Source of the DNA: an uncultured Lachnospiraceae bacterium | GTDB lineage: Bacteria; Bacillota; Clostridia; Lachnospirales; Lachnospiraceae | Assembly: GCA_951802115.1 (NCBI GenBank) | Contig: CATOPL010000013.1 | Location: 18,011 to 82,010, forward strand | Reading direction: 5' to 3' | Length of the DNA stretch: 64,000 nt | Shown here: positions 1-64,000 of the stretch, one piece after another | Layout: every line of letters starts with the position of its first letter | How positions within the stretch are numbered: the stretch's first letter is position 1 | The notes under the pieces: model-generated | The model's input: the letters and a program-made list of their open reading frames with translations, nothing else | Databases searched by the model: none | Told to the model about the DNA's origin: nothing | Made by a program: the position numbers and the translations under genes

Positions 1-697
1 TTAAGTCATCATCACAGTCCATATAGGACAAATCATCTTCATTATTTGCCGGAAGCAAAGATACCAGCTCACGAATCTGCCTGATCAATTCTGCTTCTTC
101 AGCCACTGCATCTACGATTCCTGCCTCTTCACTCTGGAAGGCTGCAGACGCCGTATCGCATCTGGACACTTCATTACCATCCAGCGCATTGGGAGAATTT
201 ACAAATAATTTTGCCTTTGTACTCTCCATAAACGTAAAATCAGACATGGCAGACGCCACTGCCATACCGCCGCCGCAATTTCCAAATACAGCTGTAATCT
301 GCGGAACTACGCCGGAAGCCATCGTCTGCTTCAGATACAGTTCTCCAAAAGCATTCAATGCGTCAGAAGCTTCCTGGAGTCTCAAACCTGCACAGTCCAC
401 AAGCCCAATGACCGGAGCTCCCATTTTCATTGCCATGTCGTAGATCCTGACAATCTTCTTGGCATGCATCTCACCCATGGAGCCTCCCAGTACGGAAGCA
501 TCCTGACTGTATACATATACAAGGCTGCCATTGATCACACCATATCCGGTAATCACACCATCGGACGGTGTATCTGTGTTGTTCATGTTAAAATCCGTTG
601 CACGCGCGGTAACTGCTGCACCGATTTCAACAAAGCTGCTCTCGTCAAGCAGGGAATTGATCCTCCTGCCTGCCAGGCTCTGTGCCGAATTACTCAT
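1..697 (-). CDS. Acyl-CoA carboxylase carboxyltransferase (beta) subunit; 3' end runs off the window
   Basis: Not in the ORF track because it has no stop in the window. Manual translation from ATG 697 (RBS GGAGG): MSNSAQSLAGRRINSLLDESSFVEIG...DGVITGYGVINGSLVYVYSQDASVLGGSMGEMHAKKI...DCAGLRLQE...GVVPQITAVFGNCGGG, typical carboxyl-transferase motifs. Confidence 0.9.
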   Translation of the reverse strand, partial: MSNSAQSLAGRRINSLLDESSFVEIGAAVTARATDFNMNNTDTPSDGVITGYGVINGSLVYVYSQDASVLGGSMGEMHAKKIVRIYDMAMKMGAPVIGLVDCAGLRLQEASDALNAFGELYLKQTMASGVVPQITAVFGNCGGGMAVASAMSDFTFMESTKAKLFVNSPNALDGNEVSRCDTASAAFQSEEAGIVDAVAEEAELIRQIRELVSLLPANNEDDLSYMDCDDDL

Positions 698-880
698 TTC
701 TCGTCCTCCATTATATTTCATTAAAGTTAACCCAAGGTCGCCGATTCTAATTGTAACATACTCTTTCCTTTTTTCAAGTGATTTTTTTTATTTTTGCCGG
801 CAGTCTGACAATTTTTTCACATATTAAACAAAATCTTTACACAAATCCGGCATTTTCTCTCTTTTTCTTTTGAACAAATG

Positions 881-983
881 TGATATAATGAATTGCGCTG
901 ATGCGCAAGCAGGTCATCAATTTTATTAAATAAAATTGGTGACATATGATATAATGAATTGCGCTGATGCGCAGGCAGGTCAT
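881..983. repeat. Two 37-bp direct repeats (period 66 bp) separated by an AT-rich 14-bp hairpin
   Basis: TGATATAATGAATTGCGCTGATGCGCA(A/G)GCAGGTCAT at 881-917 and 947-983 (1 mismatch). Internal palindrome TTGCGC-TGAT-GCGCAA. Hairpin GTCATCAATTTTAT-TAA-ATAAAATTGGTGAC spans the end of repeat 1 and the spacer. Confidence 0.9.
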
Positions 984-1078
984 ATAGCATCCTCCCGCCT
1001 GCGGGAGGGCTGCAATTCAGACACTTCAGGCCTTCACAGAACAAGCATATTTTATGCATCAGAAAGGAATAGAAAATC

Positions 1079-3013
1079 ATGTCCAAAACCGAATACATGA
1101 AAGCCCGCAAAAAGGCGCAGAGAAATTACCGCGCCCAGCTTTTAAAGGGAACCTATCCTTACCTTCAGGCGCTCGATGACATTGTGTCTTTTGCAGAAAT
1201 TTCTTCCGAATCCGAACTGGGGCTGGTCGAAATTCCGCTCAATGCCATCGTCGGCACCAAAACTTCCGGCAGGAAACAGGCTTTTGCCAGCAATTTTATG
1301 CCTCTTCTGGATGAAAACAGCGAATTTGCACACAAATGGGCTTCTCTATACAGCGCGCATATAGAGGAAGGAATCCGTGATCCAATTAAAGCGGTAGAAT
1401 TTATGAACCGTTTTTATGTAGTCGAAGGCAACAAAAGAGTCAGCGTATTGAAATACGTTGACGCAGTCAGCATTCAGGCAAATGTCACCCGGCTGGTTCC
1501 ACTGAAAACCGACTCCAAAGAAAACCGTATTTATTATGAATTTCTGGATTTTTACCGCTCAACCGCCATAAATTATCTGGATTTCAGCCAGGAAGGATGT
1601 TATACACGCCTGCTGGCTGTGCTGGAAAAGTCCGCCGATACGCCCTGGACAGATGATGAAAAGATGAATCTTCATTCTTCCTATATCCATTTTCTGGATG
1701 TTTTTGAAGAAAAAGGCGGCCGGAAACTTTCTCTTACTTCAGGAGATGCATTTTTAACTTATCTGGAAATTTACGGATATAAAGACATGCTGAACAAATC
1801 TCATCGGGAGCTTCTCGAAGAAATTCAGGCGATCTGGAACGATTTTGAAATCTATCCTGCCAAAAGAAGCGTGGAACTTGTCATGGCGCCGGAAAAGAAA
1901 TCCGAAGAAAAAACGCTGCGGACACGTATTCTGCCCCTGTCTTCTCAGCCGCTGAAGATTGCGTTTATTCACGACCACAGTCCGGAAGAATCAAGCTGGA
2001 CATATGGCCACGAGCTTGGCAGGCACTACCTTGAGAACACCCTTGCCGAAAAAATATCCACTTCTTTTTATATCACCAGCGGCGATCCGGAAGAAGGAAG
2101 CGAAGTGATCAAAAAAGCAATAGATGACGGCAATACCGTTGTTTTCACCACCAGCCCGAAGCTTTTAAACGCCAGTGTCAAGACAGCATTGAAATATCCC
2201 TCCATCCGAATCCTGAACTGCTCTTTGAATTCCTGTTTCGGACATCTGCGGACCTATTACGGGCGGATGTATGAAGCAAAATATCTGACCGGTATCCTGG
2301 CCGGTATCCTGAGTCCGACAGATTCTGTCGGTTACGTGGCAGACTATCCTATTTACGGTTCCACAGCCAGTATCAACGCTTTTGCACTTGGGGTTAAAAT
2401 GGTAAATCCAAATGCAAGCGTATGTTTGCAGTGGACCTGCGTGAAAAACAACCGGTTCCAGGAACATTTCGCTGCAAGAAACATTTCCTATGTATCCGGC
2501 CAGGATCTTTTAACGCCTTATCGGGGTTCCAGACAATTTGGTCTGTATGACATCCGCGACGGGCAGATTACCAATGTTGCCATGCCCGTCTGCCACTGGG
2601 GTAAATTCTATGAGCGTATTGTCGCAAGTATCCTCAATGGCTCATGGAAAAAGGGACTTACTCACAGTAAAGACAAATCCATTAATTATTTCTGGGGACT
2701 TTCCTCCGGCATGGTTGATGTCATCTGTTCCAAACATGTTCCGGCGGCAACAGAGCATCTTCTGGATCTGGTTAAACAGAACATCGGTTCCGGACAGTTC
2801 CATCCATTTTCCTGTGAAATTCATTCCCAGGACGGAACACTGCAAAATGAAAAAGGCATGGTCATGCCTGCAGGTCAGATCGGATCCATGGACTGGCTTC
2901 TGGACAACATCGACGGCTCCTTTCCGTCTGTCTCCTCCATGACCGAGGAAGCCAGACGAATCGTAAAGCTTCAGGGCGTCGGAAAATACCAGGAGCAAAG
3001 TGATCTGTCATGA
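1079..3013 (+). CDS. Fusion of an N-terminal ParB/Srx-like domain and a C-terminal BMP (PnrA-like) nucleoside-binding domain, no signal peptide
   Basis: N-terminus IPLNAIVGT...F.PLL...IRDPIKAVEFMNRFYVVEGNKRVSVLK (ParB-like GxxR). C-terminus KIAFIHDHSPEESSWTYGHELGR...RTYYGRMYEAKYLTGILAG...INAFALG (BMP family). No lipobox. Confidence 0.75.
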   Translation: MSKTEYMKARKKAQRNYRAQLLKGTYPYLQALDDIVSFAEISSESELGLVEIPLNAIVGTKTSGRKQAFASNFMPLLDENSEFAHKWASLYSAHIEEGIRDPIKAVEFMNRFYVVEGNKRVSVLKYVDAVSIQANVTRLVPLKTDSKENRIYYEFLDFYRSTAINYLDFSQEGCYTRLLAVLEKSADTPWTDDEKMNLHSSYIHFLDVFEEKGGRKLSLTSGDAFLTYLEIYGYKDMLNKSHRELLEEIQAIWNDFEIYPAKRSVELVMAPEKKSEEKTLRTRILPLSSQPLKIAFIHDHSPEESSWTYGHELGRHYLENTLAEKISTSFYITSGDPEEGSEVIKKAIDDGNTVVFTTSPKLLNASVKTALKYPSIRILNCSLNSCFGHLRTYYGRMYEAKYLTGILAGILSPTDSVGYVADYPIYGSTASINAFALGVKMVNPNASVCLQWTCVKNNRFQEHFAARNISYVSGQDLLTPYRGSRQFGLYDIRDGQITNVAMPVCHWGKFYERIVASILNGSWKKGLTHSKDKSINYFWGLSSGMVDVICSKHVPAATEHLLDLVKQNIGSGQFHPFSCEIHSQDGTLQNEKGMVMPAGQIGSMDWLLDNIDGSFPSVSSMTEEARRIVKLQGVGKYQEQSDLS

Positions 3014-3600
3014 AAATACTGGTACTGGCGGACACCGAGTCCCTGTATTTATGGGATTTTTTTGACAAAAGCAAACTGGAGGGGATTGATCTGATCCTCT
3101 CCTGCGGAGATCTTCATCCACATTATCTGTCTTTCCTGGCCACTTTTTTTCAGGGTCCCGTACTCTATGTACATGGAAACCATGACGGCTGTTACAGGGA
3201 AACTCCTCCGGAAGGCTGTATCTGTATTGACGGAAAAATTTATGAATATAAAGGGATCCGCATCCTGGGCCTGGGAGGATCCATGAGATACAAAAGAGGA
3301 GAACATCAGTACACACAGCAGCAGATGGATCTGCGGATTCGAAAACTTTTCTTCTCGCTCTGGCGCAGAAAAGGATTTGATATCCTGCTGACCCACTCTC
3401 CCGCCTGGCAGCTTAACGACGGGAAAGATCTTCCTCATACCGGTTTTAAAGGTTTTCGATATCTGCTGGACAGATATGAGCCGCGTTATTTTATCCACGG
3501 CCATGTTCATCTGTCCTACAGCGCCGGCGCCAAAAGAAAATGTTCTTATCAGAACACTACCGTTATCAACGCCTATGAACGCTATATTATTGAATTATAG
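3010..3600 (+). CDS. Calcineurin-like metallophosphoesterase
   Basis: Motifs LADTE, CGDL, VHGNHD, LLTHSP, HGHVH; ATGA overlap with the upstream gene. Confidence 0.9.
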   Translation: MKILVLADTESLYLWDFFDKSKLEGIDLILSCGDLHPHYLSFLATFFQGPVLYVHGNHDGCYRETPPEGCICIDGKIYEYKGIRILGLGGSMRYKRGEHQYTQQQMDLRIRKLFFSLWRRKGFDILLTHSPAWQLNDGKDLPHTGFKGFRYLLDRYEPRYFIHGHVHLSYSAGAKRKCSYQNTTVINAYERYIIEL

Positions 3601-4764
3601 CCTGATTTTTCCAAAAATCCAGCGGTCCACGACCTGTTTCAGACACCATTTATAGTCAATGGCCAGAGAACTGTCCTTGATACAGATCGGGAACAAATCA
3701 AATATTTCTCCATTCAGATAGTAGATAACGGTTCCAACCAGTTCTCCTTCTTCAACCGGCGCCGGAAGTGTTTCCGGCGCCAGAACATCCATCGAAAACC
3801 TGTCATCTTCTTTCATCAAAAGTTCTCTGCTCTCCACCTGCGCCACTGTGCGCACATGTTCAACCTGCCCGTTCTCAATATAAATCGGTTCCAGAAGCAG
3901 TTCCTTTTTTCCCACGGTCTCCCTGTGAAAATCATCAATTCCATAATTCATCAGCTTTTTCGTATCTGACCATTTCCATGTCTTGTGATTCGGCCATCCG
4001 CAGGCAAGGACCACCGCTATCAGTCGTTTCCCACCCCGCTCCAGAGCGCCCACATAGCAATAGCCGGCCCCATTGGTAAAACCGGTTTTTCCGGTCAGAG
4101 CCCCTTCCATCATATTTAAAAATGCATTTTTATTATTTACGGTAAAGCTCCTGCTTCCATCCAGATCGGAAAAGCTCCAGGAAGGTTCCCTTGTAATGGA
4201 TAAAAACTCTTCATTCTGCATGCAACAACGCATAATGCGCGCCAGATCCTTTGCTGTTGTAGAATGCGTCCCGTATTCATCCTGCGCATCCAGACCGTTC
4301 GGGGTAATAAAGTACGTATGATAGCATCCCAGAGTCCGCGCTTTCTGATTCATCATGGCTGCAAAACCCTCTACGCTTCCTCCCACATGCTCTGCAATGG
4401 CCACTGCCGTATCATTGTGGGACTCCAGCATCAAAGAATAACAAAGGTCCTTCAGGCGATACCGTTCTCCTTCCCGGATATTGAGCTGTACATCCGGCAT
4501 GGACGCCGCGTAAGAAGATACCTGAACCTCTCCCTCCAGATCCGCGTTTTCAAGAGTTACCAAAAGCGTCATAATCTTCGTAGTACTCGCCATGGGCATT
4601 TCATTGTCCCCGTTTTTTTCAAAAAGAATACGCCCGGTATCAGCATCCATAAGCACTGCCGACTGGGCGTACAGATCGTCGGGCGCTCCTTCTGCCTGCA
4701 GCACCGTCCCGGGGAGCAGCGCTGCCAAAAAAAATGCCAGACAATTCTTCCTGTATTTTTTCAT
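3595..4764 (-). CDS. D-alanyl-D-alanine carboxypeptidase (peptidase S11)
   Basis: SxxK (ASTTKIMT), SxN (SHND), KTG (GKTGFT), signal peptide. Start moved to MKKYRKN at 4764. Confidence 0.92.
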   Translation of the reverse strand: MKKYRKNCLAFFLAALLPGTVLQAEGAPDDLYAQSAVLMDADTGRILFEKNGDNEMPMASTTKIMTLLVTLENADLEGEVQVSSYAASMPDVQLNIREGERYRLKDLCYSLMLESHNDTAVAIAEHVGGSVEGFAAMMNQKARTLGCYHTYFITPNGLDAQDEYGTHSTTAKDLARIMRCCMQNEEFLSITREPSWSFSDLDGSRSFTVNNKNAFLNMMEGALTGKTGFTNGAGYCYVGALERGGKRLIAVVLACGWPNHKTWKWSDTKKLMNYGIDDFHRETVGKKELLLEPIYIENGQVEHVRTVAQVESRELLMKEDDRFSMDVLAPETLPAPVEEGELVGTVIYYLNGEIFDLFPICIKDSSLAIDYKWCLKQVVDRWIFGKIRL

Positions 4765-4851
4765 GATCCACCTGCATATTGATCCTTGATTCAATCTATG
4801 CAGACACTTTTAATTCTAATACTCGATCAGGTCCGCCTCCTTTAAAACCTC

Positions 4852-5421
4852 CTACACATCAAACTTCAGCTGTATCTCTTCTTCCGCCTGATTTTTCATT
4901 TCCTCCACAAGTTCCGGCTGTATCGATGGAAGCTCCTCCGTAGATCGAACTCCAAAATTCCGCAGAAATTCTTCCGTAGTTCCAAACAGAATCGGACGTC
5001 CCGGCGCATCCAGCCTTCCCGCTTCTCCCACCAGTCCGTATTCCACCAGCCGGTTCAGTGCATGGTCTGAATTTACGCCGCGAATCTTTTCGATTTCCTG
5101 TCTTGTAACAGGCTGTTTATATGCAACAATCGAAAGCACTTCGAGCTGAACGTCTGTAAGTACATACCTTTTAGGCTGTTTCGCAACCCTGATCAGCGCA
5201 TCATAATATTCACGTCTTGTAGCAAGCTGAAACGAATCCTCCAGTTCGATAATCTCCATGCCTCCTTCCCGGCTGTTATACCGGTCCATCATCTGATGAA
5301 CAATCCTGCGGGTTGTCTCTTTATCATGTCCGATCGCTGCAGAAAGTTTCTCGGTATCTATTGCATCTCCCATTGTAAAAAGCACCGCCTCTATGGTCGC
5401 TTCTATTTTTTTCAGTTCCAA
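4852..5421 (-). CDS. scpB: SMC-Scp complex subunit ScpB
   Basis: IEAVLFTMGD, LEVLSIVAYKQPVTRQEIEKIRGVNS, PGRPILFGTTEEFLRNFG; TTG start. Confidence 0.95.
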   Translation of the reverse strand: MELKKIEATIEAVLFTMGDAIDTEKLSAAIGHDKETTRRIVHQMMDRYNSREGGMEIIELEDSFQLATRREYYDALIRVAKQPKRYVLTDVQLEVLSIVAYKQPVTRQEIEKIRGVNSDHALNRLVEYGLVGEAGRLDAPGRPILFGTTEEFLRNFGVRSTEELPSIQPELVEEMKNQAEEEIQLKFDV

Positions 5422-5547
5422 AATGTTTCCTCGCCTCCCTCCGTGCCCAAAACTGCGGCCAAGTCTGTTCTGTAACCATGAGCAGACACACCGGCTTGTA
5501 TTGCCGGGATAAACGAAAATCTCTGCATACCCGGTTTTCTCAGCAGC

Positions 5548-6291
5548 TTACATCTGTGCCGCAATCATCATGTCGTCAAACGGATGCTCCTGCAGCACCG
5601 ACAATTCTCCTGTCTTCATCAGTTCCAGAACTGCAAGAAACGTTACGATCACCTGCATCCGGCTCCTCTGCCCTTCCAGCAGCGCAGAGAAAAGAAAACG
5701 CTGATTCTCCGCCGCATATACTCTCACCGACTCCATTTTCTCATCAAGACTGACTTCCTCCTGCTCAATTCTGCCAAATTTACTGCGGATTGGATCTATC
5801 TTTTCTGTCTGACGCTTCATGACAGACTGAAAGATTCGGTCCAGCTGCTTCAGAGTCAGATCTCCCACCAGTTCTTGCAGATCCACCGGAGTCTCATATG
5901 CTGCCACTTCCTCCGGAATCGTCGGAGATTTATACATGGCTTTTCCGGACAGAGACAGCCGCTCTCTGAGTTCCAGGGACATATATTTGTACATTTTATA
6001 CTCCAGAAGCTTCTGTACCAGTTCTTCCCTGGGATCGATCTCCTCCCCTTCCTCATCCACTTCTACCGGCAGAAGCATCTTTGCCTTGATTTCCAGAAGC
6101 GTAGCCGCCATAACCAGAAACTCACTCATGATATTCAGATCCTGCTTCCCCATCGACTGTACATACTCCATATACTGCGCCGTGATCTCCACGATCGGAA
6201 TGTCAAAAATGTTGAACTTATTCACATCTATCAGATGAAGCAGTAAATCCAGAGGTCCTTCAAAACTCTCAATTTTTACAGATAATGTCAT
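5548..6291 (-). CDS. scpA: Segregation and condensation protein A (kleisin)
   Basis: FEGPLDLLLHLI, EFLVMAATLLEIKAKMLLP, VTFLAVLELMK. Start placed at MTLSVK (6291). Confidence 0.95.
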   Translation of the reverse strand: MTLSVKIESFEGPLDLLLHLIDVNKFNIFDIPIVEITAQYMEYVQSMGKQDLNIMSEFLVMAATLLEIKAKMLLPVEVDEEGEEIDPREELVQKLLEYKMYKYMSLELRERLSLSGKAMYKSPTIPEEVAAYETPVDLQELVGDLTLKQLDRIFQSVMKRQTEKIDPIRSKFGRIEQEEVSLDEKMESVRVYAAENQRFLFSALLEGQRSRMQVIVTFLAVLELMKTGELSVLQEHPFDDMMIAAQM

Positions 6292-6293
6292 TT

Positions 6294-7100
6294 CTAACCT
6301 GTCCCTTTTATTCTGACCCCGATCAGCCAGGGCGGATTGCATATCCTGAAAGGAATTGTATGCTCTCCCAGCCCGGGGCTGACCGCCATATATTTTCCAT
6401 GTTTCTCGTACAATCCTCTGTCGTATTTCGGAAACAGTCTTGCCTGCGGAGTAATCAGACCACCAATCCCAGGGAATCTGATAATTCCCCCATGAAGGTG
6501 ACCTGCCAGCGTCAGATCCGCCCCCCAGCGGACATAGGAGCTGAAATAGACCGGGTTATGAGCAAGCAAAATATGAAATGCTCCCTCCTCCGGTCTTCCA
6601 AGCTTCGTGTACAGATCTTTTTCATTATACGACTTTACAAAAAATTTTCTATAACAGTCCAGAGGCATCTCATAACCATGGATATGGACCGGCATGGAAC
6701 CATGGCTCATTCTACAAGTTTCATTCTCCGGTATTATGACTCCCAATTCCTTCAGACGTCCTGAATAGTATCCATACTGTGTTCCATAGCATTCCGGTCT
6801 CTGCCTCATTCTGGATTCATGATTTCCATTGCCGGCGATTACTGTAAGCTTTCTCTTGGAAAGCTCTTCAAACAGCAGAACCGCGTGTTCCATACCGGCA
6901 TGCTCCTTCGCCAGCACCATATCGCCGGCGCACAGAACCATATCCGCAGAAAAACGATCCACTTCTTCAAGAAGCTGCTGCTGCCTCTTCCCCCACAATC
7001 GATCATGCAGATCCGCCAGCAGAAGGATACAAAAAGGACGCTCTTCTTTTCTTAGTTTATTGGTCCGTATCTCATAGATTCTCGTCTCCAGACGTGCCAT
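6294..7100 (-). CDS. Metallophosphoesterase (YkuE-like)
   Basis: ADLHD, AGDMV, GNGNHE, LAHNP, AGHLHGG, VSPGLG. Start placed at MARLET (7100). Confidence 0.9.
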   Translation of the reverse strand: MARLETRIYEIRTNKLRKEERPFCILLLADLHDRLWGKRQQQLLEEVDRFSADMVLCAGDMVLAKEHAGMEHAVLLFEELSKRKLTVIAGNGNHESRMRQRPECYGTQYGYYSGRLKELGVIIPENETCRMSHGSMPVHIHGYEMPLDCYRKFFVKSYNEKDLYTKLGRPEEGAFHILLAHNPVYFSSYVRWGADLTLAGHLHGGIIRFPGIGGLITPQARLFPKYDRGLYEKHGKYMAVSPGLGEHTIPFRICNPPWLIGVRIKGTG

Positions 7101-7177
7101 AATACCTTCTTTCTGCAGTATGTTACCAACGACTGCCTGCATATCATACCACAACCATCGGCTCTTCTGCAATTCCT

Positions 7178-8359
7178 TTAAGGCAAAAATATATGAAATG
7201 CTCTCCGGAGATAATCTCCATAGCCTGCCTTTTCCACATCTCCCGCAGCCAGAATTGAGGATTCGCCGATTTCCCGGCCATTCAGGATATAGGCGACTCT
7301 TCCAACCATATCTCCTTCTTTCACCGGAGCCGGCAGGGAATCCGGAAGTTCAAGCGACCGCTTCATATCGGACAGATTACTTCCATCCGTAGATACATAG
7401 GAAAAATCTCCCGCATATTTCAGCGCCACCCGGTCTTTTACACCTCCGGTTACTGTAAGATCCGTAAGCGCCACCCGATTCTCATCCTTATACAGACTGC
7501 AGCAGGCAAATCCGCTGTTCAGAAGCGTGACAGCATCCTGAAATCTCCCTTTGCTGTCCGCACCTCCCATAATCACTGCGATCAGTTCAATTTCATCTTT
7601 CTTTGCACTGGCAGATACGCAGAATCCCGCCACACTCGTATAACCGGTTTTAAGCCCTGTCGCGTATTCATACTGTTTGATCAGCTTATTCGTATTCGTC
7701 AAACCAAACTCAAAGCTTCCTCTCGCTGTCGAATGTATGATATTCTCCATCCAGATTGTGCAGTATTCATGGATCTGCGGATGATTCAAAAGCAGCTCTC
7801 TGGACATCAGAGCCACATCCCTGGCAGTCGTCAAATGCTCCGGATCATCCAGGCCGCAGCAGTTCACAAAATGCGTATTCTCCATCCCAAGCTCTGCCGC
7901 TCTTTCATTCATCCTTTTGACAAAATCACCTTCGCTCCCGCTGATATGTTCTGCCATGGCTACACAGGCATCATTGGCGCTGGCTACGGCAATACATTTG
8001 ATCATCGTTTCCACCGTCTGCTGCTCAAAAGGCTCCAGATAAACCTGAGAGCCTCCCATGGAAGCGGCATGCTCAGACACCGACACAGTATCAGAAAGTG
8101 CAATTTTCCCCTCTTCCACAGCCTCCAGTATCAAAAGAAGCGTCATAATCTTTGTCACGCTTGCCGGATGGAGCTTTTCATCTTCTGCTTTTCCCATCAA
8201 CACCGTCCCTGTAGACACTTCCATCAAAATTGCATGAGGAGCCGCCACTTCTGCCGCCACCTGATGCTCTGCCGTATCCTGTCTCTGCTCTGTCAGTTCT
8301 TCTGTTCCACCTGCTGACACCATCGCCGCAGGGCTTAAAGCCAACGTCATGATCAGCAT
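7178..8359 (-). CDS. D-alanyl-D-alanine carboxypeptidase (DacF-like)
   Basis: PASVTKIMT, SAND, GLKTGYT, signal peptide. Confidence 0.9.
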   Translation of the reverse strand: MLIMTLALSPAAMVSAGGTEELTEQRQDTAEHQVAAEVAAPHAILMEVSTGTVLMGKAEDEKLHPASVTKIMTLLLILEAVEEGKIALSDTVSVSEHAASMGGSQVYLEPFEQQTVETMIKCIAVASANDACVAMAEHISGSEGDFVKRMNERAAELGMENTHFVNCCGLDDPEHLTTARDVALMSRELLLNHPQIHEYCTIWMENIIHSTARGSFEFGLTNTNKLIKQYEYATGLKTGYTSVAGFCVSASAKKDEIELIAVIMGGADSKGRFQDAVTLLNSGFACCSLYKDENRVALTDLTVTGGVKDRVALKYAGDFSYVSTDGSNLSDMKRSLELPDSLPAPVKEGDMVGRVAYILNGREIGESSILAAGDVEKAGYGDYLRRAFHIFLP

Positions 8360-8440
8360 CCATATGATATACCGTTTTCTCAGAATATCACCTCAGAACT
8401 CCTTTATACATGTGTAGCGATAAAACTGAAAAATATGCAT

Positions 8441-8470
8441 AAAAGCCGAAGAATCTCCTGTCGGGCTTTT
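8441..8470 (-). terminator. Probable intrinsic terminator after the PAP2-family gene
   Basis: AAAAGCCGA...TCGGGCTTTT stem with T/A runs on both sides. Confidence 0.5.
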
Positions 8471-8478
8471 TAGCAGCA

Positions 8479-8964
8479 TCATAAAATCATCAGACACGCA
8501 ATGAGAATTCCCAGAATACAGCCAGCACCCACCTGAAGCGGCGTATGACCCACAAATTCTTTGAGGCTCGCTTCCCAGAATTCATACATCTTATCATTCT
8601 TTTTAAACGCCTCCACGAACCCTTCCGTTCGAAAAAATTCAATCATCTCATTCAATACTTTTCCCTGCTTTCCGGTTTCCATGCGCACTCCCATGGCATC
8701 ATGCATGACAATAATCGCCAGCATACAGGCAATCGCAAATTCAAAGGACTGCGCTCCATACAGAATCCCGGAAGCCGTAGCCATAGCACTGACCGTCGCC
8801 GAATGGCCACTTGGCATACCGCCGTCTCCCACCATCCGCTCCCATTTTATCTCATGATTTACCAGCGCATAAATCATGGTCTTGAGTATCTGTGCGACTG
8901 CCCATCCGCAGACACCGCAGACCAGTATTTTATTGCTTAAAAGCGCTCTGAAAAAGTTCCCCAT
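8479..8964 (-). CDS. Divergent PAP2 family protein (DUF212)
   Basis: GGMPSGHSATV, IVMHDAMGVR, LKEFVGHTPLQV. Confidence 0.9.
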   Translation of the reverse strand: MGNFFRALLSNKILVCGVCGWAVAQILKTMIYALVNHEIKWERMVGDGGMPSGHSATVSAMATASGILYGAQSFEFAIACMLAIIVMHDAMGVRMETGKQGKVLNEMIEFFRTEGFVEAFKKNDKMYEFWEASLKEFVGHTPLQVGAGCILGILIACLMIL

Positions 8965-9023
8965 CTTTTATGCTCCTATAAGAAATGCCTTGACTGTCAA
9001 GTCAAGGCATTTCTGCACAATTC

Positions 9024-9200
9024 TTAATTATATTTACGCTTCCTGGCCGCTTCGGATTTTTTCTTACGCTTTACGCTCGGTTTCTCATAATGCTCTCTTT
9101 TGCGGATCTCCTGCTGGATCCCCGCTTTTGCACAGTTTCTTTTGAAACGACGCAATGCGCTATCCAAAGTCTCGTTTTCTTTAACGATCACATTTGACAT
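9024..9200 (-). CDS. rpsU: 30S ribosomal protein S21 (58 aa, below the ORF-track cutoff)
   Basis: [70 protein letters not shown]. Confidence 0.97.
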
Positions 9201-9343
9201 AGTATCACACCTAACCTCCCTCCAGTTGTGTATTGTGCCAAATACAACTGTCTGGGTATTTTATTGCACTGCATCCATTATATGGGTTGCGACATCTTTT
9301 GTCAATATCTTTTTTTATTTTTACTTGAAATTGTTATCCGGAT

Positions 9344-9664
9344 TTACTTGAATTCGTACCATGTATTTTTCATCAGCATCCAGATGATCAACGCGGGAAC
9401 AATCGCACTGATCAATGCATAAATGATATTTGTTCCAAGTATTACATTAATAACAAGACCAATAACCTGTGAACCACAGATCAGATAGAAGCCCATTTTT
9501 TTACGGGCAAACAAAAGCATTACCACTCCCGCCACGATCAGAATTTCCAGCACTACGCTGACCCATGCAAGAGGAGCCACAAGCGCCAGACCTACCATGC
9601 TCACACATGCGATCACATTTATCACCAGCACAATCCAAAGCCACACTTTTAAACCTGTTGTCAT
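9344..9664 (-). CDS. Small membrane protein (about 4 TM), unknown function
   Basis: Hydrophobic 106-aa ORF from MTTGLKVW directly downstream of alaS, RBS AGGAGAG. Confidence 0.7.
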   Translation of the reverse strand: MTTGLKVWLWIVLVINVIACVSMVGLALVAPLAWVSVVLEILIVAGVVMLLFARKKMGFYLICGSQVIGLVINVILGTNIIYALISAIVPALIIWMLMKNTWYEFK

Positions 9665-9686
9665 TTTACACACTCTCTCCTTTTCT

Positions 9687-12329
9687 TCATTCCTTAATCT
9701 GGCTGCTCACAACTTCCGCAGCCTTCGCAAGCGCCTCGTCAACACCGGCCGGATTCTTTCCTCCTGCCTGCGCCATATTCGGACGCCCGCCACCGCCGCC
9801 ACCCACAGCAGATGCTACTGCTTTGATCAGGTTTCCTGCATGAGCTCCTGCTTTCATGGCCCCATCCGTGGCAGTTGCCATCAGACTTACCTTTCCATCC
9901 GTCACAGATGCCAGGAGAACTACGCCCTCGCCCAGCTTCTCCTTCAACTGATCACCCAGGTCACGAAGACCATTCATATCTACATTCTCTACTCTTGCAG
10001 CAAGGAGTTTCATTCCTTTGATCTCCTGCACCTGATCCATAACATTACCAAGGGCATCTTTGGCCGCTTTGCTCTTCAGCGCTTCATTTTCACTCTGCAG
10101 CGCCTTTACCTCTGCAAGAAGATGGCTGATCTTCTCAACTACGGATGCCGGAGCCGCTTTCAGAAGCTTCGCCGCCTCCAAAAGTTTTGTCTCCTGCTCT
10201 TTATAGTAAGTAAATACTCCTTCTCCAGTCAACGCCTCAATCCGGCGGACTCCTGCCGCAATACCTGACTCAGACACAATCTTGAAAGCCGTGATCATCC
10301 CTGTATTGGCCACATGTGTTCCGCCGCACAGCTCTTTGGAAAAATCACCCATGGATACCACACGGACATCTTCTGCATATTTCTCATCAAACAGCGCCAT
10401 AGCGCCGCTCTTTTTTGCTTCTTCCAGATTCATAACCTGTGTCACAACCGGAAGCGCCGCCCGGATTTCCTCATTGACCATGGCCTCTACTCTGGCAAGT
10501 TCTTCTGCAGTCATCTGCTGAAAATGAGCAAAGTCAAACCGCAAACGATCCGGAGTCACCAGTGAGCCTTTCTGCTCTACATGATTGCCCAGCACAAGTT
10601 TCAGCGCTTTCTGAAGCAAATGCGTTGCACTGTGATTCTTACAGGTATCTGCCCGTCCTGCTTCTTCCACCAAAAGCTTAACCGTATCTCCTGATTTTAT
10701 CATTCCTGTATCCATATGCCCCACATGGCCTACCTTACCGCCAAGGAGCTTGATGGTATCTTCTACAATAAATCTGGAATTCCCGCAGGTGATCACGCCT
10801 TTATCTCCCTGCTGTCCGCCCATGGTTGCATAAAACGGCGTTTCTTCCACAAAAACTGTACCGGACTGTCCGTCTGTAAGTGCTTCTGTAAGTTCTGCAT
10901 CTGTAGTAAGCACTGTCACTTTTGATTCATGCACAAGCCGGTCATATCCGACAAATTCTGTCGTTACGGCCGCATCAATCTCATCATAGACCGTCGCATC
11001 CGCACCCATATAATTGGTCGTTTCATGAGATTCCTGCGCCAGCCTTCTCTGCTCTTCCATACATGCTCTGAAACCGTCTTCGTCAATATCATACCCTTTT
11101 TCCTCCAGAATCTCTTTCGTCAGATCCAGCGGAAATCCATAAGTATCATATAATTTAAACGCATCCGGCCCGGAGAGCGTCTTTTTTCCCGACGATTTCA
11201 TGGTCTCTTCCATATCCGCAAGGATACCAAGGCCCTGATCGATGGTCTTATTAAATTTATCTTCTTCCTGTGTCAGGACTTTAAAAATGAATTCTTTCTT
11301 TTCTTCCAGCTCCGGATACCCGTCTTTGGAACCCTCGATCACAGTTTCGGAAAGCTTCGCCAGGAATCTTCCTTCTATGCCCAACAGACGTCCGTGACGC
11401 GCCGCACGACGGATCAGACGGCGGAGCACATATCCTCTGCCCGCATTCGTCGGCATAATCCCGTCAGAAATCATAAAGGTTGCCGAACGAATATGATCCG
11501 TGATCAGACGGATAGACACGTCTTTTTCTTCATCCTTTTTATATTCGCAGTGCGCATATGCGCATACTTTATCACGGAGCGCACGGACCGTATCCACATC
11601 AAAAATAGAACCCACGTCCTGCACGACAGACGCCAGACGTTCCAGTCCCATACCTGTATCAATATTTTTCTGAGTCAGCTCTGTATAATGATTTTCTCCA
11701 TCATTGTCAAACTGGGTAAATACATTATTCCAGATCTCCATATAGCGGTCACAGTCACATCCTACTGTACACCCGGGTTTTTTGCAGCCGTATTTCTCAC
11801 CGCGGTCATAATAAATCTCGGAACACGGACCGCAGGGGCCTGCCCCATGCTCCCAGAAATTGTCTTCCTTGCCAAAACGGAAAATCCGTTCTGCAGGAAT
11901 ACCAATCTTCTGGTTCCAGATCTCAAACGCCTCATCATCCTCCAGATAAACCGACGGATACAGACGGTTCGGATCAAGACCAACCACTTTGGTCAAAAAT
12001 TCCCACGACCAGTCAATCGCTTCTTCCTTGAAATAATCTCCAAAAGAAAAATTTCCCAGCATTTCAAAAAAAGTACCGTGACGGGCTGTCTTTCCCACAT
12101 TTTCAATATCACCGGTGCGGATGCATTTCTGACAGGTCGTCACCCGTTTTCTGGGCGGAATCTCCGCACCTGTAAAATATGGCTTTAACGGCGCCATACC
12201 AGAATTGATCAGCAAAAGACTCTTGTCATTACGCGGAACAAGAGAAAAGCTCTTCATTTTCAGATGATCCTTGCTCTCAAAAAATTCAAGAAACATCCTC
12301 CGGAGCTCGTTAACACCGTATTCCTTCAC
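9687..12329 (-). CDS. alaS: Alanine--tRNA ligase
   Basis: LLLINSGMAPLKPYF, HGTFFEMLGNFSFGDYFKE, NHSATHLL, ELCGGTHV, GGGGGRPNMAQAGG. GTG start at 12329 after RBS AGGAGG. Confidence 0.98.
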   Translation of the reverse strand: MKEYGVNELRRMFLEFFESKDHLKMKSFSLVPRNDKSLLLINSGMAPLKPYFTGAEIPPRKRVTTCQKCIRTGDIENVGKTARHGTFFEMLGNFSFGDYFKEEAIDWSWEFLTKVVGLDPNRLYPSVYLEDDEAFEIWNQKIGIPAERIFRFGKEDNFWEHGAGPCGPCSEIYYDRGEKYGCKKPGCTVGCDCDRYMEIWNNVFTQFDNDGENHYTELTQKNIDTGMGLERLASVVQDVGSIFDVDTVRALRDKVCAYAHCEYKKDEEKDVSIRLITDHIRSATFMISDGIMPTNAGRGYVLRRLIRRAARHGRLLGIEGRFLAKLSETVIEGSKDGYPELEEKKEFIFKVLTQEEDKFNKTIDQGLGILADMEETMKSSGKKTLSGPDAFKLYDTYGFPLDLTKEILEEKGYDIDEDGFRACMEEQRRLAQESHETTNYMGADATVYDEIDAAVTTEFVGYDRLVHESKVTVLTTDAELTEALTDGQSGTVFVEETPFYATMGGQQGDKGVITCGNSRFIVEDTIKLLGGKVGHVGHMDTGMIKSGDTVKLLVEEAGRADTCKNHSATHLLQKALKLVLGNHVEQKGSLVTPDRLRFDFAHFQQMTAEELARVEAMVNEEIRAALPVVTQVMNLEEAKKSGAMALFDEKYAEDVRVVSMGDFSKELCGGTHVANTGMITAFKIVSESGIAAGVRRIEALTGEGVFTYYKEQETKLLEAAKLLKAAPASVVEKISHLLAEVKALQSENEALKSKAAKDALGNVMDQVQEIKGMKLLAARVENVDMNGLRDLGDQLKEKLGEGVVLLASVTDGKVSLMATATDGAMKAGAHAGNLIKAVASAVGGGGGGRPNMAQAGGKNPAGVDEALAKAAEVVSSQIKE

Positions 12330-12491
12330 TTTCGTTTCCTCCTGTTTCAAGTTCTCTCTCTGTCCGCACATCTTCCCATGAACCGGAACACGTTCCGGAT
12401 GCATCCGTGCCCTGAAACTATTTCATATATTATGCAGACAGATACTGTTTGAATTGTCAAACATACTCAGATGCACAACTGCATTCTGTTT

Positions 12492-12520
12492 ATCATATCA
12501 CACGTTTACTCTAACCGCAA
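12492..12520 (-). promoter_or_regulatory. Candidate sigma-A promoter for alaS
   Basis: TTGCGG-N17-TATGAT with an extended TG. Confidence 0.5.
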
Positions 12521-12898
12521 TATTTTCCGTAAAATTTCGCTCCATGACACAAAAAAACAGGCTGCTATTTTATAAACCGCATGAAGAAAAACAACCGTCA
12601 GCTCTTGGATGCATCTAATCTTCCATTTCTGTTTCCACTGGCACTGTCTGTCCAGAATCCAGCACCCCATATAAAATCCGTTCCTCTTCATAGAGATATG
12701 TATACCCGCTTCCATAAAATGAAAATCCCTGTCGCTGACAAAATTACTTTTCTCTCTGTCATAGTCCATTGTAGCCAATTCTATGATATAATCGCCTGTG
12801 ACGTCTTTTGGAACCCTGTAAAGCTCAAACCATGTTCTCTGAGCCGGGCTTACATCGCTCAACCACGTATTTCGCTCATAATCAGCTAACATATGCAT
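12506..12898 (-). CDS. Hypothetical protein or gene remnant
   Basis: 130-aa ORF with no recognisable motif; the C-terminal third looks non-coding. Confidence 0.3.
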   Translation of the reverse strand: MHMLADYERNTWLSDVSPAQRTWFELYRVPKDVTGDYIIELATMDYDREKSNFVSDRDFHFMEAGIHISMKRNGFYMGCWILDRQCQWKQKWKIRCIQELTVVFLHAVYKIAACFFVSWSEILRKILRLE

Positions 12899-13283
12899 AT
12901 TTATCCGCTGTGTTTCTTCTGCAAAATTATTTATAGAAAACGATTGTCCCCAATCTCAATCCTTCCTGTTAGCAGATACATCCCCAGATATCTTCCGGAT
13001 ATATACAAATGTACAAAACGAGACGCCGGAGCAAGCGCCATTCCTATCTCTATATAGAATATTTCGGCAAAAAACAGGTTTCGTCTGCCTTATACGAACA
13101 ATTCAGGTCCGCATAAAACAGACAAAACCATTTCTCAGTCTATACCCATTTCGCAAAATGCGACCGGGTGCACAGACACCTTCATAATATTACGGCCAAC
13201 TCTTTATTACTGCAGATATCTGACGGAATACCGCCCTCCATAAGCTGATGTCACAGCAAAACATGCCGGCCTCCATCCGCTGC

Positions 13284-13520
13284 TCAATTTTCGCAGCCAC
13301 AGCCAGAACCGCCTTTTGCAATTCCTGTATCAAATTCCGTATTCATAATATAGAAATTCTTGGAATCCAGATGTTCCTGCGTGATTCTGAGCGCTTCACC
13401 GAAACGCTGGAAGTGGACGACTTCTCTTGCTCTTAGAAAGCGCAGCGGGTCTGCTACATCCGGATCTTTTACAAGCCGGAGCAGGTTGTCGTAAGTAGTG
13501 CGCGCTTTCTGTTCTGCTGC
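13284..13520 (-). CDS. cotJC: cotJC segment 3 (C-terminal 76 aa of a manganese-catalase-family spore coat protein); no start codon of its own
   Basis: Manual translation: (AA)EQKARTTYDNLLRLVKDPDVADPLRFLRAREVVHFQRFGEALRITQEHLDSKNFYIMNTEFDTGIAKGGSGCGCEN*. Not in the ORF track. Confidence 0.93.
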   Translation of the reverse strand, partial: AAEQKARTTYDNLLRLVKDPDVADPLRFLRAREVVHFQRFGEALRITQEHLDSKNFYIMNTEFDTGIAKGGSGCGCEN

Positions 13521-13543
13521 AATCTTATAAAAACAACTTTTAT

Positions 13544-15103
13544 TCAGAAATCCCAGTAAATCACCACCGGAACATCCCTTGTTCCAGGTATACGTCTGCC
13601 GACTTCTACATGATCAACCAGCATTTCCACCATCTCGCGGGTCAGATGTTCTGCTCTGGTATACTGTTCAATCCGTTCACTGCAGCTCTCACCGGCCGCT
13701 ATTTTTTCTTCAATTTTATTCAGGTACATCTGAGTGTCTGTAATCTGTTTTTCCAGCCTTACACGATCTGCGGCAAATACCTTCGACAGTTCCATATAAT
13801 CAGCATCTGAAACAACTCCATTTATCCTGTCCATATAAAGTCTGTGAATTCCTTTGGCAAACTCTTTCGCTCTTTTTTGATATACAGCCAGGTCAGTAAT
13901 CAGACCGTTTTTTTGTTCCTGCAGGTAATCACACAGCTCCGCCTTTCGCATCAGTTCTTCTTTGTCCAGATATCCGTCCATCAGACGGTTAAGTTCCTCC
14001 GTCACAAGCTCTTTCAGTTTGTCTGCGGAGATAAAAGAACCGACGCAGGAATCTTTTAAAGCATGACGATTCGCACACTTTAGATAATATCGACCCCGGC
14101 TTTTAGAGGAACGCATGGCATAACCGCAGTTTGCACATCTGGCTTTTCCCGCAAACAGGCCTACTGTGCCGGCGGCAAATGGTTTTGCCTTCTGAGCGAT
14201 CAGTGTCTGCACTCTTTCCCAAAGTTCACGGTCAATAATCGGTTCATGAGTCCCCTCGACTACATACCATTCTTCTTTCGGACGGGGTTTGTTCTGCTTT
14301 GTCTTGTACGATGTACTTCCGTATTTCCCCTGCACCATATTTCCAATGTACATTTCATTGATCAGCATGGAAGAAACAGCCGAATATTTCCAGAGAGTGC
14401 CGTATTTTGTCCTTGGCTGACGATAGCGCAGGCCTTGCAGACGTTTATATTCCGTCGGATTAGGAATTCCCCTGTCATTCAGTATACGGGCAATCGCAGT
14501 CTTCCCATAACCCTGAGAAAACAGGGTAAATATTTCTCTCACCACACCGGCAGCTTCCTCATCAATAAGCAAATGGCCTTTTTGCCGGGGATCTTTCCGA
14601 TAGCCGTAAAGGGCAAACGCCCCGATGTGAAAACCGTTTAATCTTCTGCTTGTCAGAACACTGCGGATATTTTCGGACATATCCTCCAGATACCATTCAT
14701 TGATCAGACCATTGATCTGACGGGATTTCTTATTTCCTTTGTCGTCAGTATCCGCATGATCGACAATGCTGATAAAACGGATACCCCAGACAGGAAACAG
14801 CCCGTGAACGTACTTTTCTATCAATTCCAGTTCACGGGTAAAACGTGACTGTGTTTTACAGAGAATAATATCAAACCTGCGCTGCTGTGCATCTTGCAGC
14901 AAACGATTAAATTCCGGGCGGCTTCTGTCTGCACCTGCATAATTATCGTCGCTGTAAACCCGATACAGTTCCCACCCCTGCTCCATCACATACTGCAGAA
15001 GCATGGATTTTTGATTCTGGATACTGTTGCTGTCATCAGTCTTCGACTGTTTATGTTTGTCCTCTTCAGATAAGCGGCAGTAGACAGCTACTCTTGACTT
15101 CAT
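13544..15103 (-). CDS. Large serine recombinase (resolvase + recombinase + Zn-ribbon) of element 2
   Basis: VAVYCRLSEED (catalytic Ser), KTQSRFTRE, GAFALYGYRK, GTHEPIIDRELWERVQ, CANCG...C...C. Start ATG 15103 overlaps the upstream TGA; stop lies 6 nt from the att arm. Confidence 0.93.
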   Translation of the reverse strand: MKSRVAVYCRLSEEDKHKQSKTDDSNSIQNQKSMLLQYVMEQGWELYRVYSDDNYAGADRSRPEFNRLLQDAQQRRFDIILCKTQSRFTRELELIEKYVHGLFPVWGIRFISIVDHADTDDKGNKKSRQINGLINEWYLEDMSENIRSVLTSRRLNGFHIGAFALYGYRKDPRQKGHLLIDEEAAGVVREIFTLFSQGYGKTAIARILNDRGIPNPTEYKRLQGLRYRQPRTKYGTLWKYSAVSSMLINEMYIGNMVQGKYGSTSYKTKQNKPRPKEEWYVVEGTHEPIIDRELWERVQTLIAQKAKPFAAGTVGLFAGKARCANCGYAMRSSKSRGRYYLKCANRHALKDSCVGSFISADKLKELVTEELNRLMDGYLDKEELMRKAELCDYLQEQKNGLITDLAVYQKRAKEFAKGIHRLYMDRINGVVSDADYMELSKVFAADRVRLEKQITDTQMYLNKIEEKIAAGESCSERIEQYTRAEHLTREMVEMLVDHVEVGRRIPGTRDVPVVIYWDF

Positions 15104-15258
15104 ACACATTGTCCCCGCCTCTGCGCAGTCATCCGTTTGCTTTTTTCCATCCTGTCAATAAGTTTTATCCACTTTTCTGTAAACCGTTTTTTTCTTATGT
15201 TCTGACTGCTTTTAAAAACACTCCTGCAAACAGACCTTTGTATCTGCTGATCTGGCAT
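15100..15258 (-). CDS. 52-aa basic protein coupled to the recombinase; candidate recombination directionality factor
   Basis: MPDQQIQRSVCRSVFKSSQNIRKKRFTEKWIKLIDRMEKSKRMTAQRRGQCV*, RBS AAAGGAG, ATGA overlap with the recombinase. Function is inference. Confidence 0.6.
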   Translation of the reverse strand: MPDQQIQRSVCRSVFKSSQNIRKKRFTEKWIKLIDRMEKSKRMTAQRRGQCV

Positions 15259-15404
15259 AAGACCAGCTCCTTTCATAAATGATCGATACAGTTTATGAAT
15301 AACAGCCAGTCCATTATTATAACCCCTTGTTTTTATATTATATCCGCAGAACAGCCAGACACATTCAGGGCATATCTGATTAGTAAAAATCGGTTTATAT
15401 CAAG

Positions 15405-17132
15405 TTATTTCAAAGCAGACATCCGTTTTTTCGTAACCAGAAGAACCACTGCAACAAGCACCAAAATTCCTCCAACTATATAGAAAATCGTCGTCCCTAT
15501 ACCGCCGGTCTCCGGTAGCTGAGAGCCGGAATTATTGATCACTTTCGCAGTCGTTTCATACCCCTCTCCATCTGCCGACTGTTTTATAGTGGAAGGAGCC
15601 TCCTGTTTCAGCTCTCCATTTTCATCATAAACAGCCGTAATCGTTACTGCCACCAGCTCGTCCAGTACAGAATACTGGGCAGGAGCTTTTATCTCCGCCA
15701 GCCAGTATGTTCCTTCCGCAATTCCGCCAAAACCGGCCGCCCCCTGTTCGTCAGTAATCTCAACCGTAATTTGTTCTTCCATCTGCAGCAGTGTATCCCG
15801 CAGTTTTTGTCCGGGAACAGCTTGAACTTTTACCCACTCCACACCTGTATCAATCCGATGATAAGCCTGATAACCCGTTTCCTCACTGCCCTTCAGCAGT
15901 GCAAACCAGGCGCCGGAAAGTTTTTCCCCGTCCTCACTTCTGGCAACTTTATCAACGACAACATCAAAATCATAGACATTAACAAGCTCTCCAGGCGTCG
16001 TTTTGATTCCGCCGCCGTTATTATATTCCAGAACAACCTGATTGGTCTCTTTGTTAGTGGAAAAAGCCCCTTCTGTCAGCACTGCTTCATAACGCACAAT
16101 AACCGTAGGATTATCGGAAATACCTGGAATACTTTTTAATCCGCTTTCATCTGCGCCGAATCGAAATCTGATCTCTGTCTTCTCGTCCTCAGTGATCACA
16201 GGAGAAGAAATCTCATAATATGTTCTGTCTACTGCTGTACCGTCAATAACTACGCTCACACTATCCGCATCAAACTTCAGGCCTTTACTGAGTGTATCAA
16301 TCATGGTATAACTATACGAGCTCACCTTGTCAAGCCCTGGCGCTGTCCCTTTCAGGGTAAATGTCACTCTGCTGCCCACATCATAGCCGGACGCATTGAC
16401 AGACTCATCCGGATTCTCACCGATTGTCTTATGAATTTCAGGAGTTTCCGCCTTGGGTTTAAGATCAACAATCACATCGCCCGGTCCCGGTGTTTCAACA
16501 CTTCCATCTCCATATACCAGTCTGAAGATACAGACAAATGATTCATCCGTTCCAGGCGTACCGCTGGTTATAAGGAAATACTCATTCTGGCCCACACCAA
16601 AACTTCCCTGTCCATTTTGATCCATGGTAATCGTATGAGCGTTGTGGAGAAGCGGCTGATTGTTCTGCGTTGCTCCGTGTTTTAACTCCTGATAGATCGG
16701 CGCCGCCAGATCAGGCCTTAATAACACATAGCCAACCTCCGGAGGATCCACCTTCAGCGTACCGTCTGTAACTACATTCTGATCCAGAATTTTAGCAACC
16801 GCATCAGCATTTCCGACGTCTATATCCGCAAACGGATACACCGTCTCTCCTTCGTTCTGTATGGAAATACCCTTCATCTTTTCACCGAATTCGTTCGCAC
16901 TGGGACTTGTATTCTCCGACAAATCCCAACCGGCGCTGCCCCAGTCTCCCAGTTTGCGTACATAACCTCCGTTTTCCTTAATTACCGGATACACATTATA
17001 AATTCCGCCCGGCACGCCGGTATTCAATGTTATTGTATAAGTACCCAGCGATTCCGCAAAAACAGGAATCCATAATCCTAAAACTATGGCAAATGCCAAC
17101 AGTATACCTGATAATTTTCGAATTTTTCTCAT
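15405..17132 (-). CDS. Backbone pilin-like isopeptide-domain surface protein with LPXTG anchor
   Basis: Signal peptide MRKIRKLSGILLAFAIVLGLWIPVFA, pilin-like LKPKAETPEIHK, D2-like MIDTLSKGLKF, E-box YWLAEIKAPAQY, LPETG + TM + KKR. Confidence 0.88.
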   Translation of the reverse strand: MRKIRKLSGILLAFAIVLGLWIPVFAESLGTYTITLNTGVPGGIYNVYPVIKENGGYVRKLGDWGSAGWDLSENTSPSANEFGEKMKGISIQNEGETVYPFADIDVGNADAVAKILDQNVVTDGTLKVDPPEVGYVLLRPDLAAPIYQELKHGATQNNQPLLHNAHTITMDQNGQGSFGVGQNEYFLITSGTPGTDESFVCIFRLVYGDGSVETPGPGDVIVDLKPKAETPEIHKTIGENPDESVNASGYDVGSRVTFTLKGTAPGLDKVSSYSYTMIDTLSKGLKFDADSVSVVIDGTAVDRTYYEISSPVITEDEKTEIRFRFGADESGLKSIPGISDNPTVIVRYEAVLTEGAFSTNKETNQVVLEYNNGGGIKTTPGELVNVYDFDVVVDKVARSEDGEKLSGAWFALLKGSEETGYQAYHRIDTGVEWVKVQAVPGQKLRDTLLQMEEQITVEITDEQGAAGFGGIAEGTYWLAEIKAPAQYSVLDELVAVTITAVYDENGELKQEAPSTIKQSADGEGYETTAKVINNSGSQLPETGGIGTTIFYIVGGILVLVAVVLLVTKKRMSALK

Positions 17133-17246
17133 TCGTAAACGCGCCTTTCTGCTACGCCCCATAGCGTGCTATAAAATCAATTTCTGTCAACTGTGTACTA
17201 TAGTGGAAAAAAGGGTGTTTCCTGTTGTTCTTACATCATCGCCCCC

Positions 17247-17569
17247 TCTGCTGCCAGGTCCTCAAACAAATCTGTAAGGATATCGCCTTTGGACTGATAT
17301 TCGCAGGCATTATTCGGAATGCCTGCTGCCGCCGTCGGCCACAGCGCTGCCGTATGATCCACATAATATGTGTCAAAACCGGCTTCTTTCAGCTGTTCCA
17401 TCGTCATATTTCTGGTAAGCTGATAGACGATTGCGCAGATCATTTCCAGATGTGCCAGTTCCTCCGTACCAATATCCGTCAGCGTCGCCTGACATTCTTT
17501 ATACGGCATGGTATAACGCTGGGCCAGGTAACGCATACTGGCGCTGAGCTCCCCATCGGGACCACCGAA
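17247..17569 (-). CDS. cotJC: cotJC segment 2 (internal ~102 codons between the two elements)
   Basis: (FGGPD)GELSASMRYLAQRYTMPYKECQATLTDIGTEELAHLEMICAIVYQL...DILTDLFEDLAA(E); carries the Mn-catalase GEL and EELAH motifs. Confidence 0.95.
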
Positions 17570-17595
17570 TTGCCCGAAGATATGACACCGGAAAC

Positions 17596-17808
17596 TCACA
17601 TCTCTTTCTGAGAGATAAGTTTCACAAAATCGTTCCATTCCTCCGGATGGGCAGAAAAATACTCACACAGACTTTGACTGATCTTCCCGCACATCCGATC
17701 CTGCTTCTCTTTTCTCTTCTGAACTGCCAGCTTTCCTAATTCTGTCTCTGTCCCATCCATCTCCTGTATCAACGACGGCATTATTTCCAGCTCTTTTTTA
17801 TATGCCAT
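17596..17808 (-). CDS. 70-aa protein divergent from the element 1 recombinase; candidate directionality factor
   Basis: MAYKKELEIMPSLIQEMDGTETELGKLAVQKRKEKQDRMCGKISQSLCEYFSAHPEEWNDFVKLISQKEM*, RBS GGGGA, ends 26 nt from the att core. Confidence 0.6.
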   Translation of the reverse strand: MAYKKELEIMPSLIQEMDGTETELGKLAVQKRKEKQDRMCGKISQSLCEYFSAHPEEWNDFVKLISQKEM

Positions 17809-17922
17809 ACATAGATCCCCTGTTTTTATTTCTATCCTATGCTTATAACTGCCTCTGTACGCACGAATAAGGTTCCTATATGCACGAATATAATAAACAA
17901 AGATCAAAAAGAGTACCCAATT

Positions 17923-27002: not shown

Positions 27003-27268
27003 AGCATAATCCTTTCCTGTCCCTGAGCTCTTCGGGACGTGTCTGAAGTTTGATGATATTTATTATAATTTTTCTCTGTCTCTTTGTCAACGAGTGTGCT
27101 GACACGTTTATTTTCAGCGAAATATACGCTTCAGCCAAAACACACAATGCCGTACAGTTAAATCTTAACAGTAAATTAATAGACTCTGATCTTTCGTTTG
27201 CATATAATATATCATTGAAAAAAACCAAAGAAAAATGTGAGGTGAAGGCGGAATCTCTGCCATATAAT

Positions 27269-30200
27269 ATGAACAAAAGTTACCGACTTGGAATCGATAT
27301 CGGATCTACAACCGTTAAAATCGCTGTATTGAATGAAAACAGCGAGATTCTGTTTTCAGACTATGAACGTCATTATGCCAATATTCAGGAGACGCTGGCG
27401 CTTCTGCTTACACGTGCGGTAAAAGAACTGGGATCGATCTGTATTTACCCGGTTATCACCGGTTCCGGCGGCCTGACGCTGGCACAATATCTGGATATTC
27501 CGTTTGTACAGGAAGTCGTTGCGGTTGCCGAAGCAATTCAGACCTATATACCGAAAACGGATGTGGCCATTGAACTTGGAGGAGAGGACGCCAAAATCAT
27601 CTATTTTCAGGATGGAAACGTCGAACAGCGGATGAACGGAATCTGTGCCGGAGGCACCGGTTCTTTTATTGATCAGATGGCATCTCTTCTGCAGACAGAT
27701 GCTACCGGCCTGAACGAATATGCCAAAAGTTACAAGGCACTGTATTCCATCGCCGCAAGATGCGGTGTATTTGCCAAGACAGATATCCAGCCCTTGATCA
27801 ATGAAGGCGCTACGAAAGAAGACCTTTCTGCATCGATTTTCCAGGCGGTCGTAAATCAGACGATCAGCGGGCTTGCCTGTGGAAAACCGATCCGCGGACA
27901 TGTCGCATTCCTGGGCGGACCTCTTCATTTCCTGTCCGAATTAAGGCAGACGTTTATCCGCACTCTGAATCTGGACAAAGAGCATGCGATTGTCCCCGGT
28001 CACTCCCATCTGTTTGCTGCTTCCGGCTCTGCCCTTCTGTCGAAAGAAGAGTCTTTTGTTCCGGCAGAGGAGCTGATCCGGAGACTGAAGGAGCATATAC
28101 AGATCGCTTTCGAGGTAGAACGGCTGGAACCGCTGTTTGACAGCCGGGAAGCATTTGAATTATTTACAAAACGACACAACCGAGCAGAGGTTGTAAAAAA
28201 AGATCTGAGTTCGTATGAAGGGAACTGCTACCTCGGCATTGATGCCGGCTCCACTACCACCAAAATTGCACTGGTAGGGGAAGACGGATCTCTGCTCTAC
28301 TCCTTTTACCACAATAATAACGGCAGTACTTTACATATCACGCTGGAAGCGTTGAAGGATCTGTATGAAAAGCTTCCCCCGAAAGCACATATTGTCCGTT
28401 CCTGCTCCACCGGCTACGGAGAAGCACTTGTAAAAGCTGCACTGATGCTGGATGAAGGCGAAGTAGAAACCATCTCCCACTATTACGCAGCTCAGTTTTT
28501 CGACCCCGAGGTAGACTGTATTCTGGATATCGGCGGACAGGATATGAAATGTATCCGTATCAAGAATCACACCGTGGACAATGTACAGCTCAACGAAGCC
28601 TGTTCTTCCGGCTGCGGATCTTTTATCGAAACTTTCGCCAAATCGCTGAATCTCTCGATTGAAGAATTTGCACAGGCAGCGCTTTTTGCCGAGAATCCTA
28701 TCGATCTTGGTACCCGCTGTACGGTATTTATGAATTCCCGGGTCAAACAGGCGCAAAAAGAGGGGGCCGGCGTGGATGACATTTCGGCCGGACTTGCCTA
28801 TTCTGTCATCAAAAATGCGTTGTTTAAAGTCATCAAAGTATCTGATGCATCTTCTCTTGGAAAGCATATTGTTGTTCAGGGAGGTACGTTCTACAACAAT
28901 GCCGTTCTTCGCAGTCTGGAAAAAATTGCCGGCTGTGAAGTCATCCGTCCGGATATCGCCGGCATTATGGGCGCTTTCGGCGCCGCTCTGATTGCCAGAG
29001 AGCGCTATGACGAACAACCGTCGTCCATGCTGTCCGAAAAACAGATGAGAGAACTTACTTACTCCACATCCATGACCAAATGCCGCGGCTGCACCAACAA
29101 CTGCCGCCTGACCATAAATAAATTCTCCGGAAACAGACGCTATATCTCCGGAAACCGCTGCGAGCGCGGCCTGGGAAAAGAAAAAAAAGAGAATTCGGCG
29201 CCAAACCTGTTCGCTTACAAAAACGAACGTTTGTTTGCTTACAGGCCACTCCATGGTGCAGAAGCCGTCCGCGGGCTGGTGGGAATTCCCCGGGTACTGA
29301 ACATTTATGAGAATTATCCGTTCTGGTTTACTTTTTTTACCAGACTGAAATACGAGGTTGTTCTGTCGCCGGAATCTACTCATGAACTGTATGAGCAGGG
29401 AATCGAATCCATCCCCAGTGAATCCGAATGTTATCCGGCCAAACTTGCCCACGGTCACGTAAAATGGCTTTTACAGCACAACATCCCATTTATTTTCTAT
29501 CCCTGTGTACCCTATGAACGTACAGAATTCAGGGAGGCAAATAACCATTATAACTGCCCGATCGTCACTTCTTATGCAGAAAATATTAAAAACAACATAG
29601 AAGAACTGCGATCAGACCGTTTTGACTTCCGCAATCCGTTTCTGAGTTTTGAAAGCCTTGAAATTCTGACCGCAAGGCTGATTCAGGAATTCGACGGCCA
29701 AAAGGGAATGACTGCTTCCGAGATCACAGAAGCGGCCAGAGAAGCCTGGAAGGAACTGGAATGTGCAAGAACAGATATCCGCCAAAAGGGAGAAGAGACC
29801 TTAAAGTGGATGGAAGATCACCATGCGCATGGCATTGTCCTCGCCGGACGTCCTTACCATATTGATAAAGAAATCAATCACGGAATACCGGAACTGATCA
29901 ACGGATACGGACTTGCAGTTCTCACTGAAGACAGTATCTCTCATCTCAACAGGGAAGAACGGCCATTGCGTGTGATGGATCAGTGGATGTATCATTCCCG
30001 GCTGTATGCCGCTGCAGGTTTTGTACGGACCAGAGAAGATCTGGATCTGATACAGCTCAACTCTTTCGGATGCGGCCTGGATGCTGTTACCACAGATCAG
30101 GTCGATGAAATCTTAAGCGGTTCCGACAAGATCTATACCTGTTTGAAAATTGATGAGGTCAGCAATCTGGGAGCCGCCAGAATCCGGATTCGCTCTCTTC

Positions 30201-31513
30201 TCTCCGCTATCCGCGTCCGCGAAAAAAAGAAAGAGATACGACAGATTGGTTCAACGGCCTATAAACGTGTAATCTTCACCAGAGAAATGAGAAAAGACTA
30301 TACCATTCTCTGCCCGGACATGTCTCCGCTTCATTTTAATCTCCTAGAAGCTGCTTTTCGTTCCTGCGGCCTGAAGATCGACGTACTGCCAAAAGCCGGA
30401 AAGGATGCCGTGGACCTGGGACTGAAATATGTAAACAACGATGCCTGTTATCCTTCTCTGATCGTAATTGGCCAGATTATGGAGGCGCTTTTATCCGGGA
30501 AATACGATCTTGCAAAAACCGCGGTTCTGATCTCCCAGACCGGAGGCGGATGCCGGGCTTCCAATTATATAGGATTTATCCGCAAGGCCCTGGAAAAGGC
30601 CGGTCACCCGGATATTCCCGTCATCTCGATTAATTTAAGCGGACTGGAGAAAAATCCGGGCTTCAGATACACGCCTATGATGATACTTAAGGCTGCCTAT
30701 GCACTTGTGTTTGGCGATCTGTTCATGAAAGTGCTCTATCATACCAGACCCTATGAACAGACGCCCGGTAAAGCCAATCAGACTTATGAACGGCTGAACC
30801 TCCGATGCAGAAATTTTCTGCAGAAGCGATATCCGGTCCGATCGGAATTCAAAAAACTATGCCGTGAAATCGTAGAGGAATTTGACCGGATTGAAGTCTA
30901 CGAAACCGAAAAACCCAAAGTCGGTATTGTAGGGGAGATCCTTGTAAAGTTTTCTCCCTCTGCCAACAATGAACTTGTAGAACTTCTGGAATCAGAAGGA
31001 GCGGAAGCAGTGGTCCCTGATCTGATGGATTTTCTTCTCTACTGCTTCAAAAATACCGAATTTCGTGCAGAATATCTGGGCAAGAAAAAAACCTCTGCCA
31101 GAAATGGACGGCTTGGAATCAAAGCCCTGGAGTATTTCCGTGCTCCTGCGAACGAGGCGCTCAAAAACAGCGTGCACTTTGTTCCATCCTCCAATATCGA
31201 CCATATGGCTGATATGGCAAAGGAAATCGTTTCTCTCGGCAACCAGACCGGCGAAGGCTGGTTTCTGACCGCAGAGATGCTGGAGCTGATGGAAGGCGGC
31301 ACTCCCAATATTGTATGTGCTCAGCCGTTTGCCTGCCTGCCGAACCACATTGTAGGAAAGGGAGTAATCAAAGAGCTCCGTCGCCGTCACCCGAACGCCA
31401 ATATTGTGGCCATTGATTATGATCCGGGAGCCAGCGAGGTCAATCAGCTCAATCGTATCAAGCTGATGCTGAGCACGGCTTTTAAGAATATCGAACGACG
31501 AAAAGAAGCGTAA
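27269..31513 (+). CDS. 2-hydroxyacyl-CoA dehydratase activase-related fusion (2x BadF/BcrA ATPase + DUF2229-type domains)
   Basis: GIDIGSTT...GGEDAK...CAGGTGSF and GIDAGSTT...GGQDMK...CSSGCGSF, SECYPAK, NSFGCG, FACLPNH. Start placed at MNKSY (27269). Confidence 0.88.
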   Translation: MNKSYRLGIDIGSTTVKIAVLNENSEILFSDYERHYANIQETLALLLTRAVKELGSICIYPVITGSGGLTLAQYLDIPFVQEVVAVAEAIQTYIPKTDVAIELGGEDAKIIYFQDGNVEQRMNGICAGGTGSFIDQMASLLQTDATGLNEYAKSYKALYSIAARCGVFAKTDIQPLINEGATKEDLSASIFQAVVNQTISGLACGKPIRGHVAFLGGPLHFLSELRQTFIRTLNLDKEHAIVPGHSHLFAASGSALLSKEESFVPAEELIRRLKEHIQIAFEVERLEPLFDSREAFELFTKRHNRAEVVKKDLSSYEGNCYLGIDAGSTTTKIALVGEDGSLLYSFYHNNNGSTLHITLEALKDLYEKLPPKAHIVRSCSTGYGEALVKAALMLDEGEVETISHYYAAQFFDPEVDCILDIGGQDMKCIRIKNHTVDNVQLNEACSSGCGSFIETFAKSLNLSIEEFAQAALFAENPIDLGTRCTVFMNSRVKQAQKEGAGVDDISAGLAYSVIKNALFKVIKVSDASSLGKHIVVQGGTFYNNAVLRSLEKIAGCEVIRPDIAGIMGAFGAALIARERYDEQPSSMLSEKQMRELTYSTSMTKCRGCTNNCRLTINKFSGNRRYISGNRCERGLGKEKKENSAPNLFAYKNERLFAYRPLHGAEAVRGLVGIPRVLNIYENYPFWFTFFTRLKYEVVLSPESTHELYEQGIESIPSESECYPAKLAHGHVKWLLQHNIPFIFYPCVPYERTEFREANNHYNCPIVTSYAENIKNNIEELRSDRFDFRNPFLSFESLEILTARLIQEFDGQKGMTASEITEAAREAWKELECARTDIRQKGEETLKWMEDHHAHGIVLAGRPYHIDKEINHGIPELINGYGLAVLTEDSISHLNREERPLRVMDQWMYHSRLYAAAGFVRTREDLDLIQLNSFGCGLDAVTTDQVDEILSGSDKIYTCLKIDEVSNLGAARIRIRSLLSAIRVREKKKEIRQIGSTAYKRVIFTREMRKDYTILCPDMSPLHFNLLEAAFRSCGLKIDVLPKAGKDAVDLGLKYVNNDACYPSLIVIGQIMEALLSGKYDLAKTAVLISQTGGGCRASNYIGFIRKALEKAGHPDIPVISINLSGLEKNPGFRYTPMMILKAAYALVFGDLFMKVLYHTRPYEQTPGKANQTYERLNLRCRNFLQKRYPVRSEFKKLCREIVEEFDRIEVYETEKPKVGIVGEILVKFSPSANNELVELLESEGAEAVVPDLMDFLLYCFKNTEFRAEYLGKKKTSARNGRLGIKALEYFRAPANEALKNSVHFVPSSNIDHMADMAKEIVSLGNQTGEGWFLTAEMLELMEGGTPNIVCAQPFACLPNHIVGKGVIKELRRRHPNANIVAIDYDPGASEVNQLNRIKLMLSTAFKNIERRKEA

Positions 31514-31522
31514 GGCTGACAA

Positions 31523-31569
31523 AGAAGGAGCTGCCGCAAACTGTAAATCGGTCTGCCGCAGCTCCTTCT
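31523..31569. terminator. Hairpin between convergent genes
   Basis: AGAAGGAGCTGC (31523-34) / GCAGCTCCTTCT (31558-69), 12-bp perfect inverted repeat. Confidence 0.65.
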
Positions 31570-31581
31570 CCCCATATTTGT

Positions 31582-33417
31582 TTATTTCACCTTACTCGCC
31601 CAGATAAAATCATGTCCCGGAACTGTCACATCGACCAGTTCCAGTTCTTCTCCGGTTATTAAGTTTTTGTAAATTCCTGATTCCTGCATCCACGCAGTTC
31701 TGTCTTCATCTGAGAAATTAAAGATTCCGATAAACCGCTCCTCCTCATTTTCTCTTAAAATGCACAAAACAGAATCATCCTTGACATCATAAGTATATAC
31801 TGCCGCATCGCTTCTGAAAACATTCCTGCTTTTACGGATTTTCTCAAGCCTGGACAAACCGCTGAAAATCTGCTCCTGAGAGGTCCCCTTTTCCGTTCGG
31901 TTCTTAGCCAGATACCACTGGAATTTTCCCCGGTGAATATACCTGGAGTCCACTTTCTTATCGTCATCTTCTTTATAAGAATAATCGTTAAGCTGTCCAA
32001 TCTCATCACCGCTGTAGAGCATCGGGATTCCGGATTGTGTCAGCATATAGGCATGCAGCATCAGATCCATGCGGACCGCTTTCTGAAGCTTTTCCTCATC
32101 CTTCTCATACAGCGCGCTTTCCACGCCGCACATGGACGCCGTTGTACCGCAGAAACGCGCATCCTGAGTCACCGGATCATCGTTATAAAGTTCTCCTCTG
32201 CTTTCACTGGAACCATATCTTCCCGTAAAATACTGATTCAGAAAACGCTTGTGATCTACTTCTCTCATACCCCAGCTCTCCAGAGTACTGTAGTCAAGCC
32301 CCCAGCCGATATCGTCATGGCAGCGCAGATAATTCAAAAACAGATAGTCTCCCGGCAGCCCGTTTACTATATCCATCTGCTTTTTCAAAAGACGAATATC
32401 CTTTGTCGCTACGCTGTGCCAGGTAGTCGCCATTGTCGTCACATTATAGAGCATATGACATTCTGGTTTCTCTACCGTTCCAAAATAAGGCACCACTTTC
32501 TCCGGCTCCATCACAACCTCCCCTAAAAGCAGCACACTTGGACATACAATTTCACAGATCATACGCATAATACGTACAATCGTGTGCACCTGCGGGAGAT
32601 TCCGGCAATTCGTTCCCAGTTCTTTCCATATATACGGAACCGCATCAATCCGTATAATATCCATACCCTGATTTGCCAGATAGAGAAAATTGTACATCAT
32701 CTCATTGAACACTCTGGGATTCCGATAATTCAAATCCCACTGGTACGGATAAAAAGTCGTCATTACATAATACTCGCTCCCCTGCAGGCGCGTAAAATTG
32801 CCCGGCGCTGTCGTCGGAAATACCTGCGGCACCGTTCGATCATATGCCTGCGGAATTGATGGGTCCGCAAAAAAGAAATAACGGCTCATATACTCTCCGT
32901 CGCCTTCTCTGGCTTTTTTTGCCCACTCATGATCTTCCGAGGTATGATTCATGACAAAATCCATACACAGATTGATCTTTCTCTGGTGGCAAGCTCTGGC
33001 CAGCTCTGACAGTTCTTCCATCCTGCCAAGTTCCGGCTGTACTTTTCGAAAATCTGCCACTGCATATCCGCCGTCTGATCGCCCCTTCGGAGACTCCAGG
33101 AAAGGCATCAGATGAATACAATTTACATTGCAGGAAGAAAGATAATCCAGTTTTCTCTTTACGCCTTCCAGATTCTCTGCAAAATTGTCAATATACAGCA
33201 TCATTCCCAGCATATCATTCCCGCGAAACCAGTCCGGATCCTGTTCTCTGTCGTGGTCCAGTTCCGTCAGATCCTTATCCCGGTTCAACGCAAACTCATA
33301 CATTTTTTCGCACAGCTCTGCGAACATGTCTCCATTGTCGTACAGCTCCATATAAAGCCATCTAAGTTCATCATGATGTTTCTTCAAACGTTCCTGAAAA
33401 ACTGTCTCCATCTTCAA
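31582..33417 (-). CDS. Amylosucrase-like GH13 glycoside hydrolase/transglycosylase
   Basis: DGGYAVADF, DFVMNHTS, RIDAVPYIWK, GEVVM, YLRCHDDIGW, IPMLYSGDE. Confidence 0.85.
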   Translation of the reverse strand: MKMETVFQERLKKHHDELRWLYMELYDNGDMFAELCEKMYEFALNRDKDLTELDHDREQDPDWFRGNDMLGMMLYIDNFAENLEGVKRKLDYLSSCNVNCIHLMPFLESPKGRSDGGYAVADFRKVQPELGRMEELSELARACHQRKINLCMDFVMNHTSEDHEWAKKAREGDGEYMSRYFFFADPSIPQAYDRTVPQVFPTTAPGNFTRLQGSEYYVMTTFYPYQWDLNYRNPRVFNEMMYNFLYLANQGMDIIRIDAVPYIWKELGTNCRNLPQVHTIVRIMRMICEIVCPSVLLLGEVVMEPEKVVPYFGTVEKPECHMLYNVTTMATTWHSVATKDIRLLKKQMDIVNGLPGDYLFLNYLRCHDDIGWGLDYSTLESWGMREVDHKRFLNQYFTGRYGSSESRGELYNDDPVTQDARFCGTTASMCGVESALYEKDEEKLQKAVRMDLMLHAYMLTQSGIPMLYSGDEIGQLNDYSYKEDDDKKVDSRYIHRGKFQWYLAKNRTEKGTSQEQIFSGLSRLEKIRKSRNVFRSDAAVYTYDVKDDSVLCILRENEEERFIGIFNFSDEDRTAWMQESGIYKNLITGEELELVDVTVPGHDFIWASKVK

Positions 33418-33495
33418 GAAAATATCCCCTTCCTGCTGTTAAAACTAAATCCTTGTACATTTTTTCCCGGCGACCGCTGAAATGTCATGCGCCTC

Positions 33496-35688
33496 TCACT
33501 CCATCACATCCGTCACAGTGAAATACATCTGATAAGCCCGGTACTCCCCGCTCTGATCCGGAAGGGGAAGCCCCTCTTCCATCAATGCATCCGACGCATA
33601 AGTCTTCCCGCTGTGCATTTCCTGATACATGCAGCCCGACCTGAGACCTTTCAGGCGGATATAAGTTACCGGCATATTTCCGTGAATTTCCTGCATAACT
33701 ACGTTTACCAGTGCTTCCGATGCGTCATCCGAAAGAAATTCCCACGCTCCCGCCACATGTGTAGACGGATCCGTCAGACGATAATACAAACCTGCCTGTA
33801 TCAGTTTTGCATGCCGCCTGTACGTTGAAAGCTGCTCCCGGATCTGCTCTCTCTCTACTTCCAAAAGCTTACCCGGATCCAGTTCGTATCCAAAAGTGCC
33901 TGCCATAGCGGCGATTCCTCTGGTTCGAAGTGGCGTCAGCCTTCCCGTCTGATGATTCGGCACGGCTGATACATGAGATCCCACTGCGGATATGGGATAA
34001 CCAAAAGAAGTACCATACTGGATATGTACCCGGTCCAGTGCATCTGTATTATCACTGCACCATATCTGGGGCGAATAATAAAGCATGCCGGCGTCAAATC
34101 TGCCGCCGCCTCCGCTGCATCCTTCCAGAAGAATGTTCGGATACCGCTGAATCAGACGTTCCAGGAAATCATACAGCCCAAGCATATAATCATGCTGCAC
34201 CCTTCCCTGATCCTCCTTATCTCTGGAATAGCAGTCCGAAAGGCTTCGATTCATATCCCACTTCACATATTCAATGTTACCCTGATCCAAAATGCCGCAG
34301 ATTCTCTCAAAAATATAGTCTACTACATCTGGTCTCGAAAAATCAAGCACCAGTTGATTTCTGGCCCGGATCGGGCTGCGTCCAGGCACTGCCAACACCC
34401 AGTCCGGATGTTCACGGTACAGTTCGCTGTCTTCATTGATACTTTCCGGCTCTATCCAGATGCCGAATTTAACACCCAGTCCATTGATCCTCTGAATCAG
34501 GCTGCCCAAAGACTCACCCAGCTTATTCTCATTCACATACCAGTCGCCCAAACCGCTGTTGTCATCATCCCTCCTGCCAAACCAGCCGTCATCCATAACC
34601 AGCATGTCGATTCCAAGCTCTGCCGACTGTCTGGCAAGCTGATAAACGGACTCGCCGGTGATGTCAAAATACGACGCCTCCCAGCTGTTCAGCAGAACCG
34701 GACGCACACTGTCTTTGTATTTACCTCTGCATATATGAGTGCGAATACAGCGATGCAGATTTTGTGACAGACGGGATAAGCCTCTGCTGCTGTATGTCAA
34801 AATCACTTCCGGTATACAGAACCGTTCGCCTGGAGCAAGCGGATAGGAAAACAATTCATCAGAAAGTCCTAAGAGTGCACGGGTCTGATTAAACTGATCT
34901 TTTTCCACTTCTCCTTTGAAATTACCGCTGTATACAAACGACATCGCATAGCAGCTTCCAGCGTCCTCTGTCGTCTCTTTTTCTGCCAGAATCATCATTG
35001 GATTATACTGATGGCTGGATGCTCCCCTGCGGCTTCCGATGACCTGTGCGCCGTGCGATACAGAAGTCCTTTGTACATTCCGCTCCATGGCATGACGACC
35101 ATAAAAGCTGAGCAGATCAAATTCTCCATGAAGCCAGTCTAGGCATGCTGCCTGCGCCTTTTTCAGACAGATTTTTCCATCCCCTTCATTCTCTATCACT
35201 GCACTTCTGGTAATAATGTCCTGCTCTGGAAGCACACCGTACAAAAGTGTAATCCGGACTTTGGTAATCCGATCCTCCATACAGATCTTAAGCGTCTGCG
35301 CCTCTCCCTCTGCCGCATAAACTGCCGGAAGACCTGGAAGACTGTATTTTCCATCCAGAATTTGATAACTTTTATATCTGAAATCACATCCATACGAACC
35401 ATCCGGATTCTTTATAATAACCGACGGACTTCTGTAATCACCGGTTCCCTGACAGGGCAGTTCCTGAGGAAGAACATCCATCGAATACGTCCGGTCCAAT
35501 CCCGCGTCATAGGGATTGCCGGAAAATCCACGGTCCAAATAGCTCAGGAGATAATCCATACACCCGCCGGTTCTGCGCCCGTAATACAGGTGTAAAAGGA
35601 ATCCATATTGATCTACTTTCATCTGATAGGTGGTATTTTTCGTATGCAATGTGAAGGTTTGATCTTTTTCTGCAAATAGTATACTCAT
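33496..35688 (-). CDS. aga: Alpha-galactosidase (GH36)
   Basis: LLNSWEASYFD, LVMDDGWFG, FGIWIEPE, YVKWDMNR, GCSGGGGRFD, WCSDNTDA. Confidence 0.93.
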   Translation of the reverse strand: MSILFAEKDQTFTLHTKNTTYQMKVDQYGFLLHLYYGRRTGGCMDYLLSYLDRGFSGNPYDAGLDRTYSMDVLPQELPCQGTGDYRSPSVIIKNPDGSYGCDFRYKSYQILDGKYSLPGLPAVYAAEGEAQTLKICMEDRITKVRITLLYGVLPEQDIITRSAVIENEGDGKICLKKAQAACLDWLHGEFDLLSFYGRHAMERNVQRTSVSHGAQVIGSRRGASSHQYNPMMILAEKETTEDAGSCYAMSFVYSGNFKGEVEKDQFNQTRALLGLSDELFSYPLAPGERFCIPEVILTYSSRGLSRLSQNLHRCIRTHICRGKYKDSVRPVLLNSWEASYFDITGESVYQLARQSAELGIDMLVMDDGWFGRRDDDNSGLGDWYVNENKLGESLGSLIQRINGLGVKFGIWIEPESINEDSELYREHPDWVLAVPGRSPIRARNQLVLDFSRPDVVDYIFERICGILDQGNIEYVKWDMNRSLSDCYSRDKEDQGRVQHDYMLGLYDFLERLIQRYPNILLEGCSGGGGRFDAGMLYYSPQIWCSDNTDALDRVHIQYGTSFGYPISAVGSHVSAVPNHQTGRLTPLRTRGIAAMAGTFGYELDPGKLLEVEREQIREQLSTYRRHAKLIQAGLYYRLTDPSTHVAGAWEFLSDDASEALVNVVMQEIHGNMPVTYIRLKGLRSGCMYQEMHSGKTYASDALMEEGLPLPDQSGEYRAYQMYFTVTDVME

Positions 35689-35870
35689 GCCGCCTTCTGT
35701 CTCCTTCGCTTAATTATTACGCCGGCCCTTTACGGCCCTGCAGATATTTCCAAAAATTTTTCTTTAAAACGACCTTACGGGTATCGAAAAACGCATTCGG
35801 CAGGCTGACCTGCACCATCGCTTTTCAATACCCGTGTTTACAGGCCGTATATATAATTTGAGATTTGCCT

Positions 35871-36716
35871 TTATTTTACTGCGCCGTTTACAACGCCGTT
35901 CAAGATCTGCTTCTGACAGATAATGTAGAAGATCAGCAGAGGCAGAAGCGCCAGCAGGTAAGATGCGAACGCCAGATTATAGTTCGTACCGAACTGTGTC
36001 TGGAAGGACATCTGTGCCAGAGGCAGAGTGTTCATTCCGCTTCCGGACATAATGACAAGAGGAGTCATTACATCGTTCCATACGCTCAGAGCCGTGATAA
36101 CCGCTACCGTCGCATGCATGGGTTTCATGATCGGGAAAATAATTTTCCAGTAAGTCGTCCAGGTGGTCGCACCGTCCACACGCGCTGCCTCCTCCAGGGC
36201 AATGGGAATATTGACCAGATACCCGGAATACAACATCAGGTTCATGGGCATATAGAACACCACATAGCAGATGATAACGCCAAAGATGTTGGCAATGCCC
36301 CACTGTGAGGTCTGCTTGACCAGAGGCATCATCAGAATCGCAAACGGTACGAACATACCGCTGACAACATACAGATATGCAAAATTGTACCATTTGTTCT
36401 TTGCCTTATTTCTTCCGATTGCATAGCCAACCATGGAATGCAGAACGACAGAAAGAATTACTGTAACACCCGTGATCAGAAGACTGTTCCGAAGGGAATT
36501 CCAGAAATCGGTCACACGCATGGCCTCTGCAAAGTTGGAAAAGCTCCATGTCTTCGGCAGAGAAAGGATCCCTGAGATGCTGTTGGTCATCTCTGACGGC
36601 TGCTTGAACGCAATCACGATGGTCATGTAGAGCGGAAAGACGATGGTGATCAGTCCAAGAATCAAAAGGATCGTAACAGGCATATTATATCTTTCTTTTA
36701 CTTTCAGATCATTCAT
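35871..36716 (-). CDS. Carbohydrate ABC transporter permease (MsmG-like)
   Basis: EAA loop LEEAARVDGA; TM helices. Confidence 0.92.
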   Translation of the reverse strand: MNDLKVKERYNMPVTILLILGLITIVFPLYMTIVIAFKQPSEMTNSISGILSLPKTWSFSNFAEAMRVTDFWNSLRNSLLITGVTVILSVVLHSMVGYAIGRNKAKNKWYNFAYLYVVSGMFVPFAILMMPLVKQTSQWGIANIFGVIICYVVFYMPMNLMLYSGYLVNIPIALEEAARVDGATTWTTYWKIIFPIMKPMHATVAVITALSVWNDVMTPLVIMSGSGMNTLPLAQMSFQTQFGTNYNLAFASYLLALLPLLIFYIICQKQILNGVVNGAVK

Positions 36717-37567
36717 TATAACTGCTCCTCCTTACTGCTTGTAAACTGAAGCTGTGCTACCGAGAACGCTACGATGATGACAAAGAACAGCACCGCATTG
36801 GCACTCTGGAAACCGAACTGTCCGCCTGCCATACCATTGTTGTAGATCAGGAAGGAAATAGATTCGGTACTCTGTGCCGGACCGCCCTTGGTCAATGCCA
36901 TGATCTGGTCGAACACCATCAAAAAGTTCTTGCCGGACAACACCATGTTGATACTGAAGAACGGGATGATCAGCGGGAAGGTCAGACTCTTGAAACGCTC
37001 CCAGCCGGTTGCTCCGTCGATGGAACCCGCCTCGTATACATCTTCCGGCACCGTAGACAGACCGGATATGTAAATAATGGTGTTCATGGCGATAGCCTGC
37101 CATGCACAGACAGCCACGATACCAACCCACGCCCAGGTGGAACTTGCAAGAATACTGGTTGTATTGAACAGCGCCGGAATAATATAGGTAAAGAAATAGT
37201 TGAAAATATAACCTACAACCAGCGCTCCAAGAATGTTCGGAATAAAATACATTCCTCTTAATGTACTCTTGAACTTGATCTTGCTGTTAAGCCCCAGCGC
37301 CAGGATCAGGCTGATAACGTTGGTCACGATGGTCGCCGCCACTGCCATTTTCAGGGTGAACAGATAGGATTTGCCCACACGTCCGTCCTGAAACAGATCG
37401 ATATAGTTACGAAGACCAACCCAGTCATAGGTGCCGTATCCTCTGAAGTTCGTGAAGCTGTACATCACACCTTTGATCAAAGGCAGGGTATTAAAAGCAA
37501 AGAACAGCGCGACAACCGGAATCGTCATCAGCAAAAACGTTCTTTTTCTGTCATTGGCATGTTTCAT
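36716..37567 (-). CDS. Carbohydrate ABC transporter permease (MsmF-like)
   Basis: VYEAGSIDGA EAA loop; TM helices. Confidence 0.92.
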   Translation of the reverse strand: MKHANDRKRTFLLMTIPVVALFFAFNTLPLIKGVMYSFTNFRGYGTYDWVGLRNYIDLFQDGRVGKSYLFTLKMAVAATIVTNVISLILALGLNSKIKFKSTLRGMYFIPNILGALVVGYIFNYFFTYIIPALFNTTSILASSTWAWVGIVAVCAWQAIAMNTIIYISGLSTVPEDVYEAGSIDGATGWERFKSLTFPLIIPFFSINMVLSGKNFLMVFDQIMALTKGGPAQSTESISFLIYNNGMAGGQFGFQSANAVLFFVIIVAFSVAQLQFTSSKEEQL

Positions 37568-37587
37568 GTCTTCTCACTCCTCTCCCT

Positions 37588-38883
37588 CTACTGATTGCCG
37601 TTCTGCGCGTTGTAGTCTTTTACCATCTGGATGATATCACGGTTATACCGTACCCAGTCAGTATCAAATTTTGTAAGGAATGCATCCACATCCTGTTCGA
37701 TCAGGAAAGTCTGAATCTGTGCGTCTACTGCCATCTCAGACGGATAGTAGTGATCCTGATAGTCCGCGATCTTACCCTCTGTGATGTACTCTTTCATACC
37801 GTCCAGGTTCGGAGCCAGCGTAAAGTTTCCTGATTTACAGGGAACTGCACTCTGATCATCCAGATACATCTGTAAGTTCTCGTCAGCAAGCAGGAAGTTC
37901 AGTACTTCATAGGCTGCTTCTTTCTTCCCTTCATCTTCGCAGGCCTTCGTCACACAGAACTGCAGGTCCACACCGGAATTCAGAATCTGACCGTCCGGGT
38001 CGCTGCTTCCCGGTGTTACAAAAGAATCGATATCCATATCCGGATTCACCGATTTAATCTGAGGCACTGCATAACTTCCGATCGCGAACATCGCGGATTC
38101 TCCGTTGGCAAACGCCGTACACGCATCGTTATAACCATAGGCAAAAGGCCCGTCCTCTCCGTAACTCACAAGTGTCTGGATCTTCTCTGCCACTTCTCTG
38201 TACTCATCGGCAAATACGGTCTTGCCTGCATTCACCTGCTGGCATACGTCCGCCGGCGCCAGGTCTACAGCAAGTGAGTTCCACGGTGCCAGACAGGTCC
38301 ATGTATCCTTGAATCCATAGTAGAACGGAAGGATTCCCTCTCCCCGGATCGTGTCACAAAGAGTGATCATCTCTTCCCAGGTGGTCGGAATCTCCCAGCC
38401 GTGCTCCTTGAACATCTCACGATTGTACAGAATACCCGCTGCATTTGCCACATACGGCACGCCGTAGGTTCCTTCTGTGGGGACGAACTCAAGCCCTTCC
38501 AGGATGTCCCTGTATCCCTGATTGATGTCTGCGATACCCGGATAATCGGATACATCTGCCAGAATGCCGGCATCGATGAAATAAGAGTAGTTGATGTCGC
38601 CGCCGATCCCCAGAAGGTCCGGATAATCCTCCCGGATAAATCTGGTCTTCAAGATCGTCATGGCATCATTGGGAGAATCAATCTTCAGGAGGATATCGTC
38701 GTGAGTTTTGTTAAACTCCTCCTCCAGCTGCTCGAACACATCCACCGCCTCCGGCTTATAATGTACAAGCTCGATCACGATCTTGCCGTCTTCGGCTTCA
38801 CTGCCGCCGCATCCGGTCAAGAACATAGAAGCGGGCAGTGTACATGCCAGCAGAAGGCTTATCATTTTTTCCCTCTTTCTCAT
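37588..38883 (-). CDS. Sugar ABC transporter substrate-binding lipoprotein (MsmE-like)
   Basis: Lipobox LTGC; MTILKTRFIREDYPD, YGYNDACTAFANGESAM. Start at MRKREK (38883). Confidence 0.9.
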   Translation of the reverse strand: MRKREKMISLLLACTLPASMFLTGCGGSEAEDGKIVIELVHYKPEAVDVFEQLEEEFNKTHDDILLKIDSPNDAMTILKTRFIREDYPDLLGIGGDINYSYFIDAGILADVSDYPGIADINQGYRDILEGLEFVPTEGTYGVPYVANAAGILYNREMFKEHGWEIPTTWEEMITLCDTIRGEGILPFYYGFKDTWTCLAPWNSLAVDLAPADVCQQVNAGKTVFADEYREVAEKIQTLVSYGEDGPFAYGYNDACTAFANGESAMFAIGSYAVPQIKSVNPDMDIDSFVTPGSSDPDGQILNSGVDLQFCVTKACEDEGKKEAAYEVLNFLLADENLQMYLDDQSAVPCKSGNFTLAPNLDGMKEYITEGKIADYQDHYYPSEMAVDAQIQTFLIEQDVDAFLTKFDTDWVRYNRDIIQMVKDYNAQNGNQ

Positions 38884-39106
38884 CCCATTTTGCTCCTTTC
38901 TTTGTTGGATGTAACACTGATTTTTTGTATATTTATTATAACATGCCAAAATACGTCCATAAATACCATGTTTTTTTCTATTTTATACCATTATGCCGTT
39001 TTTTTTTAATATACGAAAACTCGTATGGCATTTTGGTATATTTTCAGTTATACTAATAAAAACACTATCTATACAGACTGCACAAAAAATATTGGAGGCT
39101 GCCTAC

Positions 39107-39964
39107 ATGAAAGACATATTATTCTCCATATTTCCCAATGAAAATTTTGTCGATCTGAATCTCTATCAATTTGGCTGGGAGCGATGCACTCCCTCTCACA
39201 GTTTCGGTCCCGCTGCACGCACTCACTATCTGTTTCATTATGTCATATCAGGCACAGGAATCTTAAATGCCGACGATTCTTCCGGCAATACAAAAACCTG
39301 GCAGATTAAGAGCGGACAGGGTTTCATGATATTTCCGCACCAGATCAATACTTATATCGCAGACAAGGACCTTCCCTGGGAATATGTCTGGATCGAATTT
39401 GACGGACTGCGTGTTAAAGAGGCTATTTCCATCGCCGGACTGACACCGGACACTCCGGTCTATCACGCGCATTCCCGGGACATCAGAGAAACCATGATGC
39501 AGGAGATGCTCTACATCGCCCAGCACGGCGATATGGCTTCTTTTCATCTCATAGGCCATCTCTATCTCTTTCTGGACGCACTTACCCGCTCGATCGCTCC
39601 TGTACGTTTTATTGCCTCCAAGCCCGGCAAACTGCGGGACTTCTATATTCACGAGGCACTGACTTATATTGAACAGAATTTTCAGAATGATATTTCTGTG
39701 GAAGATATCGCCGACAACTGCGGACTGAACCGAAGTTATTTTGGTAAAATCTTCAAAAACACCGTGGGGCGGACCCCTCAGGATTTCCTGCTCAATTACC
39801 GCATGACAAAAGCCGCGGAACTTCTGAAACTGACACATCTTTCCATCGGCGATATCAGCAAGGCTGTGGGGTATGACAACCAGCTCCATTTTTCGCGAGC
39901 CTTCAAAAACATCTATCATCTTTCACCGCGGACATGGCGGAACCAGAATCAAATGAATGTATAA
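39107..39964 (+). CDS. AraC-family regulator (MsmR-like)
   Basis: Cupin N-terminus (HSFGPAARTHYLFH) and AraC HTH (GLNRSYFGKIFK, VGYDNQLHFSRAFK); divergent from msmE. Confidence 0.92.
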   Translation: MKDILFSIFPNENFVDLNLYQFGWERCTPSHSFGPAARTHYLFHYVISGTGILNADDSSGNTKTWQIKSGQGFMIFPHQINTYIADKDLPWEYVWIEFDGLRVKEAISIAGLTPDTPVYHAHSRDIRETMMQEMLYIAQHGDMASFHLIGHLYLFLDALTRSIAPVRFIASKPGKLRDFYIHEALTYIEQNFQNDISVEDIADNCGLNRSYFGKIFKNTVGRTPQDFLLNYRMTKAAELLKLTHLSIGDISKAVGYDNQLHFSRAFKNIYHLSPRTWRNQNQMNV

Positions 39965-39971
39965 AATCAAA

Positions 39972-40013
39972 CAAGGTGTAAGGCTTCCAGAGCTGAAGCT
40001 GCTTTACACCTTG
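39972..40013. terminator. Hairpin between convergent AraC and GH31 genes
   Basis: CAAGGTGTAAGGC / GCTTTACACCTTG inverted repeat. Confidence 0.6.
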
Positions 40014-40043
40014 CTAAGTTCTTAAAGCATCGCCACTCCTGAA

Positions 40044-42041
40044 CTAAACAAATTCAAGAATCCGACGGTTGGAGGGATTGTCGTAATCTTTGCAAACCCC
40101 GTCGTCATCATACATGATATATGCAGAGGACGGATATCCAATCATCGTCAGATGTTCCGTGTCCAAAGCCGCCACGCACTCTGCAAAATCCGCCAGAGGG
40201 ATACATTTTCCTTTCCGGATAAACAGCGGTACCTCGTTCAGAGCAATCTTTACATAATGATGCCCGGCAGGCAGTATCTCTTCGTGCAGAGAACCGTCCG
40301 GCAGGAATTTGACAAACTTCATCTCCTCAGGCAGATAAACGTATCTTCCTGCTGCATTCTGGCTGTATACAGGAGCAATCATCATCTCGTCTCCGAGCAT
40401 CAGCTGGTCTTCTACCTGAACTGCATGTGGATCTTCCGGATAGACGAACGCCAGCGGCCTGAAATACAGATCATCTGAAAGCGCCGCTTTCATGTACTCG
40501 CTGTACAGATACGGGAGCAGCCGGTAACGAATCCCGATTATATGCCGGAAATCTTCCACTCCTTCAAAGCGGAAGCATTCCTGATCTCTTGTACCCATGG
40601 CAGAATGGTTGCGCATAAGAGGGGTAAACACGCCCAGCGCCAGCCAGCGCAGCAGCAGATCCCTGGTCGTATCCGCACCAAATCCGCCCAGATCTGCACC
40701 GGTGTAAAGAAATCCGCACATATTCAGAGACGGCATCATTTTCAGATTCAGAAGAATATGACTCCACCAGGATTTGTTGTCTCCGGTCCAGATTCCTCCA
40801 TAGCGGTGCATTCCTATATAAGAAGAGCGGGAAAACATCAGAAAACGTTTTTCCGGATTGATCCTCTCAAAAGCTTCTCCGGCTGCTCTGGTCATATTGT
40901 ATCCAAACAGGTTGTGAACCTTATCATGACGAATCTGCCGGCCGTTTGCCTGATGATAAAACGACGCATAATCTTCCTTATTATTGGAAAGTCCAAGCAC
41001 CGCATCTTTTGCTTCAAAAAACGATACCTTTCCCTGCGTATCCTGAAAAAATTCTTTTACGATCTCTTCTGCTCTTTGTACTCCTTCCGGCGTATAAAAA
41101 ATAGCCGGCTCGTTCATGTCATTCCAGAAACCTTCAATCCCCTGATCTGTCAGAATCTTATATTTGTCTCCAAACCACGCTCTGGCTTCCGGATTCAGTA
41201 CATCAGGAAAATGAGTGTCTCCCGGCCACACAGCCGCCACAAAATCGCTGCCGTCTTCTCTCTGGCAGAAATACCGGTTTTTGACCCCTTCTTCATAAAC
41301 ATCATATCCTTTTTCCACTTTTACGCCTGCATCAATAATGGGAATCAAACGGATATTCTGCTCTTTCATCTCCTGCACAAAGGCCGGAAAATCCGAGAAA
41401 TTTTCTTCATTCAGTGTGAAATCTTTGTAATCCTGCATGTAATCAATATCCATGTAAATCATATCAACCGGAATATGATTCCTGCGGTATCCTTTTGCCA
41501 CTTCACGATAGTCCTCTTTTGTCCGATACCCCCAGCGGCTCTGTCCGAATCCGAACGCAAACTTCGGCGGAATATAACTCCTGCCGATAATCCGACGGAG
41601 CTGTTTTACAATCTCATAGGGTGTCTTTCCTTCAATCACGTATAAATACAAGTCTGCATTTTCACAGGTGACCGTCAGAGTATTCATCCGCGTATAACCG
41701 ACATCAAACGTCATTCTGGACGGATAGTCAAAAAACAGGCCAAATGTCTGCGTGCCGGAAATCACGATAAAATTATGAGCCGCATACAGAGAGCTTTTGT
41801 CCTCCATATGCTCCGGATCATCTGTACAGTCGCTGATATAGCGATATCCCCTTTTGTTGATTCCCCGGTTCGCCTCACCAAGTCCGTACACCACATCTTC
41901 TGCGTCCAGCAGACAGGTAAAGCAAAACCCGTTTTCCAGACTGATGTCCCCATATGCCGGTGCCCCGCATACCGCCTCCATCTGTACCGTAACAGCTTCC
42001 GTTTCAAAAGGTGTCCCATAGACGTATTTCTGAATCATCAT
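40044..42041 (-). CDS. Alpha-glucosidase (GH31)
   Basis: IYMDIDYM, GFWNDMNEP, WTGDNKSWW, GADLGGF, MRNHS. Confidence 0.92.
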   Translation of the reverse strand: MMIQKYVYGTPFETEAVTVQMEAVCGAPAYGDISLENGFCFTCLLDAEDVVYGLGEANRGINKRGYRYISDCTDDPEHMEDKSSLYAAHNFIVISGTQTFGLFFDYPSRMTFDVGYTRMNTLTVTCENADLYLYVIEGKTPYEIVKQLRRIIGRSYIPPKFAFGFGQSRWGYRTKEDYREVAKGYRRNHIPVDMIYMDIDYMQDYKDFTLNEENFSDFPAFVQEMKEQNIRLIPIIDAGVKVEKGYDVYEEGVKNRYFCQREDGSDFVAAVWPGDTHFPDVLNPEARAWFGDKYKILTDQGIEGFWNDMNEPAIFYTPEGVQRAEEIVKEFFQDTQGKVSFFEAKDAVLGLSNNKEDYASFYHQANGRQIRHDKVHNLFGYNMTRAAGEAFERINPEKRFLMFSRSSYIGMHRYGGIWTGDNKSWWSHILLNLKMMPSLNMCGFLYTGADLGGFGADTTRDLLLRWLALGVFTPLMRNHSAMGTRDQECFRFEGVEDFRHIIGIRYRLLPYLYSEYMKAALSDDLYFRPLAFVYPEDPHAVQVEDQLMLGDEMMIAPVYSQNAAGRYVYLPEEMKFVKFLPDGSLHEEILPAGHHYVKIALNEVPLFIRKGKCIPLADFAECVAALDTEHLTMIGYPSSAYIMYDDDGVCKDYDNPSNRRILEFV

Positions 42042-42047
42042 GCATTC

Positions 42048-42298
42048 CTCCTATTATAGTTCCGCATCTGCATCTCGCAAGACCTCTTTCTCTGGAAGCA
42101 TTTCCAGACTCTTCGGGTCTGTAAATCCTTCCCGGACTTTCTCGTTCAGATGCTGTCTTGTAGTTCCGCATCTGCATCTCGCAAGACCTCTTTCTCTGGA
42201 AGCATTTCCAGACTCTTCGGGTCTGTAAATCCTTCCCGGACTTTCTCGTTCAGATGCTGTCTTATAGTTCCGCATCTGCATCTCGCAAGACCTCTTTC
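42048..42298. repeat. Tandem array of a 104-bp structured repeat (2.3 units); same family as 63080-63356
   Basis: GTTCCGCATCTG at 42059/42163/42267 and CAGATGCTGT at 42147/42251; units nearly identical. Confidence 0.93.
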
Positions 42299-42417
42299 CA
42301 TACCTTCAAGATGAATAAAAGTATATATACTTTTTCTTGAAAATACTTGCATTATTTTATAAAATAGATAACACAATCCTGACATTTTATAGTTTTTCTG
42401 CCAGAAGGAGATTGCTC

Positions 42418-43314
42418 ATGTACCCTGATCTGTCCCTGAAAGAAGATGTAAAGCATGGCACCCGCGAACATCCAGTTCGCGTCATGCATTTTACAGCCGG
42501 AAAGGGAACCCCTTATCCGGAACATTTCTTTGTAAAACGGCACTGGCATGACTATGTGGAAATCCTGCTGATTTTAAAAGGAACTTACCTCCTGGAAATT
42601 AATCTGCAAAAGCAGATGCTGAAAACCGGAGATCTCTGTATCATGAACAGCGGAGAACCTCATCAGATCACAGGACTTGAAGCAGACGCCGTTCATGACG
42701 TGATCCTGTTCACTCCGAAAATTCTTGACTTTTCCTATATGGATGAATGGGAGGAACGCTATATTGCGCCCTTTCTGAAACAGACGCTGATACTTAAAAA
42801 TATCCTGCACCCGGAGGATGCAGGATATCAGGAAATCCGGTCTGTATTTACAAAAGCTGCTGCTGTCGGGCTGTACGAGAAGCCTGGATGGTATATTCCA
42901 TGCAAACTCCGGATTCTTGAGCTTTTCAGTCTGGCAGTCAAATATCAGCTGCTCCTGCCGGCCTCTGAAATCCTGTCCGCCGCCAGCATCCGAAGAATTA
43001 CCCGTTATAAGACCGTTATTACTTATATTGAAAAGCATTATCAGGAACCCCTGTCGCTGCAGCAGCTCTCCAGACTGATCTCCTGCAACGACCAGTATCT
43101 GTGTCGTTTTTTCCGGGAAATTGCCGGCGTCTCACCCATCCGATATCTGATCTCCTACCGTCTGGAACGGGCCTGCTCCCTTCTGGCCCATACCTCGCAG
43201 CCGATTACAGAGATCGCTCTCGACTGCGGTTTTGAAAATATCAGTTATTTTATACGCAAATTCCGGGAAGAAAAAGGCTGTACTCCTAAAGAATACCGTA
43301 ATACCTATACCTGA
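42418..43314 (+). CDS. AraC-family transcriptional regulator
   Basis: Cupin HWHDYVEILL; HTH YLCRFFREIAG, CGFENISYFIRKF. Start placed at MYPDLS. Confidence 0.9.
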   Translation: MYPDLSLKEDVKHGTREHPVRVMHFTAGKGTPYPEHFFVKRHWHDYVEILLILKGTYLLEINLQKQMLKTGDLCIMNSGEPHQITGLEADAVHDVILFTPKILDFSYMDEWEERYIAPFLKQTLILKNILHPEDAGYQEIRSVFTKAAAVGLYEKPGWYIPCKLRILELFSLAVKYQLLLPASEILSAASIRRITRYKTVITYIEKHYQEPLSLQQLSRLISCNDQYLCRFFREIAGVSPIRYLISYRLERACSLLAHTSQPITEIALDCGFENISYFIRKFREEKGCTPKEYRNTYT

Positions 43315-44090
43315 GTCTTCTTTTGAAGCTTTCCTGCCATCCGTTCCAGAAGCCTGATCAGAATCAGAACGACCAGGCAGACAACGGTAATCAGGCAGGC
43401 GTATTCTGTAAAATCTTTTCGATTGCTGCTCCATGCCCGATTCAAAAACGGGAGGCCAAGCACCACCATATAGTACCAGAAAAAAGGCGGAAGGCAGACA
43501 GAAGGTTGTCGTGCAGGCATTCTGCTTCTTTTCGTCTCAATCGCGTCTGCTTTTTGATCCCCTGCTATTTTCCGGGACGCCCGGTCTGTTATTTTGTACA
43601 AGATCAGCAGGGAAACAAAATATACGGTTGTTCCAATGACCGTATGAAGTCTTTTTTGTGTCAGCCACCCCGCCTTAAATTCTGTTTCCTGCAAAAGCTG
43701 CGGCAAATAGACAGACAGAACAATCCGGATGCCATTTATGAAAACCGTATACAGATAAATGCCTGCCGTCGAACAGACCGCCCAGGAAAAACCCTTTCTC
43801 ACCGTCCCCATCCGGTGCGTAAATGAGAAAACAGACATCAGCAAGGCTGTCATCAAAAACTGCACACCGGAACAGGACGGGGCAACAACAAACCGCAGTG
43901 AATGATTGATGAAGCCGACACCCGGAAGATATTCAAAGGTTATGCCACTTAAAATCCCTACCCATCTCACGACCGGGGCAAGTATCCACAGAAGTTCATC
44001 ACTTCCGGCTCTGCTGTAATAAAGCTTGAGCATGGCGGCCGCAATACCTGTAGCCACATAGCAGCACCCGTATTTTCTGAATCTGCTCAC
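43305..44090 (-). CDS. xrtK: Exosortase family protein (exosortase K type)
   Basis: LKLYY...LLWILAP...G.TF...GF...VVAPSCSGVQF (catalytic Cys), INGIRIVL (Arg), LHTVIG (His); multi-TM. Confidence 0.75.
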   Translation of the reverse strand: MSRFRKYGCCYVATGIAAAMLKLYYSRAGSDELLWILAPVVRWVGILSGITFEYLPGVGFINHSLRFVVAPSCSGVQFLMTALLMSVFSFTHRMGTVRKGFSWAVCSTAGIYLYTVFINGIRIVLSVYLPQLLQETEFKAGWLTQKRLHTVIGTTVYFVSLLILYKITDRASRKIAGDQKADAIETKRSRMPARQPSVCLPPFFWYYMVVLGLPFLNRAWSSNRKDFTEYACLITVVCLVVLILIRLLERMAGKLQKKTQV

Positions 44091-46087
44091 TCTCGTTTCC
44101 TCCTGCCAAACAGAATATTTGTCAGTATAATAACAATGGTTGCAATACTCATAATCAACAGTTCCGGCTCCGCCCCCATCAGATATCCCCCAATGGCCAG
44201 TTCGGACACTCCCTGCGGAAGCGGAGACGGCTGGTCTACGTCCATACTGTCACCTTCCGGATTCCTGATTGTATCAAGGACGGCTACAAAAGACGTATAC
44301 GGAGTCACCATACTATAATCAAGCCCTATGGAAGTAATCTCTGCTTTTGTATTATCATCCTCACGGGCATATCCGTACGCTGTCAGCATGTCCACTTTTT
44401 TTCTTGCCCACAGATAGCAAATAGCACTGTTTTCCTCCGATGGTACAATCTGCGACACATCAATCTCCTGCACATAATCCTGCGTCCCTGTCTTTCCAGT
44501 AATTCGAATGTTTCCGGAAGGTTCCCCGCGCCATTTTCCAAAAAGTACCACCGGTTTTTCCGCAAACAGAGTCGGAACCGCAGAAGGCACAGTGTCATAA
44601 ACGTCAAACCCGTCAAAAGATACCTGAATATCCGTCAGTACAGGCGCTTCAATGTATGTACGGAACCTTTCTGCTGTTTCTTCTGCTTTCTCTTCATCGG
44701 TTACCACGAACGCCTCACCCATTCCCGCACCTGCAATTCCTTCCATCAAAGAACGGTTGACAGAACTCCCGATACCGAAAGAAAAGAAGCTGGTATTGTC
44801 CAGGTTTTCATGAATCATTCCGAAAACTTCTTCTTCATCGTAAATGTACCCGTCTGTAATAACCACAACATTTCTGGATACGTCGCTCCTTTTCGGCGTG
44901 TTAAGAGCGCTTTCAAGCGCCGCCGCAAGCTCTGTTCCTCCGCCGCCTTCCTGCATGTCAATCAACTTTGTAGCGCAATCCATGTTTTCTTTTGTGGCAG
45001 CGACCGGCTCCAGTGACATTTCCGATACAATATCCGAGAATAAAAACAGATTGAAGCAGTCCGTGCTCCGAAGATTTGCAACCATGGTCCGAATTAGTTC
45101 CTTGGCTGTATCCAGCGGATATCCGTTCATGGAACCGGATACATCCAGAATAAAAATATATTCTCTTGGAACCAGCTCCTTCGGTTCATAACGGTTCGGC
45201 GGCTGTACGGTCAGCAGAAAAAAGTTTTCCTCTTCTCCCGGATAGAGTACAAGCCCGGTGTTCACCTTTTCGCCAGTCAGTTCATATTCCAGAATAAAAT
45301 CCCTATCACCCGCAAAGTCCTCCGGATCGGAAAGTGCTACTTTCATTTCAGATTCCTGAACCTGTTCCACCTCTATCTTATGGGTATCGCAGGCAAGACC
45401 GGTTATTGGAACACCAGCGGAAAGCGTGACATTGATTTCATAAGTACTGTCCGGTGTAACACCCTCCTGTAAATACGGAGACTCCACCCAGCTGCCTTCT
45501 TCTGCTTCTTCCGCGTCAACTTTCCCTGCATACCGGGGACCGACAACCGTGGGAAAGACAAACTGATATGTTCCTTCTGTCGATTCAATCATTTCTGTAT
45601 AAAGAAGTTCGACGCACACTGTATCTCCGGGCATAATATTTGCCACATCCATAGTAAAAACATTAGATCTTTTTTCTTCCAGAAGCGATGCGCTTTTTCC
45701 CTCGCTCTTTGCTTCCTCGTATTCCTGTTTTGCTTCTTCTTTCTCTTTGATGACAGCCGTTACTATCTGATTTCCGATTTCCATTTTCATTCCGTGAACC
45801 GATACTTTTGTAGAAGCAGGAAACACATAGCTTGCATTGATGGGATGTTCTCCCTCATTTACATAGGTCTGCGTCACACAAGTCTCAGCGATCATTCCGT
45901 TTATGTTGGTTGTCACTTCCGTTCCTTTCAGCGGCAGATGGTCAACCCCCGGATCTGCTCCCTCAATAAAGAAATAGGGGGCAAGCGTCACATCTTCATC
46001 CTCTTCTGATTCTGCATGTACTGCCGGACAGTACGCGGCAAACATGCAGAATGCCAAAAACAAGCAAAACCAATTTTTCTTTTTCAT
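44087..46087 (-). CDS. Secreted VIT + vWA domain protein with C-terminal exosortase-type sorting signal
   Basis: Signal peptide; VIT (VTQTYVNEGEHPINASYVFP); MIDAS DVSGSM, ITDG; C-terminus GAEP-ELLIMSIATIVIILTNILFG-RRKRE. Confidence 0.85.
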   Translation of the reverse strand: MKKKNWFCLFLAFCMFAAYCPAVHAESEEDEDVTLAPYFFIEGADPGVDHLPLKGTEVTTNINGMIAETCVTQTYVNEGEHPINASYVFPASTKVSVHGMKMEIGNQIVTAVIKEKEEAKQEYEEAKSEGKSASLLEEKRSNVFTMDVANIMPGDTVCVELLYTEMIESTEGTYQFVFPTVVGPRYAGKVDAEEAEEGSWVESPYLQEGVTPDSTYEINVTLSAGVPITGLACDTHKIEVEQVQESEMKVALSDPEDFAGDRDFILEYELTGEKVNTGLVLYPGEEENFFLLTVQPPNRYEPKELVPREYIFILDVSGSMNGYPLDTAKELIRTMVANLRSTDCFNLFLFSDIVSEMSLEPVAATKENMDCATKLIDMQEGGGGTELAAALESALNTPKRSDVSRNVVVITDGYIYDEEEVFGMIHENLDNTSFFSFGIGSSVNRSLMEGIAGAGMGEAFVVTDEEKAEETAERFRTYIEAPVLTDIQVSFDGFDVYDTVPSAVPTLFAEKPVVLFGKWRGEPSGNIRITGKTGTQDYVQEIDVSQIVPSEENSAICYLWARKKVDMLTAYGYAREDDNTKAEITSIGLDYSMVTPYTSFVAVLDTIRNPEGDSMDVDQPSPLPQGVSELAIGGYLMGAEPELLIMSIATIVIILTNILFGRRKRE

Positions 46088-46200
46088 GATGCACCTCTTT
46101 TGATTCTTCTGATGTTGATACTGCAGTTTCTCCTGTTATGGAAAGACTACCATATCAGAGCATCAGAAGAACATCAGAAATTCATCAGAAATGCATCATT

Positions 46201-47835
46201 TTATCCGTCAAGTTTTTTGACTGTGAGAATGGCGTTGGTACCGCTTCCCAGCGTTACTCCCACAGCAATCAGTGCAGAAAGTGCCATATCAATGACGTCT
46301 CCTGCCGCCAGTGTAACGATTATGCTGCCGTTAAACAGCGTATTAACGCCGACAGAGAGTACTCTTGACACTGTTGCGCCCGGTATATTTGTACCGTTTC
46401 TGCGAACCGCTGTTGTAACAGTAGTCCCCAGCGCTGCTGACATTGTAGTGGCATAGGTAATCTCATATGCCCCGGGAGCCGTGATCGTAATGCTGTTTGC
46501 CGGAGTGTAGGTAAGATTCTCGGACGGCATAGTAGCAGGCATAGGAATCTGAGTTGTACCCCCAAGGGTCAGATTCAGAGTCTGAGGATCTGTATTGTAC
46601 ACTCCTCCATACGAGGCCAGCCCATTTGCCGGACCGGTTGGACCGGTCGGGCCCGTTGCTCCGGTTGCTCCCGTCGGACCGGCAGCTCCCTCAATTCCCT
46701 GTGGACCCGTCGGACCGGTTGCTCCGGTCGGGCCGGCAAGACCCTGGATTCCCTGCGGGCCCGTCGGGCCGATCTCTCCTGTAGGGCCGGTGACTCCGGT
46801 CGCTCCGGCAGGTCCGGTCGCTCCGATTGCCCCGACAGGTCCCTCAATTCCCTGCACACCCGTCGGACCGGTTGCTCCGGTTGCCCCGGCAAGACCCTGA
46901 ATTCCCTGCGGGCCCTGCGGACCCGTCGGGCCGATCTCTCCGGCAGGACCGGTGACTCCGGTCGCTCCGGCAGGTCCAGTCGCTCCGGTTGCTCCGGTTG
47001 CCCCGGCAGGTCCCTGAAGCCCCTGTAAGCCCTGTGGTCCCTCAGGTCCTGCCGCCCCGGTTACACCTGCAGGACCAACTGCTCCAGTCACCCCGGCTGC
47101 TCCTGCAGGGCCGGTCGCTCCGGCAGGCCCAGTCGCTCCCGTCGGGCCGGTTGGACCGGCAGGTCCTTGCAGCCCCTGTAAACCCTGAGGGCCGACAGGT
47201 CCGGTTGCTCCAACGGCACCAGCCGCGCCCGGAAGTCCTTGCAGCCCCTGTGGACCTGTGGGGCCGGTCGCTCCAGTCGGACCAGTCGCACCAACCGTGC
47301 CCGGAAGTCCCTGAAGGCCCTGCGGGCCCTGCGCTCCGGTTGCCCCAGTCGGGCCCTGCGGTCCCTGTACTCCCTGTGCTCCGGCAGCTCCGGTCGGGCC
47401 GGTCACCCCGGCTGCTCCTGCAGATCCAGTCGCCCCGGTCGGGCCAACCGGACCCTGAAGTCCCTGAGAACCCTGAGGTCCCTGCGGACCTGTGGGGCCA
47501 ACCGGGCCTGTGGGTCCTTGCACTCCCTGTACACCGGCAGCTCCGGTAGGGCCGGTCGCCCCCGGCGCTCCTGCCGGGCCTGGAATTCCCTGAAGTCCCT
47601 GCGGGCCTTCAGGACCTATCGGGCCTTGCGGTCCCTGCGGACCTTGCGGACCTTCGATTCCTCCTGGTCCCATTGGTCCCTGCGGACCTGTCGGACCCTG
47701 GTATCCCCTCGCTCCCGTCGGACCCGGACATCCTCGCGGGCCCATCGGACCTGTCGGACCCTGGCAGCATCTGTTATTTTGCTGTCCCGGACATCCACAG
47801 GAGTTATTGTCACAATTTCTTCGGAAAAAATCCAT
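46201..47835 (-). CDS. Collagen-like (BclA-type) spore-surface protein
   Basis: Cys-rich N-terminus, ~380 aa of Gly-X-Y (GPT/GAT/GPQ) triplets, C-terminal beta-rich domain ([13 protein letters not shown]...AAGDVID). Confidence 0.9.
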
Positions 47836-47871
47836 ACTCGTTAGTCTCCTTATATCTTCATTTTCACTTAT

Positions 47872-47898
47872 AGATTATGCAGACTTTTCCGCAGCGTT
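47872..47898 (-). promoter_or_regulatory. Candidate sigma-K promoter of the collagen-like gene
   Basis: AC-N16-CATAATCT in the short intergenic region. Confidence 0.4.
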
Positions 47899-47899
47899 C

Positions 47900-48967
47900 T
47901 TATTCTATATTACGAAAATATTCTTCATTTTTCCTGAATTCTCTTCCATATGGTTTATATTTTCCCGCCATTTTATGACATTCATATGACTTTTTTCGAT
48001 TTCCCATGCGATCATAACACACACACATCTGAATGTACGGCACATACCCATAGCACTCTTCCTGTATAAATCCTCCCGTCTCTTTTTTCTGCGCATGAAG
48101 CGCCGCCTCATACCAGAAAACCGCCTGTTCCCATAACTTCCGGTCTGCAAAATGTTTTCCAATGTCACAGCACAGCTCCCCTCCGGGAACCCGATATCGA
48201 AGCGCCCGGTACAGGAAAGAAAGCGCCTCTTCGTCTTTTTCAAGCGCATACATGCAATATGCCATAAATCTGCATGCATCCACCTGATTTTCACAGTAAG
48301 CATCCGATTGCTGCAAAAAAAACAGGAAGCAGTCTGCTGCCTCCTTGTACCTTTTGTGATAATATAATTCCCGCGCATAATAGAACATGTCCCGTGTTCC
48401 GAAAACCTCCCCTGAAGCCTTCATTTTCTCATAAATTCTGAGATTCCGGTCCCCATAAGATGTCTTCCGGCTATGGTGCTCAATACAGATATCCAGTCGT
48501 TCTACTCTGCCGGATACGGCAACTGCTTCATGCACACGTCCTTCCCAGAAAAATCCTCTGTCTCTTTTCAGCAGGCGTTCCCGTTCATAGCAAAATGTTA
48601 TTTTTCCTGTTTCATCAAATCCGGAAGCATATTTCATCATTACAGCATCTATTGTACCGTCTGCCTCCGCTTTCCATGCGCAGAGTTTCTCTCTCTCCTT
48701 TTCCTTTATCACGTCATCCGCGTCCAGCCACATGCAGTAATCCATCCTCGCCTTTGAAAATGCTTTGTTGCGTGCCGCCGCAAAATCATCGACCCATTGA
48801 AAATCATAAATCCGGTCCGTATACTCTGCTGCAATCTCCTTTGTCCGGTCACTCGAACCTGTATCTACAATAATAATCTCATCCACTGCGTCCTTTACCG
48901 AATCCAGACATCTCCTTAGTATTGGTTCTTCATCTTTGACAATCATACATAAACTGATTGTGACCAT
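47900..48967 (-). CDS. Family 2 glycosyltransferase with TPR-like C-terminus
   Basis: [39 protein letters not shown]. Confidence 0.9.
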
Positions 48968-49086
48968 ACCAAGATCCTTTTTTTATGTTTCTTTTATTTT
49001 ATGTCTGTCATCAGTTTCTGCCATTTCCTCTCATCGTTATACATCCGGTCTCAATAAAATTCATGAAAGCAGCTTTCGTATACCCC

Positions 49087-50169
49087 TCATCCTCTCCAGA
49101 CGATCGGATGATCTTTCACCAGTCTGCAGATTTTCATAATCTCATCCGGAATGCGGATTTTTTTCGGACATTGATCCATACAGGACATTTTTTCGCATTC
49201 CCGGCAGTGTTGTGCGCTTTTCTCAATGCTCATATCCAGCTTTCTAAGCGCCCAGTACTCTTTGCCAAGAAAATAATACTGATACTGCCGAAAGACTGTA
49301 TGAATCTCTGTCCCATACACACATCTGCACTTTTGGCAGCGGTCACAGGGAATCGGACTGTAATCCTTTTCCAGAACCGACAAGACCTCTTCAAAAGACG
49401 GGATCTCACCCTGATTCCGGACAGTATTCCATCTCATAGCCTGCTCTGCCTGCTCCTTCGTGCCAATCCCGACCAGCGCAGAGGATACCGGATAAGATAA
49501 AACCGTTCTCAGTAAAGTATCGACCGGAAAAAAAACCGGAAGTATCCCTGCCGCATAAACTTTATTGACCAGAAACCCTTTGCCTTTGAATAAAGGTTCT
49601 GAGCAAAACCTCTCCAGCATCCCCCGCTCCAGCAGATTTCCGCTCCCCTGCAGCACGTCTACGCGGGAATCCTTCGCCCCTCGCAAAAGTATATCATAAT
49701 AGTGAGACGCAATACCTGTAAAACGAATCCTGCCTTCCCTTTTCAATTCGGTAAGCGCATCCAGAGCGCCGCCTTTTTGAAATACTTCCTGCTCATGTTC
49801 TTCATCTATCTGATGAACAAAATAAATATCTGCACAGGTTCCAAGATTTTCACAGGATGTCTGTACTGCCTGATACATCTCGTTCCCGTCAAAAAATCTT
49901 GCTTTATCCGAGATGACAAGTTGTTCTCTTCCAATATAAGCCGCAAATTTTCCAAGTTTCCGCTCTGCATCTCCATACTCCGGAACGATCGCCGTGTCAT
50001 ACAGATTACATCCCAGCCGGAATGCACACTCCATGACCTCCAGCGCTTCTTCAACATTCAGATTAAAATAATCCGGCAGAACCGGGACATTTCCCTGCAG
50101 AACCGGTATCGTTCCAAATCCGATTTCTGACACAGTCAGTCCGCTATCTCCCAGCTTCCGGTATCTCAT
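49087..50169 (-). CDS. Aldo/keto reductase with C-terminal 4Fe-4S-type motif
   Basis: VSEIGFGT, YDTA..YG, FTGIASH; CDRCQKCRC and CRECEKMSCMDQCP. Confidence 0.85.
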   Translation of the reverse strand: MRYRKLGDSGLTVSEIGFGTIPVLQGNVPVLPDYFNLNVEEALEVMECAFRLGCNLYDTAIVPEYGDAERKLGKFAAYIGREQLVISDKARFFDGNEMYQAVQTSCENLGTCADIYFVHQIDEEHEQEVFQKGGALDALTELKREGRIRFTGIASHYYDILLRGAKDSRVDVLQGSGNLLERGMLERFCSEPLFKGKGFLVNKVYAAGILPVFFPVDTLLRTVLSYPVSSALVGIGTKEQAEQAMRWNTVRNQGEIPSFEEVLSVLEKDYSPIPCDRCQKCRCVYGTEIHTVFRQYQYYFLGKEYWALRKLDMSIEKSAQHCRECEKMSCMDQCPKKIRIPDEIMKICRLVKDHPIVWRG

Positions 50170-53100
50170 TCTTTTTCTCCTGGCAACACTACACTCCCCC
50201 GAAACGCAGACTCACAGACCACTGTACCCTCCGGAATGAAAACGTCCCGAAGCTCCCTGCAGAACGCAAAAGCCTCCTTTCCAATCCTTTTCAGGGAGGA
50301 CGGGAGCTTTACCTGTCTCAGACTGTGACAGCGGTAAAAAGCTTTTTCAGGAATCTCTTCCAGTCCTTCCGGAAGCAGAATCTCTTCTAATGATGTACAG
50401 TTTTCAAAAGCTTTGTCTCCCATCTGACGAAACGCTTCAGACAATTCCACTCTTCTCAGCCTGCCGCAACCGGAAAATGCCTGTATTCCCACTTGTTCTA
50501 TATGCTGTGCTCCACAGACCTCCTGCAGCCACTTGCAGCCGGCAAAAGCACGTTTTCTGATCTGCGTCACAGAATCCGGAAGCAAAATCCACGTCAGCAG
50601 ATTTCCATCCTCAAATGCCCCGTCACCGACAGCGGTAATCCCCTGCGCAATCTTCAGTCTGGAAAGATTACCAGTACATTCCACAAGCACTCCTTTTTCA
50701 TCTGTTTTAAAACAGTTCATACTGTCTAACGCCGCCTGCCTGGCCAGCACAGGCAATTCTCTTTCTCTGTCGGCAATTCCTGTAAATCTCACATGACTGC
50801 CGTCCGCAAAAATCATCTCCTGAAGGTTAATGCAATTTCGAAACGCATACTCTTCCACCCGCATCTGATCAGACAGAAAATGAATCTTCCTGATCCCGGT
50901 TCCTCCTGCAAATGCCCAACCGCAGATCAGGCGGATGTCCTCTGACACTTTCACTTCTCCCACACATCCGGAGCCATCCAGCAGCATATGCTTTACCACT
51001 ACTACAGGATTTTTCTCCCGCTGCCGGAAAAGCCATGTTGTTCCATGAAACGCTCTGGCGCCGATATACTCTACACTGTCCGGAACCTCCACATCTGTCA
51101 GCGTCAGTCTGTCACGAAAAACTTCCGCACCGATATACCGAATTCCTTCCGGTATCTTTACACTTCTGCCCGCTCCCCGGTAACCGTACAATTCTTCTTC
51201 TTTCCTCACTTCAAAACAACTAAACGCACTGTAAAACAAAAGTCTTACCATCTCCGGAAGCCGTTCGCCGCGCAGATCCGCATAATTATGAATTTCCCAC
51301 TCCTCGCCCCGCCAGACAACCGTCTCAAGCGCCGTGCAGCCGGAAAGCGCATATTCCGACAAATGCAGAATTCCTTTTTCACCTCCGAGAACGATCTTTT
51401 TCATCCCTCCGCAGTCTTCCAGCGCATGCTCCCGCAGACAGACTTCGTCCATAAATTCGATACATTCAAGACTGTCACACCACGCAAACGCGTAAGGATG
51501 TACAGCCCTGATCTTTGCGGTTGAAATCTTTTGCAGGACCCCACAGCCGCCAAAACAGTGTGCAAGAACCTCCTGCACCTGTTCACATCGGCATTGTTCC
51601 AGTTTGCCGCATCCCTCAAACAGCCGCTCTCCCAGTATCGTCAGCGCCGGCAGAACTGCCGCGGTTAATGAACCGCACCACGCAAATGCAGCAGTTCCTA
51701 CCTGCAGAGCCGATGTCTCGACTTTCTGAAGCGCAGTACATTTTTCAAAAGCACGTCCGCCGATTCTGTGCAGACTTTCCGGAAATATCACTTCCTGAAT
51801 TCCGCTGCATCCAAAAAATGCTCCCTCCTCGATCCACTGAAGTCCCCCGGGCAGCACCACTTTGGTAATCTCCCTGTTTCCTGCAAACGCATATGCCGCT
51901 ATACCTGTTACACCCTCCGGCAGGCAAATCTCCCCTTTGCAGCTTCCGCCGGACAAAAGGATACCGCCCAAAACAATTACTTCACCCTCTACGCCCTCCA
52001 GGTATTTTGTATCCTCAAATGCACGTTCGCCAATTCCGGACCCGCCGTTTATAATGCCTTTTTCCAGTGTCAGACAGCCTGCAAAAGCTTCTTTTCCAAT
52101 TCTTTTCACATGATCAAGCCTGACTTTCTGAATCTTTTTACACTGATAAAACGCCCGCTCTCCTATGGAACGCCACAATGGAAGTTCCGTGTTAGATATG
52201 ATATCGGACTCTGACAGCGCAATCTGTTCCAGTTCCCGGCAGCCTGAAAATACTTCATCCTGCAAATCCTGTACGGCGGATGAAATCCACATCTGTCTCA
52301 GATTTTTACAGCCTTTAAAAGCTGCCGGCCCAATCCACTGAACATGCTCTGTCAGGTATATTTCCGTCACTTTTTCATTTCCGTAGAATGCTCCCCCTGC
52401 AAGTATCCGTACCTGTTCAGGTATCTGTACTTTACCTTCCAGATTCCGTCCATCCCAGAAAACAGGTTCTGATATGGCTGCGTGCCGCCTCTCTGTCTGC
52501 TGTTCGATCCAATGTTCCAGAAACGGAGTTCTCTCCCATGAATGTCTTCCCGCCGATTCAAGCGTTCCCGGTATCCTCACCTGCTCCAGCGCCGTACAGC
52601 CATAGGCGAGTTTATCTGGAATATGCCGTACTCCTTCCTCAAGCACCAGTATTTTCAGCTTTGTACATCCTCCAAATACATCCGCGCCAAAATGTATACC
52701 GCTGCTGCCGATTCTGACCTTTCTGACGCCGCTTCTGGCAAATGCCAGCTTGTTTACATATTCTGCAGCAGGAAAAAGTTTTACTTCTTTCAGTCCGCTG
52801 CACTGATAGAACGCCATGCTTCCTATCGAAGTAAGGCTCTCCGGAAATGAAATCTTTGCAAGCGCTTCACATCCATAAAAGGCGCTGTCTCCGATCTCAC
52901 TAATATTTGCAGAAATATCCGCTTCCCTCAGCGCCAGACAATGCCGGAACGTCCGTTCTCTGATCTTCCTGATACCCAAAGGCATATGCACCCGAATCAG
53001 TTTCACACAATGTTCAAAAGCCCCGGGTCCAATTCTGCAGAGCCTTTCCGGAAACTGAACCGTCTGCAGCAGCAGGCAGTCTTTAAAAGCTTCCGCTCCG

Positions 53101-54206
53101 ATCTCCTGCAGACTTTCCGGCAGAATGACTCTGTCAATCGCCTCATTGCCGGCAAACGCCTCCTCAGCAATCTTTGTGACTCCCTCCGGAATCACCACAC
53201 GGGATTCTGAGCCGAGATATTTCAGTAAAATACTGCCGCTGAGCCGAAAATTCCCCATCACCTGCCAGTGGATGTTTTGGACTATCTGCGGAATCTCAGT
53301 TCCTGTTATAGCCAGAAGTCCCTGAAACACATATTCTGTCCCGTCACAGGTTCTGACTGTTTTCAGGGAAGTACAATTATGAAACGCATCTTCATGAATC
53401 AGGGGTTCTGCACCTTCAAAACTGATTTTTTCCAGACTGATGCAGTTGCGAAAGGCCCGACTGCCAATCTCTTTTAAAGATTTTGGCAGTTTCACGGAAA
53501 TAATGCCGCGTTTGTCAAAAAAGCAGCTTTTTCCAAGTTTTTCAATTCCCTCCGGAATTTCCACATGCTTCAAGTTGGTCAAAAACCGTACCAGTGTTTT
53601 TCCATCCAGCTCCATCATCCGCAAAATATCAACGGCGATCAGATAAACAGATGAAGGTACCAGAAGCGCTCCTGTTACCACTTCAACCACATTGGAGATC
53701 ACACAGCTTTCACCGTTTTCAAATGTAATTCTGCGGATTCTCTCACAGCCAGTAAACACATCACAGATACAGTCTTCCTGCAGTTCACTTGATATTTCCA
53801 GATTCTCCAGCAGCACATCATTGACAAATACCTGCTTGCCAAGTCTTTTTACTCCCGGCATACAGACCCTGGTAAGATTGTCGCAGTAAAGAAATGTACA
53901 GTCCTTCAGTTCCTTCACAGACAGCGGCAGCACTGCCTGCCTCAGAGCATGACACCGATGAAACGCATAGCTGCCGATATAAGATACGCTGTCCGGTATT
54001 ACTACTTCTTCCAGTTTCCTGCATCCTTTAAAGGCATTGTCCCCGATCGCCCAGAGCCCGGCTGGAAGCACGGCCCGCTTCAAAGAGACGCACGCCTTAA
54101 ATGCACCCTCTCCTATTGTATGAACCCCTTGGGGAACTACCGCAGTCTCTTCTCTTCCTGTGTAGGATATCAGCACCCCTTTTTCTATATGAAAAAAATC
54201 TTTCAT
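50166..54206 (-). CDS. Large BspA-type leucine-rich repeat protein
   Basis: Many IG..AF..C..L..V.LP repeats (LRR_5); no signal peptide or anchor visible; ATGA overlap with the AKR gene. Confidence 0.88.
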   Translation of the reverse strand: MKDFFHIEKGVLISYTGREETAVVPQGVHTIGEGAFKACVSLKRAVLPAGLWAIGDNAFKGCRKLEEVVIPDSVSYIGSYAFHRCHALRQAVLPLSVKELKDCTFLYCDNLTRVCMPGVKRLGKQVFVNDVLLENLEISSELQEDCICDVFTGCERIRRITFENGESCVISNVVEVVTGALLVPSSVYLIAVDILRMMELDGKTLVRFLTNLKHVEIPEGIEKLGKSCFFDKRGIISVKLPKSLKEIGSRAFRNCISLEKISFEGAEPLIHEDAFHNCTSLKTVRTCDGTEYVFQGLLAITGTEIPQIVQNIHWQVMGNFRLSGSILLKYLGSESRVVIPEGVTKIAEEAFAGNEAIDRVILPESLQEIGAEAFKDCLLLQTVQFPERLCRIGPGAFEHCVKLIRVHMPLGIRKIRERTFRHCLALREADISANISEIGDSAFYGCEALAKISFPESLTSIGSMAFYQCSGLKEVKLFPAAEYVNKLAFARSGVRKVRIGSSGIHFGADVFGGCTKLKILVLEEGVRHIPDKLAYGCTALEQVRIPGTLESAGRHSWERTPFLEHWIEQQTERRHAAISEPVFWDGRNLEGKVQIPEQVRILAGGAFYGNEKVTEIYLTEHVQWIGPAAFKGCKNLRQMWISSAVQDLQDEVFSGCRELEQIALSESDIISNTELPLWRSIGERAFYQCKKIQKVRLDHVKRIGKEAFAGCLTLEKGIINGGSGIGERAFEDTKYLEGVEGEVIVLGGILLSGGSCKGEICLPEGVTGIAAYAFAGNREITKVVLPGGLQWIEEGAFFGCSGIQEVIFPESLHRIGGRAFEKCTALQKVETSALQVGTAAFAWCGSLTAAVLPALTILGERLFEGCGKLEQCRCEQVQEVLAHCFGGCGVLQKISTAKIRAVHPYAFAWCDSLECIEFMDEVCLREHALEDCGGMKKIVLGGEKGILHLSEYALSGCTALETVVWRGEEWEIHNYADLRGERLPEMVRLLFYSAFSCFEVRKEEELYGYRGAGRSVKIPEGIRYIGAEVFRDRLTLTDVEVPDSVEYIGARAFHGTTWLFRQREKNPVVVVKHMLLDGSGCVGEVKVSEDIRLICGWAFAGGTGIRKIHFLSDQMRVEEYAFRNCINLQEMIFADGSHVRFTGIADRERELPVLARQAALDSMNCFKTDEKGVLVECTGNLSRLKIAQGITAVGDGAFEDGNLLTWILLPDSVTQIRKRAFAGCKWLQEVCGAQHIEQVGIQAFSGCGRLRRVELSEAFRQMGDKAFENCTSLEEILLPEGLEEIPEKAFYRCHSLRQVKLPSSLKRIGKEAFAFCRELRDVFIPEGTVVCESAFRGSVVLPGEKE

Positions 54207-54303
54207 CTTCTGGCTGTCCCGTCCTTTCCCCTAAAACGTGCCGAACAATCGCAGAGCAAAAACCGTAGTAAGCCATGCAATCAGAACTTTGCTGCCATAA
54301 ATT

Positions 54304-55260
54304 TTATACATCCGCTCCGGACGGAAAGATCAGAGCAAGCACTTCCTGAAGCTCTTCAAGGCTCCCGCTTCTGTACAGACGCTCCTTGTAGCGCTTGGTG
54401 CCTCTGCGTTTTTTCATCATATAGGCCGCAAGTTTCCGCATATACATAAGCGTATAAGTTTCGTCATAGCATCTGCCGGTCAGTCGGAGCTGCTCCGTCA
54501 GAATCTGGGCAGCCGTTTTCACGCACGTTTTTCCCGTCAGTTCACTGAAAATAAACGGATTCTCCAGCCCATACCGGGCTATCATCACTCCGTCGGCACC
54601 GGTCCGTTCCATCATCTGCTTTGCGTCCTCTGCAGAAAAAATCCCTCCGTTTGCAATCACCGGTATGGAAACCGCCGCTTTTGCCTGTTCAATCTCCTGA
54701 TCATACGGTTTTCCGTCATACATCATGCTTCTGCTACGCCCGTGAATCGTGATTAAATCCGCCCCGGATGCTTCGCACATACGGGCAAATTCCGCTGCAA
54801 ACATTTTGTCCTCCTGAATACCCGTACGACATTTTACTGTCACAATTTTTCCGCTTTTTTTACAGCCCCGGATGATGGCAGAAGCCCGTCTGAAATCCAG
54901 CATCAAAGCACTCCCCTCACCGCTTTTAAACACATTCGGCACCGGACAGCCCATATTGATGTCAATGATATCAAAATCCTGCAAAAGCCTGCTGCATGCC
55001 ATCTGCTCCATCACCGCCGGAATTCCGCCAAGAAGCTGAACCGCTTTTATTTTTTCTTTCTCCGTGGTATAAAGCAGTCGCCTTGTTGCCCGGTCCTTGT
55101 ACTTCAGAGCATTGGCACTCACCATCTCTGTAAAACAAAGACCCGCTCCCAGCTCATATGCCAGCATCCGAAACGGATAACAGGTATACCCCGCCAGCGG
55201 CGCCATAAAAATATTAGAGGGCAAAAGCAAGCTGCCCAGACGAATCTTTCTAATCTCCAC
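54304..55260 (-). CDS. dusB: tRNA-dihydrouridine synthase
   Basis: MAPLAGYT, TEMVS, DINMGCPV, TIHGRSR, IANGGI, GVMIARY; GTG start. Confidence 0.9.
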   Translation of the reverse strand: MEIRKIRLGSLLLPSNIFMAPLAGYTCYPFRMLAYELGAGLCFTEMVSANALKYKDRATRRLLYTTEKEKIKAVQLLGGIPAVMEQMACSRLLQDFDIIDINMGCPVPNVFKSGEGSALMLDFRRASAIIRGCKKSGKIVTVKCRTGIQEDKMFAAEFARMCEASGADLITIHGRSRSMMYDGKPYDQEIEQAKAAVSIPVIANGGIFSAEDAKQMMERTGADGVMIARYGLENPFIFSELTGKTCVKTAAQILTEQLRLTGRCYDETYTLMYMRKLAAYMMKKRRGTKRYKERLYRSGSLEELQEVLALIFPSGADV

Positions 55261-55355
55261 TGCATCTCACTCCTGCCCTCTATGAATCTGATCACAAAGT
55301 AATCAAAACATTTGTTCTATTCCATTTCAAAAAAACCTTGATTTCCATATAAAAA

Positions 55356-55430
55356 TCGGGGTAACAGGATTCGAACCTGCGACCTCACGGCCCCCAGCCG
55401 TGCGCTCTAGCCAAACTGAGCCATACCCCG
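55356..55430 (-). tRNA. tRNA-Pro (anticodon GGG), CCA not encoded
   Basis: CGGGGTATGGCTCAGTTTGGCTAGAGCGCACGGCTGGGGGCCGTGAGGTCGCAGGTTCGAATCCTGTTACCCCGA; cloverleaf with CACGG/CCGTG anticodon stem and TTCGAAT loop. Confidence 0.97.
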
Positions 55431-55442
55431 ATAACGCTGACT

Positions 55443-55471
55443 ATTATACCTTATTTCTCCAAAAAATGCAA
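55443..55471 (-). promoter_or_regulatory. Sigma-A promoter of tRNA-Pro
   Basis: TTGCAT-N17-TATAAT, 12 nt upstream of the tRNA. Confidence 0.75.
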
Positions 55472-55501
55472 TAGAAAATACAAAACTTTTTATATATCAA
55501 A

Positions 55502-55585
55502 ATTGAACTTCAACAAAATTCTTTATTGAACTTTTTCTCCCTTTATGATATACTGGATTGAACTTCAGTAAATAAAATTGAACTT
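55502..55585 (+). promoter_or_regulatory. Sigma-A promoter overlaid with four ATTGAACTT direct repeats (candidate operator)
   Basis: ATTGAACTT at 55502, 55525, 55557, 55577; TTGAAC(55526)-N17-TATACT(55549) with extended TG. Confidence 0.65.
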
Positions 55586-55603
55586 TTTTCACAGGAGAAT
55601 ACC

Positions 55604-57130
55604 ATGCCAAATGAAACTTTTGCAGACAGACTGCGGGATTCCATGGAACGACAGAATATCAAACAAGTTGATCTGATCCGCATCGCTGCCGAACAGGACA
55701 TTAAACTCGGCAAAAGCCATATGAGCCAGTATGTAAGTGGAAAAACCATTCCACGTCCGGAAATGATCCGCTTTCTGGCAGAAGCCCTGCAGGTAGAGGA
55801 GTCATGGCTAAGCGGTAATAGTGTCGCAACCACCGACTCTAGTCCGCAGCCGGAAAAGCCGTCACAGGAGCACAATGAACTTAAAAAAATCAGTGTATCA
55901 GGAGGAAACACCATGCGGGAATTTAGAAAATCATCAAAACTGGATAATGTATTATATGATGTCAGAGGGCCGGTCGTTGAAGAAGCAAGCCGGATGGAGG
56001 AAGCAGGTACGCATGTTCTGAAACTGAACATCGGCAATCCGGCTCCTTTTGGTTTTCGTACACCGGACGAAGTCATCTATGACATGCGCCAGCAGCTGAC
56101 GGAATGCGAAGGATATTCGGACGCCAAAGGACTGTTTTCTGCCAGAAAAGCTGTCATGCAGTATGCGCAGCTGAAAGACATACCCAACGTCTCGATCGGC
56201 GATGTCTACACCGGAAACGGCGTCAGTGAACTGATCAACATCTGTATGTCCGCTCTGCTCGACGATGGAGACGAGATCCTGATCCCTGCTCCTGATTATC
56301 CTCTCTGGACTGCCTGTGCGACTTTATCCGGCGGAAAAGCGGTCCACTATATCTGCGATGAGCAGTCTGAATGGTACCCTGATCTGGACGACATCCGCAA
56401 AAAAGTCAATGATCGTACGAAAGCCATCGTCATCATCAATCCAAACAATCCCACAGGCGCACTGTACCCCAGAGAGATTCTGCAGCAGATTGTTGATATC
56501 GCAAGAGAACATCATCTGATTATCTTTTCTGATGAAATCTATGACAGACTGGTGATGGACGGGGAAGAACATGTTTCCATCGCCTCCCTGGCACCGGATC
56601 TGTTCTGCGTTACGTTCAGCGGACTTTCCAAGTCCCATATGATTGCCGGATTCCGTATCGGATGGATGATTTTAAGCGGAAACAAGGATATGGCAAGTGA
56701 CTATATCGAAGGGATCAACATGCTTTCGAATATGCGTCTCTGTTCCAATGTGCCGGCCCAGTCCATCGTCCAGACTGCCCTCGGCGGACACCAGAGTGTA
56801 AAAGATTATATTATCCCCGGCGGCAGAATCTATGAACAGCGGGAATATATTTACAAGGCGCTGACGGATATACCTGGAATCAGCGTTGTAAAACCTAAAG
56901 CTGCTTTTTACATCTTCCCCAAACTGGACGTGAAAAAGTTCAACATCCTGGATGATGAAAAATTTGCACTGGATCTTCTGAAAGACAAGAAGCTTCTGAT
57001 CGTTCATGGAAGCGGCTTTAACTGGAAGGATCCGGATCATTTTCGTATCGTATACCTGCCCCGTGTGGAAGTCCTGGAAACGGCAATGGAAAAACTTTCT
57101 GCTTTCCTTGGCAGATATCATCAGTCCTGA
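55604..57130 (+). CDS. XRE-type HTH domain fused to an AlaA-type PLP-dependent aminotransferase
   Basis: N-terminus FADRLRDSMERQNIKQVDL...SQYVSGKTIP...LAEALQV; then MREFRKSSKLDNVLYDVRGP, LNIGNP, SDEIYDRL, SGLSKSHMIAGFRIGW. Confidence 0.88.
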   Translation: MPNETFADRLRDSMERQNIKQVDLIRIAAEQDIKLGKSHMSQYVSGKTIPRPEMIRFLAEALQVEESWLSGNSVATTDSSPQPEKPSQEHNELKKISVSGGNTMREFRKSSKLDNVLYDVRGPVVEEASRMEEAGTHVLKLNIGNPAPFGFRTPDEVIYDMRQQLTECEGYSDAKGLFSARKAVMQYAQLKDIPNVSIGDVYTGNGVSELINICMSALLDDGDEILIPAPDYPLWTACATLSGGKAVHYICDEQSEWYPDLDDIRKKVNDRTKAIVIINPNNPTGALYPREILQQIVDIAREHHLIIFSDEIYDRLVMDGEEHVSIASLAPDLFCVTFSGLSKSHMIAGFRIGWMILSGNKDMASDYIEGINMLSNMRLCSNVPAQSIVQTALGGHQSVKDYIIPGGRIYEQREYIYKALTDIPGISVVKPKAAFYIFPKLDVKKFNILDDEKFALDLLKDKKLLIVHGSGFNWKDPDHFRIVYLPRVEVLETAMEKLSAFLGRYHQS

Positions 57131-57218
57131 CCGTTTATAACTTTTCGGGTCAAAAGACTGCCGCAAAATACGCTCCTGTCTGTTTACTCATCTCCTGAAT
57201 GAGACGAAGCGGACAAAG

Positions 57219-57526
57219 TCATATCCTGCGACAGTCTTTTGATTCCTGCAACGTCGCTCTGATCTTCAGACAGGTGCAGTTAAGCTGTCCGTCCTCAAAA
57301 GGCCCCAGGCCGCCGTCAATTCCGATCTTATCATTTGCTCTCCAGAGCGTTCCCTGCGGACACTCTCAGTCGTATCTTATCAGAAAATCTGCATCATCAG
57401 TTCATGATTTCCTTTCAGAAGATACATATTATGCGGATATCGACGAATCAGATCATAGATCTCCATCGCCTTTTCCCCGCGGTCATTACAGTCTCTCAGA
57501 AGATACAGGGTATCGCTGTCATCAAA
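57219..57526 (-). pseudogene. Degraded PPP-type (Ser/Thr) metallophosphatase
   Basis: FDDSDTLYLLRDCNDRG...LLKGNHELMMQIF* (57380-57526) and DKIGIDGGLG...GQLNCTCL (57219-57332): GDxxDRG, GNHE and C-terminal GIDxG motifs with a G-to-R change, a stop and a large internal loss. Confidence 0.6.
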
Positions 57527-57629
57527 ATAAATTTTAGTATAACATCGACTTTTCCGTCAAGTCACGACAGAAAACACCATGAAAAAGTGTGTCTGAAAAG
57601 TCTGGAAAGCAGCACATTAAAGCCCCTCG

Positions 57630-57658
57630 TTGACAAATCCGGTCTGTGATTGTAGGAT
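57630..57658 (+). promoter_or_regulatory. Candidate sigma-A promoter for the MATE gene
   Basis: TTGACA-N17-TAGGAT. Confidence 0.55.
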
Positions 57659-57717
57659 AGATATATTGAACTTTTCAGACAAACGGACTCGAATAATTTT
57701 TAAGGAGATGAAATATC

Positions 57718-59112
57718 ATGACGCACACCAGTGAACTCGGCTCTAAGAAAATCGGTTCTCTTCTGCTCAGTCTGGCAATCCCTGCGATCATCGCCATGCT
57801 GGTAAGCATGCTGTATAATATGGTAGACCGCATCTATATCGGCAATATGGAAAACGGCACTGTCGGCATGGCCGGACTGGCTGTAGCCGTACCGATTATC
57901 ACATTGATTCAGGCTTTTACTCAGCTGTTCGGCACTGGCGGCGCGCCGCTGGCTGCAATCCGGCTGGGCGAACAGAGACAGGAAGAAGCCGAAAAAATCA
58001 TGACCGCGTCTTTCACAGCCCTGATTATTTCCGGCATCCTCCTGACTGCAGCAATCGAACTGTTTCAGGTGCCGGTCCTTTTACTGTTCGGCGCCGATGA
58101 AACCTCTCTCGCGCCGGCGATGGAATATGTTACAATCTATGCGCTGGGAACCGTATTCGTACAGATTGCACAGGGAATGAACCCCTATATCAATACACAA
58201 GGTTTTGCAAAGATGGGAATGGCAACGATCCTGATTGGAGCCGTGTTAAATATTGTGCTGGATCCGGTTTTTATTTTTATTATGGGTATGGGAATCCGAG
58301 GAGCCGCACTTGCCACCATTCTGTCTCAGGGAATCTCCGCCGTATGGGTGCTGTATTTCCTGCTGAAAAAATCTCCCTTAAAGCTCCGATCCTGTTATCT
58401 GCTGCCAAACCGCAGTACACTGATTTCTATCATGATGCTTGGTATCTCACCATTTGTCATGAGTTCTACCGAAGGGCTTTTACAGATTGCGTTTAACAAT
58501 CAGATGTCGGCTTACGGAGGCAGCATGGCTGTAGGCTCCATGGCAGTTCTTATGAGCCTGTATCAGATGGTTCTGCTGCCGCTGCAGGGAATCTGCCAGG
58601 GCGCTCAGCCCATCTTTTCCTATAACTTTGGTTCCAAAGATTTAGGACGGGTTCGAAAAACTTTCCGGCTCTGTTTTTGTATCTGCCTGTTTTATTCTTT
58701 TGCAACTGCCGGCGTCATTATGTTGGCTTCCCCCGTTTTTGCACGAATTTTTTCCAGAGACCCCGACACAATCCGCTATGTGTCCTGGGCAGTACGCATC
58801 TACCTGTTTGGCGGCACAATATTCGGTGCACAGATCGCGTGTCAGCAGTCTTTTATGGCGCTTGGGCAGGCAAAACGTTCCCTCTGTATGGCGTTGCTGC
58901 GCAAAGTCATCCTGCTGATCCCTTTACTGTATATCCTGCCCTCTTTGCTGGGAAATTCAGAACTGGCGAATTTTCTGGCCGGCCCTGTCCTTGATCTGAC
59001 CAAAGATGGCGCCAGAACCTTCTGTGTCCTGCTGGCAGAGCCTGTTGCAGACACACTGGCCGCCTGTATTACCAGCCTGACATTCTTTCATTTTTACAGG
59101 TCGAATCTTTAA
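57718..59112 (+). CDS. MATE family efflux transporter
   Basis: LAIPAIIAMLVSMLYNMVDRIYIG, NIVLDPVFIF..MGIRGAALAT, GAQPIFSYNFG; about 12 TM. Confidence 0.93.
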   Translation: MTHTSELGSKKIGSLLLSLAIPAIIAMLVSMLYNMVDRIYIGNMENGTVGMAGLAVAVPIITLIQAFTQLFGTGGAPLAAIRLGEQRQEEAEKIMTASFTALIISGILLTAAIELFQVPVLLLFGADETSLAPAMEYVTIYALGTVFVQIAQGMNPYINTQGFAKMGMATILIGAVLNIVLDPVFIFIMGMGIRGAALATILSQGISAVWVLYFLLKKSPLKLRSCYLLPNRSTLISIMMLGISPFVMSSTEGLLQIAFNNQMSAYGGSMAVGSMAVLMSLYQMVLLPLQGICQGAQPIFSYNFGSKDLGRVRKTFRLCFCICLFYSFATAGVIMLASPVFARIFSRDPDTIRYVSWAVRIYLFGGTIFGAQIACQQSFMALGQAKRSLCMALLRKVILLIPLLYILPSLLGNSELANFLAGPVLDLTKDGARTFCVLLAEPVADTLAACITSLTFFHFYRSNL

Positions 59113-59456
59113 TGTTATAGCAGGTTTTCCATAATTTAAGAACTTCATGGCAGACAAAAGCAACAGCTCGTAATCGTAAAGTATTGCTTCTGTTTTGAAA
59201 TTGTGTACCTGCTGAAAATAAAGAAATACATAATGCATTATAGGTTGCATAAAAATACTCTATACATATTGATAAATACAGCAACCAACCCGGACGCCCG
59301 CGATGACTAACTATTTCTTTAGCCATTATAGGATGTATGTTGACAAATTTACAAGACAATTTACTTATAATGAAAATCAGTAAGTATACTAATTGAACTG
59401 CGAATGTTCCATAAAGTATAACTAACTATATAATTGGAATTTGGAGTGAAACAGCG

Positions 59457-60086
59457 ATGGATAAAGAAGAAAGAAAACTAACTGAAAAAGAACTGAAACG
59501 TAAAGATCACTTTGAAAAACTAAATTTGGAACTGCAGCGAAAAGGATATAAAGTAAAGAAGATGACCGTCCATATTCAGCAGGCGAATTCTTTGGGTCCT
59601 CTGAGCATGTTACCATTTATAATTTTGACATTTTGGATCTACTGTCATGTGAATGGTTTTGATTTAGAGGAAATTTCTTTGCAGTTTGTTGCAGCAGCAT
59701 TTCTGTTGATACTGGGACTAACCATTTTTCATGAGTTAATACACGGAATCACCTGGGGGATTTTTGCTAAAAATCATTTCCATACGATTGATTTTGGAAT
59801 CATTTGGAGTTGCCTTTCTCCATACTGCACCTGTTCTGAACCGCTGAGAAAATGGCAGTATTTATCAGGAATTGCCATGCCTACATTAGTTTTAGGAGGC
59901 GGAGCTGCAGTGGCTGCGGTGATGACAAATCAATTACTACTACTTTTCCTGGCAGAAGTCATGATTCTTTCCGGTGGTGGGGATTTTCTAATTTTACTGA
60001 AAGTCTTGTTATACCGCACCGATAAAAAAGAATGTATGTATTGCGACCATCCTTATGAATACGGTTTTGTTGTCTTTGAGAAATAA
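59457..60086 (+). CDS. DUF3267-type membrane zincin-like protein, AT-rich
   Basis: HELIHG (HExxH), PYCTCSEPL, MPTLVLG, SGGGDF, DHPYEYG. Confidence 0.8.
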   Translation: MDKEERKLTEKELKRKDHFEKLNLELQRKGYKVKKMTVHIQQANSLGPLSMLPFIILTFWIYCHVNGFDLEEISLQFVAAAFLLILGLTIFHELIHGITWGIFAKNHFHTIDFGIIWSCLSPYCTCSEPLRKWQYLSGIAMPTLVLGGGAAVAAVMTNQLLLLFLAEVMILSGGGDFLILLKVLLYRTDKKECMYCDHPYEYGFVVFEK

Positions 60087-60093
60087 GCGCAAT

Positions 60094-60132
60094 GCGGTCC
60101 TAAAGGTGCAAAATACGCGCCTTTAGGATCGC
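60094..60132. repeat. 16-bp GC-rich hairpin (REP-like element or terminator) between convergent genes
   Basis: GCGGTCCTAAAGGTGC-AAAATAC-GCGCCTTTAGGATCGC (2 G-T pairs), no flanking T tract. Confidence 0.7.
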
Positions 60133-60185
60133 TGTCCGCGAGTGAGTCTTAAAGGAACAACTGTCACTACTGAGCTGCCGATATT

Positions 60186-60821
60186 TCATAAAAGTTCCGT
60201 AAAGCTCTTCACATACCGATCGCTGTATGTTCTGACTGTTTCCTGATCCGGTTCTGATCTTTCATACACTCCAATCGTCTGAAATCCGGCTTTTTTTGCC
60301 GTCTTCAGCGCATAAGCAGAATCTTCTGCCACTACGCATTCTGACGCCTGTGTCCCGAATTTTTCTGCTGCCAGATGATAGACCGCCGGGCTGCTTTTCC
60401 CGACTCCAACCATCCCGCAGTCCACCAGAAAATCAAAGCAGGAAAGAATCCCGTTCCTCTCCAGCGCCGGCCTCCCCAGTTCGACCGAAGAAGCCGTCGC
60501 CACACACATACGGATTCCCTGCCTCTTCAAATATGTAAGATATTCTTTTACTCCCGGCTTCAGCAGAATATCCTCTGCATAATGCCTTCCGATATCTCTG
60601 CACAGTGCATGCACAATATCCTCCGCCGACGAACGGAGTTCAAAACGTTCTTTCAGCCACAGTCCGCATTCCTGCATGGACATGGCGGACATCTCCTGAT
60701 TCAGCTTTGCAGTAGCTTCTATCCCAAATCCACGCAGAAATTCCGGCACCAGCCGATCCCAATAAGGTATGGAATCAATTAAAGTTCCATCCATATCAAA
60801 TATTGCATACCGAAAATCCAT
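60186..60821 (-). CDS. HAD-superfamily hydrolase
   Basis: FDMDGTLIDS, VATASS, GKSSP, VAEDS. Confidence 0.92.
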   Translation of the reverse strand: MDFRYAIFDMDGTLIDSIPYWDRLVPEFLRGFGIEATAKLNQEMSAMSMQECGLWLKERFELRSSAEDIVHALCRDIGRHYAEDILLKPGVKEYLTYLKRQGIRMCVATASSVELGRPALERNGILSCFDFLVDCGMVGVGKSSPAVYHLAAEKFGTQASECVVAEDSAYALKTAKKAGFQTIGVYERSEPDQETVRTYSDRYVKSFTELL

Positions 60822-60833
60822 TCCTCTCTCCCT

Positions 60834-63074
60834 TTACACCCGAATCTTTGTGCCTTTTTGATCGCGTCCCGCCAGCTTTAGCTTCTGAAGCGCCACCTCT
60901 TTTTCTTTATATGTGATGGTCATTTCCGTTCCCTTTGTAAATAAATAAGCCTCTTCCAGACTGTCTGTGTCGGAAAGCTTCATCGCGCGCACACCAACCG
61001 CAGCCTTCTTTTTCTCCGGTATCTCTTCTGCGCCAAACCGGAGGAAATATCCTCCTTCTGAACGGAGAACAACCTGCATATTCTCACCGGTAAGGGCAGC
61101 CAGCAGCACCTTATCTCCTTCATTCAGTTTTGTCGCCATGCTGGTTCTTGTCCGCACATCATACTCCTGACCATCCACTACTTTACTCATTCCCTGTGCT
61201 GTTACAAAAAGCAGCTTTCCGGCAATGAGCATTTCCATGCTGACTACACAGAGCATCTGTTCCTGACTGCTGTCAAAATTGCTGTAGTTATCAACGGGAA
61301 ACGCCTTGTCGCGAAACTTTCCAAACGGCAGATCCAGAACTTTTACTGTATGCATCTTTCCTTTATCTGTAAAGACGCAGATCCGATCCGTATTCTTGCA
61401 TAAAATCACATAGCGGCTTTCGTTGTCCGCCGCTTCTTTGTTTCGCTCATACGTAGGCACATCGACCGTTCTGCAATATCCAAAACGATCCATCAGGAAG
61501 ACCACCGGCATCTCTTCCACTTTTTTCTCCACAAAAATAGCCTCTTTCCCGTTCTCAATGACTGTACGGCGCGGCGCGGCATACGCCTTTTTGAAACTGT
61601 CCAGTTCCTTAATAATAACTTTCATCATCTCATCATAATTGTTCAGGATCTCAGAATAACGGGCAATATTTTTCATTGTGGTCTCATGTTCTTTCATAAG
61701 CGCCTGAATTTCCAGGCCAATCAGCCGATAGAGCCGCATTTCCAGAATCGCTGTTGCCTGGCGTTCTGTAAAATTCAGCTTCGCCGCCTGTTTTTTGGAT
61801 TTTTCTGACCGGAACCTGATACCTTCAGTCTTCCCGTTCATAAGGCAGGCCTTCGCCATTTTCAGATCCTGGCTTCCTCTGAGGATCTCTATAATCAGGT
61901 CAATCACATCACAGGCCCTGATCAGTCCTTCCTGGATCTCTTTTTTATCCAGCTCTTTATTCAGCAGCGTCTTATACTTTCTTGTATTCAGTTCAAACTG
62001 AAAATCAATCACATGATCCAGAATCTGAATCAGCCCCAGTGTTTCCGGTCTTCCGTCCGCCACTGCCAGCATATTGACGCCGAACGTATCTTCCAGACGA
62101 GTCTTTTTATAGAGCATATTGATCAGCTGCTCTGTATCCGCACCTTTACGGAGCTCCAGCACAATTCTGATTCCTTCTTTTGACGACTGATTTGTGATAT
62201 CCACGATATCCGTGGTCTTTTTATTCTCCACCAGCGTCCCGATGTCATTTAAGAACTTGCCGATGTTTGCCCCGATCATGGTATAAGGAATCTCGGTGAT
62301 CACCAGCTGTTCTTTTCCGCCTTTTACTTTCTCCACTTCCACTTTTCCGCGAACTTTGATTTTACCGCTGCCTGTGCGGTAGATCTCTGTCAGTTCATCC
62401 TTGTTCACAACAATTCCTCCGGTCGGAAAATCCGGTCCCGGCATAATTTTCAAGAGCTCCTCCAAAGTCAGCTTTGGATTCTTCATATACGCTTTCATGG
62501 CGTCAATCGTTTCTCCCAGATTATGAGGAGGAATGCTGGTAGACATTCCGACTGCAATCCCTTCTGCCCCATTGATCAGCAAATGGGGTATTCTGGCCGG
62601 AAGAACTCTCGGTTCTTTTTCTGTCTCGTCAAAGTTCGGCACAAAATCCACGATATCTTTGTCCAGATCTGCCAGCAGCGCTTCCTCACTGACTTTCTGA
62701 AGCCGGGCTTCTGTATAACGCATAGCCGCCGCCCCGTCTCCTTCAATAGAACCAAAATTCCCATGTCCGTCCACCAGCGGCAGTCCTTTCTTAAAATCCT
62801 GGCTCATAACCACCAGCGCCTCGTAAATGGAACTGTCTCCATGAGGATGGTACTTACCCATCGTATCACCCACAATACGCGCACACTTCCGGTAAGGCCG
62901 ATCGCTTCGAATTCCAAGTTCATGCATGTCATAAAGCGTACGACGCTGTACCGGCTTTAACCCGTCCCGCACATCCGGCAAGGCACGGGCCACGATTACG
63001 CTCATGGCATAGTCAATATATGACTTCTGCATGACGTCTGAATATTCAGTTTTTATAATCAACTCTTCACTCAT
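60834..63074 (-). CDS. parC: Type IIA topoisomerase subunit A, probably topoisomerase IV
   Basis: [43 protein letters not shown]. Short C-terminal domain with no QxRGGKG GyrA-box, so ParC rather than GyrA (inference). Confidence 0.85.
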
Positions 63075-63079
63075 ACATT

Positions 63080-63356
63080 CTCCTATTATAGTTCCGCATC
63101 TGTCTTCCTCCATCTCTCTTTCCCTCGAAGGCTGTTCTTACACATCCGTGTCTGAACACCCTTCCTGATATGGACTCGACAGATGCTGTTGCTTTTTCTT
63201 ATTATCGTTCCGCATCTGTCTTCCTCCATCTCTCTTTCCCTCGAAGGCTGTTCTCATACATCCGTGTCTGAACACCCTTCCTGATATGGACTCGACAGAT
63301 GCTGTTGCTTTTTCCTATGATCGTTCCGCATCTGTCTTCCTCCATCTCTCTTTCCC
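63080..63356. repeat. Tandem array of a 116-bp structured repeat (2.3 units) between parE and parC
   Basis: GTTCCGCATCTG at 63091/63207/63323 and CAGATGCTGT at 63180/63296; 23 nt identical to 42048-42070. Confidence 0.93.
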
Positions 63357-63374
63357 CGGGGAAAAAGCAGAATT

Positions 63375-64000
63375 TTATATATCCAGCTGAGCGTCAACGG
63401 CATTTTCGTAGATAAATCTACGCCTTGGCGGCACTTCTGTTCCCATCAGCATCTCTGTCACAGAAGAAGCCAGTCTCGCATCTTCAATCTCTACCTGCTT
63501 CAGCCTCCGCCTCTCCGGATCCATGGTCGTCTCCCACAGCTGTTCCGCATCCATCTCGCCCAGACCTTTATAACGCTGCAACGTAAACGTACCTGTATGT
63601 TTCTTCCGATACCGTTCCAGCGCTTTATCATCATACAGATACTCCTCTTTCCCCCTGGCAGGCATAGCTTTATAAAGAGGCGGCATGGCAATATATACAT
63701 GTCCCTCGTAGATCAGCTCCGGCATAAAACGATAGAACAAAGTCAGAAGCAGCGTACTGATATGCGCTCCGTCCACATCTGCATCTGCCATAATGATAAT
63801 TTTATTATAACGAAGTCTTGTAATATCAAAATCATTTCCGTACCCTTCGGAAAATCCACATCCAAACGCATTGATCATGGTTTTGATCTCTGCATTTGCC
63901 AGAACTTTGTCGATACTGGCCTTCTCTACGTTCAAAATTTTCCCCCGGATCGGAAGAATCGCCTGATACGCCCGGTTTCTTGCTGTTTTGGCCGAACCGC
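63375..64000 (-). CDS. parE: Type IIA topoisomerase subunit B (ParE/GyrB), C-terminal part; 5' end beyond the window
   Basis: [51 protein letters not shown]. Confidence 0.88.

Follow-up and report, generated by a model that had tools for sequence, protein, structure and literature searches.

A probable lineage-restricted family of structured repeats inserted before native Shine-Dalgarno sequences in Lachnospiraceae

Introduction

Mycobacterial interspersed repetitive units (MIRUs) are repeats of 40–100 bp present at ~40–50 copies per genome (Delihas 2011, PMC3184786, after Supply et al. 1997). Within operons they occupy the gaps between cistrons, pointing the same way as the genes and frequently repeated a few times in tandem, and they are co-transcribed. 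Both filled sites and empty ones, with short direct repeats, have been described, the same site being bare in relatives. The units also contain small ORFs that overlap the neighbouring stop codon at one end and the start codon at the other (PMC3184786). The REP2 repeats of Neisseria and the IR-A and IR-B repeats of Borrelia bring their own promoter, ribosome-binding site and ATG, and form two separate stem-loops (PMC3184786).

Here, we analysed a 64,000-nt stretch of DNA (the window) from an uncultured Lachnospiraceae bacterium, which holds two tandem arrays of a repeat comparable to these systems. As in MIRUs, the unit is ~100 nt long and is found intercistronically, in gene sense and in tandem, at 39 loci of the genome. 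However, it contains no conserved or coupling ORF, consists of a single covarying rod with a fixed junction to the Shine-Dalgarno (SD) sequence, shares no sequence similarity with MIRUs and belongs to another phylum. Like Neisseria REP2, the element is found around the translation start of many unrelated genes. In contrast to REP2 and the IR repeats, the adjoining SD and start codon belong to the host gene (unchanged between empty and filled sites of tsf, parC, ileS and the GH31 gene), the element forms one long rod, tandem arrays are common, and a promoter-like match occurs at one locus. The element has the defining features of neither MIRU nor REP2.

Other small repeats offer further points of comparison. 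Correia (CREE), ERIC, BOX and RUP elements have conserved terminal inverted repeats and many near-identical copies in both orientations, and can change mRNA processing. Our element resembles them in being non-autonomous and hairpin-forming, in being co-transcribed with its neighbours, as judged from its position, and in having A/T-rich direct repeats at its borders, but its terminal helix covaries freely, its copies are ~70% identical and its orientation is strictly sense. REP/BIME elements are GC-rich palindromes of 20–40 nt with a conserved 5' tetranucleotide, arranged in inverted pairs, and include a REP-flanked Y1 (RAYT) gene. Integron attC sites have the pairing ends R'' (RYYYAAC) and R' (GTTRRRY) within a cassette array beside an integrase. 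Type III antitoxin repeats are tandem and are followed by a terminator and a toxin gene, and CRISPR repeats are split by unique spacers.

Results

Two arrays in the window belong to one family

Tandem Repeats Finder placed array 1 at 42054–42298 (period 104, 2.4 copies, 98% matches) and array 2 at 63081–63356 (period 116, 2.4 copies, 96% matches). The initial annotation had read them as 104-bp and 116-bp units of one family, with common unit ends, a GAAAGAG tract and central hairpins that differ in sequence and keep their pairing. All of this held. Tandem Repeats Finder and a covariance model show both arrays to be real and of one family, the ends ACAGCATCTG...CAGATGCGGAAC and the GAAAGAG tract are present in each, and the central hairpins differ in sequence between the arrays and remain paired, from both sequence and folds. 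The resemblance of the arrays is far beyond chance, with E-values for the family down to 1e-21 (nhmmer, covariance model). The 2.3 units counted per array are made up of a 3' partial unit of 33–49 nt followed by two full units. The features are listed below, where G000 denotes the source genome, a 3.3-Mb draft; other G numbers denote sampled relatives.

42267–42299, minus strand: 5' partial unit of the GH31 array, the 3' third of a unit, GGAAAGAGGTCTTGCGAGATGCAGATGCGGAAC (sequence).
42163–42262, minus strand: distal full unit of the GH31 array, rod P1–P5 (covariance model, G000:C13:60173-60272, 74.8 bits, E=1e-15).
42059–42158, minus strand: SD-proximal full unit of the GH31 array, with its GCGGAAC end at 42059–42065 (covariance model, G000:C13:60069-60168, 74.8 bits; unconstrained fold).
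42047–42058, minus strand: tail TATAAT (42053–42058) of the GH31 array, abutting the native SD AGGAGG (42047–42052) (sequence).
42039–42041, minus strand: GH31 start codon (sequence).
40044–42041, minus strand: GH31 glycoside hydrolase gene, downstream of array 1 (Pfam PF01055, E=4e-109).
63375 onward, minus strand: gene for the matching B subunit, upstream of array 2.
63308–63356, minus strand: 5' partial unit of array 2, starting ~20 nt past the stop codon of the GyrB/ParE-like gene (sequence, Tandem Repeats Finder).
63207–63307, minus strand: distal full unit of array 2 (covariance model, C13:81217-81317, 57.3 bits).
63091–63191, minus strand: SD-proximal full unit of array 2 (covariance model, C13:81101-81201, 64 bits; sequence).
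63072–63090, minus strand: tail TATAAT (63085–63090), native SD AGGAG (63080–63084) and ATG (63072–63074) of array 2 (sequence).
60834–63074, minus strand: topoisomerase IV/gyrase subunit A paralogue of 746 aa, downstream of array 2 (Pfam PF00521, E=3e-146; PF00986).
12359–12448, minus strand: probable degenerate third copy, AAACAGTATCTGTC...GACAGAGAGAGAACTTGAAACAGGAGG, before an alanyl-tRNA synthetase-like gene (nhmmer only, E=2e-5, 26 bits).

On the minus strand the two arrays share the 3' end CAGATGCGGAACTATAATAGGAG, followed by the start codon of the gene, as originally noted. Array 1 ends ...CAGATGCGGAAC-TATAAT-AGGAGG-AATGC-ATG before the GH31 glycosidase, and array 2 ends ...CAGATGCGGAAC-TATAAT-AGGAG-AATGT-ATG before the topoisomerase IV/gyrase A paralogue, whose junction in element-free relatives keeps AGGAGAAT(A/T)TATG. 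A second A-subunit paralogue of ~835 aa is also present in relatives. The inter-unit linkers of array 2 are 15 nt long and GATAATAAGAAAAAG-like; they look like degenerate copies of the tail and SD, which would account for the 116-bp period. The probable third copy gave no covariance model match at E≤0.01. ORFs of 75 and 79 aa cross the GH31 array (42054–42385, minus strand); they are products of the repeat, and their misannotation as genes is likely.

A dispersed family with a fixed position before the SD

Iterated nhmmer recovered ~58 units in G000. The covariance model (R1; 99 positions, 35 pairs), seeded with eight hand-checked units, found 60 units (62 in another tally) at 39 loci of 1–4 units each. 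The initial proposal of a dispersed, non-autonomous, structured repeat family with real covariation is borne out by these ~60 units and by the double changes in their paired columns, and gene context at the 39 loci likewise confirms that its sites are the leaders and intercistronic gaps of unrelated genes.

On the sense strand the unit reads AAACAGC-[rod]-GCGGAAC-TNTAA and spans ~100 nt. All arrays are in sense orientation to a gene, with GCGGAAC-TNTAA(T)-AGGAG as their 3' end. At 37 of the 39 loci, an SD and a start codon opening an ORF of 63 aa or more are found on the same strand, 14–29 nt past the terminal GGAAC; the remaining two are a contig end and a GTG start overlooked by the script. 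The same rule is valid in relatives and in a sister genus. No common function links the downstream genes: ackA, tsf (EF-Ts), ileS, alaS, pheT (PheRS beta), parC, rfbA, flgE (flagellar hook), iscR, thiI, PrmA, PTS and ABC genes, and GH1 and GH31 glycosidases.

Most arrays fill an intercistronic gap, since ~26 of 37 start no more than ~45 nt past the stop codon of a same-strand ORF. The others are located in short leaders. At ileS (G000 C25:31430-31600 and orthologues), a conserved T-box-like leader with the terminator GGCTCCGTCCTGTTACAGGACGGAGCCTTTTTT precedes the gene, and the repeat lies between this terminator and the SD. Several genes bear the element in more than one species, namely ileS, iscR, an anti-sigma-like gene, an ABC ATPase, tsf, parC and a DUF362-like gene (named from its N-terminus only). 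This recurrence exceeds chance and thus some copies are old and have been retained.

GC skew in G000 is very strong, at about ±0.15–0.22 in 60-kb windows. The repeat loci lie on the leading strand in 37 of 39 cases, compared with ~71% of ORFs of at least 300 aa; the other ~29% of these ORFs are on the lagging strand. At the two lagging-strand loci the array is still oriented with the gene, and no antisense array was found among those seen in G000, G003 and the other relatives examined. Three draft contigs of G000 end inside arrays (C18 at its end, C15 at its start and C3 at its end). The copies C15:25-126 and C3:264500-264600 are upstream of an AddA-like helicase gene and look like two sides of one array.

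The unit folds into an unbranched, covarying rod

Unconstrained single folds gave the same unbranched rod for ~25 of 29 units. It comprises an outer helix, P1 (GCAUCUG/CAGAUGC plus a variable extension), a variable P2, a bulge of 7–11 nt on the 3' side with AGA as its first bases, P3 (GGAAG/CUUCC), P4 (AUUU/AAAU) and a variable tip. The flanks AAACA and GGAAC are unpaired. Three motifs are conserved across species, either unpaired or fixed in sequence: AAACAGC, GGAAG/CUUCC with AGA after it, and GCGGAAC.

Applied to a plain MAFFT alignment, RNAalifold recovered the outer helix alone, because the variable stems were misaligned. It was replaced by the hand-checked seed, the covariance model and a model-based alignment of 108 units (103 distinct) from G000 and 11 relatives. 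In this alignment 82.7% of cells were paired, versus 67.6% after shuffling and 33–47% when the partner was slid by 1–3 columns. Changes on both sides were seen in 35 of 35 modelled pairs among the 103 distinct units. Double-change cells numbered 480 versus 131 ± 10 in shuffles, none of 500 shuffles being as high; such counts lean towards structure because the alignment was fitted to the model, and the unconstrained single folds provide the independent check.

G-U and U-G pairs outnumbered A-C and C-A combinations by 79 to 27 (p=4e-7, one unit per locus, 66 loci). The base composition favours A-C, opposite to the observed excess, and thus the sense strand is the folding strand. The molecule that folds could be either the mRNA or the template DNA of the lagging strand, since 37 of the 39 loci are on the leading strand; the strict gene-sense orientation, including at the two lagging-strand loci, favours RNA as the folding molecule. 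Taken together, the covarying stems and the G-U excess behave like an RNA fold kept by selection. In the predicted minimum-energy folds of whole arrays, units pair with their neighbours in an alternative register, the 3' half of each with the 5' half of the unit that follows (z-scores of −4.5 and −8.3), and the SD is unpaired in both folds.

Filled and empty sites place the element before a native SD

The SD of the downstream gene had initially been assigned to the repeat. Empty sites overturn this assignment: element-free relatives have an unchanged SD and SD-to-ATG spacer at rpsB-tsf, parE-parC, ileS and GH31. The comparison that the initial annotation had called for, with empty sites in relatives, shows that the elements are insertions, that the SD is native and that presence turns over among related species.

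The parE-parC junction is compact in ten sampled species, with the stop codon overlapping or abutting the SD, for example GATATATAGGAGGCACGGCATG. Most of these ten have no element anywhere; G009 and G012 carry it elsewhere. At this junction G000 has 2.4 units, G003 an array of quite different sequence, and G015 a footprint only, AACGGAACTATAAATAGGAGAATGTATG, while six other species have unrelated insertions of 30–150 nt. The rpsB-tsf gap holds one unit common to G000 and G015 (97% identical) and a divergent unit in G012, and is empty in 11 species. The native ATAGGAGGAATAAA-N-TCATG does not differ between filled sites and the empty ones of G044 and G009. In the ileS leader, G000, G003 and G005 have full units, G006 has a mini unit reduced to P1, and G014 has a remnant; the leader is short and empty in G012, G009, G044, G008 and G004. 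In the GH31 leader, a conserved promoter region is followed by a differing insert in nearly every species; the array is confined to G000, with a footprint in G003 and an empty site in G015. Orthologous pairs of copies are 0.65–0.80 identical (0.97 for tsf in G000 and G015), versus a background median of ~0.70.

As judged from these sites, the element ends 0–1 nt before the native SD, and its sole contribution there is the TNTAA(T) tail. T precedes AGGAG at 68% of element loci versus 9% of other genes with that SD, and AAT-AGGAG is found at half of the element loci. Since the tail is element-derived while the SD is native, the junction is exact to the nucleotide. At the left border, the stop codon of the preceding gene is often inside a TNTAA abutting AACAGC, so that TNTAA occurs on both flanks; these direct repeats are inseparable from the element's own tail. 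Together, the TNTAA repeats at both ends and the exact SD junction suggest that there may be a site preference, or microhomology-anchored copying, at TAA...AGGAG.

Arrays are homogeneous and loci are divergent

Identity within arrays has a median of 0.97. Between loci the median falls to 0.68 (maximum 0.87) in G000 and to 0.71 (maximum 0.84) in G003. No young dispersed copies were found in G000 or in G003, which holds at least 100 units; because no two loci in either genome are more than 87% identical, there is no sign of recent transposition. The star-like divergence, at ~70% identity, and the covarying stems have the look of a selected RNA family.

About two thirds of the G000 arrays begin with a partial or internally deleted 'mini' unit that keeps the end GCGGAAC-TNTAA. 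In multi-unit arrays the truncated unit is always the 5'-most and the SD-proximal unit is always full, which hints at a function of the proximal rod.

Some tandem neighbours are not near-identical, at L188 (G020) and L191 (G015). Two adjacent units of L188 have an identical tip and differing P1 helices, CAAAAACC.../...GGUUUUG and CAAUCACCC.../...GGGUGAUUG, each internally complementary. This pattern suggests either recombination between differing units or independent insertions side by side. At L208 (G020:C13:58382-58480), a unit has the identical 20-nt unique flank AACGAAGATACGGGTATAAG on both sides, with no SD or start codon directly behind it. This looks like a tandem duplication whose period included flanking DNA.

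The family is restricted to part of one genus and a sister genus

Of 24 other species in the genus, 13 were matched by the covariance model, each with 3 to more than 100 units, and hundreds of units of the same architecture occur in the assemblies of 12 other species. Element-bearing species are mostly those nearest to G000 in the identity of ParC, Tsf and IleRS. Of the 200 other genera sampled within the family, one shows the same architecture and another has one copy, on a tiny contig; no match came from 16 other families of the order. The source organism of G000 is a Lachnospiraceae of the mouse gut, and a degenerate pattern scan, in which nearly all other matches were by chance, detected true copies in MGBC mouse-gut Lachnospiraceae records. 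The 17 pattern matches on viral contigs were all rejected by the covariance model, leaving no confirmed viral copy.

Comparison with described elements

A match to a known Rfam family had been a possible outcome. Neither array matched Rfam at gathering or permissive thresholds, with nothing credible at E≤10, and the sole gathering-threshold match in the window is a tRNA. No linked transposase, as suggested at the outset, was found either. Y1/HUH genes of the IS200/REP type do not track the element across species: Y1 genes (PF01797) are absent in the element-rich G014 and G015 and present in the element-free G010 and G043, and the G000 copy is an ordinary IS200-like gene with hairpins unrelated to the element.

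We rejected several identities. REP/BIME with RAYT does not fit rods of 100 nt in direct tandem only with which Y1 does not track, and a Correia-like MITE does not fit a P1 that varies and covaries, with a maximum inter-locus identity of 0.87. The ends AAACAGC and GCGGAAC are off the attC consensus and do not pair with each other, and the loci are at dispersed housekeeping genes. CRISPR repeats and antitoxin repeats of type III toxin-antitoxin systems were dismissed, as the units are contiguous with no unique spacers and are followed by housekeeping genes (39 loci). No terminator-like site was found at the GH31 array, the one region scanned.

Functions internal to the unit were considered as well. 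A conserved upstream ORF from the AUG of GAUGCGGAAC was rejected, as this AUG gives way to UUG, CUG or ACG wherever P1 covaries. No ORF or start codon is conserved within the unit, neither period (104 or 116 bp) is divisible by three, and the element's tail closes two of three reading frames. A STAB-SD-like purine bulge was rejected since the AGAAAGGAG-like sequence common in G000 is replaced by AGACNNNGGGG in relatives. The last GH31 unit alone contains a sigma-70-like match, TTGCGA-16-TATAAT (10/12), with its -35 part in a variable helix; a general internal promoter is not supported, the match being at one locus only.

Discussion

We propose, with a probability of roughly 0.6, that the element represents an undescribed, lineage-restricted family of structured interspersed repeats, similar to MIRU and REP2, which inserted before native SDs and was locally amplified. 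It behaves as a genomic repeat family and not as a single-pathway switch or a signal-specific regulator. Comparisons of filled and empty sites show that units inserted into once very short gaps, either from stop codon to SD or from promoter or T-box terminator to SD, each insertion being flush with the native SD. Arrays would then arise in place by tandem duplication or unequal exchange, which would explain why neighbouring units are ~97% identical. The 5'-most unit would tend to shrink through internal deletion, such that arrays decay from the 5' side.

Judging from its position, the element is probably transcribed within the mRNA. There, P1 would join the ends of the rod and keep the upstream stop codon or 5' end near the downstream SD, which would lie on a short unpaired A/U-rich linker. 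The self-contained fold may be the reason why the insertion is tolerated, and it might even benefit the downstream cistron slightly by serving as its 5' hairpin and spacer. This would account for the compensatory changes and the sense-strand G-U pairs. Four observations sit less easily with an interspersed repeat family: no two loci exceed 87% identity in G000 or G003, the SD-proximal unit is always intact with truncated units on its 5' side, gene overlap between species is above chance with some copies retained, and the Y1/HUH comparison yielded no mobilising enzyme.

In the main rival reading, the element is a cis-acting RNA module under purifying selection. It would act as a generic leader of ~40–100 mRNAs, whose translation or stability would be set by a global trans-acting factor (a candidate being an RNA-binding protein, a ribonuclease or the ribosome), and its spread would be secondary. 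The covarying stems, the G-U excess on the sense strand, the motifs AAACAGC, GGAAG/CUUCC then AGA, and GCGGAAC conserved across species, the fixed register with the SD and the ever-intact proximal unit are consistent with such a module, as are the star-like ~70% identity between loci with no near-identical dispersed copies and the same genes bearing the element in several species. However, the target genes share no common pathway, and full, mini, footprint and empty states flip at one gene among close species. Unlike tandem riboswitches, the tandem units are near-identical and variable in number. The family is confined to part of one genus and one sister genus of 200, and element-free species keep tightly coupled junctions, evidently with no need of it. 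We regard the leader module as a tentative and rather doubtful alternative.

A bolder possibility is that the rod acts at the RNA level as an expression cassette that propagates itself by homing to SDs at their 5' edge. Homing would proceed via microhomology or pairing at TAA...AGGAG, possibly with the element's own CUUCC strand, which resembles an anti-SD. Selection would then keep the SD-proximal copy, as it would insulate, stabilise or couple translation of the downstream cistron. We consider this unlikely; if true, the rod would be a new class of SD-targeting element.

Single-strand DNA transposition is a possible route of spread. The corresponding reading of the family as a whole, as a DNA mobile element moving as a folded single strand (IS200/IS605-derived, REP/RAYT hairpins or a MITE with TA-rich target duplication) and keeping its structure for the transposition machinery, appears to us quite improbable. 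It would accommodate the filled and empty sites, the TNTAA or longer GCGGAAC-TNTAA direct repeats flanking most arrays, the asymmetric conserved ends and the foldable strand being the lagging-strand template at 37 of 39 loci against ~71% of long ORFs, and most element-bearing genomes do have Y1 transposase genes. Yet Y1 is missing in G014 and G015 and present in G010 and G043, and the ordinary IS200-like copy of G000 has its own, unrelated hairpins. The outer helix, which would be the terminal inverted repeat, is freely variable in sequence, and there are no young copies and no confirmed copies on viral contigs. No antisense array was seen in G000, G003 or the other relatives examined, and the two lagging-strand loci follow the gene. 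Finally, although some contig ends coincide with arrays, locus-specific minisatellites or assembly artefacts lacking a wider family are refuted by the 60 model matches at 39 loci in G000 and the hundreds in other species with the same architecture.

If the interspersed repeat family is the correct reading, it has written part of the 5' UTR and intercistronic sequence of these gut commensals, landing at ribosome-binding sites with a precision of one nucleotide and being tolerated since it is folded away. Tight junctions such as parE-parC and rpsB-tsf would have been opened repeatedly during operon evolution. For RNA motif discovery, strong covariation need not mean a riboswitch, and for annotation, the arrays split assemblies and create false ORFs. 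Should the rod insulate or stabilise downstream cistrons, it would offer a natural portable 5' UTR part for Clostridia.

Other repeats occur in the same surroundings. Unrelated structured insertions of 100–400 nt are found in the leaders and gaps of relatives, in the GH31 leaders L235 (G002), L232 (G019) and L237 (G044) and the parE-parC gaps L151/L157 and L155. They include a long palindromic insert in G044 and a 105-nt insert common to G002 and G019 that ends ...TATTTAAGACAGCAATCG-TCAGGAGG. The GH31 leader and the parE-parC gap look like general hot spots for several repeat families. Within the window, Tandem Repeats Finder also detected a dense block of 9-, 18-, 27-, 54- and 153-bp periodic repeats at 46600–47750, rich in GGN/CCN triplets, which looks like a gene for a collagen-like (G-X-Y) repeat protein on the minus strand.
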